NCBI GenBank assembly: GCA_001917135.1
Contig: MNTT01000008.1
Location: 78,564 to 142,563, forward strand
DNA length: 64,000 nucleotides
Direction of reading: 5' to 3'
Source: Acetobacter sp. 46_36
GTDB taxonomy: Bacteria > Pseudomonadota > Alphaproteobacteria > RF32 > CAG-239
Shown: positions 1-64,000 of the stretch, piece after piece
Position numbering within the stretch: the stretch's first letter is position 1
Layout: each line of letters starts with the position of its first letter
Position numbers and translations under genes: made by a program
The notes under the pieces: generated by a model
Told to the model about the DNA's origin: nothing
The model's database searches: none
Seen by the model: the letters and a program-made list of their open reading frames with translations, nothing else

Positions 1-528
1 TTAAAAAAGCTCCTGCACCATATTGATGTTCCCAATACCCGGAGTTACACCGCCCGCGTCATCGCCGAAAACGGCAACGCCTTTGCCAATTCGCTGATAA
101 TCTATCTCGGCAACGCTTATCCCTACATCAAAAGCGGCTATGCCGTCGTCAACGCTGCCGGCCTCATCGGACGTATTGATATTGTCAGCGGGCGCTATGC
201 GCGCGTTACGCTTATCACCGACATCAACTCCAAAATTCCGGTCGTTTCGCAAAAAAGCCGCGACCGCGGCATTCTCGCCGGCAACAACGGCAGAGAGCTT
301 TCTCTGATATTTACCCCGCTTCTGGCCGAACTGCACAAAGGCGACCTGCTGGTTACATCCGGTATCGGCGGCGGCCTCCCGCCCGATATTCCCGTCGCCC
401 GCATTAAAAGAGCCGGTGTTGACAACATTACCGCCGTTCCGTTATTTACGCCGTCTGACATTGAAGTCGTCAAAATTATTGCTTATGACGTTCTCCCCGA
501 CCCCGAAACTGCAAAGGAACTCGAATAA
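1..528 (+). CDS. mreC: Rod shape-determining protein MreC, C-terminal part (5' end outside window)
   Basis: Frame 1 is open from position 1 to TAA at 526-528. The translation (...GRIDIVSGRYARVTLITDINSKIPVVSQKSRDRGILAGNN...LLVTSGIGGGLPPDIPVARIK...) is MreC-like. It sits directly upstream of mreD-mrdA-rodA, and its stop overlaps the mreD ATG. Confidence 0.75.
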   Translation, partial: LKKLLHHIDVPNTRSYTARVIAENGNAFANSLIIYLGNAYPYIKSGYAVVNAAGLIGRIDIVSGRYARVTLITDINSKIPVVSQKSRDRGILAGNNGRELSLIFTPLLAELHKGDLLVTSGIGGGLPPDIPVARIKRAGVDNITAVPLFTPSDIEVVKIIAYDVLPDPETAKELE

Positions 529-1058
529 TGGCGGCAATAAAAAATTTCTTCGCCGGCATTGGCGTATATGCCGTCCCTGTTTTAAGCATCATGGCAATGG
601 TGTTGGTATTTTACATTCCCCGTTTTACGGAATTTTGGAATTACCTGCGGCTCGCTCCTTTTTACGCCGGAATTTATTTTTGGATTAGCCAGCGCCCGGA
701 CGCCTTCAACGGCATTTCGGCATTCGTCTTGGGTATTTTTGCCGACGTTGTCAGCGCAGCCCCGCTCGGTGTCAACGTTATGGCTTTTTTGGTTTTGTAC
801 TTTCTCGCCTCCCGCTTTTCCGCCAGTTTCAACATAAAAAAGTTCTCTTATTCCTGGATGCTGTTTGCCGTAGCTGCTTTCGCCGCCATGCTGTTCAAAG
901 CACTCATCATCAGCGCTTTCTACCGGGCATTCGTCCCTCTTAATTTTCTCATATTCGAATATCTGCTGACCGTTACGCTTTATCCGATTCTCGCCCGTTT
1001 CTACATCTGGGCGGAAGGACGGTACATCCATCTGGAGGAGCGGTATGAGAAAATCTAA
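528..1058 (+). CDS. mreD: Rod shape-determining protein MreD (polytopic membrane protein)
   Basis: 176-aa hydrophobic protein positioned between mreC and the PBP2 gene. Start overlaps the mreC stop and the 3' end overlaps mrdA, indicating translational coupling. Confidence 0.7.
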   Translation: MAAIKNFFAGIGVYAVPVLSIMAMVLVFYIPRFTEFWNYLRLAPFYAGIYFWISQRPDAFNGISAFVLGIFADVVSAAPLGVNVMAFLVLYFLASRFSASFNIKKFSYSWMLFAVAAFAAMLFKALIISAFYRAFVPLNFLIFEYLLTVTLYPILARFYIWAEGRYIHLEERYEKI

Positions 1059-2856
1059 CGACAAGCTGAGGATTTTGCTCAAACGGTCGCTGGTTATGTT
1101 CAGCGTCAATATTTTTCTGCTCTTTGTCCTCGTCGGCCGTCTGTATTATCTGCAGGTTTATCAAGGGGAAAAATACGCGCTTCTGGCCGACAGCAACCGC
1201 TTTTCTACCCGTCTGCTGGTTCCGCCGCGCGGCAGCATAAATGACCGCAACGGCATAGAACTTGCCACAAATATCCAAAACTTTCAGGCCATGCTGATTG
1301 CCGAACAGGTACGCGGCAGCATTGACACCCTGTTGCAGGAAATTTCGCCGATTCTCTCGCTGTCGCCCGAAGATGTCGCCCGTATCCGCAAAGATATCGC
1401 GCGGCACCGCCGCTTTGCCCCGGTCAAAATCAAAGACAACCTGAGCTGGGAAGAAGTTGCAGCCCTGATGCTGGACAACCACCGCTGGCCGGGGCTTGTC
1501 ATCGACCAGGGTCTGGTGCGCAGTTATCCGTTCCGCGAATATACCGCCCATCCGCTCGGCTATGTCGGTTCCGTTTCCGAAAAAGACCTTAAAAATTCAG
1601 ATGCTCCCCTGTTGCAGGTTCCCGGTTTCAAAATCGGCAAATCCGGATTTGAAAAAACGTATGACGAAAGCCTGCGCGGCACCGAAGGTTCCCTGAAATA
1701 CGAAGTCAACGCCTACGGCCGCATTATGCGCGAAATTGAAAAAATCGACGGAACCAAAGGCAAAGATTTGGATTTGACTATTGACATCCGCCTCCAGCAG
1801 GCCGCTTACGACGCTTTCGGCGACGAAGCGGGCGCCGCTGTCGTCCTTGACGTACATACCGGCGAAATCCTCGCATTCGTTTCCGCCCCCGGCTTTGACC
1901 CCAATCTTTTCGTCGACGGCATCTCCGTCAAAAACTGGAACAATCTGCTCTATGACGAAAAAACGCCGCTGACCGACAAAGCAATTTCAGGGCAGTATTC
2001 CCCCGGTTCGACATTTAAAATCGTCGTAGCCCTTGCCGCGCTCGAGGCCGGCGTGATTGACGACAAAACCAGCTTTTTCTGCTCCGGCAGAATGAAGCTC
2101 GGCAACCATTTGTTCCACTGTTGGAAACACTACGGACACGGACGGCAGACACTCGTCGAAGCTATAAAAAATTCCTGCGATATTTTCTTTTACGAAACGG
2201 CGCTAAAACTCGGCATCGAAAAAATCGCCGCCATGAGCCGGCGCCTCGGCCTTGGCACCGTTTATGACCTGGGGCTGGAAAACCAGAAAGCCGGTGTCAT
2301 TCCCGACCGCGACTGGAAACGCGCCAAATTCAACGCGCCGTGGCAGCAGGGAGAAACCGTCATCGCCGGCATCGGCCAGGGCTATGTCCTCGTAACGCCG
2401 CTCCAGCTGGCAACTATGCTGGCTCGCGTTGTCAATGGCGGCTATGCCGTCACCCCGACATTCGTCAAAACGGAAAATACCCCCGCTCCGCAATCGCTGA
2501 ACCTTAATCCGGCTGACATAGAACTGGTAAAAAAAGGCATGTTTGAAGTTGTCAACGGCGTCGGCGGAACCGCAACACGCGCCAAAATCAACTTCAACGG
2601 CATAAAAATCGGTGGCAAAACCGGAACCACGCAGGTACGCCGCATCAGCCTCAAAGAACGAGCCGAAGGCATAAAAAAAGACGAAGACCTGCCCTGGAAA
2701 TACCGCAACCACGCCTGGTTTATGGCATACGCCCCGCATGACAAACCCAAGTATGCGGTTGCCGTCATCGTCGAACACGGCCGTTCGGGCGCAGGCGTTG
2801 CCGCCCCCATCGCCTCCAAAATCCTTGAAGAAGCCCTCAGGCTGGACATCAGATAA
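1045..2856 (+). CDS. mrdA: Penicillin-binding protein 2 (peptidoglycan D,D-transpeptidase MrdA)
   Basis: 603 aa with an N-terminal TM anchor and an SxxK active-site motif (SGQYSPGSTFK) plus a KTGT motif (GGKTGTTQ). Lies in the canonical mreCD-mrdA-rodA order. Confidence 0.9.
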   Translation: MRKSNDKLRILLKRSLVMFSVNIFLLFVLVGRLYYLQVYQGEKYALLADSNRFSTRLLVPPRGSINDRNGIELATNIQNFQAMLIAEQVRGSIDTLLQEISPILSLSPEDVARIRKDIARHRRFAPVKIKDNLSWEEVAALMLDNHRWPGLVIDQGLVRSYPFREYTAHPLGYVGSVSEKDLKNSDAPLLQVPGFKIGKSGFEKTYDESLRGTEGSLKYEVNAYGRIMREIEKIDGTKGKDLDLTIDIRLQQAAYDAFGDEAGAAVVLDVHTGEILAFVSAPGFDPNLFVDGISVKNWNNLLYDEKTPLTDKAISGQYSPGSTFKIVVALAALEAGVIDDKTSFFCSGRMKLGNHLFHCWKHYGHGRQTLVEAIKNSCDIFFYETALKLGIEKIAAMSRRLGLGTVYDLGLENQKAGVIPDRDWKRAKFNAPWQQGETVIAGIGQGYVLVTPLQLATMLARVVNGGYAVTPTFVKTENTPAPQSLNLNPADIELVKKGMFEVVNGVGGTATRAKINFNGIKIGGKTGTTQVRRISLKERAEGIKKDEDLPWKYRNHAWFMAYAPHDKPKYAVAVIVEHGRSGAGVAAPIASKILEEALRLDIR

Positions 2857-2873
2857 CCGCGTCGGAGAAAAAT

Positions 2874-4007
2874 ATGGCAATTATACTCAACCAAAATCAA
2901 GAACTAACGCTCAAAGAGCGCTTTTTTAACCTGAATTTTATTTTCATCCTCATCATTGCCCTTCTGGCTGCCATAGGCTGCATTACCCTTTATTCCGCCG
3001 CCGGAGGCAAAATGACACCGTGGGCACTCAATCAGGAAATCCGCTTCGGCATGGGATTGGGCGTTATGATTGTCGCCGCACTGATTCGTCCCGAATTCTA
3101 CTATAAAATCGCCACTCCTTTTTATCTGTTCACGCTCTTTCTGCTTCTTGTCGTTGATGTCGCCGGACATACCGGCATGGGCGCCCAGCGCTGGATAAAC
3201 CTCGGTTTCTTCAAGCTTCAGCCTTCCGAATTGATGAAACTGGCCATCGTTTTGCAGCTCGCCCGCTACTTCAGCAATACGCCGTACGAAGAAATCCGCA
3301 CCCTGCGCGGCATAGTCATTCCGGCCGTTACTGTTGCCGTCCCCGTCGCATTTATTATGATTCAACCGGATTTGGGCACATCGCTGATGGTCTTGTTCTG
3401 TGCCGCCGCCCTGTTTTATCTCGCCGGTGTCCAGTGGTGGAAATTCGCCGCCGTCATCGCCGCCGTCGCTGCAGCAGCCCCCGTGCTTTGGCATTTTCTG
3501 CACGACTACCAGAAGAATAGAATTTTGACGTTCCTGGACCCTGAACGCGACCCGCAGGGAGCCGGCTACCATATTATTCAGGCCAAAATTGCCCTCGGCT
3601 CCGGCAGCGTCTGGGGCAAAGGTTTTCTTTCCGGCACCCAGAGCCACCTGAATTTCCTCCCCGAAAAACATACCGACTTTATCTTTACCACATTCTCGGA
3701 AGAATTCGGCATGATGGGCGGCGCCTTTATTCTGTTTCTCAACCTGATTCTGATTAGCTACGGCTATTGGTTCGCTTTCCGCATCCATAACTCAAACTAC
3801 TTTGGCAAAATGGTCATTCTTGGTTTAAATACCAACTATTTCCTGTATGTTTTCATCAATGTCGCCATGGTTATCGGCCTGCTCCCGGTCGTCGGAATTC
3901 CCTTGCCGCTGATTAGCTACGGCGGCACCGTCATCATCTCGGTAATGGCAAGCTTCGGCATCATGCTGTCATTTTACGCCAACCGCGACCGCGAATTAAA
4001 AAAATAA
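2874..4007 (+). CDS. rodA: Peptidoglycan glycosyltransferase RodA (FtsW/RodA/SpoVE, SEDS family)
   Basis: 377-aa polytopic membrane protein with SEDS-family character (..QPDLGTSLMV.., ..GSGSVWGKGFL..) immediately after the PBP2 gene. Confidence 0.9.
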   Translation: MAIILNQNQELTLKERFFNLNFIFILIIALLAAIGCITLYSAAGGKMTPWALNQEIRFGMGLGVMIVAALIRPEFYYKIATPFYLFTLFLLLVVDVAGHTGMGAQRWINLGFFKLQPSELMKLAIVLQLARYFSNTPYEEIRTLRGIVIPAVTVAVPVAFIMIQPDLGTSLMVLFCAAALFYLAGVQWWKFAAVIAAVAAAAPVLWHFLHDYQKNRILTFLDPERDPQGAGYHIIQAKIALGSGSVWGKGFLSGTQSHLNFLPEKHTDFIFTTFSEEFGMMGGAFILFLNLILISYGYWFAFRIHNSNYFGKMVILGLNTNYFLYVFINVAMVIGLLPVVGIPLPLISYGGTVIISVMASFGIMLSFYANRDRELKK

Positions 4008-4097
4008 CCCTCTGCACCAGCCGCTAACCTCTTGAAACCGGACATTTTCGGCATATATGTGCTTGCATCTTAAAACTCAACAAAAGGAGAATATGCC

Positions 4098-4529
4098 ATG
4101 CAAACCATAAAAACGCCCCGGCCATGGAAAAAACTCATCAGCCTGTTTGCTGTTGCGGCAACGCTTGCAGGGTGCGCCAGTTCGCAAAAATACAACGCCC
4201 GCCTCAACGGCGAACTGGGAAAGACCTCACAACAGCTGATAAGCGCTTTCGGACAACCGTCAAAAGTACGCAAATTGGCCAACGGCGATGAAATAATCTC
4301 CTATGTCAGTATCAACTATCAGGTTATCCCCGACCCCAATTATTACTTCAATACCGGATTTATGACCGAAAACGAATTGTTTGACCCGTTTACATACGGT
4401 GATGACGAAATCCCCGTCGGAGATTTTATGGGAGAAACAATTACCGATTTTTGCAAAACCGATTTCTATCTGACAAACAACGTCGTAACGTCATGGCAAT
4501 GGCGGGGAAATGCCTGTGACGCGTTGTAA
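4098..4529 (+). CDS. Putative lipoprotein
   Basis: Signal peptide followed by a lipobox (LAGC-ASS). No recognisable domain. An RBS (AAGGAGAA) precedes the ATG. Confidence 0.55.
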   Translation: MQTIKTPRPWKKLISLFAVAATLAGCASSQKYNARLNGELGKTSQQLISAFGQPSKVRKLANGDEIISYVSINYQVIPDPNYYFNTGFMTENELFDPFTYGDDEIPVGDFMGETITDFCKTDFYLTNNVVTSWQWRGNACDAL

Positions 4530-4561
4530 CGGCGCCTTTCCCCAACTCTCCGCTGCAAATA

Positions 4562-5608
4562 TCAGGAACGCTGGCTTTCCCTTTCCGCCCGCCGCAAAGC
4601 TATAAGCCGTACTAAATCATCATCACTGTGAAATGCCGCAGTCTCTTTTGCCGATGCACGGCTAAACGTCTGATTCTGATGTTGGTATTTCTCACAAAGG
4701 ATACGCTCTGTTTTCCGGCATTGTTCAAAATGGTTCTTCAAGCTCTGCGCCAAACTGTCGCGCCCGACGTTTTCCTGCCGGATGTCTACCGTTTCAAACT
4801 TTTTCTCCTGCACGGGGGAAATGTTAATTCCCTGTTTTTTCAATAATTCCCCGAACTGTTTCATCGTTTCCGGAGACAAATGACGGAGAGCCGCCTGCTG
4901 CGGCTGTTGACGCAGATAATCCGCCATGCGCTTTTGCACATTTTTATCCGCCAGTTTTGCCGTCATCCGCCGCAATTCGTTTTCCATACCCGAAAGTTTC
5001 ATTCCCGCCGCAGCTTTTTCCGTTTCCGTACCGCTGCGCAGCATCCTGCGGCGTTCCCTGTCAATACATTTGGCCAAATGCAGAATATATTTCTCCGTCT
5101 GGCTGTTTTTCCAATCTGCCTCGATAGCTTTCCGGTCGCTTTCGCGCAGCTCGCGCCACTTCGCTGCCTGTTCGGCGTTAAGCGGCCTGCCGCCGGCTTC
5201 TTTAAGCAGGAGCATACGCTGTTCCCGGTTCGCCGCCATAATAGCCGCCGTTTCCGCCGCATATCCGAGAGCCAGCAGGGTAACTGTATAATCCATAAGT
5301 TCCCGCGTTTCCTTCTCTTCCTGATTCAGCTTCTGTTCCTCTTCTTCCACAAAGCCGCGAACGTTTTCGTTGCCGTTTAAGACTTCCGTCGGAATAATGT
5401 CGCGATACCGGCTTTTAATCCATTCCGGAATATCCCGCCATATTTTATAATGGTTCTCGTGGCGCGAAAGAATGGTGGTTACGACATCGTCAGGCGCATT
5501 TTCAGCTGTTGCCCGCCGATAATCGTCAGGATAATTCGCATATAAAAATCTTTTAAAATCATTCGAACAATCTGCCATGACACGCCTCTTTCCAGCCGGT
5601 TTGCGCAT
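4562..5608 (-). CDS. Hypothetical charged, coiled-coil-rich protein (likely starts at internal Met, MADCSNDF)
   Basis: Long ORF on the minus strand with a highly charged, helical composition. No motif recognised. Confidence 0.45.
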   Translation of the reverse strand: MRKPAGKRRVMADCSNDFKRFLYANYPDDYRRATAENAPDDVVTTILSRHENHYKIWRDIPEWIKSRYRDIIPTEVLNGNENVRGFVEEEEQKLNQEEKETRELMDYTVTLLALGYAAETAAIMAANREQRMLLLKEAGGRPLNAEQAAKWRELRESDRKAIEADWKNSQTEKYILHLAKCIDRERRRMLRSGTETEKAAAGMKLSGMENELRRMTAKLADKNVQKRMADYLRQQPQQAALRHLSPETMKQFGELLKKQGINISPVQEKKFETVDIRQENVGRDSLAQSLKNHFEQCRKTERILCEKYQHQNQTFSRASAKETAAFHSDDDLVRLIALRRAERESQRS

Positions 5609-5840
5609 TTCATAATAAATTATTATAACACAGATTTTCTTTTACCGCAATAAAAAAATCCCTGCTCCGTTTTATGCCTCCCCAAGCCTTCTGCAACTTT
5701 CCCCGCAACCGCAAAACGCCGTAAAAAAATCCCCGCCGGCAACGCCGCACGGGGAAACAGTCTTCAAACAACGCTTTGCCCGAAACACGCCTTGCCCGGA
5801 ACACTCTTTGCCGATATACGGCAGCATTCCCCGGACAAAA

Positions 5841-6215
5841 CTATGTCGTTTCATTCAGCCGCTCGTCTGCATCGCGCCGGCAGTACTTGTTCATATAAAG
5901 GACAAACCGGAAAACCAGCGCCACGCCGGATAGCAGAACGCCAAAACACAAATACCCTCCGGCTTTTTCCATACCGAAAGCAAACATCAGCAGCCCAAGT
6001 GCCAGAAAAAACAGCATCAGATACAAAAGCTTGGCATCAAACGAGCTCCGCAAAATGAAACTCAGAACCAGAGCCTCTGCCATTCCGACACTGGCACCAA
6101 ACAGGCAAACCAAGGCAGCAACATGCCCAACCCAGAAAGATACGGCGCACAACACTCCGCAAAGCGCAACAAGAACATACAGGTATTGCGCCTTTCGCAC
6201 ATTTGAATTTTTCAT
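5841..6215 (-). CDS. Small membrane protein (4 predicted TM helices)
   Basis: 124-aa hydrophobic ORF with no recognised family. Confidence 0.4.
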   Translation of the reverse strand: MKNSNVRKAQYLYVLVALCGVLCAVSFWVGHVAALVCLFGASVGMAEALVLSFILRSSFDAKLLYLMLFFLALGLLMFAFGMEKAGGYLCFGVLLSGVALVFRFVLYMNKYCRRDADERLNETT

Positions 6216-6505
6216 AAATTAATAATATTAAAAACAACACTATATCTAAATAACTTAAAAACTGTCCAAACTTATCAAAAAGTATTTTGAAATTCAAGCC
6301 TAAAATAAAAAATTATTTTTTCTCAGGCTGATGCTCTGCTGCCGGTTTCAACCAAAAAATTCCCCGCCTCAAACCGGTTTTCAGCCGCCGCAGCCTGCTC
6401 TGTCTCCGCCTCCGGTTTTCCTGCAATAAAGATTTCCAGCTATTTTGCACTTCGGCATAACCGTAAGTAACGCCTTTCCGGTTTTCCTGCAATGAAGATT
6501 TTCAA

Positions 6506-7471
6506 TTATTTCGTACCGTAAAGAAACCATCTGAGCTTTGCTTTTGCCAAGGACATAGCCGCTCTGGTCGGCGCACTGGCGCTTAACTCGTTAAGCATCA
6601 TAAAATCGTGAATAGTTCCGTTAAACCTGGCCGAAAAAGTTTTTACGCCCGCACTGTCAAGCTTGCGCGCATAAGCCTCTCCTTCATCGCGCAAAACGTC
6701 ATTCTCGCCGGTAATGACCAACGCCGGAGGCAAATCGCGCAATTCGTCAACCGTTGCCATTAACGGAGACGCTTCTTTGCTTTTACGTTTCTCCTTATCC
6801 GGCAGATATTGTTCCCAAAACCACTCCATTGCCTGTTTTGTCAGCCACGGCCCATCGGCAAACTGCCGATAGGTTTCCGTATCAAAATCCGCGTTGGTTA
6901 CCGGATAAAGCAGCAGCTGGAAATCTATCGTCGGCGTAAATCCGTTTTCCTTTGCCATCAGCGTCATAACCGCAGCCATATTCCCGCCGACACTGTCTCC
7001 GGCTACCGCCAGATGCGAAGTGTCCAGGCCGTATTTATCGCCATGTGATGCAATATATTCCAACGCTTTGAATAAATCTTCCACGACTTCGGGAAACTGC
7101 CCTTCCGGTGCCGGCGTATAAATCGGAAAGACAACCGCCGCCGGAATATCTGCCGCCAGCTCTGCCACCAGCCGGCGATGGGTTATATTATCGCCCATAA
7201 CCCAGCCGCCTCCGTGAATATAGTAAATAACGCCGAGTTCTCCGGTAACACCCTTGGGTTTTGTAATTTCCAACCGCATCATACGTCCGCCGCCGACCTC
7301 AATTTCTGCCTCTTTGCGCTCAACATCGGGTTCCTCGGTTTTCGCCTCCTGCACGCCGCGCAAAACCCCGCGCGCCTCTTCCGGCGTCAATTCATATAGT
7401 GGCTTGCCGCCGGCTTCGTTTATCTTTTCAACAAAATCCCGTACCTGATTAAATAAATTTACTTTTGCCAT
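6506..7471 (-). CDS. Alpha/beta-hydrolase fold-3 esterase/lipase (HSL-like)
   Basis: Carries an oxyanion-hole HGGG motif (YYIHGGGWVMGD) and a nucleophile elbow (GDSVGGN, i.e. GDSAGG-type). About 320 aa, typical for this family. Confidence 0.8.
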   Translation of the reverse strand: MAKVNLFNQVRDFVEKINEAGGKPLYELTPEEARGVLRGVQEAKTEEPDVERKEAEIEVGGGRMMRLEITKPKGVTGELGVIYYIHGGGWVMGDNITHRRLVAELAADIPAAVVFPIYTPAPEGQFPEVVEDLFKALEYIASHGDKYGLDTSHLAVAGDSVGGNMAAVMTLMAKENGFTPTIDFQLLLYPVTNADFDTETYRQFADGPWLTKQAMEWFWEQYLPDKEKRKSKEASPLMATVDELRDLPPALVITGENDVLRDEGEAYARKLDSAGVKTFSARFNGTIHDFMMLNELSASAPTRAAMSLAKAKLRWFLYGTK

Positions 7472-7670
7472 ATCCTTTTCCTCCTCTGCCGAAAAAATAG
7501 GACATAAATTTTCGTTTTCAAGTCACGGAAACTTCGTTTTCAACCCTAAATGAAAATATAAAACCGGCAGCCGATACAAAACCGGCTATAAATGCCATAC
7601 CGGCATAATATAAAATGCCACAGCTGCATAGCATAAATATGAAACCCGATGCAGGCGCAAATGCAAGAAA

Positions 7671-7747
7671 TGGTGTCAGCGGCGGGACTCGAACCCACTA
7701 CCCACAGTTTAGGAAACTGTTGCTCTATCCTGATGAGCTACGCCGAC
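7671..7747 (-). tRNA. tRNA-Arg (anticodon CCT)
   Basis: Reverse complement reads GTCGGCGTAGCTCATCAGGATAGAGCAACAGTTTCCTAAACTGTGGGTAGTGGGTTCGAGTCCCGCCGCTGACACCA. It has a 7-bp acceptor stem, a D-arm (GCTC/GAGC), an anticodon loop TTCCTAA, a T-arm GGTTCGAGTCC, and an encoded CCA. Confidence 0.9.
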
Positions 7748-7966
7748 ACACTGATATAATGTATAAAACCCGGCAAAATATTTTGCAAGCAAAATTTTTC
7801 CTGCCAGCCCTGTTTTCAGCTCGGCAACCCCGCCTGCACCCCCGCTCGGCAAGCACGCCGGCAACAAGACGCGGGCTGAAACGCCATGAGATTTTTCCGG
7901 TTTATGCTTGCCAACCCGCAAATTTTAAGCTATTATTAAAGTAATGAAGATTATTTTGTATGCGAA

Positions 7967-8581
7967 ATGACTATGGTTGATCAAAACGATATTGCTGCCG
8001 ATAAATACCTCAAAACTGACGCCATCACTTTTGAAGAACTTCCGTATATACAAAAATATCAAAATCTACTCCGGCTTCCCGACAAAGAAACTTCCCTGAA
8101 GCTCTTCACCAAACAGGAACCGGAACCGCAGCAGATTGTCATCCTGAAAACCCGGCATGCCGAAAACGCCGGCAAAATAGAAAAAGGCCTTCAGCGTTTG
8201 AAATCGCTGGAAGGAGCCATTGCCGCCAAACAATTCCAAGCCGAACAGGATACTGCATGGCTGGATCGTGCCAATATGTTCAAAACCCGCCTGCTTGCCA
8301 TTCTTCCGCCTGTTTTTCGCAAAGAAGGGGAAATCTTTCTCAACCGCTTCATTATGGAAAATCTGAACGAAGATTATAAGGAGATTTCCATTCCGGGAGC
8401 TTCCCGCCGACCTGTTCCCGGCGCTAATTATATGCCGGGAGCGCATCCTCAGAAACAAGGTTTTCCCCTCAAAGTCAAGACTTTGTTTTACCAGCAGCAA
8501 CTGCAAAAATTCCGCGATGAATTTAACCAGACAAACAATTGTTACTTAAAAATATGCAACAAAACTTCCATAAAACCGTAA
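7967..8581 (+). CDS. Hypothetical protein (204 aa)
   Basis: ORF with no recognisable motif. Lies downstream of the tRNA-Arg gene. Confidence 0.4.
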   Translation: MTMVDQNDIAADKYLKTDAITFEELPYIQKYQNLLRLPDKETSLKLFTKQEPEPQQIVILKTRHAENAGKIEKGLQRLKSLEGAIAAKQFQAEQDTAWLDRANMFKTRLLAILPPVFRKEGEIFLNRFIMENLNEDYKEISIPGASRRPVPGANYMPGAHPQKQGFPLKVKTLFYQQQLQKFRDEFNQTNNCYLKICNKTSIKP

Positions 8582-8661
8582 GGCACAAAAGGCCGCTTGC
8601 ATACGACAGTCAAATCATGGATAATATTTAGAGGGCAGAAAAAGGGCATATCAATGCCGAA

Positions 8662-10299
8662 TTGCAGAGGCTGACGGCTGAAAATGAAACCATAAGCCAA
8701 AATATGAACCGGCTGCTTGCCGCCATAGCTCTCAAACGGGAAAAATTTGCCGAAATTTATAGCAAGAGGCTGTTTCGCACGGACTTTTGCGATTCCGGCG
8801 TTGCTGCCGCACTGGAAAGCGGCCTGCTGGGTGGCACTGAAACGGAAAAACAATATCTGGCAACCCTGCTGAACACCGTTTGCGAACATTCTCCCGTTGG
8901 CCGCAGCATTATCCGCGAATGCCTGCAAAACGGCATCTTCTACCGCCTGCAAAACTGCTCGGACAGCCCAAATGCACACGTTCACACCCCCCGAACGGTT
9001 ATTCTCACCGCCGGAGATATGTCCTCAATCGCCAAACAGCTTCCGGAAGTAGTCCGACAATCCAGATACGCCATGCAAAAAATAACCGCAGCACCAAACG
9101 GTTCCCCTTCTTTTACCAACCTCTATTTGAACGGCTGCCTGTCCGAACGGGATGCACTCGCCGTTACCTGCGCTTTCGCCTATGATGTCAAAGACGTTTT
9201 TCCCGAAATTTATGAAACCGGACTGTGCCGCGCTCCGGCCATGTTGCGGGCATATGCTCAGGCTTATGCCGCCGCGGCCGCTGCTCCTGCAAATGCCCGT
9301 TCCCTTTCTCAGGACAGCTCCGCCGCCGTAAATTGCGTCATTGCAGGCGCAAACAGCGCCGCCCTCGCCTGGGACGATGATTTCGGCGAATTTTACAAAA
9401 AAAGATACTGCAGCAAAACAGAATATTATTTTCCGTTGTTCTCTGCTGAAAGTCCGCAAGCGGAAACGCCTGAAAACATTATGCGGCAAAACAATATTAC
9501 GATTTTCGGCCGTCCCTATTTGAATCTCCAAGAGGCCGTCAACCGCTCGCTTACTGTATCCGATGAAGTTTTCGTCCGTTTGCAGGCAATTAACCGCATG
9601 CGCGAAAACAATAACCGCCGGCCCGACGACGGCATAAACTTTTTCACCCGCCGCAAATATACGCCTTCCGGCCAAAAAGGCCGCTGCGGGCTGCCTGTTT
9701 TTAATATAACGCAAATTCCCGGCAGTAAAGCCTTCAAAATAAAAAACTCCCGTTCCGCTTCTCAGGCGAATAACCGGGAGACAGGCGCCCCCCAAACTGA
9801 TATTGCCGCAGGCTGCAGCATTCAGCCTCCCGCATTGCAGCCGGTTTCCCTCAATCAGATTTTCCCTGCCCAACTGTCGGAATTTCCATCCTTTAATGAA
9901 ATTTCCGTATTGGCCGCACAGCAACAAATAACCTTTTTGGAAACGAAAGGCATTACCCGCAACAGCCTGCCCGTTCCCGCTCTGTTTAACGGCGTAACCC
10001 GTTGCATTCTTGTCAATAAAAGCTTTTCGGAAGGAGAACGCCTGTTTGCTGCCGCCGATATCGTTTTGACACTCGCAGACAGTCCCCGTACCGCCGGATT
10101 ACAACACCTCGCCGCCGAAATATCTTCCTTTTATCCTATCATGCGCGCCCGGGCTGCCGCCGATTGTCCGAACCGCGCCAATACACCGGCTACCAAGTCG
10201 TCAGAAGCTTCCGACAACAAAAATTCCCCGCTGTCCCAAACCGATTTTTGCGCTGCGTTATCCGCCTGTTTTGAGGATGCCGTCGCCAAATACAAATAA
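8662..10299 (+). CDS. Hypothetical protein (545 aa)
   Basis: Long ORF with an Ala/Ser-rich central region and no recognisable catalytic motif. Confidence 0.45.
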   Translation: MQRLTAENETISQNMNRLLAAIALKREKFAEIYSKRLFRTDFCDSGVAAALESGLLGGTETEKQYLATLLNTVCEHSPVGRSIIRECLQNGIFYRLQNCSDSPNAHVHTPRTVILTAGDMSSIAKQLPEVVRQSRYAMQKITAAPNGSPSFTNLYLNGCLSERDALAVTCAFAYDVKDVFPEIYETGLCRAPAMLRAYAQAYAAAAAAPANARSLSQDSSAAVNCVIAGANSAALAWDDDFGEFYKKRYCSKTEYYFPLFSAESPQAETPENIMRQNNITIFGRPYLNLQEAVNRSLTVSDEVFVRLQAINRMRENNNRRPDDGINFFTRRKYTPSGQKGRCGLPVFNITQIPGSKAFKIKNSRSASQANNRETGAPQTDIAAGCSIQPPALQPVSLNQIFPAQLSEFPSFNEISVLAAQQQITFLETKGITRNSLPVPALFNGVTRCILVNKSFSEGERLFAAADIVLTLADSPRTAGLQHLAAEISSFYPIMRARAAADCPNRANTPATKSSEASDNKNSPLSQTDFCAALSACFEDAVAKYK

Positions 10300-10354
10300 T
10301 TGCCGCTTTTTCTCTGGAAAAGCCCCGCCGTTCCGTCATAACCTCCGGCAGCCA

Positions 10355-10483
10355 ATTTAATCCCTGATAAAACTCGGACTGACCAAACTGAAAAATCCGC
10401 CGCAATCTCCGGCGGCTAACTCAATCCCTGATAAGCCCCAGACTAACAAAGCTGAAAAATCCGCTACAGTCTTCAGCGGCTGA
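10355..10483. repeat. About 64-bp intergenic direct repeat (2 copies), each with an internal hairpin
   Basis: First copy: caatttaatccctgataaaactcggactgaccaaactgaaaaatccgccgcaatctccggcggct. Second copy: aactcaatccctgataagccccagactaacaaagctgaaaaatccgctacagtcttcagcggctg. Each contains an inverted repeat (ccgccg..cggcgg / ccgctg..cagcgg). Lies downstream of the convergent ABC ATPase gene. Confidence 0.6.
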
Positions 10484-10518
10484 TTCAATCACCTGCGTCT
10501 GGTTCAACCCTCCGACAG

Positions 10519-12108
10519 CTAATTCAAAGCTGCCCCGATAAGCTCCCGTGCATAAGGAGTCTGCGGATTATTAAAAATTTCATCTGCCGTCCCCTGCTCA
10601 ACAATCCGCCCCCGGCGCATAACTGCCACCTCGTGCGAAATTTCCCGCACCGCCCGCATATCGTGCGAAATAAACAGATACGCAATGCCCGTCGCATTCT
10701 GTATCCTCTTAAGCAACGCGATAATCTCCGCCTGCACGGTTACGTCCAATGCCGATGTCGGTTCATCTAATATCATAATTTTCGGCTCCACGGCCAATGC
10801 GCGCGCAATGGCAATTCTCTGCCGCTGTCCGCCGGAAAACTCATGCGGATATTTTGCTAAGATTTCCTCGCCGGACAGCCCGACCTCTGTCAGAACTTTC
10901 TTGACCTTTGCCGTTGTTTCTTCACCGCTCAGCCTCGGAAAATGCACAGCCAGCCCTTCGCCAACAATCTCTTCGATTGTCATCCGTGGATTAAGAGAAT
11001 TATACGGATCCTGAAACACAATCTGGACATTTTTGCGAAAGTCCTTTTCGTTGCGAATATGTACCGACTTCGCCGTCAATATTTCCCCCCGGTACTTGGT
11101 CAAATCCGCCAGACACATGCCAAGAGTCGTTTTTCCCGAACCGGATTCGCCGACAACGCCGAGCGTCTTGCCCTCGTAAAGTGCAAGCGAAACATTCCGC
11201 ACCGCATCAATCTTTGTAACCGGTTTCCCCCACAGATTCTTTTTCAGTACAAAGCTGACCGATATGTCCCGCGCTTCCATCAACTTGCGGGATTTAAAAT
11301 CCTGCCGCGGCGCCGTATGGTGAAACGCTGCCAGCAGTTCCTTTGTATACGGATGGATTGGCGCGTTAAAAATATTGCCGACGCTGCCCTGCTCGACAAT
11401 AACCCCTTGCCGCATAACCAACACGCGGTTAGCAATTTTCCTGACCACATTCAAATCGTGAGAAATAAACACAACCGCCATGCCGAATTTTTCTTTCAGC
11501 CGCAGAATCAGCTCCAAAATCTGTTTCTGCACGGTTACATCCAACGCTGTCGTCGGTTCGTCGGCAATAAGGACTTTGGGATGGTTGGCAACCGCCATCG
11601 CAATCATAACGCGCTGCCGCTGTCCTCCGGACAGTTCAAACGGGTACGCCTCCATCCGTTCGTCCGCATGGTCAATTCCTACCAGCCGCAGCAAATAGCG
11701 CGCTCTCGCCCGGGCTTTCTTCTCCGACACTCTTTTGTGGACGCGGATAACCTCCGCCACCTGTTCGCCGACTTTCATCAGCGGATTAAGCGAGCTCATC
11801 GGTTCCTGAAACACCATGCCGATTTCATTGCCTCTGATGTCCTGCCACTCGTTTTCGCTGAGCGAGGTAAGTTCCCGTCCCTCAAACAATATGGAATTTG
11901 TGCTTTTATACAAAACTTTTTTCGGATTAATCAGCCCCAGCAGCGACAACGCCGTTACCGACTTCCCCGAGCCGGATTCGCCGACAATCGCCAGCACTTC
12001 GCCCTGATTGACCGCAAAACTGCTGTTAAACACCGCCGAAAACAACCCGCCGTTTTCATCAATAAAACGGACGTTCAGACTTTTGACTTCCAACACCGGC
12101 TCCGTCAT
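10519..12108 (-). CDS. ABC transporter ATP-binding protein, duplicated ATPase (YejF/DppDF-fusion-like)
   Basis: 529 aa with two nucleotide-binding domains: two Walker A motifs (GESGSGKS and GESGSGKT), two ABC signatures (LSGGQRQR and FSGGQRQR) and Walker B motifs. Its ATGA overlaps the upstream permease gene. Confidence 0.9.
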   Translation of the reverse strand: MTEPVLEVKSLNVRFIDENGGLFSAVFNSSFAVNQGEVLAIVGESGSGKSVTALSLLGLINPKKVLYKSTNSILFEGRELTSLSENEWQDIRGNEIGMVFQEPMSSLNPLMKVGEQVAEVIRVHKRVSEKKARARARYLLRLVGIDHADERMEAYPFELSGGQRQRVMIAMAVANHPKVLIADEPTTALDVTVQKQILELILRLKEKFGMAVVFISHDLNVVRKIANRVLVMRQGVIVEQGSVGNIFNAPIHPYTKELLAAFHHTAPRQDFKSRKLMEARDISVSFVLKKNLWGKPVTKIDAVRNVSLALYEGKTLGVVGESGSGKTTLGMCLADLTKYRGEILTAKSVHIRNEKDFRKNVQIVFQDPYNSLNPRMTIEEIVGEGLAVHFPRLSGEETTAKVKKVLTEVGLSGEEILAKYPHEFSGGQRQRIAIARALAVEPKIMILDEPTSALDVTVQAEIIALLKRIQNATGIAYLFISHDMRAVREISHEVAVMRRGRIVEQGTADEIFNNPQTPYARELIGAALN

Positions 12109-13124
12109 AATTTCCTCTTATCCATTGCGTCGCGAACGCCTTCGCCGACAAAAATCAATGCCGTCAACAGCATAGACAGTACAAAAAAGATGCTCAGCCC
12201 AATCCACGGTGCCTGCAGATTGTCTTTCCCCTGGCGCACCAAATCGCCGAGCGACGGATATTCATGTCCGAGTCCCAGTCCGAGAAAATCAAGCGCCGTC
12301 AATGCCACAATCGCTCCCGCCATAATAAACGGCACAAACGTTACCGTCGCCACCAGAGCATTAGGCAGAATATGCCGCCGGATAATGCGGAAATTTCCGA
12401 CGCCGATCGCTTTTGCCGCCTTGACGTACTCAAAATTGCGCGCCCGCAGAAATTCCGCCCGTACCATTCCCGTCAGTTCCGTCCATGAAAACAGCAGCAA
12501 AATCGCCAGCAGCGTCCCAAAACTCGGCACAAACACGCTTGCAACAATAATCAGAATAAACATCTGCGGCATCGATTCCCAAATTTCAATCAGCCTTTGC
12601 AAGATAATGTCGGTCTTGCCGCCGAAATATCCCTGCACCGCCCCGACAAAAATGCCTATCGCCGACGACAGCAGAGTCAATAAAAAAGCAAACGCAAACG
12701 ACAGCCGAACCCCGTACAGCAGCCGTGCCGCAATATCGCGCCCCTCTTCGTCGGTTCCGAGCAGATGCCGTGCCGACGGCGGCGCCGGAAACGGCTCATT
12801 AAGCTCATAATCAACCGTATTGTACGAGAATTCTATCGGCGGCATAACCATAAAGCCCTCTGCCTCAATATTCCTGCGAATAAGCTCGTCTTTGTAATTT
12901 GCTTCGGTCGGAAAATCGCCCCCGAACCGTGCATCCGTATAAACTTTGGCAATCGGAAAAAAATACTCGCCCTGATATTTCAGGATAATCGGTTTGTCAT
13001 TGGCGATAAATTCCGCAAACAAAGACAGGACGAGGATAAAAGCGAGCCCGAACACCGCCGCCTTTCCCCTCTTGTTCTTTATATACCTGTCAAACAGCAT
13101 CCTGCGGAAACCTCTATCATTCAA
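12105..13124 (-). CDS. ABC transporter permease, OppC/DppC/YejE family
   Basis: 339-aa polytopic protein with a binding-protein-dependent-transport EAA-like loop (YVKAAKAIGVGNFRIIRRHILPNA) and a long N-terminal periplasmic loop as in YejE. Confidence 0.8.
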   Translation of the reverse strand: MNDRGFRRMLFDRYIKNKRGKAAVFGLAFILVLSLFAEFIANDKPIILKYQGEYFFPIAKVYTDARFGGDFPTEANYKDELIRRNIEAEGFMVMPPIEFSYNTVDYELNEPFPAPPSARHLLGTDEEGRDIAARLLYGVRLSFAFAFLLTLLSSAIGIFVGAVQGYFGGKTDIILQRLIEIWESMPQMFILIIVASVFVPSFGTLLAILLLFSWTELTGMVRAEFLRARNFEYVKAAKAIGVGNFRIIRRHILPNALVATVTFVPFIMAGAIVALTALDFLGLGLGHEYPSLGDLVRQGKDNLQAPWIGLSIFFVLSMLLTALIFVGEGVRDAMDKRKL

Positions 13125-13183
13125 TCCAATACACTGCGTATTTTATATACGCAAAATATCGCCGCATCAACAGCTAAGTGCAT

Positions 13184-15532
13184 TTATTCCGCAACATTTC
13201 CGCTTTCGGGAACTGTCGCAGCCTCCGATGCCTCATTCATTTTCTGAACATCCCCTGCACCCGGCGCAATCATATCCGCCGATACATCCCCTGCGCCCGG
13301 CACAACCGTATCTCCTGATACAACATCTGCCCCCGGCGCAACATTAACTCCTGACACATTTTCAACACCCGGAACAACCACTGCTCCGGTGGCATTCTCT
13401 GCGCCCGGAACAGCCGTATCCCCTGGCACAGCCTCGGCCTCAGATGCCGCATCTTCCTCCGGCGCGTCCGTTCCCGAAATGCCGTTGCTGCCGGGATTAA
13501 ACGAACGGATTTCCCCGTTATCGTCCATCTCCAAAATCAAATCATCAGTCGGTACAAAAATATTACTGTCATGAATTCGGCTGCCGTTTCTCCTCTGCTC
13601 GGCATTCTGTACCGGCTGTTCTCGTACGGCATTCTGCTGACTCAATCGTCGTGCCTGTTCCTGTGCCTTGCGCAGCTTTTCCTGATAAGCGCGGCTCTTT
13701 TGCTTATACTCCGCATACCAGTCCTGATAGTTGGCGGCAATGTTGGAAATCTTGCTGCCGCGAATAACCGAATTATTAATCAGGTTTTGCTTCAGGCTCA
13801 ACGCTTCGTCTGTTTTTAAATTCATATTGTCAATTGAATAACAGTAGTCCTGATACCGGATAAGCGTCTTGGTAAAATCGCTAGCCAGACAAATATTCGC
13901 ATTAATCAGAAACTTGGGGCGTTTCCCTTTGCGAATAGCCAGGTTGACCAACTGGTCTTTGACAAAGTTTCCGTATCTGCCGCCGGTCATTCCCGCCAAT
14001 TCGCGGATTGTGCTGACGCCCTGGATGATAATGTCGGTTTTGGCATTTTTATAACTTTCGGTAACAATATCCATATACTCCTGAAGTTTCCCAATAGCAC
14101 ATTTCGCCTGATCGGCATACGCCTTACGCTTTTCGTCTATTCCCCCGTTGGCAAGAGAATTGTCTTTCAAAGCGACCCATTCTTTTCTCGGCTTCAGGTT
14201 GCAGAATTCGTCATACATATAAATATCTGAGGGCAAATCCACATAAATCATATACACCTGCCCGGCTTTATCCCGGCTGAAATCCTCGCCGGCTTCGTCT
14301 ACCACCGCCGGTGCCCCTTCCAACGAGACCCTCCGGTTTTCAGCCGTTACCTTAATACCCTTCAGCGGCGACATTCCCGCCAGCATTTTGGCAACAGATT
14401 TCAAATCGCGGCTCTTCAGGCTGAGTATCCACTCCGTCAGCAGAGCATAAACGTTCTGTTCCACCGTCCGGTTTTTATCATAAACCGGCACCGTCTTATA
14501 GCTCTTAATGACGCAGCGGTCGGTATTCAGGCTCCCGCCTTTGATGCAGGTATTGAATCCCGGCATTGCATAAGTGCTGATGCCGTATCCGTTTTCCCAC
14601 AGATAATCATACAGCCGGTTCTCCTCCAGACTGAAATAATCCAATCCGCCGTGTATAAAATCCCAGCTGTTGATAAATTCCGAATAAGCGCGGTTGCCGC
14701 TGGTCGTGCTCGTATAATCGACCTGATTAAAAATATCAATCATATTGCTGACCGTTTCGTTCTTTTTGACAAACGCGTTCGGATAAATCTCAAAATTGTT
14801 CAGGGCATAAAAACCGACCATCAAATCCCGCAGTTCACGGAAATTATGGTCGCGGATGCTGTTCAAAAACTGATATGACGGGAACTTCGGCAGCATAAAA
14901 TAAACCAGATTGCCTTCCCTTTCCTCGCCGACTTTTGCCCCCAGCGCCTTAATTTCGCTGTATTCTCCTTTCGGCTGGGGTAGAAATTCGTTTTTCTTAA
15001 TCCCGATAAGGCCGGCAAACATCAGTACCATCGTAATAAAGAGCATGGCAAACGTCGACCTGAACGCAAAAAAGATAATAACGCCCAGCAGCAGCCCTAC
15101 CAGCCAAGCCGCCGGAACTATCCCGATAAACGTGAGCCAGCTGGCCTTTTTCTCCAGCCATTCCTCAATAAAAGTATCGACGTTAAACAGCGCAAACTGG
15201 TTAAAAAATACCACGACAATCAGCATTGTTACCAGCGCGCAAACGCCGTTCTGCAAATCCTTGGAAAAAGACAGCAGCAATATCAGGACAAACGAAAAGG
15301 CAAATATGCCGCCCAAAATAAATAACACAGCCTGATTAAAGGTTCCCCCCTCAATCAGCTTGCCGTTTATGGAATAGATAAACATCGCAAAATCTATTGC
15401 AAACAGCAAAAAGATATAAAACACCCGCAGCATTTTGTCATAAAAACGGTTGGCATCTCCCGACCAGCTGGCAAAACGGCTGGAACGGCTTTTTTTTCTC
15501 AAAACCAAAGGCTGGTTCACCCCTTCGCTCAT
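13184..15532 (-). CDS. Large membrane-anchored protein (782 aa) with C-terminal 12-residue tandem repeats; possible alkaline-phosphatase-superfamily exodomain
   Basis: About 5 N-terminal TM helices, then a large hydrophilic domain, then a tail of (V/A)PGxxxxxGxxV-type 12-aa repeats. It is the first gene of an apparent operon with the ABC permease and ATPase genes. Confidence 0.5.
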   Translation of the reverse strand: MSEGVNQPLVLRKKSRSSRFASWSGDANRFYDKMLRVFYIFLLFAIDFAMFIYSINGKLIEGGTFNQAVLFILGGIFAFSFVLILLLSFSKDLQNGVCALVTMLIVVVFFNQFALFNVDTFIEEWLEKKASWLTFIGIVPAAWLVGLLLGVIIFFAFRSTFAMLFITMVLMFAGLIGIKKNEFLPQPKGEYSEIKALGAKVGEEREGNLVYFMLPKFPSYQFLNSIRDHNFRELRDLMVGFYALNNFEIYPNAFVKKNETVSNMIDIFNQVDYTSTTSGNRAYSEFINSWDFIHGGLDYFSLEENRLYDYLWENGYGISTYAMPGFNTCIKGGSLNTDRCVIKSYKTVPVYDKNRTVEQNVYALLTEWILSLKSRDLKSVAKMLAGMSPLKGIKVTAENRRVSLEGAPAVVDEAGEDFSRDKAGQVYMIYVDLPSDIYMYDEFCNLKPRKEWVALKDNSLANGGIDEKRKAYADQAKCAIGKLQEYMDIVTESYKNAKTDIIIQGVSTIRELAGMTGGRYGNFVKDQLVNLAIRKGKRPKFLINANICLASDFTKTLIRYQDYCYSIDNMNLKTDEALSLKQNLINNSVIRGSKISNIAANYQDWYAEYKQKSRAYQEKLRKAQEQARRLSQQNAVREQPVQNAEQRRNGSRIHDSNIFVPTDDLILEMDDNGEIRSFNPGSNGISGTDAPEEDAASEAEAVPGDTAVPGAENATGAVVVPGVENVSGVNVAPGADVVSGDTVVPGAGDVSADMIAPGAGDVQKMNEASEAATVPESGNVAE
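13250..13429. repeat. 36-bp imperfect tandem repeat, at least 5 units, inside the 3' end of the 782-aa CDS
   Basis: Units: catcccctgcacccggcgcaatcatatccgccgata / catcccctgcgcccggcacaaccgtatctcctgata / caacatctgcccccggcgcaacattaactcctgaca / ... The unit length of 36 bp equals 12 codons, so the repeat stays in frame. Confidence 0.8.
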
Positions 15533-15599
15533 AGTACCCTCTGCAAAAATTAAACTTTACTCTAAAATACACGCCATTGCTAAACAAAAACTTAACCAA

Positions 15600-15870
15600 A
15601 GAAAAAATCGCACTTTTTTTCCAAAAACTTTCTGCTCCACCCCCTCTCCCGCATTTTCTGCCTCCTCGTCTTCCCCCTCCTGCCCTCCTCTGTTTTTACC
15701 GCTTCTCCCTTCTCCGTCTTTACCGCTTCGCCCCTCATCTATCTTCACTCCTCCCCCGCCTGTTTTCAGCTCCGGCCGCTCTGTCCCGTCTTTTTACTTC
15801 ACCCGTTCTGCTCACGTTTCCTGTTTTCCGCACCCCCAAAATCCACCCGTTCCCATTTTTTCGTCTTAAT
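15600..15870. repeat. Pyrimidine (C/T)-rich low-complexity tract on the + strand, with short internal direct repeats
   Basis: About 270 bp that is almost purine-free on the + strand (e.g. tttaccgcttctcccttctccgtctttaccgcttcgcccctcatc). It lies in the divergent promoter region between the 782-aa gene and ssrA. Confidence 0.7.
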
Positions 15871-15895
15871 CGCACCGTAAACCTGACGATAACTC

Positions 15896-15923
15896 TTGAA
15901 TTTTTGAAAACAGCTGTTATAAT
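15896..15923 (+). promoter_or_regulatory. Sigma-70-like promoter for ssrA (TTGAAT - 16 nt - TATAAT)
   Basis: The -35 element TTGAAT (15896-15901) is followed by a 16-nt spacer and the -10 element TATAAT (15918-15923). The predicted transcription start lies near 15930. Confidence 0.6.
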
Positions 15924-15929
15924 CATAGA

Positions 15930-16018
15930 CAGTTTGCGGCAATGCTGCAGGCTCTGATACGAAAAGCCGTATGAAATAGATATATTGGACCCGGGGGCGG
16001 TACCCGGCACCTCCACCA
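15930..16018 (+). ncRNA. ssrA: tmRNA (ssrA), acceptor piece of a circularly permuted two-piece tmRNA
   Basis: The segment ends ...GGAC-CCGGG-GGCGGUA-CCCGG-CACCUCC-ACCA. This matches the tRNA-Ala-like 3' architecture (GGAC, T-stem, 7-nt loop, T-stem, 3' acceptor strand, discriminator A, CCA). The 3' strand CACCUCC pairs with GGGGGUG nine nt downstream, giving a G3·U pair. The 5' boundary is approximate. Confidence 0.65.
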
Positions 16019-16027
16019 GTTTTTTAC

Positions 16028-16241
16028 GGGGGTGAAACAGGTTTGACAGTGTATAGTAAAGATATGTGGGCTGTATTCGGCAAGATACCACCGTTATCGG
16101 TTCAAATCAAATAAACGCAAATGATAATTTTGCACCTGTTGCCGTAGCTGCATAAGGCAAAGCAACAAAATCAATTCTCCAGGCTATGGTTAGCCCGGAG
16201 TGGGGAAGGAGCCGCCCAGCAACAGAACGGCTCATTTTGTT
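16028..16241 (+). ncRNA. ssrA: tmRNA (ssrA), coding piece with tag ORF ANDNFAPVAVAA
   Basis: Starts with GGGGGUGAAACAGGUUUGACAG, resembling the tmRNA 5' consensus (GGGGCUGAUUCUGGAUUCGAC in E. coli). The tag reading frame at 16119-16157 (gca aat gat aat ttt gca cct gtt gcc gta gct gca taa) gives ANDNFAPVAVAA*, close to the alphaproteobacterial tag ANDNFAEEFAVAA. A rho-independent terminator ends it at 16207-16241. Confidence 0.7.
16207..16241 (+). terminator. Rho-independent terminator after the tmRNA coding piece
   Basis: Stem GAGCCG - 13-nt loop - CGGCUC, followed by AUUUUGUUG. Confidence 0.5.
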
Positions 16242-16271
16242 GTAATTGGCATTAGCGTGGAAAAACCGGAA

Positions 16272-16736
16272 ATGACGGAATTCGTAAACGAAATAAACTA
16301 TGACAAACTGATTGAAAAAGCTCTCAAACAAGTCGTCGTGGAAGCGTTAAAAATCGCTGAAACACAAGGGCTTCCGGGCGAAAACCATTTCTATATCACT
16401 TTCAGGACCAATCACCCCGGTACCATTATTCCGCGAGACCTGCTTATTCAGTACCCTGACAGTATGACGATTGTTCTCCAGCACCAGTATTCGAATTTGG
16501 AAGTCGGAACCGATTCGTTTTCGGTAGAACTGAGCTTCGGCGGCCGTCCGCAAACTCTGGTCATTCCTTACGAAGCCATCACCTACTTCGCCGACCCTTA
16601 TGCCAAATTCGGCTTAAGCTTCTCTTTCTACGAAAATGGCGACGTCCACGCGCTTGATGACATTGAGCCGGAAAAGAAAGTATCCGGCGAAACAGCCCAG
16701 ATTATCTCCTTTGACAGTTTCCGAAAGAAACAATAA
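16272..16736 (+). CDS. sspB: ClpXP adaptor SspB (stringent starvation protein B family)
   Basis: MTEFVNEINYDKL...LPGENHFYITFRTNHPG...MTIVLQHQYSNLEVGTDSFSVELSFGGRPQTLVIPYEAITYF aligns position-by-position with the E. coli SspB core (...VDVTLPGVQVP...IVLNIAPRAVGNLELANDEVRFNARFGGIPRQVSVPLAAVLAIYA). The track ORF begins at a GTG at 16200 that overlaps the tmRNA 3' end, so the ATG at 16272 is preferred. Confidence 0.75.
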   Translation: MTEFVNEINYDKLIEKALKQVVVEALKIAETQGLPGENHFYITFRTNHPGTIIPRDLLIQYPDSMTIVLQHQYSNLEVGTDSFSVELSFGGRPQTLVIPYEAITYFADPYAKFGLSFSFYENGDVHALDDIEPEKKVSGETAQIISFDSFRKKQ

Positions 16737-16960
16737 TGCGCAAATTTTCCGTAATCATCGCCGGACGCCACGCAACAAGCATCTCGCTGGAAGATGAGTT
16801 CTATGCAGCGCTCTGCGCTCTTGCCGCCGAACGCAATATGACGCTTAACAAGCTGGTAACCGAAATTGACGGCACCCGTACGACACCAAACCTCTCATCG
16901 GCACTCCGGCTGTATGTCCTGAAAAGCCTGCTCGAAAAGCTCAAATCAGCCCAGGCCTAG
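16736..16960 (+). CDS. Ribbon-helix-helix (RHH_4-type) small protein
   Basis: 74 aa: ...GRHATSISLEDEFYAALCALAAERNMTLNKLVTEIDGTRTTPNLSSALRLYVL.., matching the conserved alphaproteobacterial RHH family (SxSLEDxFW..L..IA..R..SL..LV.EID..R...NLSSA.R..VL). Its ATG overlaps the sspB stop (TAATG). Confidence 0.6.
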   Translation: MRKFSVIIAGRHATSISLEDEFYAALCALAAERNMTLNKLVTEIDGTRTTPNLSSALRLYVLKSLLEKLKSAQA

Positions 16961-17094
16961 CCTCGCCTAAATCATGCGGTTTCCCCGGCAACAGCAATAT
17001 TCAGTCATCGCAACCCGGTTGCCGCCTCCCTCATCATCAAAATAAAACCACGACGATTCCCGGCTGCGGCAATATCTATTTGCTGCATCCCTGC

Positions 17095-18168
17095 TTAAAG
17101 CTGCAATGCCTTAAAATCTTCATCCGTAAAAATATCAAAATCTCCATCTTCGGTATCGTCATTCCCCGCAATGCCATTCTCCGACGCACCATTATTCTCG
17201 GCACCATTATTCGCCGCACCATTCTCCGCTGCATCGCTCTTTTCGGTACCGTTCTTCTCCGCGCCATTACCCGTAGCATCATTCCCTGCCGCACCATTCT
17301 CCGCTGCGTCGCTCTTTTCGGTACCGTTCTTCTCCGCGCGATTACCCGCAGCATCATTCCCCGCTACACCATTATTCACCGCACTATTTTCCACAACATC
17401 ACTGCCCGAAAATAATACTTCGTCGGCCGGACCATCCGCATTATTTTCCTGCTGTTGATTTAAAAAGCTGGCCAGGCCGCCTGCTGAAGCCCCGCTTTTT
17501 TCCAGCATTTCTGTCTGATTTTGCAAAGCGGTGCCGCCGGAGCGCTGTTCAGCTTCAGAAGGCTCCTGCACTGGCACATTCTTCGCCCCGACCCGAGATT
17601 CATTCTCCGTTGCCTCAAGCGTCACCTTCCCGGGTTCAGCGGCTGTACCGACTGTTTTATCGGCAGAGGCGCCTTTCCGTTTAAACCCTTTCTTTCTTTT
17701 TTTCAAATCTTCTTTCGCCTGCTCGATTTTGACGTCCCTGTCGATTTTTTCATTATAATTTTCACTTTTCGGACGCGCAGCCTCTGCTTTTTCTTCTTCC
17801 ATCTTTTTCTTTGCCGCCGTTATTTCATCAATAACCGCCTGCGGAATATAATCCGTCTTCCCGCTCTCGACCGCTTTGGTTACAAATTCAAATTTCGCCG
17901 CCTTATACTTGGCCTCATACCAGGTCAGAATATCTTCCGGCTTAACGCCCTGGCTTATCGGGTAATACGCCGCCCCGCCCGCAACTGCACATAATAGAAA
18001 CAATACCCAAAACGGATGCCGCAAAATAAACAGCAGCATAAAAATCGGAAATGTAATAATGGTGAGGATAATATAAAAAAACTTAAATATCCCGCTTCTT
18101 TCTTTTGTTTCTGCCATAACACCCCTGCCTTTTTCCGGTCGGCATACAACCGCCGAAATGAATACCAT
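17095..18168 (-). CDS. Membrane protein with a Lys/Glu-rich linker and an acidic Asn/Gly/Ala-rich repetitive C-terminal tail (probable start at internal Met, about 18117)
   Basis: After the probable start (MAETKERSG...) come two TM helices. The C-terminus carries 25-aa tandem repeats (AENGAAGNDATGNGAEKNGTEKSDA) encoded by a 75-bp repeat. Confidence 0.5.
   Translation of the reverse strand: MVFISAVVCRPEKGRGVMAETKERSGIFKFFYIILTIITFPIFMLLFILRHPFWVLFLLCAVAGGAAYYPISQGVKPEDILTWYEAKYKAAKFEFVTKAVESGKTDYIPQAVIDEITAAKKKMEEEKAEAARPKSENYNEKIDRDVKIEQAKEDLKKRKKGFKRKGASADKTVGTAAEPGKVTLEATENESRVGAKNVPVQEPSEAEQRSGGTALQNQTEMLEKSGASAGGLASFLNQQQENNADGPADEVLFSGSDVVENSAVNNGVAGNDAAGNRAEKNGTEKSDAAENGAAGNDATGNGAEKNGTEKSDAAENGAANNGAENNGASENGIAGNDDTEDGDFDIFTDEDFKALQL
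17216..17365. repeat. 75-bp tandem direct repeat (2 units) within the 3' part of the 17095-18168 CDS
   Basis: Unit: gcaccattctccgctgc(a/g)tcgctcttttcggtaccgttcttctccgcgc(c/g)attacccg(t/c)agcatcattcc(c/c)(t/c)gc(c/t). The two copies are nearly identical. Confidence 0.8.
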
Positions 18169-18350
18169 TCACTCTTGAAGAGCCGATTACTGTCTCCGGC
18201 TCCTTCTTCCCCAATATAACGTTTTTTGCTTAAAACATCATTAACGCACATAAAAAAACGCCCTTGCCGATAACACTGTCCCCGCCCCTTGTGCCGCAGC
18301 AAAACGCAATAATGCAGTTTCAACAGTTGTACGCCTTGCCGGCCCGGATA

Positions 18351-19895
18351 TCATTCATCGGCAAAATGCCACTTGCCGTCAACACCGTCCTTAATGCATT
18401 TCCGCTTGTCAAACTCCGGTTTCAGCTGATAGACGGAACCGAAACGGGTCGCGTTATAATAGGCATTAATAATATCCCTGTCCACATAATGCACGACTTC
18501 CGGTCGGCCGCTCTCATCGGAAAATTTGTTAAAATAGCTTTTCCCGTAAACAAACTTCGGCCTGAGTTTCAATATCAGAGCGTTAATATCCGGTTTAGGC
18601 TTTATTCCCGTCGCATCGCCAACCACGTCAAGCTGGCCGATAAGCTGCCAATAATAAGCCGGATCTTTGCCAAACAGGTTATACATCATTCCGTCGCCGT
18701 TAAACACATAATCGCAAGGGCTGATATTGCGGGCAATATAGTCGGGAAGATATTTCCGTTCAGGCTGCATGGCAATAACCTCGCGCTGGAAAATAAGCGT
18801 ATTGTAGAAAACCCAATACAGCCCCGCAATCACCAGCCAGATAACCGCCCGGCATTTCCGCCGCAAAAGCCCCAAGGCCGGCACGCCGCACAGCGCCGCA
18901 AAATATACCAGCATCCAGAAATAATACGAATACGGCGAAAAATAAAACTTGCGCTGTACAAATTCCGTTACAAACAGCAACGCCAGAACTATCCAATAAC
19001 GGTTTTTGCAAACCACTGCCGCCGCCGCACCAAAAAATCCGAGCCACATCAACACTGCCATATACGGTGGAAAATCGACAATGCGGGTCATCTCAAACCC
19101 CTGCACCAAATTCAGATTAAACGTATAGTTTGAAGCATAATACAACGTCACCATATCATAGTAGCACAAATACCCCCAAAACGCCGCCGCACCGGCCAGA
19201 GGGAAAACCAGTGCCTTTGCCATATCCGCCGTTTTTATCGCCCTCTTATGCCAGAAATAAAGCCCGGTAACGCCCAAAACGGCCAGCGGGAACAACGCTT
19301 TCTGCGCAAACAAAAACGAAATGAAAAACCATGCAAACGCCGCAATCAGATGAAACGGCTTCTGCCCCTTCAGATACCTAAAGTAATAATAAATTCCCGC
19401 TGTCAGACAGAAAATCATATAATTGTCGGGGCGAAAATCAACTGCGTAAAGCTTATATCCCGGTGCGGCAATCACTGCCGCCGCTGCCAGCCCCCACAGT
19501 TTATCGCTTAAAAATTCAGCGCTGATACGATAAACATAAACCAGCGATTTCAAGAAGACCAACAGCGAAATCAGACAAACCACTTCCGTAACCGTCGCAT
19601 TATATGCAAACAGATTAACCAGCGGAGCAAACAAATACCACATCAGCGGATTATGATGCTGAAAAAAGTCGCGATACGGCACCTGCCCCTGCGCAATGAG
19701 AAAGCTTGAATGAATATGCTCGATATTATCGCCGTTCTGCGTCGGTACATGCGCCGTCATCATCGCATACAATACAGCCACGGCAATCAAGTCTGCCCAC
19801 AGTGCGGCCTCGGCTCCGTACTGCTTCCAATATGTTACGGCCTTGCCTATTCCGGCTTTGACCTTTTCCTTAAGTTCCATTCCCTGCTCCGTCAT
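18351..19895 (-). CDS. Polytopic membrane protein (about 12 TM), possible GT-C-fold glycosyltransferase
   Basis: 514-aa hydrophobic protein. An Asp/His-rich first extracytoplasmic loop (NGDNIEHIH...PYRDFFQHH) is reminiscent of ArnT/PMT-type lipid-linked-sugar transferases. The assignment is tentative. Confidence 0.3.
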   Translation of the reverse strand: MTEQGMELKEKVKAGIGKAVTYWKQYGAEAALWADLIAVAVLYAMMTAHVPTQNGDNIEHIHSSFLIAQGQVPYRDFFQHHNPLMWYLFAPLVNLFAYNATVTEVVCLISLLVFLKSLVYVYRISAEFLSDKLWGLAAAAVIAAPGYKLYAVDFRPDNYMIFCLTAGIYYYFRYLKGQKPFHLIAAFAWFFISFLFAQKALFPLAVLGVTGLYFWHKRAIKTADMAKALVFPLAGAAAFWGYLCYYDMVTLYYASNYTFNLNLVQGFEMTRIVDFPPYMAVLMWLGFFGAAAAVVCKNRYWIVLALLFVTEFVQRKFYFSPYSYYFWMLVYFAALCGVPALGLLRRKCRAVIWLVIAGLYWVFYNTLIFQREVIAMQPERKYLPDYIARNISPCDYVFNGDGMMYNLFGKDPAYYWQLIGQLDVVGDATGIKPKPDINALILKLRPKFVYGKSYFNKFSDESGRPEVVHYVDRDIINAYYNATRFGSVYQLKPEFDKRKCIKDGVDGKWHFADE

Positions 19896-20105
19896 TTTCT
19901 GTTTCCATTCCGGTTTTCCGGCACCGCCAAATACTGCTGTGTACTCTGCCCCGGCTTTCAGCTATTGTCAAGTGCCCCGTATTCCGCCTTCTTCAGATAC
20001 CGCAACGGGCAGAAACGCCTGTTCCTGCCCAATATGCCTTAATGCCGGCCATCAGAAAAAGCCGTCTTTTCGTGGTTGACTGCAGCCTTGCAACCGCCCG
20101 TCAGC

Positions 20106-22241
20106 TTACCGCCACTTCTTTACGGCCCTGATATTGCGCTGATAGGCCTCGCTCGATTCCATATCCTCAATATCGACAGGCAGCCGGCTCCGCCAGTTCG
20201 GATACTTGTCAATATCCGTTCCCGGCAGGTTCTGTACCTTCATCGACTGGAAAATGTCTTCCGGCTGCAACATAAAGACTTCGCTGTTCGTTTTCGACAT
20301 ATACGCATGAACCGCCTCTTCAATCCCTTCCGGATAACCGTCGCCATACAGATAATCGGATTTCCGCCATCTGTCTTCCGGCCAAACGCCCTCGCTGTCC
20401 AAAGCCTGCAGCAGCAAACGGCGTTCATGCTCACGCCAGCGGTAGCCCCCTTGAGCTTCCTCGTCCGTAAACAGCCCTAAATCTTTCATAATGCCGATTT
20501 CCGTACCATACCACCAGGCCTTGAGCGGCGGCATATCATGCGTTCCTACCGATGCAAAATATTTGCGCTCGTATTCGGACGGCGTTTTCAGCGTCCCGTT
20601 ATCGTCTTTTCTTTCTACCCACAAAACGCCCAGCGAATAGATGTTGCGTTCTGCCAGCATTTCTTTGAACCCGTCCGCAACATTGCCGATGCATTCGCCG
20701 ACCACCACGCATTTGTTCAAATAGCTCTCCAGCGCCAGAATATTGAACATATCCTTGACATTATAAGCCAGATAGGTTCCTTCATTGCCGTCGTCCGGAA
20801 TCAGATACAAACGCGACAATCCCATCACATGGTCGATTCTGACCGCACCGGCATAGCGCATATTCGCCCGCAGAATGCGGATAAACGGCTTGTAGCAGCG
20901 TTCCTTGAGCTCAAACGGATTAAACGCTCCCAGCATCCACTTTTGTCCGGTCGGAAAATAATTGTCCGGCGGAGCGCCCGCGCCGCTGCCCTGCATATAA
21001 AGATACTTGTCGCCCCAGACTTCGGCGCTGTCTTTGGAAACGCCGACCGGAAGGTCGCGGTACAGCCCGAGCGCAAGGTTGCGTTCCTTAATTTTTCGCT
21101 CCACCATTTTCAGTTGGCGGTCGGCTTCAAATTGCAAAAACTTAAAGAAATCGATTTCATACAGATGTTCCGCCGCAAACTTTTCCACGCCGCTGCCCAA
21201 AGAAGAACTCAACGCATCTTCCCAGTCTTTGGAAGCCTGATTGCAGACCTTGCTCTTTTCTTCGGAAATGGTCTGAAAAACCGCCAGCCGGTGCAGTTCG
21301 CCGGTATCCGCCGCCTTAAACGCCTCAAACTCTTTGTAATAATCCGTTCCCTCGTTCGCCTTGAGCCGTGCGAAAATATTGCGCAACGCCTTTATTTTGG
21401 CGTTATAAATTGCCGTATAGTCAATATTCTCCTTTTCCTTGGCAAACCAAATCGCCTGGCCGTCCTTGTCGCATTCCTCATAAAACGGAACTTTCTCAAC
21501 ATCAATATAAATCGGGTTCAAAAACAAACGGCTGGTCGAAGCATACGGACTGGCCGATTCCGGACAGTCGTGCAGCAAAACGTTCAGCGGATTAAGCCCG
21601 ATGACGTCGCCGCCGCTGTTGGCCAGAATATCCACCATGCTCTCCAAATCCGTAAAATCGCCGACACCCCAGTTCCGACGGCTCTTCAGCGAATAAAGCT
21701 GGATTGCAAAACCGAACAGTTTTCCCTTGCCTTTCGTATCAAGGCCGTAGCACTCTTTCGGCGCAATTGCCAGCAGCGTTTTGTACTCGCCGCGCGACGT
21801 TTTGATTTTAACGTCGTAATATCCCGGCGCCAGCCTGTCCTGCAACGCCGCCGCCAGCCGGACATACGCCGTATGCCCTTCCTCGCGCCGTTCCTGTTCC
21901 GAAAAATTCACTGCCAGACAGCTGAAATCTCCGTTCCCTTCCGGCGCATACGACACCTCGATTTCACCTTTCGCTTCGTCTTCGCTCAAAACGAGGTCAA
22001 AGCCCTGTTCGTCAACAGTCATGACATAGACGGATTCCGCCGCTTTTTGCCACCGTCTTTTTTCCAGACGCTCCAGCGATTTCCGGATTTCTTCGTCGTT
22101 TTTCGCTCCGTATCCCAAACTCTCAATAAAAAAGCGCAAAACGTCGTCGCCGACCACGCTGGTTTTAATTGTGCCGCAGCCATACGTGAAACTGGTGCTG
22201 ATTCCCAATTTCTCCGCAAGCTCCTTCAAAAGTTCATTCAT
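20106..22241 (-). CDS. malQ: 4-alpha-glucanotransferase (amylomaltase MalQ, GH77)
   Basis: 711 aa containing GH77-type segments (..GIMKDLGLF.., ..YLRPLYDALY.., ..DHVMGL..). Sits immediately downstream of glgX-glgB. Confidence 0.85.
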   Translation of the reverse strand: MNELLKELAEKLGISTSFTYGCGTIKTSVVGDDVLRFFIESLGYGAKNDEEIRKSLERLEKRRWQKAAESVYVMTVDEQGFDLVLSEDEAKGEIEVSYAPEGNGDFSCLAVNFSEQERREEGHTAYVRLAAALQDRLAPGYYDVKIKTSRGEYKTLLAIAPKECYGLDTKGKGKLFGFAIQLYSLKSRRNWGVGDFTDLESMVDILANSGGDVIGLNPLNVLLHDCPESASPYASTSRLFLNPIYIDVEKVPFYEECDKDGQAIWFAKEKENIDYTAIYNAKIKALRNIFARLKANEGTDYYKEFEAFKAADTGELHRLAVFQTISEEKSKVCNQASKDWEDALSSSLGSGVEKFAAEHLYEIDFFKFLQFEADRQLKMVERKIKERNLALGLYRDLPVGVSKDSAEVWGDKYLYMQGSGAGAPPDNYFPTGQKWMLGAFNPFELKERCYKPFIRILRANMRYAGAVRIDHVMGLSRLYLIPDDGNEGTYLAYNVKDMFNILALESYLNKCVVVGECIGNVADGFKEMLAERNIYSLGVLWVERKDDNGTLKTPSEYERKYFASVGTHDMPPLKAWWYGTEIGIMKDLGLFTDEEAQGGYRWREHERRLLLQALDSEGVWPEDRWRKSDYLYGDGYPEGIEEAVHAYMSKTNSEVFMLQPEDIFQSMKVQNLPGTDIDKYPNWRSRLPVDIEDMESSEAYQRNIRAVKKWR

Positions 22242-22251
22242 TATCGTCTCC

Positions 22252-24327
22252 CTACTTTTTTATCTCAAAACAAAGTACCGACCACGCCGGAACCCATATC
22301 TCCGCCCCCGCCGCAACATCGTCTGCCTCAAACCTGCCGGAGCTGTCCAATAATAAATTCCATTTATAGGATTTTTTGATATTTGGCAACTTCCATTTTA
22401 AGTTATTAGCATGCGCATTGAGGATGACCATAAACATTTTGTCGCGCGCTGCAACCATATACGACAAAGACTTCCGGCTGATTTGATACCAATCGCCGCT
22501 CGTAAACTCGCTGCCTTTTTCCGTAAACCACGCCAGGTCTTTAATTCCCTGTTTGTTGTCCGCCGCCGTGCCGGTAAAAAATCCCTTGCGGTTAAAAATC
22601 CCCATTTTCCGCCGCAGCCGGATAAGATTCTTCACAAACCGGACGTTTGCGATTTCCTCATTGCCGATGGCGTCCCAGACCATATATGAAATAATATTGT
22701 CCTGGCAGTAAGCATTGTTATTGCCGAACTGCGTATTCAGAAACTCGTCGCCGGAACGGATAATCGGCGTGCCGAAAGAAAGCAACAGCGTACTCATCAT
22801 CGCCCGCTGGCGCAGCTTGCGGTTTTCCGTAATTTCCTTGTTTTCCGTAAATCCCTCAACCCCGGAATTATAGCTCCAGTTTGCATCAGTCCCGTCCCGG
22901 TTGTCTTCGCCGTTCGCATAGTTATGCTTATGGTTGTAACTGACCAAATCGTTCAGCGTCATGCCGTCATGTACGGTCAGATAGTTAACCGTGCTCCATA
23001 TCGTTCTGCGGCTCGGACCAAAAATGTCGCTTGAACCGGAAAGGCGGCTTGCCAGTTCGCCGACCTGTCTCTCGTCTCCGCGCCAGAAACGCCGGGTAAC
23101 ATCGCGGTAACGGTCGTTCCACTCCATGCTGCCCGGCGGAAAAGCCCCGAGCTGATATCCGCCGATACCGACATCCCACGGTTCTGCCGCAATCTTGACC
23201 AGCTGCAGCACTTCGTCCTGACGCAGCGACATCAAAAAGCCGCTGCTCTGGCTGAACTCCTGTTTCACCCGCGCCAGCGACGTCGCCAAATCCAGGCGGA
23301 AGCCGTCCACATGCATCTCCTCCACCATATAGCGCATAGAGTCCATAACCAGCGTCAGCACATACGGGTTCTGCAAGTTAAACGAAGCCCCGCAGCCGGT
23401 ACTGTCATAATAGTAGCGTTTGTTAGTTCCGTCGAGCGTATAATAGCTCTCGTTGTCTATTCCGCGGTAACAAAGCGTCGGCCCCAGATGATTGCCTTCC
23501 AGCGTATGGTTGTACACCATATCCAGAATAACCTCCAGCCCGCTTTCGTGAAACCGCTTAACCATTTTCTTAAAATTGTTGATATCGGCACTGACCATAT
23601 AGCTCGGTTCCAAAGCAAAGAAGTTCAGTGTTTCGTATCCCCAGAAATTGTCTTTCAAACCGGCATTGCGTTCCGCCATAAAAGCATTGACAGGCATCAG
23701 TTCCACCGACGTTACGCCCAGCCATTTCAGATACCCGCAGACACTCCTGCTTGCCAGCCCCGAAAATGTGCCCCGCTTGGCATCCTGAACTTTGGGGTGC
23801 AGTTTGGTATACCCTTTGACATGCAATTCGTAAAATACCGTCTTTGCCGGGTCAACCTGCGGCGGAACATCGCCTTCCCAGTCAAAATCGCCGTTGTCCA
23901 CAACCACCGACTTCGGAACATACGGTGCACTGTCAAGCGTCGAAAACGACAAGTCTTTGTCCGGGCTTTCGGTATCATAACCGAAAATCGCCTTATGCCA
24001 GATGAGCCTGCCGATAAGTTTTTTCGCATACGGATCAATCAGCAGCTTGTTCGGATTGAACCGCCGCCCTTTTGCCGGCTCATACGGTCCGTAAACGCGG
24101 TAGCCGTAAACCTGTCCCGGCGTTACCCCTTCAAGGTAAATATGCCAGATGTTGTTTTCGCGCACCGGAAGTTCGTAGCGAGCCGTTTCCTTAACGCCGC
24201 TCTTGTCAAACAGGCACAGTTCGACCTTTGTTGCTCCCGCCGAAAACAGGGCAAAATTAACGCCCCATTCATCAACCGTTGCTCCCAACGGATACGCCCG
24301 TCCTTCCCATACTCTGATATCTGGCAT
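22252..24327 (-). CDS. glgX: Glycogen debranching enzyme GlgX (GH13 isoamylase-type)
   Basis: 691 aa. The N-terminus (WEGRAYPLGATVDEWGVNFALFSAGATKVELCLFD) is typical of GlgX. GH13 catalytic motifs are present (DGFRLDLATSL, EPWDVG). Confidence 0.9.
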   Translation of the reverse strand: MPDIRVWEGRAYPLGATVDEWGVNFALFSAGATKVELCLFDKSGVKETARYELPVRENNIWHIYLEGVTPGQVYGYRVYGPYEPAKGRRFNPNKLLIDPYAKKLIGRLIWHKAIFGYDTESPDKDLSFSTLDSAPYVPKSVVVDNGDFDWEGDVPPQVDPAKTVFYELHVKGYTKLHPKVQDAKRGTFSGLASRSVCGYLKWLGVTSVELMPVNAFMAERNAGLKDNFWGYETLNFFALEPSYMVSADINNFKKMVKRFHESGLEVILDMVYNHTLEGNHLGPTLCYRGIDNESYYTLDGTNKRYYYDSTGCGASFNLQNPYVLTLVMDSMRYMVEEMHVDGFRLDLATSLARVKQEFSQSSGFLMSLRQDEVLQLVKIAAEPWDVGIGGYQLGAFPPGSMEWNDRYRDVTRRFWRGDERQVGELASRLSGSSDIFGPSRRTIWSTVNYLTVHDGMTLNDLVSYNHKHNYANGEDNRDGTDANWSYNSGVEGFTENKEITENRKLRQRAMMSTLLLSFGTPIIRSGDEFLNTQFGNNNAYCQDNIISYMVWDAIGNEEIANVRFVKNLIRLRRKMGIFNRKGFFTGTAADNKQGIKDLAWFTEKGSEFTSGDWYQISRKSLSYMVAARDKMFMVILNAHANNLKWKLPNIKKSYKWNLLLDSSGRFEADDVAAGAEIWVPAWSVLCFEIKK

Positions 24328-24409
24328 TTGCCCTCCCGTATCTTTTCAAAAACATTCTTTCCGCCAGCCCCATAAATCGAAACCGGCGGAAAGAAAACCC
24401 GTCACCGGA

Positions 24410-26710
24410 TTAATACCTGATATGCTTCAACACAATAGTCGAAAGCGGCGGCAGCGTCAATTCAATCGAATGCGGGCGTCCGTGCATTCCTTCGTCAGAA
24501 GCAATCAGTTCGCCCTCGTTCTTAACGCCGCTTCCCCAGTAGTTCTTATCGTCGCTGTTAAAGATTTCCTGATAAGCGCCGCTGTCCGGAACGCCGATTT
24601 TAAACCCGTGCCGCACTACCGGCGTAAAGTTGCTGATAACAATCATATAGTTGTTGTAGTCATGGCCGCGGCGGATATAGGAAATCACGCTGTCGTTCGC
24701 ATTGGCATGGTCTATCCATTCAAACCCCTTGCCGTCAAAATCTTCTTCATAAAAGGCGGAATTGCCTTTGTACATCAGATTCAAATCCCGAACGCAGTTC
24801 TGCATTCCCTTATACATCGGATACTGCAAGAGATGCCACCTCAGGCTTTCATTGGCATTCCATTCCCAGTCCTGCCCGAATTCGCATCCCATAAACAAAA
24901 GTTTTTTGCCCGGATGCGTCCACATAAAGCCGTAATAAGCGCGAAGATTTGCAAACTTCTGCCACTCGTCTCCCGGCATTTTGCCCAGCATTGATCCTTT
25001 GCCGTGAACAACCTCGTCATGCGAAATCGGCAGGATAAAGTTTTCATTAAACGCATACAGCAGGCCAAACGTCAGTTTCCCGTGTTCGTACTTGCGGTAA
25101 ATCGGATCTTTGCTGATGTAGTTCAGCGTATCGTTCATCCAGCCCATGTTCCATTTATAGCCGAACCCGAGCCCGCCCATAGACGTCGGACGCGAAACCA
25201 TAGGCCATGCCGTCGATTCTTCTGCACAGGTCATAATCCCCGGGCAAGTGCCGTAACACAGTTCGTTCATCTTGCGAATAAATGCAATCGCTTCCAGGTT
25301 TTCATTACCGCCGTAGATATTCGGAATCCACTCGCCGGCCTTGCGCGAATAGTCCAGATACAGCATTGACGCCACCGCATCGACGCGCAGCCCGTCAATA
25401 TGATATTCTTTCAGCCAGTACAGTGCGCTGGAGCACAAAACGTTGCTGACTTCCGTTCTGCCGTAATTATAGATTTTCGTTCCCCAGTCTTTATGTTCTC
25501 CTTTGCGCGGGTCTGCATGTTCATACAGGTGTGTCCCGTCAAACTCAATCAGCCCGTGCCCGTCTTTCGGAAAATGCGCCGGAACCCAGTCCATAATCAC
25601 GCCGATATTCGCCTGGTGGAATTTGTCAATCATATATCTGAAGTCATCGGGCGTACCGAAACGCGATGTCGGCGCAAACAGCCCCGTAACCTGATATCCC
25701 CACGACCCGTCAAACGGGTGTTCGCATACCGGCAGAAATTCAACGTGCGTAAAGCCCATGTTCATCACATACGGCACCAGCGTATCGGCCAGCTCGCGAT
25801 AGGTCAAAAATTCCGAACCGTTTTCCCCTTTTCTGCGCCACGAACCGAGATGAACTTCATAAATGCTCGTCGGACGATCAAAGCTGTTATAAGCTTCGCG
25901 ATACTTCATCCACTCCCCGTCATTCCACTTGTAGTGGTTGAGGTCATAAACGACAGACGCCGTCTTCGGGCGTACTTCGGCATAAAATGCCATCGGGTCG
26001 CTTTTCGTCAGAATATAGCCTTCCTGCGTTTTAACTTCATACTTATAGAGTTCGCCCTCGCCGATATTCGGAATAAAGATATCCCATACGCCGCAGTTGT
26101 AATGTTTGCGCATAACGTTGACGCGGCCGTCCCAGTTGTTAAATGCACCGACAACCGATACCCGTTTCGCGTTCGGCGCCCAAACCGAAAAGCCGACGCC
26201 TTTCACCCCGTTGATTTCCATCAGGTGTGCACCCAGTTTTTTATAAAGGTCCAGATGGTTGCCTTCCGCAAACAGATACTCGTCTATATCGCCCAAAATA
26301 GACGGGAATGAGTAAATATCCTCTTCAACATACGTTTCGTTTTTATCATTGGTAATTTTAAATTTATGCGTAAAATTGTCCGTATTTGTAACCCCGAGGT
26401 TTATTTGGTAAAAACCTCTCTTGTCCAGCTTGGCCATCAGCCCGAGCGAATTGCCGTTTCCGTCCAGCAGTTCGATTGACCTTGTATTCGGCTTGTAAGC
26501 GCGGATATAAACTTCTTTGCTCCCCTTGTCCCGATGAATGCCCAACACAGCCATGACGTTTTCATAATCGCCGTTTATAATGCAGTCCATCTCTTTTTTT
26601 GAAAGTAAATTTTTCATATTCTCCCCGTTGCAGGAACTCAAAACCGCAAAGCTCTGCGGCTGTCCGTTATTCTCAGATTTGACAGTTTGTTTTTTAACTG
26701 TGTCGGCCAT
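24410..26710 (-). CDS. glgB: 1,4-alpha-glucan branching enzyme GlgB (GH13); probable true start at internal Met (about 26617)
   Basis: Carries a CBM48 region and GH13 motifs ([22 protein letters not shown]...). The 766-aa ORF includes about 31 extra N-terminal residues. Confidence 0.9.
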
Positions 26711-27466
26711 AACTATAACTCCAAAATAAAAACAAAAAATAGGTTACGTTTTATGTATAAAAACAAAACAAATAAATTGCAAGAAAATTGTCATTCTTTT
26801 TTTACTTTTTCCGTCGGTATTTTTCTTTTAAAATCAATATGGTTATGTTTTAAAATGCATTTCCGGCAAACGGTATGGAAAAAAGTTTTTTTCCGTCTGT
26901 TTTCCGCCCCGTTTCGCCATACATTTTGTCTCTGTTTTTTTATTATTTTTCACTCCGTTTTTTTCGTGTTTTTTCTCCTGTTTTTTTATATCGTTTTCCC
27001 GGAACGTTTTTCGCGCTTTTCTTCTTCCCGGCCCTCGCCGCCTTGCAATCGGCAGCAGCCCCGCCGGATACAATTTTGCCGGTCTCGCCCGATATAATAT
27101 TTTTATTTGTTATTGCGAGATTTTTTGCACAAGAGTTTGAAAAAAAATTTTTTGTTTTTTTTATTGCGCCGCACATCGTTTTTTATGTTGTTTTTACTAC
27201 CATCCGCGCACACTCTGATAAAAATATTTTATATTTTATTTACAATAGGTTATCATAACTTAAAATTCCTTATAAAAACCACTTTTTATTGTGTTTTTTC
27301 AAGGCTTAAAAAAAAATTTTCTGCCCCCCTTTTTTTTAATCATTTTTTAATCTATTTATGTATATACAAACACTAACAACAAAAACGATGAAAATTCGTA
27401 TTTACAAAATAAAAATTATATTTATACTTAACCTTGTTTTATAACAAAATTATTTGGAGAATTGAA

Positions 27467-27685
27467 ATGACATTCAATGAAAATTTAATCAGAGAAGCTG
27501 CTTATTACAACTGGCAGAATGCCGGTTGCCCGTTTGGTCAGGACGAAAAGTTCTGGAACATGGCAATCGAACAGATTTACGGTTCCAAGGCTGCAAAGTC
27601 TTGCTGCAGCACTTCTTCTTCTTCCAAGAAGACAGCTTCTTCCAGCAAAAAGACTTCTTCTTCAAAGTCTAAATCCAAGAAGTAG
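27467..27685 (+). CDS. DUF2934-like small protein with a Ser/Lys-rich tail
   Basis: MTFNENLIREAAYYNWQNAGCPFGQDEKFWNMAIEQI matches the DUF2934 pattern (IRerAYxlWexxGrPxGrDxehWxxAE). An RBS (GGAGAA) lies 6 nt upstream. The longer track ORF (27434) lacks an RBS. Confidence 0.55.
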   Translation: MTFNENLIREAAYYNWQNAGCPFGQDEKFWNMAIEQIYGSKAAKSCCSTSSSSKKTASSSKKTSSSKSKSKK

Positions 27686-27706
27686 GATTTGCTGAAAAAA
27701 CAAAAG

Positions 27707-27731
27707 GCCACCTTGATTAAGGTGGTTTTTT
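27707..27731 (+). terminator. Rho-independent terminator
   Basis: Stem ccacctt - gatt - aaggtgg, followed by ttttttt. Confidence 0.8.
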
Positions 27732-27921
27732 TATGTCTTCTGATACCGGTCATTATCCCTACCACCAATCTCTCCTGCCTGCCTTCCGCCCTGTTTTCGC
27801 TCTTCTTTCCCTCTGCTGCCCTCGCTTCTTTTTTCTTTACCGAATTTTAAGCTCTGCCGCATAAAATAAAACATATAATACAAACCGCACAATCTGCAAC
27901 TTGGGGAGCAAAAGCCGTATA

Positions 27922-29178
27922 ATGAAAATGAAAAAAATAAACCCGCTGAAAAGGCTGGATTTGGCCTGTTTCCTCCGCTCGCAGCTTTATCTTGCTCCGG
28001 TGCTGCTGCTCTTTTACCAGCAAAACGGACTGACCATCGCCGACTTTGTCCTGTTTCAGGGAATTTTCCAGCTGACCGGAATCTTGTTTGAGATTCCCTG
28101 CGGTTACATCGCCGACGTCATTTCCAAAAAAAAGGTTCTCGTCCTCGCTTTCGTCTGTTTCTTTCTCCGCGCCGCCCTGTGGCTTAGTTTTTCCGGCATG
28201 TATATCATTCTGCTCGGCGAACTTTTCAACGCCTTGTCGCGGGCATTTCTTTCCGGCGTTTATGACAGTTATATTTATGATTACCTGAAAAGCGAAAACA
28301 AAACCAAACGGATGCTAAAAGAATGCGGACGCACCAATTTCGCCATGTCTTCCGGCGCCATGTTTGCCGCCGTCTTCAGCGCCGTCCTGTACGACCGCTA
28401 CGGCACTGTCGTTTTGCTGTCGCTGGAATTTGTCCTGACGCTGGTCAGCATTGTCCTGCTCACCACTCTGCCCAACCCGCCGTCTGCACGTCCGCATGCC
28501 CGCACGTTGAAAGAAAAATTTGTTGAAATCAAAGATACCACCGTCGCCACGATAAAAAATCCCAACATCAACGTCTACATCTTGTATTCGGCACTCCTGT
28601 TTTCTACAACCTCCTTATTTTGCTGGTGTTTCCAGCCGCTGTTAAAAATGTCCGCCGCGCCAGTTCTGATGTTTAGTTCCATTTATGTCATCAATCATGC
28701 ATTGCGCGCCGGCTTTTCCTTTCACGTCAACCGATTGAAAAAGTTTTTCGGATTTAACCGCCTGCTGGTCGTTACAACATTCCTCTGTATTTATTCTTTC
28801 GCCTGTATGATATTAAGTTTCCATTTCCGACAGCCGAATGTGGCATTCATCTGTCTGATATTCGTCTGCATCGGCATCGGATTCCAACTGGCATTTGCCA
28901 TTGCCAATATTAACCACATCCACAACTACGCTATGGAAGAAACGCGCGCCACCATCTCCTCGGTTAACAATATGCTGCAGCAAACCCTTTCCGGCATTTC
29001 TCTGATTTGCTTCAAGTTTGTCATCGAACCGGGCAGCGGCACCGCCGGGCTTAGTTTTGCTTCGGCATTCTCGGTGTTCGGAGCGTTTTACCTGAGTTTG
29101 TTTGTCCTGTTGCTCTACATCATTTTCAAACGCAGCGCAGAACATGATGCGGAACACACGCCAGGAACCGCCTGCTGA
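27922..29178 (+). CDS. MFS-family transporter
   Basis: About 12 TM helices. An MFS motif-A-like loop (GYIADVISKKKV) follows TM2. The track ORF starts at a TTG at 27901; the first ATG is at 27922. Confidence 0.7.
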   Translation: MKMKKINPLKRLDLACFLRSQLYLAPVLLLFYQQNGLTIADFVLFQGIFQLTGILFEIPCGYIADVISKKKVLVLAFVCFFLRAALWLSFSGMYIILLGELFNALSRAFLSGVYDSYIYDYLKSENKTKRMLKECGRTNFAMSSGAMFAAVFSAVLYDRYGTVVLLSLEFVLTLVSIVLLTTLPNPPSARPHARTLKEKFVEIKDTTVATIKNPNINVYILYSALLFSTTSLFCWCFQPLLKMSAAPVLMFSSIYVINHALRAGFSFHVNRLKKFFGFNRLLVVTTFLCIYSFACMILSFHFRQPNVAFICLIFVCIGIGFQLAFAIANINHIHNYAMEETRATISSVNNMLQQTLSGISLICFKFVIEPGSGTAGLSFASAFSVFGAFYLSLFVLLLYIIFKRSAEHDAEHTPGTAC

Positions 29179-29233
29179 TATGCATCTGCATACGCCCCGT
29201 TTCCACCTGACAACATTGCATTCTCCTCAGTAA

Positions 29234-29325
29234 CCTCGTTTCCGCCCAGCAGCATCACATCCCCTGGCTGCCTCGTTCCCGCCCGGCAGCATTGCCCCTC
29301 AATAGCCTCGTTCCCGCCCCGGTAG
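29234..29325. repeat. About 36-bp intergenic tandem repeat (about 2.5 units), C-rich on the + strand
   Basis: Units: cctcgtttccgcccagcagcatcacatcccctggctg / cctcgttcccgcccggcagcattgcccctcaatag / cctcgttcccgccccggtag. Confidence 0.7.
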
Positions 29326-29502
29326 TTTCTTTTCCTTCCCCCCGTTTCCGTATATGCCGTTTGCATACTTTTTCTGCATATCTTCACAGGCTGTTTGCCT
29401 GCTGCGGAATTTTATTTTCTTCTCACGCTCCTTAACTAAAAATAAAGTAATATGTGCTTATATTGACTTAAAATTATTACTCAAACATTTAAGGAATATC
29501 AT

Positions 29503-29940
29503 ATGTCTGCCTGGATTGTCTTTCTCATCATCGCCCTTGTCTGTTTCATTATCGAAATCTACACGCCGACAATGTTCTTTTTGAACTTTGCCGTTGCCGG
29601 AGCCGTATGCGCGGTATTGTCTCTGATTACGGACAACTACAACGTCCTCATCCCGATTTTTACCATACTCTCCATTCTTTTCATTTTGTTCCTGCGCCCG
29701 CTTTTGAACATCAATCCGAAGCATGACAAGGAACACAGTTTTGAATCCCAGTACATCGGCAAAATCGCCACCGCCATTACTGATATCAGCGCCTTCTCCG
29801 GTCGGCTGAAAATTTATGACGAAAATTGGGAAGCCAGAACTCTCGGCGAAGATGCTCCCGAAATAAAAAAAGGCGCTAAAGTAAAAATCGTCCGCCATGA
29901 CGACCTCACCATGTTTGTTGAAAAGAAAGGAAGAAAATAA
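29503..29940 (+). CDS. NfeD-family membrane protein (stomatin-operon partner)
   Basis: 145 aa with N-terminal TM helices and a C-terminal OB-fold-like domain (..GRLKIYDENWEART..KVKIVRHDDLTMFVEK). Translationally coupled (ATAATGG) to the downstream SPFH gene. Confidence 0.7.
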   Translation: MSAWIVFLIIALVCFIIEIYTPTMFFLNFAVAGAVCAVLSLITDNYNVLIPIFTILSILFILFLRPLLNINPKHDKEHSFESQYIGKIATAITDISAFSGRLKIYDENWEARTLGEDAPEIKKGAKVKIVRHDDLTMFVEKKGRK

Positions 29941-30920
29941 TGGAAACCGTACTCATTTTACTGATTCTTGCCGCCGTTTTCGTCGCAATCAAAGGCTGCA
30001 TCATCGTCGAACAGCAGGAAGTTGTCATTGTACAACGCCTCGGCAAATACAAGGAAACGCTCGGCGCCGGCTTAAATTTTATCGTGCCGTTTATCGATTC
30101 CCCCAAAGGGATTTACCGCAAGGTAAGCACAACCTACCCCGACGGCAGAACTTATTCTTATATGCAGAAGAGCAGCCGGCTTGATTTGCGCGAAACCGTT
30201 TACGACTTTCCGCGCCAGAACGTTATCACCAAAGACAACGTTTCCATTTCCATTAACGCCGTGCTTTATTTCCAGATTATCAATCCCGAAAAAGCCGTTT
30301 ACGGCGTCGAAAATCTTTCCGAAGCCATTGAAAAGCTGACCCAGACCACGCTCCGCCAGTTGATTGGCAAACTGGAGCTTCAGGAAACCCTCGTTTCCCG
30401 CGATAAAATCAATGAAGAACTCCGCGCCATTCTTGACACTGCCTCCGACAAATGGGGCGTAAAAGTCAACCGCATTGAATTGCAGGACATCACGCCGCCG
30501 GCCGACATTCAGGCAGCCATGGACAAGCAGATGAAAGCCGAACGCGAAAAACGCGCCATGATTTACGAAGCCGAAGGCGAAAAAGAATCTTCCATCCGCA
30601 TCGCCGAAGGACAGAAAGAAGCCGCCATCCGTAAAGCCGAGGGCGAAAAGGAATCTTCCATTCTCCGTGCCGAAGGTATCGCGCAGGCGCGCATGGTCGA
30701 GGCCGAAGCGGAAAAAGAAGCCATCAAGCGTATTATTGAGGCTCTGTCATCCAAAGGACAGGCAGACAAATACCTCATTGCCATGAAATACCTTGAAACG
30801 ATGAAAGAAATGACTTCCGGACAGGACAACAAAATTGTCTATATGCCCTACGAAGCCAGCGCGGTTTTAAGCTCCGTCGACGGTATCCGTGAAATGCTAT
30901 CAGCCAAAAAGGGAGCCTGA
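29940..30920 (+). CDS. SPFH/Band-7 (stomatin/prohibitin-like) protein
   Basis: 326 aa with an N-terminal TM helix and a band-7 core (VIVQRLGKY..., ..TKDNVSISINAVLYFQIINPEKAVYGVEN..). A coiled-coil repeat EGEKESSIRIAEGQKEAAIRKAEGEKESSILRAEG follows. Confidence 0.85.
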   Translation: METVLILLILAAVFVAIKGCIIVEQQEVVIVQRLGKYKETLGAGLNFIVPFIDSPKGIYRKVSTTYPDGRTYSYMQKSSRLDLRETVYDFPRQNVITKDNVSISINAVLYFQIINPEKAVYGVENLSEAIEKLTQTTLRQLIGKLELQETLVSRDKINEELRAILDTASDKWGVKVNRIELQDITPPADIQAAMDKQMKAEREKRAMIYEAEGEKESSIRIAEGQKEAAIRKAEGEKESSILRAEGIAQARMVEAEAEKEAIKRIIEALSSKGQADKYLIAMKYLETMKEMTSGQDNKIVYMPYEASAVLSSVDGIREMLSAKKGA

Positions 30921-30969
30921 AATGGAAAACCCTGCCCCTCGCAGAGTTCCTGTTTTTCTGTTGCCCATG

Positions 30970-31108
30970 CTTCTTTCACAAACCGCCCCGTCGTACTTTC
31001 CCGCTGCGGGCTGCCTCTGACATAAACAGTCACCGTTTCGCTTCCCCGCAGCCGGACAGTTTCTTTCACAAACCGTATCCGTCGCGCTTCCCCGCTGCCG
31101 GTTCGGCC
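30970..31108. repeat. Intergenic direct repeats (about 45-bp unit x2, plus a partial third copy of the gcttccccgc(a/t)gccgg core)
   Basis: First copy: cttctttcacaaaccgccccgtcgtactttcccgctgcgggctgcc. Second copy: tttctttcacaaaccgtatccgtcgcgcttccccgctgccggttcggcc. A partial copy (cgcttccccgcagccggac) lies between them. Confidence 0.65.
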
Positions 31109-31161
31109 CTTTTTATAAACTGCCGCCACAACCCGGCACACTGTTTTAAGGATAATGCAAA

Positions 31162-31527
31162 ATGTTTATACTGCTCACGCTCGGTATCTTTATTCTGAAA
31201 TTTCTGGCCCTCGGCGTTGTCGGATTGTTTTTTGCCGAAGACTTGGAACTGACGCGTTCTGTCGGCGGCGGCATTTATTCCGCATACTTTGCTCTGGGGG
31301 TCTGCGCTTTTTTTGCACTGTTTTTCTTTGTTCTCGGCAAACGGCTGTTTTGGCTCATCCTGTTCTGCCTGTTTGGCCTTTCGTATCTCGGAATGTACAA
31401 CAAAGCGCCCGGCATTGGCGAGATTCACGATAAAAACGATTTAAAAAGCCGATATTTTAAGGACACGGATACATTCTTTGCCCGCATGGGTGATGTTATT
31501 GCCATCATCAACAAAGACAAACGCTAA
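31162..31527 (+). CDS. Small membrane protein (121 aa)
   Basis: Three predicted TM helices. An RBS-like AAGGA lies upstream. Confidence 0.4.
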   Translation: MFILLTLGIFILKFLALGVVGLFFAEDLELTRSVGGGIYSAYFALGVCAFFALFFFVLGKRLFWLILFCLFGLSYLGMYNKAPGIGEIHDKNDLKSRYFKDTDTFFARMGDVIAIINKDKR

Positions 31528-31705
31528 ATCAAAATCCCCCGCCTCTCCTGCAACGCACAAATGCATCGCTATTATTTCTATGCCGCCGCATAAAGCTGCG
31601 CCGCCGCTACACACAGATATCTCCGTACCGCCCGGCTCCAGCCCCCCTGCCTTTCCTATCACAGTTCAGCCTTTAAACTGCCCGCAGTCCTGCCGCGGCA
31701 GGCTG

Positions 31706-32237
31706 TCAGTGTTCGCCTCCGAACTTTGCCTCATAAGCGTCGCTGGCTTCTTCAATCAACTTTTTCGCCTCGTCCGGCCCCAAAAACTTTTCAATCGTAA
31801 CCTGCTTCTTTTCCAACACCTTATAGTCTTCAAAAAAACGCTGCAGCATTTTCAAAATGTGCGGCGGCAATTGCGCAATGTCGGTAAAAACATTATACTC
31901 GGGATCATCTTCGTGAATGGCAATAATCTTGTCGTCTGCCTCGCCGCAGTCTATCATTTTCATAACGCCGATAGGCCTGGCCCGCATAATCGACAGCGGT
32001 ACAATCGGCTCCTGCCCAAGAACAAGAATGTCCAGCGGGTCATTGTCTTCACAGTACGTTTGCGGAATAAAGCCGTAGTTGGCCGGATAATGCACTGAAG
32101 AATACAAAATGCGGTCAACCTTAACCAAGCCGCTTTCCTTGTCCAGTTCGTATTTGACCTGCGACCCTTTCGGAACTTCAATGATTGCGGGAATAATGTC
32201 CGGAAATTGTGAATAATGTTTTACCTGATGCCAAGGA
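31706..32237 (-). CDS. ppa: Inorganic pyrophosphatase (family I); proposed GTG start
   Basis: ..[82 protein letters not shown] matches soluble PPase, including the plant-like HPWHD N-terminus. The track ORF extends to an ATG at 32386 (226 aa). A GTG at 32235-32237 with a GGGGAAAG RBS gives a typical 177 aa. Confidence 0.85.
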
Positions 32238-32423
32238 TGCACGTTCTTTCCCCTTATAAACCGCCCCGGCTGAGCCGTCCCTGAAAATTCCGGTACTGCA
32301 CTCCTGCCGGGAAAATGCCAAAAACTTTTTCCGTCGCGCAGAATAAAAAACGCCCCCGTTTTTGTCAAGCAAAAGTTTTTTGCCAAACGACCGTCTCCCT
32401 CTCGCAGAAGCTGTCGGCATTCC

Positions 32424-32574
32424 TCCCCAAAACTGTTAATCCATCTGCAAAACTGGTTGTTTCACCTGCAAAACTATTTGCCCCGGCCTTAAAACTATTT
32501 GCCTCGCCGGCAAAAACTATTTGCTTTATCCGCAAAAAACTATTTGCCTTATCTGTAAAATTATGTTAGATTCG
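32424..32574 (+). promoter_or_regulatory. Array of about seven 22-bp direct repeats (core AAAACTATTTGCC), iteron- or operator-like
   Basis: Copies: ccccaaaactgttaatcc / ctgcaaaactggttgtttcac / ctgcaaaactatttgccccggc / cttaaaactatttgcctcgccgg / caaaaactatttgctttatccg / caaaaaactatttgccttatctg / taaaattatgttagattcg. The array sits between divergent ppa and the 506-aa orphan gene, ending at the latter's putative -35/-10 region. Confidence 0.6.
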
Positions 32575-32610
32575 TTTTGATAGAATAAAAAAAATTCGGA
32601 GAACGCAAAA

Positions 32611-34131
32611 ATGAAAACATACACCCCGGATCAGTTGGTAATTTTAGATTCCGGACAAATTGACCAGGTACAAAAATCAATTGACGGCGACGCGCTGGCC
32701 TTTCTTGACGACAAAAAGGAAGAACTGGATTTTTTAAATCCCGAAGAACAGGCACACCTGAAAGAATATTATACCGACACGATGGAAAAATACCGCCTGC
32801 TGTACGAAGCCGTCGTCTCCGGCTTTGCCACGCCGAACAGTACCGGGTTCCCCGAATACATTTACAACATCAACCTAAAAGACGGCAGCATCGAGACTGA
32901 CCGTAACGGCCGTCACATCAGCTATTCGACAGAAATCCTTGCCCCCTGCACCACGGCAATGCTGCATTACATCAACAGCGAATGTAACAACGTTTACGTC
33001 ATCATCCCGCCGATAAAAGGCGTCGAAAGGACAACCGAAAAACTCATCTCCGAATGTATCCGCGAATACAAAACCGAGCGTGCCCAAAATCTCGAAAAAT
33101 TCGCCGAACCGCCTTTCGAAGAGGAACCCGAACTTCCGTTTCCTCTTAAAACGGAAACGGCTCCGCGCTGCCCTACCGCAGCAGCCCTAGAAGATATGCG
33201 CGGAGCAGCCAAAACGCAGCAGTCACTGCTGAACATTGCCAAAAAGGAAATCCTTCCCAAAGACATTTATCGCCTGTCCATCACTTCCAAATATCAGGGA
33301 GATTTGGAAGAGCTGATAAAAGAGCTTGAAGCCAAATTCCCGCCCTATATCAAATTTGAAAAAGGCGAGCGCAACCTGTATAAAAAGAACCTGAGCGAAA
33401 ATACCCGCAACTATTTTGACATCAAAAAAACTGCCCGCATCACGATACCAAACAGCAACCGGACATTCTACATCGAATTCCAGTTCAAACAGACCAATAT
33501 GTTTTTCGCCCATATCCGTTCCCACAGCGCGTATGAAGAATACCGCATTTTGGAAGCCAAATACCTGGCATTGAAAGAAGCCGAACAAAAACGCAAAACA
33601 CCGCATCCTGCCAACAGGCAAAAGCTCCAGCAGCTGAAAAAGCAATGCGAGGAAAAAAAGGAACTGTGCCTGAAAATCCACCGCAATGCCGTCCACCAGA
33701 GCAACCTGTACCTGATGCACAAGCTGCTCTGGCTTGATGACAATGCCCGCGGTCTTCACCGCCAGCCGGACTTCCCCGACGGCAAATACAAACATTCGGT
33801 AGACACCCTAAAAAATAACTATATTATCGAAAGCTATGAGCCGTTTGACGGCGCCACCGCGTTCACGACTTCACCCGATGAATACCTGAACAAATCCTAC
33901 TATCTGAAAATGGTCGGCATCCTGCCGGAAAGCTTTGACGAGCTGGGCAAAAACGCCAAAGAACACGTCAACAAAGCCTGGAACAACCTGACCCCGGCCG
34001 ATATCAAAGACTTTTCGCGCATTACCAGCATGGCCGTCAAATATCAGGACGTGGTTCGCGGCATTCAAAAGCAGCGCCGGATGTTGGATTCCGCCGCTCT
34101 GCTAAACGTATTTGCCCAAAACGAACGCTGA
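32611..34131 (+). CDS. Hypothetical protein (506 aa), no recognisable domain
   Basis: Long ORF with an RBS (GGAGAA). The composition is hydrophilic with no TM or signal peptide. Confidence 0.5.
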   Translation: MKTYTPDQLVILDSGQIDQVQKSIDGDALAFLDDKKEELDFLNPEEQAHLKEYYTDTMEKYRLLYEAVVSGFATPNSTGFPEYIYNINLKDGSIETDRNGRHISYSTEILAPCTTAMLHYINSECNNVYVIIPPIKGVERTTEKLISECIREYKTERAQNLEKFAEPPFEEEPELPFPLKTETAPRCPTAAALEDMRGAAKTQQSLLNIAKKEILPKDIYRLSITSKYQGDLEELIKELEAKFPPYIKFEKGERNLYKKNLSENTRNYFDIKKTARITIPNSNRTFYIEFQFKQTNMFFAHIRSHSAYEEYRILEAKYLALKEAEQKRKTPHPANRQKLQQLKKQCEEKKELCLKIHRNAVHQSNLYLMHKLLWLDDNARGLHRQPDFPDGKYKHSVDTLKNNYIIESYEPFDGATAFTTSPDEYLNKSYYLKMVGILPESFDELGKNAKEHVNKAWNNLTPADIKDFSRITSMAVKYQDVVRGIQKQRRMLDSAALLNVFAQNER

Positions 34132-34389
34132 TTACAACCGCCGGTTACACTTTGCACCGCCTCCCGCGGTGCATTTTTTTGCAATTTTCCCGGACGAAAG
34201 GTTTAGCAATTTTCCCAAACGAAAAATTCGGTTTCCGGCTTTCCGCTTATTCTCCCGTAACCGGAAACTTTAACATTCCGCTCAACATTTTTGCAGGCAA
34301 CTGCCGATATTTTTATTGACTGCCGTAAAAAGCAGATGTATTATATTTTCTGTATTTAATATTTTTATGAACCACTAAATTTATGTAGT

Positions 34390-34845
34390 ATGGAAAAAAA
34401 CATTTCCGCAGAACTTCCGGGACAGTTCCCGTTCGACATCTTAATCCGAAGCAAAGAAGGAAAGTTCGCCAGAACCAAAGCCCTCAACGACCGCAATTTA
34501 AAACTTGGCATCTGTATTCAGAACCGGGCTTGGCTGCTGGTAAGGCTTCCTACTGACCAATCCGCACCTGAAAAATTCTTACAAACCCTGAAAGATATAA
34601 CAGGGTTGCCGCTGCTTTATCCGGAGCACGAAGATTTTCAGCACCTGCGCGAAGCCTATCCTAAAGCACAAAACGTCTTTGATTTGCTAATTCAGGCTGA
34701 AAATTTAAACGCCGGCCGCCGCAGCAGCCAAAGTATGGCACGTTTTTCCGATGATGAAGAAGAGATACAAAATGCTTATTTTCAAAAACCGCAGAAAATC
34801 AGCTGCTATATCCGTTTTGTCGTAGATCTCGACCTGCTGTTCTGA
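34390..34845 (+). CDS. Hypothetical protein (151 aa)
   Basis: ORF only; no motif recognised. Confidence 0.35.
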   Translation: MEKNISAELPGQFPFDILIRSKEGKFARTKALNDRNLKLGICIQNRAWLLVRLPTDQSAPEKFLQTLKDITGLPLLYPEHEDFQHLREAYPKAQNVFDLLIQAENLNAGRRSSQSMARFSDDEEEIQNAYFQKPQKISCYIRFVVDLDLLF

Positions 34846-34925
34846 TGACAAATGCCGTTTCCCTTTCCGGAAACGGCATTTGCCTGTTTTTCTGGCAATC
34901 TGATTTTTCCCAAGCCCGTTTGCCC

Positions 34926-35609
34926 CTAGCCCGCTGCCCGTATCGCCGCTTCCTTTTCAAAAAACTCTTTCACTTCCGCCATATCGTAAAAAATATGCGT
35001 AATTCCCAATGCCTCGACAGCCTGCCGCTGCGCAGGGTTGTTCCGGTACATTTCCGATCCCATAAAGCAAACCGGTGTCATTCCAGCCCGTTGTGCCGCT
35101 GTCAACCCGGCCACGGAATCTTCAATAACATAACAGTCTTCCGGACGCATATTCATTTTTTGTGCCGCCAGCAAAAAAGAATCCGGCTCAGGTTTTCCTC
35201 TGGCCACCATATCAACCGTTACCAGATTATCCCGCGTAAAGACGTCCTGCAACCCTACGGCCTTCAGTTTAAGCAGGGTTTCCTCCAACGCGCCGCCGGT
35301 AGCCATTGCATGGCAATATCCCGGAAGCTCCAATACCTTATCCATCCCCGGTGTCCGATTAAATCCGTCAAGAATACGCTGCCAGGAACGCCGGCCGATT
35401 TCTTCCCACATTTCTGCCGGCGGATAAATTCCCAGCTCAGCCAAAACTTTTTGCTGCATCGACAGCCCCTGTCCGCTCAGATATTTGTTGATTGTGGCAA
35501 AATCCCAGGCCAAACCGCAATATTTGTTTAATTCTTCCAGCTCTATTGCCAGCCAGTACTTCTCCGTATCAGCCGTCACTCCGTCAAAATCCCAGATAAT
35601 CAGTTTCAT
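34926..35609 (-). CDS. HAD-superfamily hydrolase, subfamily IA (beta-phosphoglucomutase/phosphatase-like)
   Basis: Motif I is DxDG (MKLIIWDFDGVTADTE). A motif III Lys and a motif IV (DSVAGLTAAQRAGM) are present. Start chosen at the Met with a strong RBS (AAGGAAGGAGC); the track ORF is 42 codons longer. Confidence 0.8.
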   Translation of the reverse strand: MKLIIWDFDGVTADTEKYWLAIELEELNKYCGLAWDFATINKYLSGQGLSMQQKVLAELGIYPPAEMWEEIGRRSWQRILDGFNRTPGMDKVLELPGYCHAMATGGALEETLLKLKAVGLQDVFTRDNLVTVDMVARGKPEPDSFLLAAQKMNMRPEDCYVIEDSVAGLTAAQRAGMTPVCFMGSEMYRNNPAQRQAVEALGITHIFYDMAEVKEFFEKEAAIRAAG

Positions 35610-35798
35610 TTTTCGCTGCTCCTTCCTTAATACGCACTGCGTGCTTTTTAATGCCGCAATCCTTAAAATTCCCTGAAAACGCCCGCCCCCAAAGGCAAGA
35701 AGCGTTTTATCCCTTTTTTCTCTTGCCAACAGCACTTTTTTATGATTAAATAAATAACGTGTTAATTAATATTATGTCAAACTTAATTTTTATTTCTC

Positions 35799-36176
35799 AT
35801 GTCTAAGAACAAGACCAGAAAGTCCCTCGCTCAAATCAAAATGGTGCAGCAGGGGTATTTGACAATGTACGGCTGCAAAGACAAATTATGCCTTGATGCC
35901 GAAGTTACGCTTGTTACCTCCCGCCATCCCAAAATGCTGGCGGCTTACACCCACAAGCTGCATCCGCTGGCTGAAAAGAAGATGGTTGAAACGGGACAAC
36001 ACCAGATGCTTAAAGAGTATCGGTTTGAACTGGAAGAAGAAAACCAGATTCTACTGGTATTAAGCGAGCGCCCGAAACTGCTTGCTGCATATCGGCATAA
36101 GCTCTGCCCCAAAGCCGAGAAGTTATTGCGAAAAATGCATAACCCCCGCTTGAATCGGGTTTACGGATACTTTTAA
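35799..36176 (+). CDS. Hypothetical protein with an internal duplication (125 aa)
   Basis: Two similar about 25-aa segments (SRHPKMLAAYTHKLHPLAEKKM / SERPKLLAAYRHKLCPKAEKLL). No known family recognised. Confidence 0.4.
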   Translation: MSKNKTRKSLAQIKMVQQGYLTMYGCKDKLCLDAEVTLVTSRHPKMLAAYTHKLHPLAEKKMVETGQHQMLKEYRFELEEENQILLVLSERPKLLAAYRHKLCPKAEKLLRKMHNPRLNRVYGYF

Positions 36177-36226
36177 TCCGAATACTTTCAATCCGGGAAT
36201 TTCTCTCTGTACTTGACTTTAAAAAA

Positions 36227-36250
36227 GGGCTTCGTATGAAGCCCTTTTTA
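36227..36250. terminator. Bidirectional rho-independent terminator
   Basis: Reads aaaaaa-GGGCTTC-gtat-GAAGCCC-tttttatt, between convergent genes. Confidence 0.8.
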
Positions 36251-36273
36251 TTACCGAAACCGTTCTAAAAAAA

Positions 36274-36876
36274 CTACTTTCCGGTTTTTTGTGCAAACTC
36301 CCCGGCTGCTTTTTCGCCAAATCCCCACTTTTTCGCATAAGCGGGAGCCAAATGGCAAAATGTACCCGACAACAGCATAAGCTCTGCCGCCTCGTGCAAA
36401 TCATCATGCTCCAAATAATCCGCAACCATTGCGGCATCTTCCATCGCCATCATTTTGACTTCCGATGCCTCAAACAGAGGATACAAACGCACATACAGTC
36501 TGGCTGCTTCCGCCAGTTCGGGCACAAACAACAATCCTTCCGCATCAGCCCCAAAATCATGCCGCTGAACATACGCAAGAACAAGTTCCTGCCGTGCATC
36601 CGTCAACATCTGCTTTTGCGCTTCGACAGACAGAGGCCACTCCGTAAAGTACCCGACAGCCTCGCTGGTATCTTTCTGCCGCAGAAGAAAAATTTCCCCT
36701 TCCGGAGATAAAGCATACCGCTGCAGATAAGTGTTTTTCAACTCCCGGTCGGCCAGTTCCAAAAACTTTACCTCGCTGGCCGGTTCCAAACGGAAAAGCC
36801 TGAGGTAATCCCTTAATTCGTCGGATGCAGGCATAGACATTAACGCCACTTCACCCAGAACATCAAGTTTCTTCAT
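36274..36876 (-). CDS. Hypothetical protein (200 aa)
   Basis: ORF; acidic and helical, with no motif recognised. Confidence 0.4.
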   Translation of the reverse strand: MKKLDVLGEVALMSMPASDELRDYLRLFRLEPASEVKFLELADRELKNTYLQRYALSPEGEIFLLRQKDTSEAVGYFTEWPLSVEAQKQMLTDARQELVLAYVQRHDFGADAEGLLFVPELAEAARLYVRLYPLFEASEVKMMAMEDAAMVADYLEHDDLHEAAELMLLSGTFCHLAPAYAKKWGFGEKAAGEFAQKTGK

Positions 36877-37128
36877 AATTGTAGAATTAACATATAAGTA
36901 AATATAATAATTTTGTAATTGGCTCTAAAATAACATACCATTTTATATTGTCAAAAAAGAACTGTTTTTCTCCACTAAAACAACAGCTCCCAATTCCGCC
37001 GTAATGCCTGGCATTCAGGCTGCATTCGCATACGTCCGCCAGGCTAAAGCGCACAAATCGCTTTCCGATATGTTTCAGATAAACCGCTTTCTGTTCAAAA
37101 AACAGTTATAAGCACCTGTAAATTTGTT

Positions 37129-37548
37129 TTAAAAAGAGCTCTCGCGCCCATTCCACGTTTTGCCGTTGACCAGCAGGTTCAAAACCTGCGGCGGCCGGCC
37201 GGGACGATAGGAAAAGACCATCTCCGCAACATTGTTGCTGTTTTGAATATCTTGCTCCAACGGCTTGGCCAAATGCTCCGGCACATAAAAACGCCCCCGG
37301 TTTTTCCCGTAGCTTCCAAATTCGTCTTTCGGGCATATGCCCTGCGCAAACTGAGCACAGTCCGTCGCCTCCCAGTCCAGCACATAGCTGATATACTGCC
37401 CGGCCAGCAAGTCCCGCGGGTCATATCCGCGCAGCTTGATTTTTACCGGCATTCCGGCCGAAATCTGCCATAGAAGGTACCCTGCCCATACCGCAAGCAA
37501 AACCGCCGGCATCATAGTCAAAACCAGATTTTTTACCTTTTCACGCAT
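37129..37548 (-). CDS. GDYXXLXY-domain protein
   Basis: N-terminal TM helix, then ...KIKLRGYDPRDLLAGQYISYVLDW..., which matches the signature region of the GDYXXLXY family (DPRDLLRGDYVxLxY). Overlaps the upstream DUF2157-like gene by 8 nt. Confidence 0.6.
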   Translation of the reverse strand: MREKVKNLVLTMMPAVLLAVWAGYLLWQISAGMPVKIKLRGYDPRDLLAGQYISYVLDWEATDCAQFAQGICPKDEFGSYGKNRGRFYVPEHLAKPLEQDIQNSNNVAEMVFSYRPGRPPQVLNLLVNGKTWNGRESSF

Positions 37549-38494
37549 TTTTCTTCTCCTCGCTCACCAAACGAACCGCCCTCGGAACATATTTAAGCAG
37601 CAATATCAGCAAAACGCCGCTGACAATTAATCCGATGCCCGTTTCAAACAGTCCCAACTCCGTCCCGAGATTAATATAAAGCATAGCAACAATCAATCCG
37701 CCCAGTTTAATATTGCGCCTGATTAGCGCATACCTGCCGAACCGTATAAACAGCAGCGACAACACCACCAGTATGGCTGCTGCCCGCCCTAATGTCATCA
37801 GTCCGTCATAGCCGTCAAAACCGCCAATCAGGATATAACCGGCCAAAACAATATAAAATGCGGCCAATGCTTCCTGTTTCAAAACGTTTCCGGCAGAAAA
37901 TCCGGGAAAAAGCCCGGCTATCCCGCGGCCGCATCCGGCAGCTGCCAGCAAAACTGCCATCAAGACTTCAAAATTCCAAACAAAATCCACAACATTGTCG
38001 CAGACATAAATAATTCCCCAAACCAGAAACAACGGTACCCAAAAATAAGAAACCAGCTTTTGCCCCGTAACAAACAAAAGCGGTGCGGCAACCAGACACC
38101 AGACAGCCAAAGGATCATAGATTTTTCCGCCGCTGAGCTGAAAAACCTGAATAATCAGGCCTATACCAGCCCCGACAAGAAAAAACTCTCCCAGAAGCAT
38201 TTTTTCAGCTGCTGCACGCTTTCCCTGACTCTGCCAATGCCAGACCAGACCTCCGGTACCCGCAAGCAATGCCAACATTGTTGCCAGCTTTGCCGTCCTG
38301 CCGATATCCTGCCAGTTGGACGCAATCAGAGAAATGATGCCCAGCCCGACAGTAAAAATCCCCAGCAGCATCAATGCCCGGCTGACTAAAGCAAGGCTGT
38401 CCGCATTGTCATCATATTCTAAAATCTGCTGCTTTTGTGTCTGGGTAATAATTCCCGCCGCCACAAGCTTGTTCAGCTTTTTTGCCTTAAACAT
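37541..38494 (-). CDS. Polytopic membrane protein (DUF2157-like), partner of the GDYXXLXY protein
   Basis: 317 aa with about 9 TM helices. Its position directly upstream of, and overlapping, the GDYXXLXY gene matches the known DUF2157/GDYXXLXY neighbourhood. Confidence 0.5.
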   Translation of the reverse strand: MFKAKKLNKLVAAGIITQTQKQQILEYDDNADSLALVSRALMLLGIFTVGLGIISLIASNWQDIGRTAKLATMLALLAGTGGLVWHWQSQGKRAAAEKMLLGEFFLVGAGIGLIIQVFQLSGGKIYDPLAVWCLVAAPLLFVTGQKLVSYFWVPLFLVWGIIYVCDNVVDFVWNFEVLMAVLLAAAGCGRGIAGLFPGFSAGNVLKQEALAAFYIVLAGYILIGGFDGYDGLMTLGRAAAILVVLSLLFIRFGRYALIRRNIKLGGLIVAMLYINLGTELGLFETGIGLIVSGVLLILLLKYVPRAVRLVSEEKKNA

Positions 38495-38857
38495 AATTTT
38501 CGCACCTCCGCAAACTTTTTCTTTTCCTGGTTTTCAACAGCTTTAAACATCTTATCTGCAATGCCTGTCCCGACTAAACTTTAATCTGAGCGGATTAAAA
38601 AAACATTAACACCGTTAGTATCGGTTTCTTCTCCGTGTTTTAAACTAACCTGCCATATTTAAGCCGTTTGCCTTTCCTTTGCAACTATCATCATCTCCCC
38701 CAAACTTACCGGCACAAACCTTAATAATATAACATTCTTCATACTTAAAGGGCTGACAATACACCTGCCAGCCCTCTTCGCTTATTGGAAAAAAACTAAT
38801 TTCTGTTATATTATTTTAGCTGATGTCCTCTCGACAAATGTACCTATGTCCTGTTAT

Positions 38858-39688
38858 CTAATGTCCGCTATTCCCTTTCAGTTTACGAAGCAGCATTGAT
38901 TTTAATTTTCCCGCAAAACCCTTTTCGTTTTTCTCTTCCTGTTGCGGTTCCTGCCGTTCCCCCTGCAGTGAAGCGGTTCCTTTTCCCAAAGCTTTATTAC
39001 ATCTCGCTAACGCTTCCTGTACTTTCTGCTCTTTACAGCCGGAGGCGGAGCGGGCTTCTTGCATATCCGTACGCTTTTTACCCGCTGCTTTATCTTGACT
39101 TTCCGGCTTTACAATCTTTTCAGCTAACTGCTTAGCGGCCTCTAAATCCCCTTTAAGCAGCAACTCTGCCAATTTTCTATCCCCCGCATCAACAGCCGGC
39201 TCTGAGTGGTTAGATTTTGACTGATGTGCCTTGGCTTCTTCTGCTTGCACGACCAACTCAGCTAATGAAACATCCCGCTCTGATTTACGCCCCTCAAGCT
39301 TTGCCTCAGCATAAACAAGTTTTTCACTCAATCCATCCAATCTCTCAAAATCGGAATACGGCATCGCATCTATCGTATTTCGACGCCAGGCATCAATTTC
39401 TTCTTTATTTTCCACCTTAAACTCAAGCCACCTCCCCGGAGCAAAATGTTTTCCATATTCAATGGCTTTATTCCTATTAAATACAATACTTACCAAATCG
39501 CCATTAGAAAATGAATAAGCCTCATACTCTCCAGATAGCTCTTTATCCAAAAACCATGCCTTATCACAACTACCTTTATCATCATAATGTTCAACCGTTA
39601 TTGCGGAACATATCTTACCTGTTTGTTCATCATATTTAAAACTAAACAGACATGATTTCGGATCAAAATCTTTCGGCAGATTATCCAC
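38858..39688 (-). CDS. Hypothetical protein, probably the downstream half of a frameshifted gene
   Basis: 276-aa ORF whose 5' end overlaps the upstream same-strand ORF (39598-39984) by about 90 nt in a different frame. The C-terminal half is Lys/Glu/Ala-rich. Confidence 0.4.
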   Translation of the reverse strand: MDNLPKDFDPKSCLFSFKYDEQTGKICSAITVEHYDDKGSCDKAWFLDKELSGEYEAYSFSNGDLVSIVFNRNKAIEYGKHFAPGRWLEFKVENKEEIDAWRRNTIDAMPYSDFERLDGLSEKLVYAEAKLEGRKSERDVSLAELVVQAEEAKAHQSKSNHSEPAVDAGDRKLAELLLKGDLEAAKQLAEKIVKPESQDKAAGKKRTDMQEARSASGCKEQKVQEALARCNKALGKGTASLQGERQEPQQEEKNEKGFAGKLKSMLLRKLKGNSGH

Positions 39689-39984
39689 CGTGTACCCATT
39701 CCATGGTCATCGACAAAAACAGCTGAACGGCCTTTCCCCGGCACATCATAAAATATATCGCAATCCGCTTGTATGCACCCCTTCGAATACGGAGAAGAGG
39801 CCATTTCCACATCTTTCAAACGTTCCCTTCTGCTGCGTCTCTTTAATTCTTCATACATGGCATCTATTTCCTCTTGAGTACTTAAGTGAGAAAAGCTAAC
39901 TGCGTACCCTCCTCCGCAAGCATAAACAAGCTCATTTTTTTGCTTTTGCTCAGCATTAAAAAATTCATTATAACTTTTGGTCAT
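39598..39984 (-). CDS. Hypothetical protein, probably the upstream half of a frameshifted gene
   Basis: 128-aa ORF overlapping the next ORF. The overlap suggests a frameshift pseudogene, a programmed frameshift, or a sequence error. Confidence 0.35.
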   Translation of the reverse strand: MTKSYNEFFNAEQKQKNELVYACGGGYAVSFSHLSTQEEIDAMYEELKRRSRRERLKDVEMASSPYSKGCIQADCDIFYDVPGKGRSAVFVDDHGMGTRWIICRKILIRNHVCLVLNMMNKQVRYVPQ

Positions 39985-40238
39985 GGCACATTTTCCTTCT
40001 ACAATATTAATTCTCGCACAAAAAATATTTAATAATATCGTACCACTTTATTCATTGCAAAATAAACAAGCTAATCAACTGAATTTAATTATTATTTTTT
40101 CTTGATAGCTGCTGAAAAAAATGGTACGTATTTTTTCAGCAGGCAACTGTATTTTCCCTTAGCAAAATATCAAATATACCAATACGGCTGAACTGTATGT
40201 TTAGCGCGCAGTTTTCCGAAACTTTTTCATTCAGTATA

Positions 40239-40270
40239 CAAAAAAGGCTCGCGATTTTCATCGCGAGCCC
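40239..40270 (-). terminator. Rho-independent terminator directly after rpoA
   Basis: Minus strand reads GGCTCGCGAT-gaaa-ATCGCGAGCC followed by TTTTTTG, about 25 nt after the rpoA stop. Confidence 0.7.
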
Positions 40271-40292
40271 TTCCACAATATTTTAGATTCTC

Positions 40293-41303
40293 TTAAAAAT
40301 GCTCATCACACTTTTTAATTAATTCTTCAATATTCTCCGGCGGCCATCCCGGGGTTTCCATACCAAGATGAATACCCATCTTCGCCAGAACTTCCTTGAT
40401 TTCATTCAAAGATTTGCGGCCGAAATTCGGCGTGCGGAGCATTTCCGCTTCCGTTTTCTGAACCAAATCGCCAATGTAAACGATATTGTCATTCTTCAGG
40501 CAGTTTGCCGAACGAACCGACAATTCAAGCTCGTCAACCTTGCGCAGAAGATTTCTGTCAAACGGCAGTTCTTCCTTAATATCTTCAGCTTCGCTTTCAG
40601 GTTCGTCAAAATTAATGAACGGCTTCAACTGATCCTGAAGGATTCTCGCCGATAAGGCAACCGCATCTTCCGGCGTAACCACGCCATTGGTTTCAACAAC
40701 CATTGTCAGTTTATCATAATCTGTATTCTGCCCGACACGGGTTTTATCAACCTTATACGATACTTTCCTTACCGGAGAATAAATCGCATCAACTGCAATC
40801 AGACCGATTGGGGCATCTGCAGTCTTGTTCTGAACTGCCGGAACATAACCCTTGCCGGTTCCGACCGTCAGTTCCATAGCGATTTTCGCCCCCGCATCAA
40901 GCGTGCAGATGACATGATCCGGATTCATAATTTCAACATCATGTCCGGTTTCAATCATTCCTGCCGTAACAACCATCGGCCCTTCAGCCTTCAGGCGCAT
41001 CGTCTTCTGCCCTTCGGAATGAACCGCTACAGCGAGTCCCTTGATATTCAGGATAACATCGGTAACATCTTCGCGCACACCTTCGATAACCGAAAATTCA
41101 TGCAGCACGCCGTCAATTTTTACTGCGGTAACCGCTCCGCCCTGCAAAGAAGACAATAAAACTCTTCTCAGCGCGTTACCCAGAGTTAAACCAAAACCTC
41201 TCTCTAAAGGTTCGACAACTATCTTAGCAACATTCCTGCCTTCGCCTGGAACAACCTCTAGATTAGTTGGTTTTATAAGTTCTTGCCAATTCTTCTGAAT
41301 CAC
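40293..41303 (-). CDS. rpoA: DNA-directed RNA polymerase alpha subunit
   Basis: 336 aa. Shows an rpoA N-terminal domain (...[57 protein letters not shown]...) and a C-terminal domain (..[21 protein letters not shown]..). Confidence 0.95.
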
Positions 41304-41385
41304 CGGAATACCCTCTTTACTAGTTTATACGCTACACTCAAACAGGCAGGAGGAAGGTGAACCTTCCTCTGCCAAAACTTAAAAA

Positions 41386-41772
41386 TTAAACTCTGCGGCG
41401 TTTTCTTAAACGGCAGCCGTTATGCGGAATAGGAGTTACATCGCGGATGGAAGTAATGGTAAAACCGATAACCTGCAAAGCTCTGATTGCCGATTCGCGT
41501 CCTGAACCAGGTCCCTTAACTTCGACTTCCAATGTTTTCATACCGTTTTCCTGAGCTTTCTTACCGGCTTCTTCCGCAGCAACCTGTGCAGCATAAGGCG
41601 TAGACTTTCTGGAGCCTTTAAAGCCCTGAGCACCGGCTGTCGACCAGGAAACTGTGTTTCCCTGAGCGTCCGTAATCGTAACTCTTGTATTGTTAAATGT
41701 AGAATTTACATGAGCAACACCGGATGTGATGTTCTTTTTCTCTTTTCTTTTAACTACTGTTTTTGCCATCAC
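41386..41772 (-). CDS. rpsK: 30S ribosomal protein S11
   Basis: ..[70 protein letters not shown]. Confidence 0.95.
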
Positions 41773-41780
41773 TGCCTCAC

Positions 41781-42149
41781 TTACTTCTTCTTGTTAGCCA
41801 CGGTCTTGCGCTTGCCCTTGCGGGTTCTCGCGTTCTGCTTCGTGCTCTGGCCGCGTACGGGCAGGCCTTTACGATGGCGCAGACCGCGGTAACAGCCCAA
41901 ATCCATCAGGCGCTTGATATTAACCGCAACATCACGGCGCAGTTCGCCTTCAACAAGGTAGTCTTTGTCAATTACTTCACGGACTTTGGCAATATCTTCG
42001 TCCGTCAGTTCATGAACGCGGCGTTCACCAGCAACGCCCGCTTTTGCACAGATAACCTGTGCTGTTTCTCTCCCTATGCCATAGATAGAGGTCAGTGCAA
42101 TCTCTAATTTCTTGGCGGTAGGAATATTTACACCAGCTATACGAGCCAA
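41781..42149 (-). CDS. rpsM: 30S ribosomal protein S13
   Basis: [39 protein letters not shown]...[24 protein letters not shown]. Confidence 0.95.
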
Positions 42150-42407
42150 ATTAACTCTCCATTATTTAAACAATTAAACCATTCAAAAAGTTGATCACCA
42201 CTTTTCAAAATTAATGCGGATTATAGGGCATAATTTAATAGAGTCAACAATTCTTTTAAAAAAAATACAAAATTTTTAACAATTTTTACAAATTATTAAA
42301 CAGCATTTTGCGAATCGTCATTTCCATTATCAACCAACGTTTCCAAATCAAAAAGAAACTTGCGCCCCTGCCGGGCAGCGCCGCACCGGATTGCTTTCCG
42401 TTCAGGA

Positions 42408-43076
42408 TTACTCTGTCAGCCCGAGCACTCTTTCAATCTTTCCGGCCACGGCCTCAATCGTTCCTGTTCCGTCCACACAACGGAGCAGCCCTTTCTTTTC
42501 AAAAAAAGGAATGGTCGGATAAGTAAGAGCACGGAAATTGACCAGCCGGTTATGCACCGTCGTCCGGTTGTCATCATGCCTGCGGGAAAATTCCGTTCCG
42601 CCGCATTCATCACAGACGCCGTAAATTTTCGGTTTCAAAAACTTGTCATGATACCCCCGGCCGCATTTCATGCAGGCATAGCGCCCCAATATGCGCTCCA
42701 TAATAATCTCGTCGGGAACCTGTATTTCAATCACGGCATCAAGTTTCTGCCTCTTTTCAGCCAGCATCCCTTCTAAAATTTCCGCCTGATTAAGCGTCCG
42801 GGGGAAACCGTCCAAAAGAAAACCGTGCCGGCAATCCTCTTTACCGATTCGCTCTTCAACCATTCTGATAATCAGTTCGTCGGAAGCAAAGCCGCCGTCG
42901 TCAAGAGCCATTTTCAGTTCTTTGCCCAGCGGCGTTTCTCTTTTGATTTCCGCCCGCAGCATTTCTCCCGTAGAGAGATGGCATATTCCGGCTTTTTCAC
43001 ACAAAATGCGTGCCTGGGTGCCTTTTCCGCACCCGGGCGCGCCGGTAAATACCACAAATAAATCTTTGTCAGGCAT
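42408..43076 (-). CDS. adk: Adenylate kinase (long form with Zn-binding lid)
   Basis: P-loop GAPGCGKGTQA and a lid with a Cys4 cluster (CMKCGRGYH...CDECGG). Positioned between secY and rpsM, as in alphaproteobacterial clusters. Confidence 0.9.
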   Translation of the reverse strand: MPDKDLFVVFTGAPGCGKGTQARILCEKAGICHLSTGEMLRAEIKRETPLGKELKMALDDGGFASDELIIRMVEERIGKEDCRHGFLLDGFPRTLNQAEILEGMLAEKRQKLDAVIEIQVPDEIIMERILGRYACMKCGRGYHDKFLKPKIYGVCDECGGTEFSRRHDDNRTTVHNRLVNFRALTYPTIPFFEKKGLLRCVDGTGTIEAVAGKIERVLGLTE

Positions 43077-43079
43077 TTC

Positions 43080-44429
43080 CTATTTCTTTCTCTTGCTGAC
43101 CAGCGAAGCTTTCTTCAAAAGCCCTTCATACTGATAGGCAATCAGGTGCGACTGAACCTGCGTAATGAAGTCCATCGTTACCTGAACCACGATGAGCAGG
43201 GTCGTACCGCCCAAAACAAACGGAACCGACAGTTTCGCAATCAAAATCTCCGGCAGAATGCACAGCGCAGCCAGATAAAACGCGCCGAGCACCGTCAGGC
43301 GGGTAACCACATAATCCAGATATTCGGCCGTATTTTTGCCCGGACGGATACCGGCAATAAAGCCGCCATGCTTCTTAAGGTTGTCCGCGGTTTCTTCCGG
43401 ATTGACCACAACGGCGGTATAGAAGAAAGCGAAAAAGACAATTAAGAAGGCATACAGAGCCAGATACAACGGCTGTCCGTGTCCCAGATAACGGCTGAGC
43501 GTCTGCACCCATTCCGGCCCGTTGTTGGACCAGATGTTGGCTACCGTAATCGGCAGCAGCAGCAAAGCACTGGCAAAAATCGGCGGAATAACGCCCGTCG
43601 GATTAACCTTCAACGGCAGATGCGAGCTCTCGGCCGATGTCATGCGCAGGCCGACCTGCCGCTTCGGATACTGCACCAGAATTTTGCGCTGAGCCATTTC
43701 AACCTTCAGGATAATAAAGACCAGAGCTATGCTCATGATAAACAGGCTGAGGATAACCAGCGGCGACATAGAACCAATGCGCCCCAATTCCAAAGTCTGG
43801 GCAATTGCCGACGGAATATTGGCAATAATGCCGACCGTAATGATTAACGACGAACCGTTGCCGACGCCGCGCGACGTAATCTGTTCGCCCAGCCAGACGA
43901 TAAACATCGTACCGCCGGTCAATGAAATAATCGTCGAAAAGATAAACGTATACGGCGCAATGACAACCGCGCTGGAACCGTCGCCGTTAGCCAGGCTCAT
44001 CAGCCCGACGGCAATGCCGTATCCCTGAACAATCGTAATCAGAACCGTCAAAAGTTTTGTATAGTGCATCATTTTGCGATGTCCGGCCTCGCCTTCTTTT
44101 TTCAAAGCGGCAAGCGAAGGGACGATGGACTGCCCGAGCTGCAGGATAATCGACGCCGAAATATACGGCATAATGTTGAGGGCAAAAATTGTCATACGTT
44201 CCAACGCACCGCCGGAAAACATATTAAACATTCCCAAAATGCCGTTTGAATGTCTGGCAAAAATCTCAGCCAGTACGCGGGAATCAATACCCGGAAGAGG
44301 AATAAAGGTTCCCAGGCGGAAAACAATCAACGCCAAGACCGTAAACAACAGGCGCTTTTTCAAATCCGTCGCCTTGCTGAAGACGGACGCGTCCATATTT
44401 GCAGCCATTTTTTCTGCTAATGATACCAT
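43080..44429 (-). CDS. secY: Preprotein translocase subunit SecY
   Basis: 449 aa with 10 TM helices and a SecY signature region (..LNIMPYISASIILQL..). Confidence 0.95.
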   Translation of the reverse strand: MVSLAEKMAANMDASVFSKATDLKKRLLFTVLALIVFRLGTFIPLPGIDSRVLAEIFARHSNGILGMFNMFSGGALERMTIFALNIMPYISASIILQLGQSIVPSLAALKKEGEAGHRKMMHYTKLLTVLITIVQGYGIAVGLMSLANGDGSSAVVIAPYTFIFSTIISLTGGTMFIVWLGEQITSRGVGNGSSLIITVGIIANIPSAIAQTLELGRIGSMSPLVILSLFIMSIALVFIILKVEMAQRKILVQYPKRQVGLRMTSAESSHLPLKVNPTGVIPPIFASALLLLPITVANIWSNNGPEWVQTLSRYLGHGQPLYLALYAFLIVFFAFFYTAVVVNPEETADNLKKHGGFIAGIRPGKNTAEYLDYVVTRLTVLGAFYLAALCILPEILIAKLSVPFVLGGTTLLIVVQVTMDFITQVQSHLIAYQYEGLLKKASLVSKRKK

Positions 44430-44579
44430 TTTTATTTCCTTAAAATTATTACTTGTAAGTCGTATCGGAGAAAAAAATCCTTCCCCAAGTCTGTTTGAAC
44501 TTAATACATAAAATTTAATTTTGCCTTTAAAAAGTGAGTTTTTTCCACTGGATTTAAAAAAATGTCGCCTGTTCGCCAG

Positions 44580-44770
44580 TTTTCCGCCCGCACATTAACC
44601 GCTCGCCGGCACCTGTCCCCCTCCGCCGTTTTTCCGTACTTGTCCTCCCCGTCTGTTTCTCCGTTCTTATTCTCTCAGTCGTTTTCCGTTTTTATCTTCC
44701 CAGCCGTTTTCCCATTCTTCTCCTCCCTGCCGTTTTTCCGCCTTTGTCCTTTCAATCGGCTTTGCCTGCC
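44580..44770. repeat. Pyrimidine-rich (C/T) low-complexity tract on the + strand
   Basis: cccctccgccgtttttccgtacttgtcctccccgtctgtttctccgttcttattctctcagtcgttttccgtttttatcttcccagccgttttcccattcttctcctccctgccgtttttccgcctttgtcctttc. Similar in composition to 15600-15870. Confidence 0.7.
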
Positions 44771-44915
44771 GACAGTCAGCAGCCTGTACTTGATTTAAAA
44801 CGATTTTTTTCACATTGTTTTCCCAAAACACTGGACAAAGGACAACTTTCATGCTATATTAAAAATTAAGATAAACAGGATTAAATATTTATATCAAAAG
44901 AGGAAAATATAAAAG

Positions 44916-46403
44916 ATGTCAAAGGCCAAAATCATCGCGGGCGCAGGAATCATAGCTGCCGGTGCTGCTCTTTCAGGACTGCCGGAACCCAATGCCGCCA
45001 AAGCTGAATCCCCGGAACAAACCGCAAAAGAAATTACAGTCGGCGCTCAGCCGTCCGCTTTGCAAATTGCAGAGTTAAACGCGGCCGCCGGACATCTTCC
45101 CGACAATGAAACAGTTTCCGTGCAAAACCATGCCGCCGTTAAACGCGCGGCAGAAAAAGTCTACCACCGTTTTGAAGACATCCCCGCCATCAGCGATGCT
45201 GAAGCTTTCGCCTACAAGCGCAGCGAATACACCTACATAATCAATGCCGACCTGTACGAGAAAAGCGGAAAAATAGAACTGAAACGCGTCCTGGCGGATG
45301 AACTGACCAAAGCCAACGCTTTAAGCCTCGTGTACCGCAGCGAATGCCAGACTTATAATCCTAAAAAGAATGAAGACCAGCTGGCAAAATATGTTGTCGA
45401 CCTCCGCATTATGAGCAAAACCGGAATCACCAAGGGTCCGTCGCAAATGGACGACAATGCCGTCAGATCCTTCATCAAATATCTGGCAGCCAATCCCGAA
45501 ACCAGACAATACGTCCTGCCGCTGCTGACTGTTTCGAAAGGAAACGTCAATGATGCCGCCAGAGAGCTTGAGCACAAGTTTTTTGATGAAAACGGCGACC
45601 TCCGCCCGATGGATGAAAGGGACGCAGCGCTGCACGGACAGGTTTATGCCAATTTAAAATTAAAAACCGACGCTTGGAGCAAAATCGCTTCTCCTGCCCT
45701 GAAAAGGTTCATTGCAAGCGAAGAAGCCCGCATGAGCAAAAACGCAGGAAAAACCATAACCTTAAGCAGTACGACCAAAAACTATCTCTGTCTGACCGAA
45801 CTGTTCCCGTCGGAAGAAATGCTCAAAAAACAGATTGAAGATTACAATTTAAGCTTTTATCAGCTTGGGCGTCCCGGCAAAACCAAACACGTTACCGCTG
45901 CTCTGGCTCGCAGCCTGAACTTGAAAGACGAGCACGGCAATTTGGATGCGACCCGTATTCCGCCGTTTGCCATTGCCGCGGCAATCAGCAACATCAACTG
46001 GAAAGGAAACGGCAAAGCAGCACTAAAAGATGCCCAAAATCTCCGTAAAGACATAAACGCCCGTCCCGGAGAGAAAAATCAGATACTGCGCAGCACGGTC
46101 AAAAACTGGGTAACCGGAAAAAGCAAACGCTACGGGGTCGATGAAATGTACGAGCTGAATATCATCACCCCGGACATCATCCGCCAGTATAAAGAGCTTG
46201 AATTGTCGGGAGCACGCCGGCTGGCCTCTGATTATCAAAAAGCCGTCGAAATAGCCGAAAGCAAAATGCGTATCGCTGCGCATAACAACGACCGAAAAGA
46301 TTCGATGCAGGCTGCCGCCGTACCTGAAACCCGCAAACAAACCCCGCTGGAAAAAGGAAAAACACTGTTTCTGTCTGCCGTTGATTTTATCCGCGGACGT
46401 TAG
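44916..46403 (+). CDS. Hypothetical secreted protein (495 aa)
   Basis: N-terminal signal-like segment (MSKAKIIAGAGIIAAGAALSG...). An RBS (AGAGGAAAA) lies upstream. No domain recognised. Confidence 0.5.
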   Translation: MSKAKIIAGAGIIAAGAALSGLPEPNAAKAESPEQTAKEITVGAQPSALQIAELNAAAGHLPDNETVSVQNHAAVKRAAEKVYHRFEDIPAISDAEAFAYKRSEYTYIINADLYEKSGKIELKRVLADELTKANALSLVYRSECQTYNPKKNEDQLAKYVVDLRIMSKTGITKGPSQMDDNAVRSFIKYLAANPETRQYVLPLLTVSKGNVNDAARELEHKFFDENGDLRPMDERDAALHGQVYANLKLKTDAWSKIASPALKRFIASEEARMSKNAGKTITLSSTTKNYLCLTELFPSEEMLKKQIEDYNLSFYQLGRPGKTKHVTAALARSLNLKDEHGNLDATRIPPFAIAAAISNINWKGNGKAALKDAQNLRKDINARPGEKNQILRSTVKNWVTGKSKRYGVDEMYELNIITPDIIRQYKELELSGARRLASDYQKAVEIAESKMRIAAHNNDRKDSMQAAAVPETRKQTPLEKGKTLFLSAVDFIRGR

Positions 46404-46615
46404 TTAACTGCCCCTTCTTCCAGATGCCTGCCGGAGCAGATAAACGCCGACAGCCGTTCCCCTTTCCGGAAATGCCGTAAAATTTCGGCATTTCTGGTGT
46501 TTGCTTCAAAAACATCAATGCCGGCAGGCACTTTTTTTCGGTAATCAGTTCAACAATACGCGTTTCATTGTTTTGAACCTCGTTGCTCTTGCCCGTTTTC
46601 GACTGTTCGGGCTGT

Positions 46616-47497
46616 TTACTTCTCCGCTACTTTCCTTCTCCGGATTTCCGCCGCCAGCTCTGCCCCGATTTCAGATGTTATCACTCTTTTTTCCTTGCCG
46701 GAAATTTTATCTTCGGCAATATTATCGGCCGCAACAGCGCCGGAAAGCTTTCCCCGTACAGCATCTAAATGTTTCTTTATTCTCTCCTTTTTCCATTCTG
46801 AAACTTTAGCCTTTTTCCCTTCTTCAAAATCCTTTTGCGCGCGCTCTTGCTTCAGCTCCTGAGCCGTTCGTTTTTTCGGCAAAAACGGTATTTCGTTATT
46901 AAACTGCGCATTGATATGATGTCCATATCCGTCTTGTGAATTTCCAGGCATTTTATATTCAAAACTGTCCTGAATAACCTGCTCATTTTTCAAAGAGCGA
47001 AATGTACCATAAGATTGCATATCCATATACATAGTCAAATCCCTGCCTGTTTCCCTGTCCACAAACTTGCCCTCAAGCGTATACGGTATATAAGTCATCT
47101 CCGGCAGCAAATTCTGGTTAAGCAGCGCATTAACCGGACCGGAAAATTCAACGCTGCTTCCTCCTTTTTCACGCGGGGTTATTTCATAGTTATAACCTCC
47201 CCAGGCTGTCGTGATTGATAACTTTCCTTCCTCTTCTTTCACAGACGCATAACTATTATCATACTCCGGATCTTGCAATATATAATCTCCATAAATATCC
47301 TTATATTCCGAATTTCTGAAATCAATAAACTTCCAACGCCTATACTTCTTCGGACGTTCTTTCATATCCCGAACCAAATCATCAACGCTCTCTTCAATTT
47401 CAAAACGAAATTTTGAGTGAGCATCTCTCGGAAGCGGATTATCACCCATCTCCATATTAATATTGTCCTGAATTTCCTTATTATTTAACTTAGCCAT
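46616..47497 (-). CDS. Hypothetical protein (293 aa)
   Basis: ORF with an RBS (AGGAGG). The C-terminal tail is Lys/Glu-rich. No motif recognised. Confidence 0.45.
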   Translation of the reverse strand: MAKLNNKEIQDNINMEMGDNPLPRDAHSKFRFEIEESVDDLVRDMKERPKKYRRWKFIDFRNSEYKDIYGDYILQDPEYDNSYASVKEEEGKLSITTAWGGYNYEITPREKGGSSVEFSGPVNALLNQNLLPEMTYIPYTLEGKFVDRETGRDLTMYMDMQSYGTFRSLKNEQVIQDSFEYKMPGNSQDGYGHHINAQFNNEIPFLPKKRTAQELKQERAQKDFEEGKKAKVSEWKKERIKKHLDAVRGKLSGAVAADNIAEDKISGKEKRVITSEIGAELAAEIRRRKVAEK

Positions 47498-47706
47498 TTT
47501 AGCCTCCTGCTGTTGAAATAAAATGATCCTTTTTTCTCAACAAAAAAAGAAAAGCAATATCTCAGACATCGCACTGATATTGCTTTTTTATTTGACAGAA
47601 AGACCGCTTTATGCTATATTGAATTTAAACCATCGTTTTATTTCAACAACTTATGACTATATTTTTAAGAATTATATTTTGAACGGCATTTATACTTTCG
47701 CACGGC

Positions 47707-48444
47707 TTAAATTTTCCGATAGTCAAAAAACACCGGCCGCCGGCCTTCCCGAACAGCCTTTTGTTGATACTTCGTCCTGACCCAATCCGCCGGTTCGCGT
47801 TTCCAGTCTTCCCCGCACTTTGCCGTCCAGATAAAACCAGCATCCTGATGCATCGTCCGCAGAACATGGCGCTTATATACCGGATGGTCGGTTGCAATCC
47901 GAAACAATCCGCCCGTTTTGAGCACCCGGTACACCTCCTTTAAGTTATCCGGATTGACAAACCGCCGCCCCGCATGCTTTTTCTTCGGCCACGGATCCGG
48001 AAACAACAGAAAAACCTTATCAAAAAAATTATCGGGAATCTGCTTAAACAACAGCCGGACATCATCATCATACACCCTGATATTCCGCACCGGATAATCT
48101 TCAGCCCTGATTTCTTCAGGAAGTTTATCCCCATCTTTAATGCCGCTGATGAGTGTCAGCAGATTGGCCACCCCGTTTTGAAAAACTTCCACTCCGACAT
48201 AACCGTTCTGCGGATTGTTCTTCGCCTGGCCGTACAAATGCTGCCCGTCGCCGAAACCGATTTCCAGGCAGATTTCTTTTTTTGCGCCGCCGAACAGCTT
48301 TTCCGCATCAAAATCCGCCGCGGACGTTACCCGCATCTGCGGCAGCATTTTCTCCAACAAAAACTGTTTTGCTTTCCGGACAACGCGCCCTTTTCTTCTT
48401 CCGAAAAATTTCGGTACGTCCGGCACAATCCCCTGATTATACAT
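47707..48444 (-). CDS. trmB: tRNA (guanine46-N7)-methyltransferase
   Basis: ..CLEIGFGDGQHL...VFLLFPDPWPKKKHAGRRF... is the TrmB SAM-methyltransferase signature. Confidence 0.85.
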   Translation of the reverse strand: MYNQGIVPDVPKFFGRRKGRVVRKAKQFLLEKMLPQMRVTSAADFDAEKLFGGAKKEICLEIGFGDGQHLYGQAKNNPQNGYVGVEVFQNGVANLLTLISGIKDGDKLPEEIRAEDYPVRNIRVYDDDVRLLFKQIPDNFFDKVFLLFPDPWPKKKHAGRRFVNPDNLKEVYRVLKTGGLFRIATDHPVYKRHVLRTMHQDAGFIWTAKCGEDWKREPADWVRTKYQQKAVREGRRPVFFDYRKI

Positions 48445-48934
48445 CGTTGTCCAAATCTTCCCTGTTCTTAAGACTCGTCAACATCATCAGCAGTGCAGTC
48501 CGTGCCTTCGCCGGCAGCGAATAAAATGCCTTCAGCAGCATAACCGCCTCAGCGCCCTGCATCGGATCAGACTTATAATCTCCGTCATCTTCCCGCAGAA
48601 AACCGGTGCCATAACACGATGCATAATCGGCGGCGCTGCCAATGCTCAAAATCTCGGGGCTGATGCCGTCAAAAAAATAATCTATGTCAACGCCGAGAAT
48701 AGACGCAATCGTATAAAGCCTTCCCGCGCCGATACGGTTAACACCTTTTTCATATTTTTGAATCTGCTGAAAAGTAATCCCCAGCTTTTCCGCCATTTGC
48801 TTTTGGCTGAGCTGCAAGAGTTTCCTCCGGGCGCAGATTCTTGCGCCTACATGCTCGTCAATAGGTCCGATGCTGCTGTCATTTGCGGTTTCATCGCCTA
48901 ATATTTCTGATTTCCTTTTACGTCCGCGCGGCAT
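48437..48934 (-). CDS. XRE-family helix-turn-helix transcriptional regulator
   Basis: HTH_XRE core (RICARRKLLQLSQKQMAEKLGITFQQIQKYEKGVNRIGAGRLYTIASIL) with an N-terminal basic extension. Its 3' end overlaps the trmB start. Confidence 0.75.
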   Translation of the reverse strand: MPRGRKRKSEILGDETANDSSIGPIDEHVGARICARRKLLQLSQKQMAEKLGITFQQIQKYEKGVNRIGAGRLYTIASILGVDIDYFFDGISPEILSIGSAADYASCYGTGFLREDDGDYKSDPMQGAEAVMLLKAFYSLPAKARTALLMMLTSLKNREDLDNDV

Positions 48935-49052
48935 AGTTCGTCTCCTGATATTACAATCGTTTCTACTTCCGTTTATTTACATCATTACTTTATAAGTTGC
49001 AATAACATTTTATACAATTATACAACCATGGCTATACGTTACAAAAAAAGCG

Positions 49053-50777
49053 TCAGCTTCTTTCATAACCGCTACATCTTCTGGTTGTATTTATAACGAA
49101 TGAATTTAACAGCAAAGCCAGCAGCAGGCAGAAAAACAGCAGCCCGCCCGGCACAATATTGCCGTATCGCCCGTACAATGTGGATTTCTCCAAGACTTTC
49201 GGCAAAGCCGTATCCGAAACGCCCTCTTCATTCAAGCCGATTAAACCCGAAACGTCGCCATTCGGCGCAATAACTGCGCTGATTCCGGTATTGGCGCTGC
49301 GGATAACCGTAATGCCTTCTTCGACCGCGCGCATCTGTGCCGCCGCTAAATGCTGATAAGGCCCCGCGCTCACGCCATACCACCCGTCATTGGCCAAAAC
49401 AACCAAAAGCTCCGGCTTTTGTTCGGGATTTAAAACTTCTTTGGGAAAAATACTCTCATAGCAAATAGCTCCGCCCATCAGCGGCAGCCCGGCAACCTGC
49501 AGTTTTTTGTATTTCTCGCCGCTGCCCAGATCGCCGACGACACTGGCCACCGGCGCCATAAAGGCCGGAAGATATTCGCGGAAAGGCAGATACTCGCCAA
49601 ACGGAACCAAATGCGCCTTATCATAATAGTCTTTGATTTCTCCCCGCCCGTTAATCACAAACATGGAATTATAAGGAACGTATGTGCCGTTTTCAAACCC
49701 CGCTCGCAGCAGCCCCGTAATCAAAAATCCCCCGTCGGGAACCGCCTCTGTAATCTCCGCCAGATGCTCCTCATCCCTGTCCAAAAAGTACGGGCTGGCC
49801 GTTTCGCCCCACACGACCAGTTTCACGCCGTCTGACGGCCTGCTTTTACTTAAGTCAATGTACTTGCGAAAATTGCGGTAAGCCAATCCGGGCTCCCATT
49901 TAAACGTCTGAGGAATGCTCGGCTGCACCAGACGTACAACCGTTGTGCCGGGTTCTGTCTTTTCATACTGCCCTGCCGCCCAAAGCAAAAAGCCCGCCGG
50001 CAGCAAAATAAACCAAAGCGCTCCGCCGTAAAAACGCTTCTGAAAGGCGCCGGAAACCAGTATTGCCGCTCCGCACGACATTAATAACAGCAGCAAAGAT
50101 AAGCCATAAGTTCCGATATATGCCGCTCCCTGGATTACCCGCGCGTCAAAAGCCAGCGCCGTTCCCAGCAGATTCCACGGAAAACCCGTAAAAATAAAGC
50201 TCCGTACCCACTCAAAAAAAACAAACCACGCACAAAAGAGCAGTGCCCGGGCATATACGTTCCGCCCCCCTGCCGCCAACGCCGCCGGAACAGCCCAGAA
50301 CAGCCCGAAAAAAAGTCCCGTCGCAGCAAACACCGCAGGAATAAAAGCCGCAAATTTATTGCCGTCAATTAACAATGCATTGCTGATCCAGGAGAAGCCG
50401 ACCGCATAAAAGGAAAATCCGAAGACATACGCTGTACCGAACCACTTGCTCCACACCGGGCGGCCGTTGTTTTCCTGGCCAATGCGTCCATTATTCTCCC
50501 CGCCGTTCTCTCTGTCATCGGAACTTCCGTCCCCATTGCTGCCCGGACAACAGTTCTCCCGACTGCCGCACTTCCCGCCGTCGTCCCTATATTCTCCCAG
50601 CAGCATTGCCAGAAAGGCAATCAGCGCGACGTAGCCTTCCCACCTGCCTGCATACGGTGGAAAAATCAGCGTTGCAGCCACGCCCGTCAAAAAAGCAAAT
50701 ACGCCACGGACAACCCTGCCCCGTTTTCGCATCTGCGCAAACATCAACGGTTTCAGCTGTTTTGGAAACAACATCAT
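49053..50777 (-). CDS. lnt: Apolipoprotein N-acyltransferase Lnt, with a Gly/Asn/Asp-rich insertion
   Basis: N-terminal polytopic domain plus a C-terminal CN-hydrolase domain (..KLVVWGETASPYFL.., ..GAICYESIFP..). A roughly 45-aa low-complexity insert (GGKCGSRENCCPGSNGDGSSDDRENGGENNGRIGQENNGRP) lies after TM2. Confidence 0.85.
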   Translation of the reverse strand: MMLFPKQLKPLMFAQMRKRGRVVRGVFAFLTGVAATLIFPPYAGRWEGYVALIAFLAMLLGEYRDDGGKCGSRENCCPGSNGDGSSDDRENGGENNGRIGQENNGRPVWSKWFGTAYVFGFSFYAVGFSWISNALLIDGNKFAAFIPAVFAATGLFFGLFWAVPAALAAGGRNVYARALLFCAWFVFFEWVRSFIFTGFPWNLLGTALAFDARVIQGAAYIGTYGLSLLLLLMSCGAAILVSGAFQKRFYGGALWFILLPAGFLLWAAGQYEKTEPGTTVVRLVQPSIPQTFKWEPGLAYRNFRKYIDLSKSRPSDGVKLVVWGETASPYFLDRDEEHLAEITEAVPDGGFLITGLLRAGFENGTYVPYNSMFVINGRGEIKDYYDKAHLVPFGEYLPFREYLPAFMAPVASVVGDLGSGEKYKKLQVAGLPLMGGAICYESIFPKEVLNPEQKPELLVVLANDGWYGVSAGPYQHLAAAQMRAVEEGITVIRSANTGISAVIAPNGDVSGLIGLNEEGVSDTALPKVLEKSTLYGRYGNIVPGGLLFFCLLLALLLNSFVINTTRRCSGYERS

Positions 50778-50824
50778 CGGCAGTTTTCCAGCATTCGTTA
50801 ATCTCCTCCGGCTTTCTGCATTTA

Positions 50825-51361
50825 TCAGTCTTCCGCCGCGTCTTGATAAGGATTGTCAATCGAAAACTGTTCCAGAATTTCTGCTTCCAAACTTTCCATT
50901 TCGTCTGCTTCCTCATCCGTCTGATGGTCAAATCCGAGAATATGCAGAAAACCGTGCACCAGCAAATGGCAATAATGGGCATAAACGGTTATGTGTTTCT
51001 CGTCCGCCTCACGCTGCAAGGTTTCAAACGCCAGAATGATATCGCCCAGTTCCATATCGGCCGACTTATCCAGCATATCCCAGAATTCGTCATCGTCAAT
51101 ACAGGCAAAAGACAAGACGTTCGTCGGCTTGTCCTTTCCCCGGAATTCCTTGTTCAAACGCTGGACTTCCGCATCGTTGCTGAGGCAGACATTAACCTCA
51201 TAAGTCTTATCCAGAGCCAGCAATTCATGCTCGCAGGCATCGGCAACATACGCAAATGCCAAATCCCTGAGTTCTTCGGCTACCTTAACCGCGTCAAAGT
51301 CGGTATTTTCCGTCCACTGCTCGTCGTCAACCGTTACATTCAGCTCTATTTTACTTTTCAT
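50825..51361 (-). CDS. ybeY: Endoribonuclease YbeY (rRNA maturation factor)
   Basis: Zn-binding HGFLHILGFDH motif. Start chosen at MKSKIEL to avoid overlap with phoH; the track ORF extends to 51388. Confidence 0.85.
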   Translation of the reverse strand: MKSKIELNVTVDDEQWTENTDFDAVKVAEELRDLAFAYVADACEHELLALDKTYEVNVCLSNDAEVQRLNKEFRGKDKPTNVLSFACIDDDEFWDMLDKSADMELGDIILAFETLQREADEKHITVYAHYCHLLVHGFLHILGFDHQTDEEADEMESLEAEILEQFSIDNPYQDAAED

Positions 51362-52316
51362 CTTGTTCCTTTTTGCTCTTTTCTTCATACGCTTTGACTA
51401 TTTTTGCAACCAGCCCGTGGCGCACAACATCGTTGGCCGAAAAAGTAACCGACCCGATATTGCTGATGCCTTTCAGCGTATCCAGCGCATCGCGCAGTCC
51501 CGAAATGACTCCTCGCGGCAAATCCACCTGGCTCAGGTCGCCGTTAACAACCATCCGCGAATTTTCGCCCAAACGGGTTAAAAACATTTTCATCTGCATC
51601 GGCGTCGTGTTCTGCGCCTCATCCAAGATGACAAATGCGTTGGAAAGCGTCCGCCCGCGCATAAATGCCAGCGGCGCAATTTCAATTTCGCCCAGTGCCA
51701 GTTTCTTGTCCACCTGTTCTGCCGGCAGCATTTCATACAAAGCGTCATACAACGGCCGCAGATACGGGTCAACCTTCTCTTTCAAATCACCGGGAAGAAA
51801 TCCGAGATTTTCCCCTGCCTCAACTGCCGGACGCGACAGGATAATCTTGTCCACCGCCCCTTCCAGCATCATCGAAACCGCCAGTGCCACTGCCAGATAG
51901 GTCTTACCCGTACCGGCAGGCCCCAAGCCGAACACCAGTTCGTTCTGCATCATCTCGGTAATATACTTTGCCTGCGTTGCCGACCGCGGATAAATATAGC
52001 GTTTCTTGGTTTTTAATACAATTTCGCTCAACGACTGTTTTTCGTCCGCCGATTCGACACCGCCGCAGATTCGCACCGCAGCCTTGACTTCCTGCTCGCC
52101 GACAACATGCCCTTTGCTGGCCTTTTCATACAAAATATTAATCGCCGTTTTGGCATTTTCCACATCGTTAGCCGCCCCTTTAATTGTTATTTGATTGCCG
52201 AAACTCAAAATTTCAACATTCAGCATTTTTTCAACCAGCCGCATATTTTCGTCATTAACCCCGACAACAACCTTCAACAGCTGATTGTTAAAAAGCTCAA
52301 AACTAAGTTCTGCCAT
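51351..52316 (-). CDS. phoH: PhoH-like ATPase (YbeZ)
   Basis: Walker A GPAGTGKTYLAVALAV, typical 321-aa length, and position in the miaB-phoH-ybeY cluster. Confidence 0.9.
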   Translation of the reverse strand: MAELSFELFNNQLLKVVVGVNDENMRLVEKMLNVEILSFGNQITIKGAANDVENAKTAINILYEKASKGHVVGEQEVKAAVRICGGVESADEKQSLSEIVLKTKKRYIYPRSATQAKYITEMMQNELVFGLGPAGTGKTYLAVALAVSMMLEGAVDKIILSRPAVEAGENLGFLPGDLKEKVDPYLRPLYDALYEMLPAEQVDKKLALGEIEIAPLAFMRGRTLSNAFVILDEAQNTTPMQMKMFLTRLGENSRMVVNGDLSQVDLPRGVISGLRDALDTLKGISNIGSVTFSANDVVRHGLVAKIVKAYEEKSKKEQDEK

Positions 52317-52317
52317 A

Positions 52318-53832
52318 TTACAGTACCTCCCCGCTTAAAGAGTTGGTTGAAGCGTCCGTAACACGTACTTCAACGATTTTGTTAAGTAAAGAACCGTCCG
52401 CCTCCGCATGCAGATTCTGCATATAAGGCGTCCGCCCGACGAGCTGCCCCTTGTGCCGCCCCTTGGATTCGAACAGTACCGGCATAACCTTGCCGATGCT
52501 GTTCTTATTAAACTTCGTTTGATAAGAAAACAGCAAATCCTGCAAAACCTGCAGCCGCTCTTTCTTCACTTTTTCGTCAACCTGTCCGTCCATCACTGCT
52601 GCGGGCGTTCCCGGACGCCGGCTGTATTTGAACGAAAAAGCCTGAATATACTGGACCCGGTTAACCACATCCAGCGTTTGTTGAAAATCTTCCTCGGTCT
52701 CGCCCGGAAATCCGACAATAAAATCCGAAGACATACCGATTGCCGGATTCGCCTCTTTCAGTTTTTCAACCACCCGCAGATATTCGTCGCGCGTATGCCG
52801 CCGGTTCATTTTCTTCAGCACTGCATCGGAGCCGGATTGAATCGGCAGGTGCAGATACGGCATAAGCTTGTCCAGTTCCTTATGGCAGCGGATTAAATCG
52901 TCATCCACGTCTGCCGGATAAGACGTCGTATAGCGAATGCGTTTAATCCCGTCGATTTCCGCCACCCGGTTGAGCAGATACGCCAGATTGCGTTCCCGCC
53001 CGGAAGCATCTTCGCCGTGATAGGAATTGACGTTCTGTCCCAAAAGATTCAACTCGACGCTCCCCGTTGCCGCCAGCCTTCTGGCCTCGCGCAAAACGTC
53101 TTCCACCGGACGCGACACTTCTACCCCGCGGGTATACGGCACCACGCAATAGGTACAAAAATTATTGCAGCCCTCCTGAATTGCCAGATACGAACAGCCG
53201 CCTTCAGACTTGTTTTCCGGCAGCAAATCAAATTTGGAAACCGCCGAAAATTCCGTATCCAGCAGCCCTGTTCTCTTGCGCTCTTTTTCTATCTTCCCGG
53301 TCTCAATCTGTTCCTGTGCGTCGTTCAAGCGCACATACGCGGCGTTCTGCTGCCCTTCCCGGCTTTTTCCTGAACACGCCGGCCCGGCATTCAAATGCCG
53401 CTGCCCGGCGTCCGAACATTCCTGCCCGGTTCCTTTTCCTCTCTCTCTTTCACGAAAAACGCTTTCCACCACTTCCCGCAGTCGGAAATACCTGAGCGGT
53501 CCCAGAGCAAAATCGACATACGGCGCGCGCTTTAATATCTCTTTGTCTTCCGCCTGAACCACACAACCGGTAACTCCGATAATCGTATCTCTCCCCTCTG
53601 CGGCTCGTTCAAGTTTGACCAAGTAGGCTCTTCCCAAATCGGAAAAGACTTTTTCCGCCGCCTTTTCGCGGATATGGCACGTATTAAATACAACCACGTC
53701 GGCATCTTTCAATACCGCTGCTTTTTTAAGCCCCATCTCTTCCAGCATATTTGCCATCCTGCTTGAATCATAAACGTTCATCTGACAGCCGAAAGTTTTA
53801 ATAAAATATTTTTTAACCATATCCTCGCGCAT
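52318..53832 (-). CDS. miaB: tRNA-i6A37 methylthiotransferase MiaB (with a low-complexity insertion)
   Basis: N-terminal MTTase domain (KYFIKTFGCQMNVYDS), radical-SAM CxxxCxxC (CNNFCTYC) and a TRAM domain. An extra about 40-aa Gly/Gln-rich segment sits between the N-terminal and radical-SAM domains. Confidence 0.9.
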   Translation of the reverse strand: MREDMVKKYFIKTFGCQMNVYDSSRMANMLEEMGLKKAAVLKDADVVVFNTCHIREKAAEKVFSDLGRAYLVKLERAAEGRDTIIGVTGCVVQAEDKEILKRAPYVDFALGPLRYFRLREVVESVFRERERGKGTGQECSDAGQRHLNAGPACSGKSREGQQNAAYVRLNDAQEQIETGKIEKERKRTGLLDTEFSAVSKFDLLPENKSEGGCSYLAIQEGCNNFCTYCVVPYTRGVEVSRPVEDVLREARRLAATGSVELNLLGQNVNSYHGEDASGRERNLAYLLNRVAEIDGIKRIRYTTSYPADVDDDLIRCHKELDKLMPYLHLPIQSGSDAVLKKMNRRHTRDEYLRVVEKLKEANPAIGMSSDFIVGFPGETEEDFQQTLDVVNRVQYIQAFSFKYSRRPGTPAAVMDGQVDEKVKKERLQVLQDLLFSYQTKFNKNSIGKVMPVLFESKGRHKGQLVGRTPYMQNLHAEADGSLLNKIVEVRVTDASTNSLSGEVL

Positions 53833-54118
53833 AAATCCGAAATGTTATAAACCTAAAACTATACGTTATTCGCAGCGGCATTCTTTTCTTATTCTGAAAC
53901 GGCTGCCGCCATTTTCATTATTGGCTGCAATTATAGCATTAAAGTTTATTTTTTTCAAACAAAATTTACACTCTGCCGCCAATTTGCCTATATCTCCTGC
54001 CCCTCCCACCCTCAACGCCCGACCTCTGCTGATTTTCTGCGAAAAGTACTTTTTCCTGTTGCAAGATAATTGTTTTTTTGGCACAATATAGAAAAGAGCA
54101 TGACCAAGGACTAAAACA

Positions 54119-54583
54119 ATGGGACAGGACAGCACACACAACCGCAGCTATTTCCTTAATGCCGGTGAGGAGGAAAAAAGCATTTTCCTCTCAACATTAT
54201 GCACGCTTGCCAATGCCGACGGTAAAATCAAAGACAGCGAAGTTCGCTTTATTGAAAGCCTTGCCGCCGAAATGCAAACTGAAGTTCTGCCGCAGTTTTT
54301 CAAATACTCCGCAGAACTGTGCATCCGCAATGCCGCCAAAATCCGCAGCCGCAGGCTGGCTCTTGAACTGATTAAAGATATGCTGTCGCTCGCTTACACC
54401 GACGATGAGTTTTCCGATTCTGAAGGGCAGTTCATCTGCAGCATCGGCGACGCCCTGAATATTGAACCGCAGAAAATCGGCCAAATCAGCTCCTGGGTCA
54501 TCGACCGGATAATCTGGCTCGAGCAGGAAGCTCTGATATTTGAAGAAACCGCAAACCGGGGAGGAGAACATGGAAAAAACTAA
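54119..54583 (+). CDS. TerB-like (tellurite-resistance TerB / DjlA-N family) domain protein
   Basis: Two-lobed all-helical pattern with conserved LANADGKIKDSEVRFIESL and ..LAYTDDEFSDSEGQFI.. motifs, paralleling the TerB ADG...SxEE repeats. Confidence 0.5.
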   Translation: MGQDSTHNRSYFLNAGEEEKSIFLSTLCTLANADGKIKDSEVRFIESLAAEMQTEVLPQFFKYSAELCIRNAAKIRSRRLALELIKDMLSLAYTDDEFSDSEGQFICSIGDALNIEPQKIGQISSWVIDRIIWLEQEALIFEETANRGGEHGKN

Positions 54584-55478
54584 CCATTCCGTTCAAAATC
54601 AAAAAGACATAAACTATTACGCCGCAATCCGGAAATATCTGCAAAAGCAATACCCTAAAATGGATAAAACCGGCGTCAGCGCCCTGTGCCGCGAAGCCGT
54701 TTTCGCACCGGGAGGCTATGCCGTTGAAATCGACGGGACAGACGCCCCGATAACCGCCGTACGCGAAAATCTCGCCGATTTCATTGAACGCGACAATGCC
54801 AACAAAAATTTCATTCCCTATTCGCTTGACGCTGAAATCGCCGACCTGATAGAAAAAAACAACTGCGAAACCTCGTCCATGAATGAATATTACCGCTGGA
54901 TTTCGGCGACTGCAGACATTGTCCGCCACACCGGCGACGGCGAAGTTACCGAAAGCGATGCCTCCGAACGCAGCGAATTCATCACCATGAGCTATGACCG
55001 CGAGTCCGAAATCCTTCTTTGCCTCGCCTTGTACGAAAGCGCCGGGCGGGAAAAGAACCGCGGCAAAATTGATATGCTCCGTTTTAAGCTGGCCCGCCTC
55101 CGCGAAATGCGCAGCATCGTCCGCAACACATCGGGCATGGTCAACGCCAAAAGCTATGAAGAAAAAGAAAAGCTGCGCCTGTATTACGACTATTGCGCAA
55201 ATTTATTGTCGCAAAAAGCAGATTACGAACCAAATCTTAACCTGAAATTAAAATTAAATATTAATCATAGTAACGACGAAGATTTGGAAGAGGATTTTTC
55301 TTATCTGAACTACCTGCGGCAGGTCGTGCTGTATATGATGCGCAAACTGGAAAAATCTTCTGCTGAAAATCAGCGTGCGGACAATGTCAGCGAAATTGCT
55401 GACACGAGGGAAAACGACACCCGGGAACAGGAACTCGGATATATGCTCTCCGCCGTACGCGAAAATGAAGGAAGATAA
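54570..55478 (+). CDS. Hypothetical protein (about 303 aa), translationally coupled partner of the TerB-like gene
   Basis: The ATG at 54570 is preceded by GGAGGAG, and the coding sequence overlaps the TerB-like stop by 14 nt. No domain recognised. Confidence 0.5.
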   Translation: MEKTNHSVQNQKDINYYAAIRKYLQKQYPKMDKTGVSALCREAVFAPGGYAVEIDGTDAPITAVRENLADFIERDNANKNFIPYSLDAEIADLIEKNNCETSSMNEYYRWISATADIVRHTGDGEVTESDASERSEFITMSYDRESEILLCLALYESAGREKNRGKIDMLRFKLARLREMRSIVRNTSGMVNAKSYEEKEKLRLYYDYCANLLSQKADYEPNLNLKLKLNINHSNDEDLEEDFSYLNYLRQVVLYMMRKLEKSSAENQRADNVSEIADTRENDTREQELGYMLSAVRENEGR

Positions 55479-55504
55479 CAACTTAATATTAAGGAGAAAA
55501 ACTT

Positions 55505-55819
55505 ATGGAAATTATGCTGGAATCCATACTCTGGTGCATTGAAGGGGTACTGGAGCTCTATTTTATACTGGCTGTCGTCAACGTTGCCCTCTACTGGTGC
55601 ATGCATTTCAACGTTATCGGCCAGGGCGGTCCCGCATTCAAAAAATTCCTTGCGTTTCTGCATCAGATTACCGAACCCGTATATGCCAAACTGCGCGAAC
55701 GCATCAAACCCGTATCGGGATTTGACATCTCGCCATACGTTCTGATTCTGGCACTGATGCTCGTTCTGCACATTCTGGAAAAGACCCGCCATGTCCTGAC
55801 CCCGGTCAGCGGTTCCTGA
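55505..55819 (+). CDS. yggT: YggT-family membrane protein
   Basis: 104 aa with two TM helices and YggT-like sequence. Lies in the conserved yggT-yggU neighbourhood. Confidence 0.6.
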   Translation: MEIMLESILWCIEGVLELYFILAVVNVALYWCMHFNVIGQGGPAFKKFLAFLHQITEPVYAKLRERIKPVSGFDISPYVLILALMLVLHILEKTRHVLTPVSGS

Positions 55820-55837
55820 TAAAAAAGGCACGGCCTG

Positions 55838-56152
55838 ATGTTTTATGATACCGTCGCCGAAGGTTATGTTTTAAGGATTCGGGTAACGCCGAACGCGTCA
55901 AAATGCGGCGTTTCCGGAACATTTTCCGACAGCATCGGTGCGGTTTTTCTGAAAATCAGCCTAATCTCCGTACCGGAAAAAGGTAAGGCCAATCAGGAAC
56001 TGATTAAATATCTGGCCAAAACGCTGCACGAAAACAAAGGGAGTTTTTCTTTGCTTAGCGGAGAAACTGACCGCTGTAAAAAAATTTTCCTGCAAACAGC
56101 GCACTCACCTGAAACCGAAGAAAAGCTGCGGCAAATGGAGAAAATGTCATGA
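55838..56152 (+). CDS. DUF167 (YggU-like) protein
   Basis: 104 aa (..GYVLRIRVTPNASKCGVSG...AVFLKISLISVPEKGKANQELIKYLAK..), a typical YggU. Overlaps the folD start. Confidence 0.65.
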   Translation: MFYDTVAEGYVLRIRVTPNASKCGVSGTFSDSIGAVFLKISLISVPEKGKANQELIKYLAKTLHENKGSFSLLSGETDRCKKIFLQTAHSPETEEKLRQMEKMS

Positions 56153-56994
56153 CGGCGCAGGTTCTTGACGGCAAAAAACTGGCACAGTCCGTCCGGCTCG
56201 GATTAAAACAAAAGATTGCCGCATTCCCGCAGGCACCGGGACTGGCAGTAATCATCGCCGGAAATAATCCCGCCAGCGAGATTTATGTTCGCTCTAAAGA
56301 AAAAGCCTGCCGCGAAACCGGCATTATCCCCTACACATACCGCCTTCCTGCCGATACATCCGCCGATGAGCTTCTGTCCCTCATCCAAAAGCTGAATGCT
56401 TCGCCTGAAATAAACGGCATACTGGTTCAGCTTCCGCTTCCCGCACACTTGGACACAACGCAAATTCTCGGCGCCGTCACCCCTGAAAAAGACGTTGACG
56501 GATTTCATCCGTTAAATGCCGGGCTCGTCGTCCAAAAGCAAGCCGGCGCATTCCTTCCCTGTACGCCCAAAGGGATTATCCGCCTTCTCCGACAAACCGG
56601 AAAGGATTTAAACGGATTAAACGCCGTAGTCGTCGGACGTTCACAAATCGTCGGTCTGCCTGCGGCGCATCTGCTCCTCAACGAAAACTGCACGGTAACC
56701 GTAGCCCATTCCCGTACCCGTGGGCTTGCATCTCTTTGCCGCTCTGCGGATATTTTGGTCGCAGCAGTCGGAAAACCGGAATTTATAACCCGGGATTTCA
56801 TTAAGCCCGGCGCCATAATCATCGACGTCGGCATCAATCGCACGCCCGACGGTCTGAAAGGCGACGTCTGCTTTTCCGAAGCCATTGAAACCGCGTCATA
56901 TATTACACCTGTTCCGGGCGGTGTCGGACCGATGACCATCGCCATGCTGCTGGAAAATACCTGCGAAGCATTTTTAAAACAACACCGCCCTTAA
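56149..56994 (+). CDS. folD: Bifunctional methylenetetrahydrofolate dehydrogenase / methenyl-THF cyclohydrolase
   Basis: MTAQVLDGKKLAQSVR...GLAVIIAGNNPASEIYVRSKEKAC..., a canonical 281-aa FolD. Confidence 0.95.
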   Translation: MTAQVLDGKKLAQSVRLGLKQKIAAFPQAPGLAVIIAGNNPASEIYVRSKEKACRETGIIPYTYRLPADTSADELLSLIQKLNASPEINGILVQLPLPAHLDTTQILGAVTPEKDVDGFHPLNAGLVVQKQAGAFLPCTPKGIIRLLRQTGKDLNGLNAVVVGRSQIVGLPAAHLLLNENCTVTVAHSRTRGLASLCRSADILVAAVGKPEFITRDFIKPGAIIIDVGINRTPDGLKGDVCFSEAIETASYITPVPGGVGPMTIAMLLENTCEAFLKQHRP

Positions 56995-57113
56995 AATCCC
57001 CCCGCGCCCGCATTATATTAAAAACCGGCAGATATTCCGGCATTTCAACACTAAAACGCCAGCAGATATTCCGGCATTTTAACACAAAAGCAGCAGCAAA
57101 AGGAGGATACGAT

Positions 57114-57734
57114 ATGCAGCACTTGGGCAACATTTTCCTGTACAATAACAACACCGTCAACAAAGAACTTTACCACCAGAATCTCGAAAAAATGGGATAT
57201 TTTTTGTTCGACACGGATAATTTGCACAAGTTCAGCCTGTATAATAAGGAAATGACGCCCAATGTCCTGCTGTTTGATTTTGACGGGCATACCCCGATTG
57301 AATTCATCTCCTCCCTTGAGCGCAAGTTCGAACGTTCCTCGATTCCGCTGATTGTCGTATCCGAAGCCCCGCGCGCCCTTATTTACCACCCGTCCATCAG
57401 CCATTACCTGACGCACGACGAAGCCCGGAAAAGGCTTCTGGATATCCTCGAAAGCTACTGCATAGGCAACAAAAAACACCATATACTTTATATAAATCTT
57501 AAGCCGTACGAACGTTCGGATTTTGCCAAATCCGTCAGAAACAGCGGCTACTCGATGTTTGAAGTGCATAATATCAACGCCGCAAAAGCCTATATGGAAA
57601 AAAACGCCCCGACAATAATATGTATCAATTTTCAGCCTGCTTTAAGCAAATCACGGAAACTGTTTTCCTTTCCCAAAACATTTTATGTGGAAAACACGCA
57701 AAATATTAAAGAAGTCGAACAATTTTTAAACTAA
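57114..57734 (+). CDS. Hypothetical protein with an atypical CheY-like receiver (REC) segment
   Basis: Residues about 20-110 (..PNVLLFDFDGHTPIEFISSLERKF..SIPLIVVSEAP..) fit the REC pattern around the phospho-acceptor Asp and the Thr/Ser87 position. It lacks the N-terminal acidic pair, so the assignment is tentative. Confidence 0.35.
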   Translation: MQHLGNIFLYNNNTVNKELYHQNLEKMGYFLFDTDNLHKFSLYNKEMTPNVLLFDFDGHTPIEFISSLERKFERSSIPLIVVSEAPRALIYHPSISHYLTHDEARKRLLDILESYCIGNKKHHILYINLKPYERSDFAKSVRNSGYSMFEVHNINAAKAYMEKNAPTIICINFQPALSKSRKLFSFPKTFYVENTQNIKEVEQFLN

Positions 57735-57772
57735 ACATAAAAGCCGTAGGATAAACTTTCAGGAAAAAGACT

Positions 57773-58366
57773 ATGGCTTTCAAAGACCTTACCCGCCGGA
57801 TATACGACCATACGTTAAATCTGGCTTCCCGCAAAAATGCCCTGACATGGCTTTTTGTCATCTCTTTTATTGAAAGTTCTTTCTTCCCGATTCCCCCGGA
57901 CATTATGATTATCCCGATGGTTTTGGCTACGCCCAAAGAAGCATACAAAATTGCCGGCGTTGCAACCGTCGCCAGTGTCCTCGGCGGCTATTTCGGCTAT
58001 TTCATCGGCGTTTACGGATTCGAACTGATAGCACGCCCCCTGTTGGAATTTTACGGCTATATGAAACAATTCGGCGAATTTGAAAACTATTATCATGAAT
58101 ACGGCGCCTGGATTGTCTTTGGAGCGGGAATAACCCCGTTCCCTTACAAAATCATTACCATTGCCAGCGGCGTTGTCCGTTTGGATTTGGTTGTGTTCAC
58201 CATCGCGTCAGTCATCGCCCGCGGTATGAGATTCTATTTCATCGCCTGGCTGTTGAAACGGTTTGGCGACCCGATGAAAGTATTTATTGAGAAAAACCTC
58301 AATCTGCTTTCAATCCTGTTTCTGCTGTTGCTCATCGGCGGTTTCGCCGCCGTCAAACTGCTGTAA
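57773..58366 (+). CDS. DedA/YqaA (VTT-domain) family membrane protein
   Basis: 197 aa with TM helices and a DedA-type motif region (..FFPIPPDIMIIPM..GAGITPFPYKIITIASGV..). Confidence 0.7.
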   Translation: MAFKDLTRRIYDHTLNLASRKNALTWLFVISFIESSFFPIPPDIMIIPMVLATPKEAYKIAGVATVASVLGGYFGYFIGVYGFELIARPLLEFYGYMKQFGEFENYYHEYGAWIVFGAGITPFPYKIITIASGVVRLDLVVFTIASVIARGMRFYFIAWLLKRFGDPMKVFIEKNLNLLSILFLLLLIGGFAAVKLL

Positions 58367-58387
58367 TATCTGCCTGCTGAAATAAAA

Positions 58388-58412
58388 AAGGACTTTATCC
58401 AAGTCCTTTTTT
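58388..58412. terminator. Bidirectional rho-independent terminator
   Basis: Reads aaaaaa-AAGGACTT-tatcc-AAGTCCTT-tttt, between convergent dedA-like and pilin-like genes. Confidence 0.8.
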
Positions 58413-58462
58413 CAAAGGCCGCCGTTAAAGCAATGCCCAAATTAATACAAACAATATCAGAA

Positions 58463-59116
58463 TTAAAACAATGTCAGAATATTGCAAGCCTGTTTTTCTT
58501 CGCTGCAGACATTGCATAAACTTTCAATATCGGCAGCATTTATTCTCTCTATACAATTCCGGGAATCTCTGCAATATTGGCACCCCATATACCAGTCAGA
58601 ACCGTTATTCCAGCTGTCGTTCCGCTTTTCGGCTACTCTGATTGCAAAAATTCTGTCGCAGTTAGGAATAATAACATTATGAAAAACCAGCCTGCAAAAT
58701 TCTGCCGTTTCTTTTCCCTTTCTTTGTGAAAGCACAAAATCAATATCAACACGCCGATTGAAGCTGAAAGACATCAAATCGTTACGGACAAACGGGACTA
58801 TATGATTGCCCAGTCTGTCAGAAAAACGATTTCCAGATACAGTCCATGAGGACGGCAGCATCCCCCATTCTTCCATATATGGTCCGATATATAAATGGCC
58901 GCTGCTTTGCTTTGACATCATCTTTATCCAGTCTTTTTCATAAACTAACATTTCTGAAATAAACAGATTATACTCTTCGGTACATTTAATCGCTTTCCAC
59001 CTGAACACAGCCTTCCCGAATTCGGCAATGGCGCCAGCCGACAAAACGCCGACAATAGCCAAAACACCAAGCATCTCAATCATTGAACGCCCGGCCTGAT
59101 TAGATTTTATACTCAT
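58463..59116 (-). CDS. Prepilin-type N-terminal domain protein (orphan type IV pilin/pseudopilin-like), Cys-rich C-terminus
   Basis: N-terminus MSIKSNQAGRSMIEMLGVLAIVGVLSAGAIA carries the class III signal (G-1, E+5, hydrophobic helix). The globular part (about 185 aa) has 10 Cys. No pilus-assembly genes are nearby. Confidence 0.55.
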   Translation of the reverse strand: MSIKSNQAGRSMIEMLGVLAIVGVLSAGAIAEFGKAVFRWKAIKCTEEYNLFISEMLVYEKDWIKMMSKQSSGHLYIGPYMEEWGMLPSSWTVSGNRFSDRLGNHIVPFVRNDLMSFSFNRRVDIDFVLSQRKGKETAEFCRLVFHNVIIPNCDRIFAIRVAEKRNDSWNNGSDWYMGCQYCRDSRNCIERINAADIESLCNVCSEEKQACNILTLF

Positions 59117-59533
59117 TTAACAACTCCCAGTCTGCAAAAATAAAAAAGCCGCCAAATAAGGCGACTGGAAGTTGGAAACTACTTGATTCAAAATAGTGCG
59201 GCATATTAGCCCAATAAGCCATATACTACTAGTATATATACGGTTATTTTATCTGTAGCATATTTTGCCGCCTTCCAGTCTTTACCGGAAAGCGTGCAAA
59301 ATTATCGTCTTTACACAGACGTGAATCAAAGAGGTTTCCACACCCCAGACAGGTCAAGCCCTATCCGCATTTAACTTATAAGATTACATTCCAAAAAGCA
59401 AACATTTTTTCTTATATTCTCCACTCAGCCGCCGATTTATATCTCCCCACAAAATCCCGTTTGTTTTTCTGCCGGCATACAAAAAGCGGCGCCAGATTCC
59501 CATCCGGTGCCGCCTTGCCTTAAAGTTTCAGAA

Positions 59534-60925
59534 CTATCTTCCGGCCTTAATCGCCTCAATCAGCTCATGCGTTGTCGGAATATGCCCGTTCACATACAAC
59601 GAATCCTGACCGAAACGGTAAACCTGATGTCCGGCAAACAACAAATTGTCGTCTGTCTTGCCGTTATGGCTGATGTCAAACAGAGTCTTATGAATGCAGT
59701 AAGTTCTCGGGTCGCAGATTTTCCCCGTCGTCCCGTTCGCCCCCGACCAGGACGAGAACTGGCACTGAGACAGACAGCCCAAACATTTCGCCCGGTCGTC
59801 TTTCATCGTTGCCCATTCTTCCGGCGTCAGGAAAACCACCGTACTGTCCGGCGTTTCCTGAATAACCGTAAATCCGGCTTTAATCTGATTATCGGCTTTC
59901 GCCAAATCCGCAGCCCTGACAAATACCGTTTTGACATTGCTCAATGCCAGCGGCGTATCAAACTCTTCCGTTTTTTCTGCGCTGTACGCAACCTCCCCTT
60001 CTTTGCGTTCCATCAAACGGCTCAAAAACTTGTTTTTAATCGCCGAAGAATAAAATCCCGTCGGGCTGAAACGCTGCAAAACAACATCGCCCGGTTTCGT
60101 ATTGAGCATAACCTTTTTCCACGCGTCGCTGATTGGGCTTTCCTGCGTAATCATCGGGCGCGTTCCGAACTGGAATGCGACTTTGCCGATTTCCGGATTG
60201 TCCAGATAATCTGTCCAGTCGCTTAACGACCAAACCCCGCCGGCAATGATAATCGGCGTCTCTGCCAGACCAAGCTTATTCAACGTTGCCCGCAGCTCTT
60301 TAATCCGGTTATACGGATTCTGCGGCTCGTTCGGATTCTCTGCGTTGGACAAACCGTTGTGCCCGCCCGCCAGCCACGGATCTTCATAAACCACGCCGCC
60401 CAAAAACTCGCTGTAATTGGCATACGCGCGTTTCCACAAAATCTGAAACGCCCGCGCCGAAGAAACGATGGGATAATAGTAAACGCCTTGTGCCGACGCA
60501 ATCTCGCCCAATTTATACGGCAGCCCTGCACCGCAGGTAACGCCGTGGATAAGCCCTTTGGCACCTTTCAAAACTTCCGTGATAACCGTTTCGGAATCCG
60601 CCAGTTCCCACAACTCGTTAACGTGAATCCGCCCGTTATTTCCTGCAATCTCATGCGCTATCCGCGCTTGGGCAATACCGCCTTTAATCGCCCCGGCAAT
60701 CAAATCCTCGTGCCGTTCCTGCCGTTTCAGACGATGCGACCGCTCCATGACAACGTTGCCGTTTTCATCATAATAGTCGGCGCTGACCAGCGAAATCGTC
60801 CCCACGCAGCCTTCTTTGGCAAAATGCCCGCTGCTGCGGCCGTCGGTTCCGTTAATTCCTTTTCCGCCCTCAATAATCGGACAGACTTCCTTGCCTGAAA
60901 TAACGATGTTTTTTAAATTTATCAC
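59534..60925 (-). CDS. Nitronate monooxygenase (NMO / 2-nitropropane dioxygenase) family flavoprotein
   Basis: FMN-binding TIM-barrel signatures (..PIIEGGKGIN.., ..LAGGHNGL.., ..IIAGGVWS..). At 463 aa it is longer than typical NMO/FabK. Confidence 0.55.
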   Translation of the reverse strand: MINLKNIVISGKEVCPIIEGGKGINGTDGRSSGHFAKEGCVGTISLVSADYYDENGNVVMERSHRLKRQERHEDLIAGAIKGGIAQARIAHEIAGNNGRIHVNELWELADSETVITEVLKGAKGLIHGVTCGAGLPYKLGEIASAQGVYYYPIVSSARAFQILWKRAYANYSEFLGGVVYEDPWLAGGHNGLSNAENPNEPQNPYNRIKELRATLNKLGLAETPIIIAGGVWSLSDWTDYLDNPEIGKVAFQFGTRPMITQESPISDAWKKVMLNTKPGDVVLQRFSPTGFYSSAIKNKFLSRLMERKEGEVAYSAEKTEEFDTPLALSNVKTVFVRAADLAKADNQIKAGFTVIQETPDSTVVFLTPEEWATMKDDRAKCLGCLSQCQFSSWSGANGTTGKICDPRTYCIHKTLFDISHNGKTDDNLLFAGHQVYRFGQDSLYVNGHIPTTHELIEAIKAGR

Positions 60926-61035
60926 AAGTTTTTCCTTATAATTCCAAATAAACCAATATAAATTTTATAACAGCAATTTTTTAAATGAAAAGTAGGCACT
61001 TGGCGGTCTGTTAGTATCCTCAGAGAAACTGTCAT

Positions 61036-62559
61036 CTAAAAAGCCTTGAACAATCTCCCCCACTCAATATCATTGCCGACAATCAGCGCTATTGCCACAC
61101 AACAATAAGTATATGTTATAAGGGCATTAATTGTCGTCCCCCCGGCTCTTTTCACTAAAAAGCGGCGGAATTTTCTGATCATCCAATGCAAAAAATTAAA
61201 GAACAGGATGCAGGCAATCAGCTGCAAAGATATCCCCAGCCCCTTCAACTCCGTTTTGTACTCCAAGGCCGCCCGCGGCAAAAACGTCATCAACAGGCTG
61301 TAAAACATAACCAGAAAATACGTTACCCGCATCGCACGCTTTTCGCTCTGCATATGTTCGATTTTATCTTTTTCCAAACTTTCCCGCGACAGTTTTTTCA
61401 GTTCGAATCCGCGGATTTTCCGGGGCTCTGCCTGTTTTTCCTTAATCGTTTTCAAATTTGCCTTAAGCCGTTCTTCGGCCACGCATAACCCGCATCCCTT
61501 ATTGGTAAAATATGCGTGGTTGGGATTCTTTTTGCAATGTTTCAGATTCTTCAGCAAAAAATCCAATTCAGCCTGCCATTCTGCCGCTGTCGGACGTTTT
61601 TGCCCCTTAACAAATGCCCGGTCAAACAGCTTCATCGTGCTCTGCGGCAAAAACTCGTGAATACTGTACGGATGCGGTGCCTGATAGCTGTCACCCCACA
61701 TACCGTAGGCATAATGGTACTGTTCTATTCGCTCCTGTATGGAAAGCGCGCTGTCCGCATTTTTTTTCGCCACGCCGGAAAACGGATGGATGCCGTTGTT
61801 CAACAGCTTGAAAATAATCACCGCCAGGGCAAATTTATCCTGCTCTTCGCCCATATCCTCGCAGGATTGGGCCATTCCTTCGGGATAAATATATTCCTCG
61901 CTGACAAATTCCGCCGGAAACCGCGCCTGCTCGCCCTGAATCGAAAAACCGTCGCAGTCAAACATGGCCACCGTCATCGTTTTTTTGTAAATAGAAACGT
62001 TCGCCGGTTTCAAATCAATGATATAATGCCCGTATTTATGCAGTGATGCCACCATCAACGCCACGTTGTATGCCGCCATAACCCGGTATTCGTACTTGTC
62101 GCTGAGGCCGAGCTTGGCACGAACCGCCCCTTGCATCAGATGGTCAAGGGACACCGCTTCCGCCGTATTGATAAAAGGCATCAGATACCCGACACAATAC
62201 CCTTCGTCATCTTCCAAAACCGCTTCCGGCCAGGCAATCTGCACATACTCTACCCCGCCTGCACGTACGCTCGGAATATTCGGATTGTTTACCACCATCG
62301 CTTCCAGTTTCAGGCGGTTGGTATTGCTCTTCTGCCGTTCATGAAAAATCTTCGCTACTTTCGCCGGCTGTCCGACAATTTCATAAATTTTTCCCGCTGC
62401 ACCACCCTTGTTCAAGAGCTTACCAAGCGTCAGCCGTTCAAAATGTCTGTCCGCAAAAATCGCATTAACCTGAAGCTGTGCCGTATCTTCTGCCATCACC
62501 GTAACCCTGCTCATAAAATCGCTGTAACCTTGCCTGTAAATCTCTATAGCCCTGCTCAT
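61036..62559 (-). CDS. Hanks-type Ser/Thr protein kinase with a C-terminal TM segment
   Basis: Catalytic loop HYIIDLKPANV (HxDLKPxN), Lys-containing beta3 (AKIF), DFG-like DCDGF, and a C-terminal hydrophobic region. Alternative Met starts lie 15 and 21 codons downstream. Confidence 0.7.
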   Translation of the reverse strand: MSRAIEIYRQGYSDFMSRVTVMAEDTAQLQVNAIFADRHFERLTLGKLLNKGGAAGKIYEIVGQPAKVAKIFHERQKSNTNRLKLEAMVVNNPNIPSVRAGGVEYVQIAWPEAVLEDDEGYCVGYLMPFINTAEAVSLDHLMQGAVRAKLGLSDKYEYRVMAAYNVALMVASLHKYGHYIIDLKPANVSIYKKTMTVAMFDCDGFSIQGEQARFPAEFVSEEYIYPEGMAQSCEDMGEEQDKFALAVIIFKLLNNGIHPFSGVAKKNADSALSIQERIEQYHYAYGMWGDSYQAPHPYSIHEFLPQSTMKLFDRAFVKGQKRPTAAEWQAELDFLLKNLKHCKKNPNHAYFTNKGCGLCVAEERLKANLKTIKEKQAEPRKIRGFELKKLSRESLEKDKIEHMQSEKRAMRVTYFLVMFYSLLMTFLPRAALEYKTELKGLGISLQLIACILFFNFLHWMIRKFRRFLVKRAGGTTINALITYTYCCVAIALIVGNDIEWGRLFKAF

Positions 62560-62600
62560 AAAATCGCTGTAACCTTACCCGTAAATCTCTATAGCCCTGC
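62505..62600. repeat. 45-bp tandem direct repeat (2 full units plus a partial third) spanning the kinase start codon
   Basis: Unit 1 ccctgctcataaaatcgctgtaaccttgcctgtaaatctctatag occupies 62505-62549. Unit 2 (62550-62594) has two mismatches. ccctgcccac follows. On the minus strand each unit reads ATGAGCAGGGCTATAGAGATTTAC..., reproducing the MSRAIEIY start. Confidence 0.85.
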
Positions 62601-63398
62601 CCACAAAAAAGTCTTGTCATCAGAATTCAGTCGCCGCGCTTGTTTGGTATCCAGCGTATTGTTCAATGCCCGCAGCGCCTGCATCTTATTCTGTTCGCTT
62701 TTAAGATAACGGTTAATCGGCTCAATAAACCCGTTTTTCAACCGACATGCATCGTCCGACAGGGCAAAATTCGTAACCCCGTCCGTCATCAGAAACAATG
62801 CTTCCGCTTTGCTTATCTCCGTAAAACGGAGACAATCGCGCCAGTTGCTCATTGTATAAAAATATGTCTCACACGAAAAATTCCCGTTCGCCGGCCTGGA
62901 AAGCGTATAACGCAGCCCGGTCCCCACCGTCGTTTCGCCGTATACCGCAATGCCGGCACCATCACCGATATGAAAAAACAAACCGCGGTTCTTATGGTAA
63001 ACCGCTCCGACCAACGTCGCCGAAAAATTCAAAATTTCCGATTCCGATTTGCTTTTGTTTAACCGGTGAATGACAAGCCGCCGCCGCGCTATGTCAATTG
63101 CTTTTTTTACCGCCTCTTCCGCATCTTTCAGCGGCGTATTTATCAACACGTTGACCAGCGTTTCGCAAACAACTTTAGCCCCGATTTTGCCATATTTAGC
63201 CGACCCTGCGCCATCTGACACCACTGCCACGAGTTTATTGCCCGAACACGCATACTGGTAAAAATCCTGACACGGCTTTTTCTTGGCCAGATGCAGCCCT
63301 CCTGTAATTTTAGTCGCGATGACGCGGATGCTCCTAGGCGTTTTCTTCATGCCAGCCCTCAATATCGTCCAAAATATCGGGCATATTCGGCGCCGCAC
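62589..63398 (-). CDS. PP2C-family Ser/Thr protein phosphatase (probable start at internal Met MKKTPRS, about 63350)
   Basis: PP2C metal-binding motifs (..VAVVSDGAGSAKYG.., ..LFLMTDGVTNF..). Confidence 0.7.
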   Translation of the reverse strand: MRRRICPIFWTILRAGMKKTPRSIRVIATKITGGLHLAKKKPCQDFYQYACSGNKLVAVVSDGAGSAKYGKIGAKVVCETLVNVLINTPLKDAEEAVKKAIDIARRRLVIHRLNKSKSESEILNFSATLVGAVYHKNRGLFFHIGDGAGIAVYGETTVGTGLRYTLSRPANGNFSCETYFYTMSNWRDCLRFTEISKAEALFLMTDGVTNFALSDDACRLKNGFIEPINRYLKSEQNKMQALRALNNTLDTKQARRLNSDDKTFLWAGL

Positions 63399-63996
63399 GG
63401 GAAATACAGGACACGCTGCGCGACAGCCAAAGGAAAAACTCCGTAAACTTCAACCCGCTTAAACGCTTGGGTGCCATCAGCGAAAACTTAGCCAGCTTGT
63501 CCAGATTAGCCCCCTGCGTGCCAACCGCGTGGATAACGACTTTTTTATTCTGCTGCGCTTCCCGGCATTTTGCCGCCGCCAGTTCCCAGCCGTAATCCGT
63601 CGGTTCCCCGTCGCTGATAAGGAAAATCCACGGCCGTTTGGAGGTAATGCCGCAGCTGTCATACAGACATTTTTGTTCCTCTATTTTCTGCAGCGCCAGT
63701 TCCATTGCCTTGCCGATAGGCGACAGACCGGAGGCCTCCATAATCGGCGCGGTAAAATTCATCGCGTCAACCCAGTCCGCGGAAATTTCCGCATCGTCTT
63801 TGCCGTACGCCTTAATCACCAGCAGCTGTACGCGCGAACTGGCATCAATATCCTCTTTCAGTTCTTTTTCCAGCGCCTGCAACCCGGTATTCAGCTGTTT
63901 AATCGGTTCTCCGCGCATTGAACCCGAACAATCCAACACTAAAATGCACGGCGTCCGCTCGTTGGCATTTTCTGCAAATTCCACATAAGGAATCAT
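63334..63996 (-). CDS. von Willebrand factor A (vWA) domain protein, TerY-like
   Basis: MIDAS DxSxS (ILVLDCSGSMRG) plus downstream Thr/Asp MIDAS residues (..ISDGEPTD..). About 220 aa, with a 5' end very near the window edge. Confidence 0.75.
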   Translation of the reverse strand: MIPYVEFAENANERTPCILVLDCSGSMRGEPIKQLNTGLQALEKELKEDIDASSRVQLLVIKAYGKDDAEISADWVDAMNFTAPIMEASGLSPIGKAMELALQKIEEQKCLYDSCGITSKRPWIFLISDGEPTDYGWELAAAKCREAQQNKKVVIHAVGTQGANLDKLAKFSLMAPKRLSGLKFTEFFLWLSRSVSCISRAAPNMPDILDDIEGWHEENA

Positions 63997-64000
63997 AACG

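Follow-up and report, generated by a model that had tools for sequence, protein, structure and literature searches.

Close to the end of the window, by which we mean the whole 64-kb stretch of DNA analysed here, three consecutive and co-oriented minus-strand ORFs encode a vWA-domain protein, a PP2C-type phosphatase and a Ser/Thr protein kinase (Table 1). The vWA protein, which has 231 aa in conspecific loci, is encoded by a CDS that overlaps the start of the phosphatase gene by 17 nt. The C-terminal region of the kinase contains, by eye, a Cys/His cluster (HCKKNPNH...CGLC), which gave no model hit, and hydrophobic segments at the end of the protein. An operon with these three domains in this order is also what characterizes the TerY-P triad, defined as a TerY-like vWA protein, a PP2C phosphatase and a Ser/Thr kinase (PMC11090510); the kinase of the triad has a zinc ribbon fused to its C-terminus, or an OB fold in the defence version. 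However, the PADLOC models of defence systems left the vWA and PP2C proteins of the window unmatched, and the kinase gave only weak matches to PD-T4-6 (best E=1.5e-4). We therefore call the operon TerY-P-like by gene order only. It is the setting of the repeat described below, not the finding itself.

Table 1. Genes, repeat sub-units and other features at the phosphatase-kinase junction (window coordinates)
Feature	Coordinates	Strand	Details
Ser/Thr protein kinase CDS	61036..62496	-	486 aa from the conserved start; Pkinase PF00069
PP2C-type phosphatase CDS	62589..63350	-	253 aa; PP2C_2 PF13672, E=1.3e-35
vWA-domain protein CDS	63334..64000	-	Pfam VWA; start past the window end
Array, span reported by TRF	62505..62608		period 45
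Array, full extent	62496..62610	-	about five sub-units
Sub-unit s0, founder copy	62586..62610	-	TTTTTTGTGGGCAGGGCTATAGAGA, 25 nt as written; phosphatase tail and stop
Sub-unit s1	62563..62585	-	TTTACGGGTAAGGTTACAGCGAT; TAA 62577-62575, kinase frame
Sub-unit s2	62541..62562	-	TTTATGAGCAGGGCTATAGAGA; holds ATG 62559
Sub-unit s3	62518..62540	-	TTTACAGGCAAGGTTACAGCGAT; CAA 62532-62530
Sub-unit s4	62496..62517	-	TTTATGAGCAGGGTTACGGTGA; in-frame ATG 62514 and SD-like AGGG

The junction between the phosphatase and kinase genes is occupied by a tandem repeat. TRF describes 2.3 copies of a 45-nt period with 93% matches, no indels and a score of 180, and on the plus strand the 45-mers at 62505-62549 and 62550-62594 differ at two positions and are followed by a partial third copy. 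A tandem duplication had been placed here by the first-pass annotation, and both the sequence and TRF confirm it at that position. A second TRF period of 22/23 nt (4.7 copies, 67-68% match) reveals a finer organization, in which each 45-mer consists of two diverged 22/23-nt sub-units. About five sub-units, s0 to s4 on the minus strand, lie across an array that is wider than the span reported by TRF. Sub-unit s0 comprises the last seven codons (..TFLWAGL) and the stop TAG (62591-62589) of the phosphatase, so the end of this gene falls within the array. Read in the phosphatase frame, the later copies give AIL*AGL*, a decayed FLWAGL*, and s4 ends on the first letter (A) of the conserved kinase start codon, ATG 62496 (MAEDTAQLQVNAIF...). 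The whole array is composed of degenerate copies of the phosphatase 3´ end, inserted between its true stop and the kinase start. The first ATG past the phosphatase stop is ATG 62559, 29 nt downstream, and 15 nt separate a unit stop from the ATG that follows it. The annotation had every copy reading ATG AGC AGG GCT ATA GAG. One copy does, but the copy at ATG 62514 reads ATG AGC AGG GTT ACG GTG, and the third, partial copy, which lies inside the phosphatase gene, has GTG GGC at the ATG AGC position. The TAA that was said to prevent further extension in the upstream copy is present in s1.

The junction has a different appearance in related bacteria. A scan of one genome per species gave 56 loci at which a relative of the kinase is encoded. 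All are from uncultured gut or rumen Alphaproteobacteria, and the vWA-PP2C-kinase order is retained throughout. Fifty-five of these loci have a compact, repeat-free junction (CTATGA, TGATG, TAATG or a few bases between stop and start), where the conserved ...DDKTFLWAGL tail of the phosphatase directly adjoins the kinase ATG. The two next-closest species, L086 and L087 (89% and 84% kinase identity), were fetched separately; their junctions are likewise compact and repeat-free, and no proto-repeats were found when these were sought. The tail equivalent to s0 is conserved in 57 of 57 repeat-free relatives (the 55 species, L086 and L087). None of these 57 other species has the array, which was seen only in the species of the window and one sister species, UMGS1453 (L001; 93% protein and ~94% nucleotide identity), the only carrier among the 56 scanned loci. 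The array of L001 has seven sub-units (by TRF, 3.5 copies of 45 nt with 85% match). Its last sub-unit, s6, is an intact second copy of the phosphatase tail (TGGGCAGGGTTATAG) that adjoins the kinase ATG and is followed by TGATGG. This TGATGG is the ancestral junction, preserved on the kinase side, and in combination with the intact tail copy it points to an origin of the array by tandem duplication of the junction itself.

Taken together, the array is probably a lineage-specific and essentially non-coding intercistronic minisatellite that grew from the phosphatase-kinase junction. The ancestral junction had a PP2C stop and a kinase ATG that overlapped or touched, in the forms CTATGA, TGATG and TAATG. 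Such an overlapping or touching stop and start is the usual arrangement for translational coupling. Judging from the anatomy of the array, a tandem duplication of the terminal 22-23 nt of the phosphatase gene (TTTTTGTGGGCAGGGTTATAGnGA) would have taken place in the ancestor of the species and its sister. A likely cause is slipped-strand mispairing between the flanking short direct repeats TGGGCAG and TGGCAG, which bracket the first 22 nt and could plausibly have served as the slippage substrate. The copy would then have diverged, and the resulting 45-nt pair would have been duplicated again. At one end of the array, the founder sub-unit is still the true C-terminus and stop of the phosphatase. 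At the other end, the last sub-unit remains next to the original kinase start, ATG 62496, for which it provides a weak Shine-Dalgarno (SD) sequence. Between these two lie dead remnants, interrupted by stops in both the phosphatase and the kinase frames.

Copy number varies between strains, as the first-pass annotation had proposed, with one or two units within the species and three in the sister species. The conspecific sample consisted of ~58 loci of ~99% nucleotide identity, obtained from exact-protein look-ups and one metagenome DNA scan, a few being the same contig fetched twice. We labelled alleles by the variable bases of s1 and s3, TTTAC[G/A]GG[T/C]AAGG; the G unit and the A unit both carry TAA. 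One-unit arrays occur at 36 loci, either as TTTACAGGTAAGG (22 loci) or as TTTACGGGTAAGG (13 loci and 1 point variant), and their share is about four fifths in less biased samples. Two-unit arrays occur at 22 loci and consist of a G unit followed by an A unit, the latter either with CAA (the window type, 17 loci including the window) or with TAA (3 loci, 1 point variant and 1 scaffold with Ns). Three units were seen at 2 loci, L001 and L085, from the sister species only. The distance from phosphatase stop to kinase start is 47, 92 or 137 nt with one, two or three units, and the expectation that copy number would alter the spacing of the two genes was thus borne out. An identical 486-aa kinase is found with one unit and with two, and gene callers assign 486, 492 or 507 aa to this one kinase gene according to the allele. 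With a head-to-tail unit of at least 10 bp and a copy number that differs between conspecific strains, the array has the attributes of a bacterial VNTR or minisatellite. It is retained in every conspecific and sister locus examined and was never lost, which may mean that it confers some advantage and is not purely neutral.

As a consequence of this expansion, a coupling-type junction, with -4 to +6 nt between stop and start in the relatives, has been turned into a spacer of 47-137 nt. Translational coupling works best when stop and start are -4 to +3 nt apart, and in most systems little of it is left beyond 30-40 nt (PMC12548453). With spacers of this length, translation of the kinase would be largely uncoupled from that of the phosphatase and would depend on an initiation signal of its own, namely the weak SD, which would be used more or less independently of the phosphatase. 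Homologue alignment, SD context and gene callers all favour ATG 62496 as the conserved kinase start. In L007, where the kinase ATG overlaps the phosphatase stop, the kinase begins with MTTETAQ, which aligns with MAEDTAQ in the window. An SD-like AGGG is found 8 nt upstream of ATG 62496 and forms an anti-SD duplex of -5.9 kcal/mol, within the range of the neighbouring genes (-4.3 to -11.6 kcal/mol). The only SD match of ATG 62559 and of ATG 62514 is an AAGG located 13 nt upstream (-4.3 kcal/mol), leaving ATG 62496 as the only one of the three with correct SD spacing. The exact 486-aa kinase occurs in 3352 indexed blocks of public assemblies, compared with 97 blocks for the 492-aa and 27 for the 507-aa form. 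We infer both the start codon in use and the effect on the kinase:phosphatase ratio from the sequence. Gain or loss of a unit had also been expected to alter the ribosome-binding context of the kinase. This is not the case: units are added upstream of s4, so the start context of ATG 62496 never changes, and the 22 nt that precede it are identical at every copy number. What copy number changes is, in all likelihood, the stop-to-start distance only.

One intriguing possibility is that ribosomes reinitiate from unit to unit in a MIRU-like manner, such that the kinase stays coupled to the phosphatase at any copy number. Each unit has an ATG, nine sense codons and a kinase-frame stop (ATG AGC AGR GYT AYR GWG ATT TAC RGG TAR), and ribosomes would move from the phosphatase stop to the ATG 29 nt downstream and from each unit stop to the next ATG 15 nt later. 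Residual coupling is reported at such spacings, and scanning ribosomes take the nearest start (PMC12548453). The unit stop varies between TAA and TAG among copies and species, yet a stop is found in all units but one, and the RNA of the one- and two-unit spacers is less structured than that of shuffled sequences (z=+1.78 and +2.09, respectively). However, the ATG and the stop recur with the repeated sequence itself and so provide no independent evidence, and the unit ATGs are without an SD apart from the distant AAGG. The common one-unit allele has no mini-ORF at all, and the window-type allele has lost the stop and is nevertheless present in many samples. The occurrence of the array in two species only leaves the comparison without power. 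We consider reinitiation along the units unlikely, and a shade more unlikely still that the array is not neutral but a locally born, MIRU-like translational device that passes ribosomes on from the end of the phosphatase gene to the start of the kinase gene. If ribosomes were relayed in this way, the kinase:phosphatase ratio of this vWA-PP2C-kinase signalling module would be heritable and differ from strain to strain, being determined by the number of units and by the TAA>CAA fusion allele.

The first-pass annotation regarded the repeat as coding, with gain and loss of units giving rise to functionally relevant alternative N-termini of the kinase. An in-frame extension is indeed open in the window allele, where ATG 62559 begins a 507-aa ORF (MSRAIEIYRQGYSDFMSRVTVMAED...) with no stop before the kinase. 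This form is annotated by some gene callers (e.g. at L070), and the N-terminal segment of the kinase tolerates large differences in length between species. In all other alleles the extension is closed: a kinase-frame TAA or TAG is present in every unit, including those of the other two-unit allele and the three units of L001, and a single T>C change, giving the CAA in s3, is what opens the frame in the window type. ATG 62559 moreover has no SD at the right distance, and the conserved start of the relatives is homologous to ATG 62496. Between the window and L001, the 15 nt that lead up to ATG 62496 differ by three substitutions, each of which alters an amino acid, whereas changes in the codons after it are mostly synonymous. 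Functional alternative N-termini therefore appear very unlikely to us. We think it likely that the 21-residue extension in the window allele is a by-product of the one TAA>CAA change and not a designed alternative N-terminus, and we favour a reading of the array as almost entirely non-coding. ATG 62514 and its equivalent in L001 are in frame in all alleles, and initiation there may give a kinase that is six residues longer.

Two other ways of translating the region were considered and rejected. An ORF of 51 aa in the third frame (62620-62465, MTRLFCGQGYRDL...) begins inside the phosphatase gene and is open in both the window and L001. Every difference between units or alleles is non-synonymous in this frame, and a unit of 15 codons is open by chance about half the time. 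We also discarded the idea that T TTT TTG, near the end of the phosphatase gene, is a site of programmed -1 frameshifting; the heptamer encodes the conserved TFL of ...DDKTFLWAGL in all relatives, and the -1 frame beyond it meets a TAA after 10 codons.

The repeats could alternatively act in cis, with the 22/23-nt motif serving either as a series of binding sites for a protein that recognizes DNA or RNA, or as a promoter inside the operon that drives the kinase gene. The motif is regularly spaced at about two helical turns, and the repeat-filled senX3-regX3 spacer of Mycobacterium shows promoter activity (PMC4213456). On the coding (minus) strand of the array, however, neither a sigma-70-like promoter nor a terminator was found, and a search of Rfam returned no match at E<=1. 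The spacer has no conserved RNA structure; the three-unit form has a z-score of -1.26 against shuffles, and the one- and two-unit forms tend, if at all, towards an unusual lack of structure. The motif clearly descends from the coding sequence of the phosphatase tail and was found nowhere else in the 64 kb. A cis-regulatory role is accordingly highly improbable in our judgement. The lack of an Rfam match and of a conserved fold also led us to reject an RNA element. A dispersed repeat family was rejected because there is no real second copy of the unit in the window, where the sole other match has 3 mismatches and looks like chance, and because the metagenome contigs that carry the motif (12 of 12) all represent the phosphatase-kinase junction.

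It was further suggested that the repeat could act as a phase-like switch. On this reading, frequent and reversible slippage by 45 bp would turn expression of the triad on and off. Strains do differ in copy number, including strains with the same kinase. However, the array is very unlikely to be a contingency locus, because its unit is long (45 nt, or 15 codons), is present in one to three copies and contains no promoter. The unit length is a multiple of 3, the copy-number states are few, and the repeats are not placed in a promoter spacer. Only four main array types are seen among the ~58 conspecific loci, each on diverse flanks, with within-group distances of 0-38 SNPs per 2800 nt (group medians 15-25) and between-group distances of 4-37 (medians 21-27). 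Products of recent slippage, i.e. G+G, A+A, a single CAA unit or more than two units in a conspecific, were not seen among these loci. In a first tree the window-type allele appeared to be one clone; this was a sampling effect and proved wrong with more loci, the flanks being diverse. The presence of its T>C change on different backgrounds implies that the allele is old and has been moved by recombination. The two one-unit types are the expected loss products of a two-unit G+A array, and a few ancient events would suffice to explain them. Copy-number variation thus appears to be slow, the one-, two- and three-unit alleles being old and stable variants in a recombining population. We give a switch hardly any chance; the array is most likely an ordinary length polymorphism.

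Finally, a collapsed or falsely duplicated repeat is almost certainly not the explanation: although some assemblers struggle here, as illustrated by a run of N inside the array in HMP scaffold L112, several assemblers have produced identical two-unit arrays with the same two diagnostic differences from >15 samples, and an array of ~105 nt with a longest exact internal repeat of ~30 nt can be spanned by single reads. We take the 45-bp repeat to be real because adjacent 45-mers with two differences exceed chance and because the identical array is present in >15 other samples; an artefact is effectively refuted, and copy number is not invariant.

Among known systems, the array comes closest to the MIRU array that separates senX3 from regX3 in the M. 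tuberculosis complex and consists of three 77-bp units in H37Rv and of two 77-bp units and one 53-bp unit in CDC1551 (PMC4213456). In both cases, tandem units (77/53 bp and 45 bp, within 40-100 bp) are located between co-transcribed signalling genes, vary in number between strains and include short ORFs that read in the same direction as the operon. MIRUs are interspersed and apparently mobile, and insert at start codons with their ORF coupled at a spacing of -4 (PMC12548453). In contrast, the unit described here is found at the phosphatase-kinase junction only, both in the 64 kb and in the 12 metagenome contigs, and visibly derives from the 3´ end of the upstream gene. Its internal ATGs and stops do not overlap but are separated by +29 and +15 nt. 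Location and polymorphism are shared with MIRUs, and two defining features are not. The junction may also be compared with overlapping gene pairs, of which the -4 ATGA and -1 TGATG/TAATG types are the commonest coupled arrangement (PMC12548453). The PP2C-kinase junction has this form in the 57 related species, whereas the two genes are 92 nt apart in the window, past the 30-40 nt over which coupling is usually lost. Ordinary bacterial VNTRs or minisatellites, as used in MLVA typing, have a head-to-tail unit of >10 bp in a few, strain-variable copies and originate by slippage or unequal recombination. The array has the unit length, the few copies and the strain variation of this class. What sets it apart is its exact position on a gene junction where start and stop overlap in all relatives, and a founder copy that is functional coding sequence. 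We would class the repeat as an ordinary bacterial minisatellite whose origin can be read with unusual ease.

The locus does not appear to reveal a new regulatory principle. It does give a clear view of the birth of a tandem repeat from a gene junction: the founder copy still serves as the functional end of the phosphatase gene, and the last copy still provides the context of the kinase start. The alleles and the repeat-free relatives constitute a natural series of spacers with 0, 1, 2 or 3 units between an antagonistic phosphatase-kinase pair, which is usable for tests of how stop-start distance affects coupling in a non-model gut bacterium. The repeat is, in addition, a usable strain marker for a widespread alphaproteobacterium of the human gut.

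The kinase that follows the 45-bp array has been given three lengths in public gene calls, 486, 492 and 507 aa, depending on both the allele and the caller (window 62496-62559). This is an annotation inconsistency, and its cause is the repeat. The array repeat is evidently also a breakpoint for some assemblers, judging from the 8 consecutive N found in sub-unit s1 of the two-unit array in L112 (HMP scaffold SRS014459).

Across species, the stretch of the kinase that precedes the conserved LQFNAIY motif ranges from ~5 to ~40 residues among the N-termini compared (see the table for two loci from other assemblies). The N-terminal region accepts insertions, also in loci that do not carry the repeat. 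At the opposite end of the protein (window 61036-61400), inspection of the translation by eye revealed a cluster of Cys and His residues (HCKKNPNH...CGLC) and, after it, three stretches that are hydrophobic. These features suggest that the kinase is anchored in the membrane, with a possible zinc ribbon.

Several tandem repeats besides the 45-bp array are present in the window and are listed in the table. GC skew is negative in all 2-kb bins of window 1-64000, ranging from -0.06 to -0.31. At its N-terminus (..GRSMIEMLGVLAIVGVLSAGAIAEF), a 217-aa ORF (58463-59116, minus strand) resembles type IV pilins; the records of conspecific loci list no Pfam family for it.

Tandem repeats of the window and variable kinase N-terminal regions in two compared loci
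Feature	Sequence	Position	Unit and copies	Match
Tandem repeat	window	10332-10495	64 nt x2.5	
Tandem repeat	window	13248-13358	36 nt x2.9	
Tandem repeat	window	17212-17373	75 nt x2.2	91%
Tandem repeat	window	32447-32560	21-23 nt x3-5	
Tandem repeat	window	44625-44740	26 nt x4.5	
Tandem repeat	window	57020-57098	34 nt x2.4	
Variable kinase N-terminal region	L009	~4917-5019		
Variable kinase N-terminal region	L017	~4893-5001		

Upstream of the triad of vWA-domain protein, phosphatase and kinase genes, and beyond the window, a 13-nt tandem repeat is located 3' of an autotransporter gene (269-323 in L059 and 371-436 in L063, both compared loci from other assemblies). It is present in 4.2 copies in the former vs 5.1 in the latter, and the gene that comes after it starts at 613, 670 or 726 in the conspecific loci compared. 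With the copies of the 13-nt repeat differing and the start of the downstream gene shifting, there are thus more length polymorphisms near the triad in this species.
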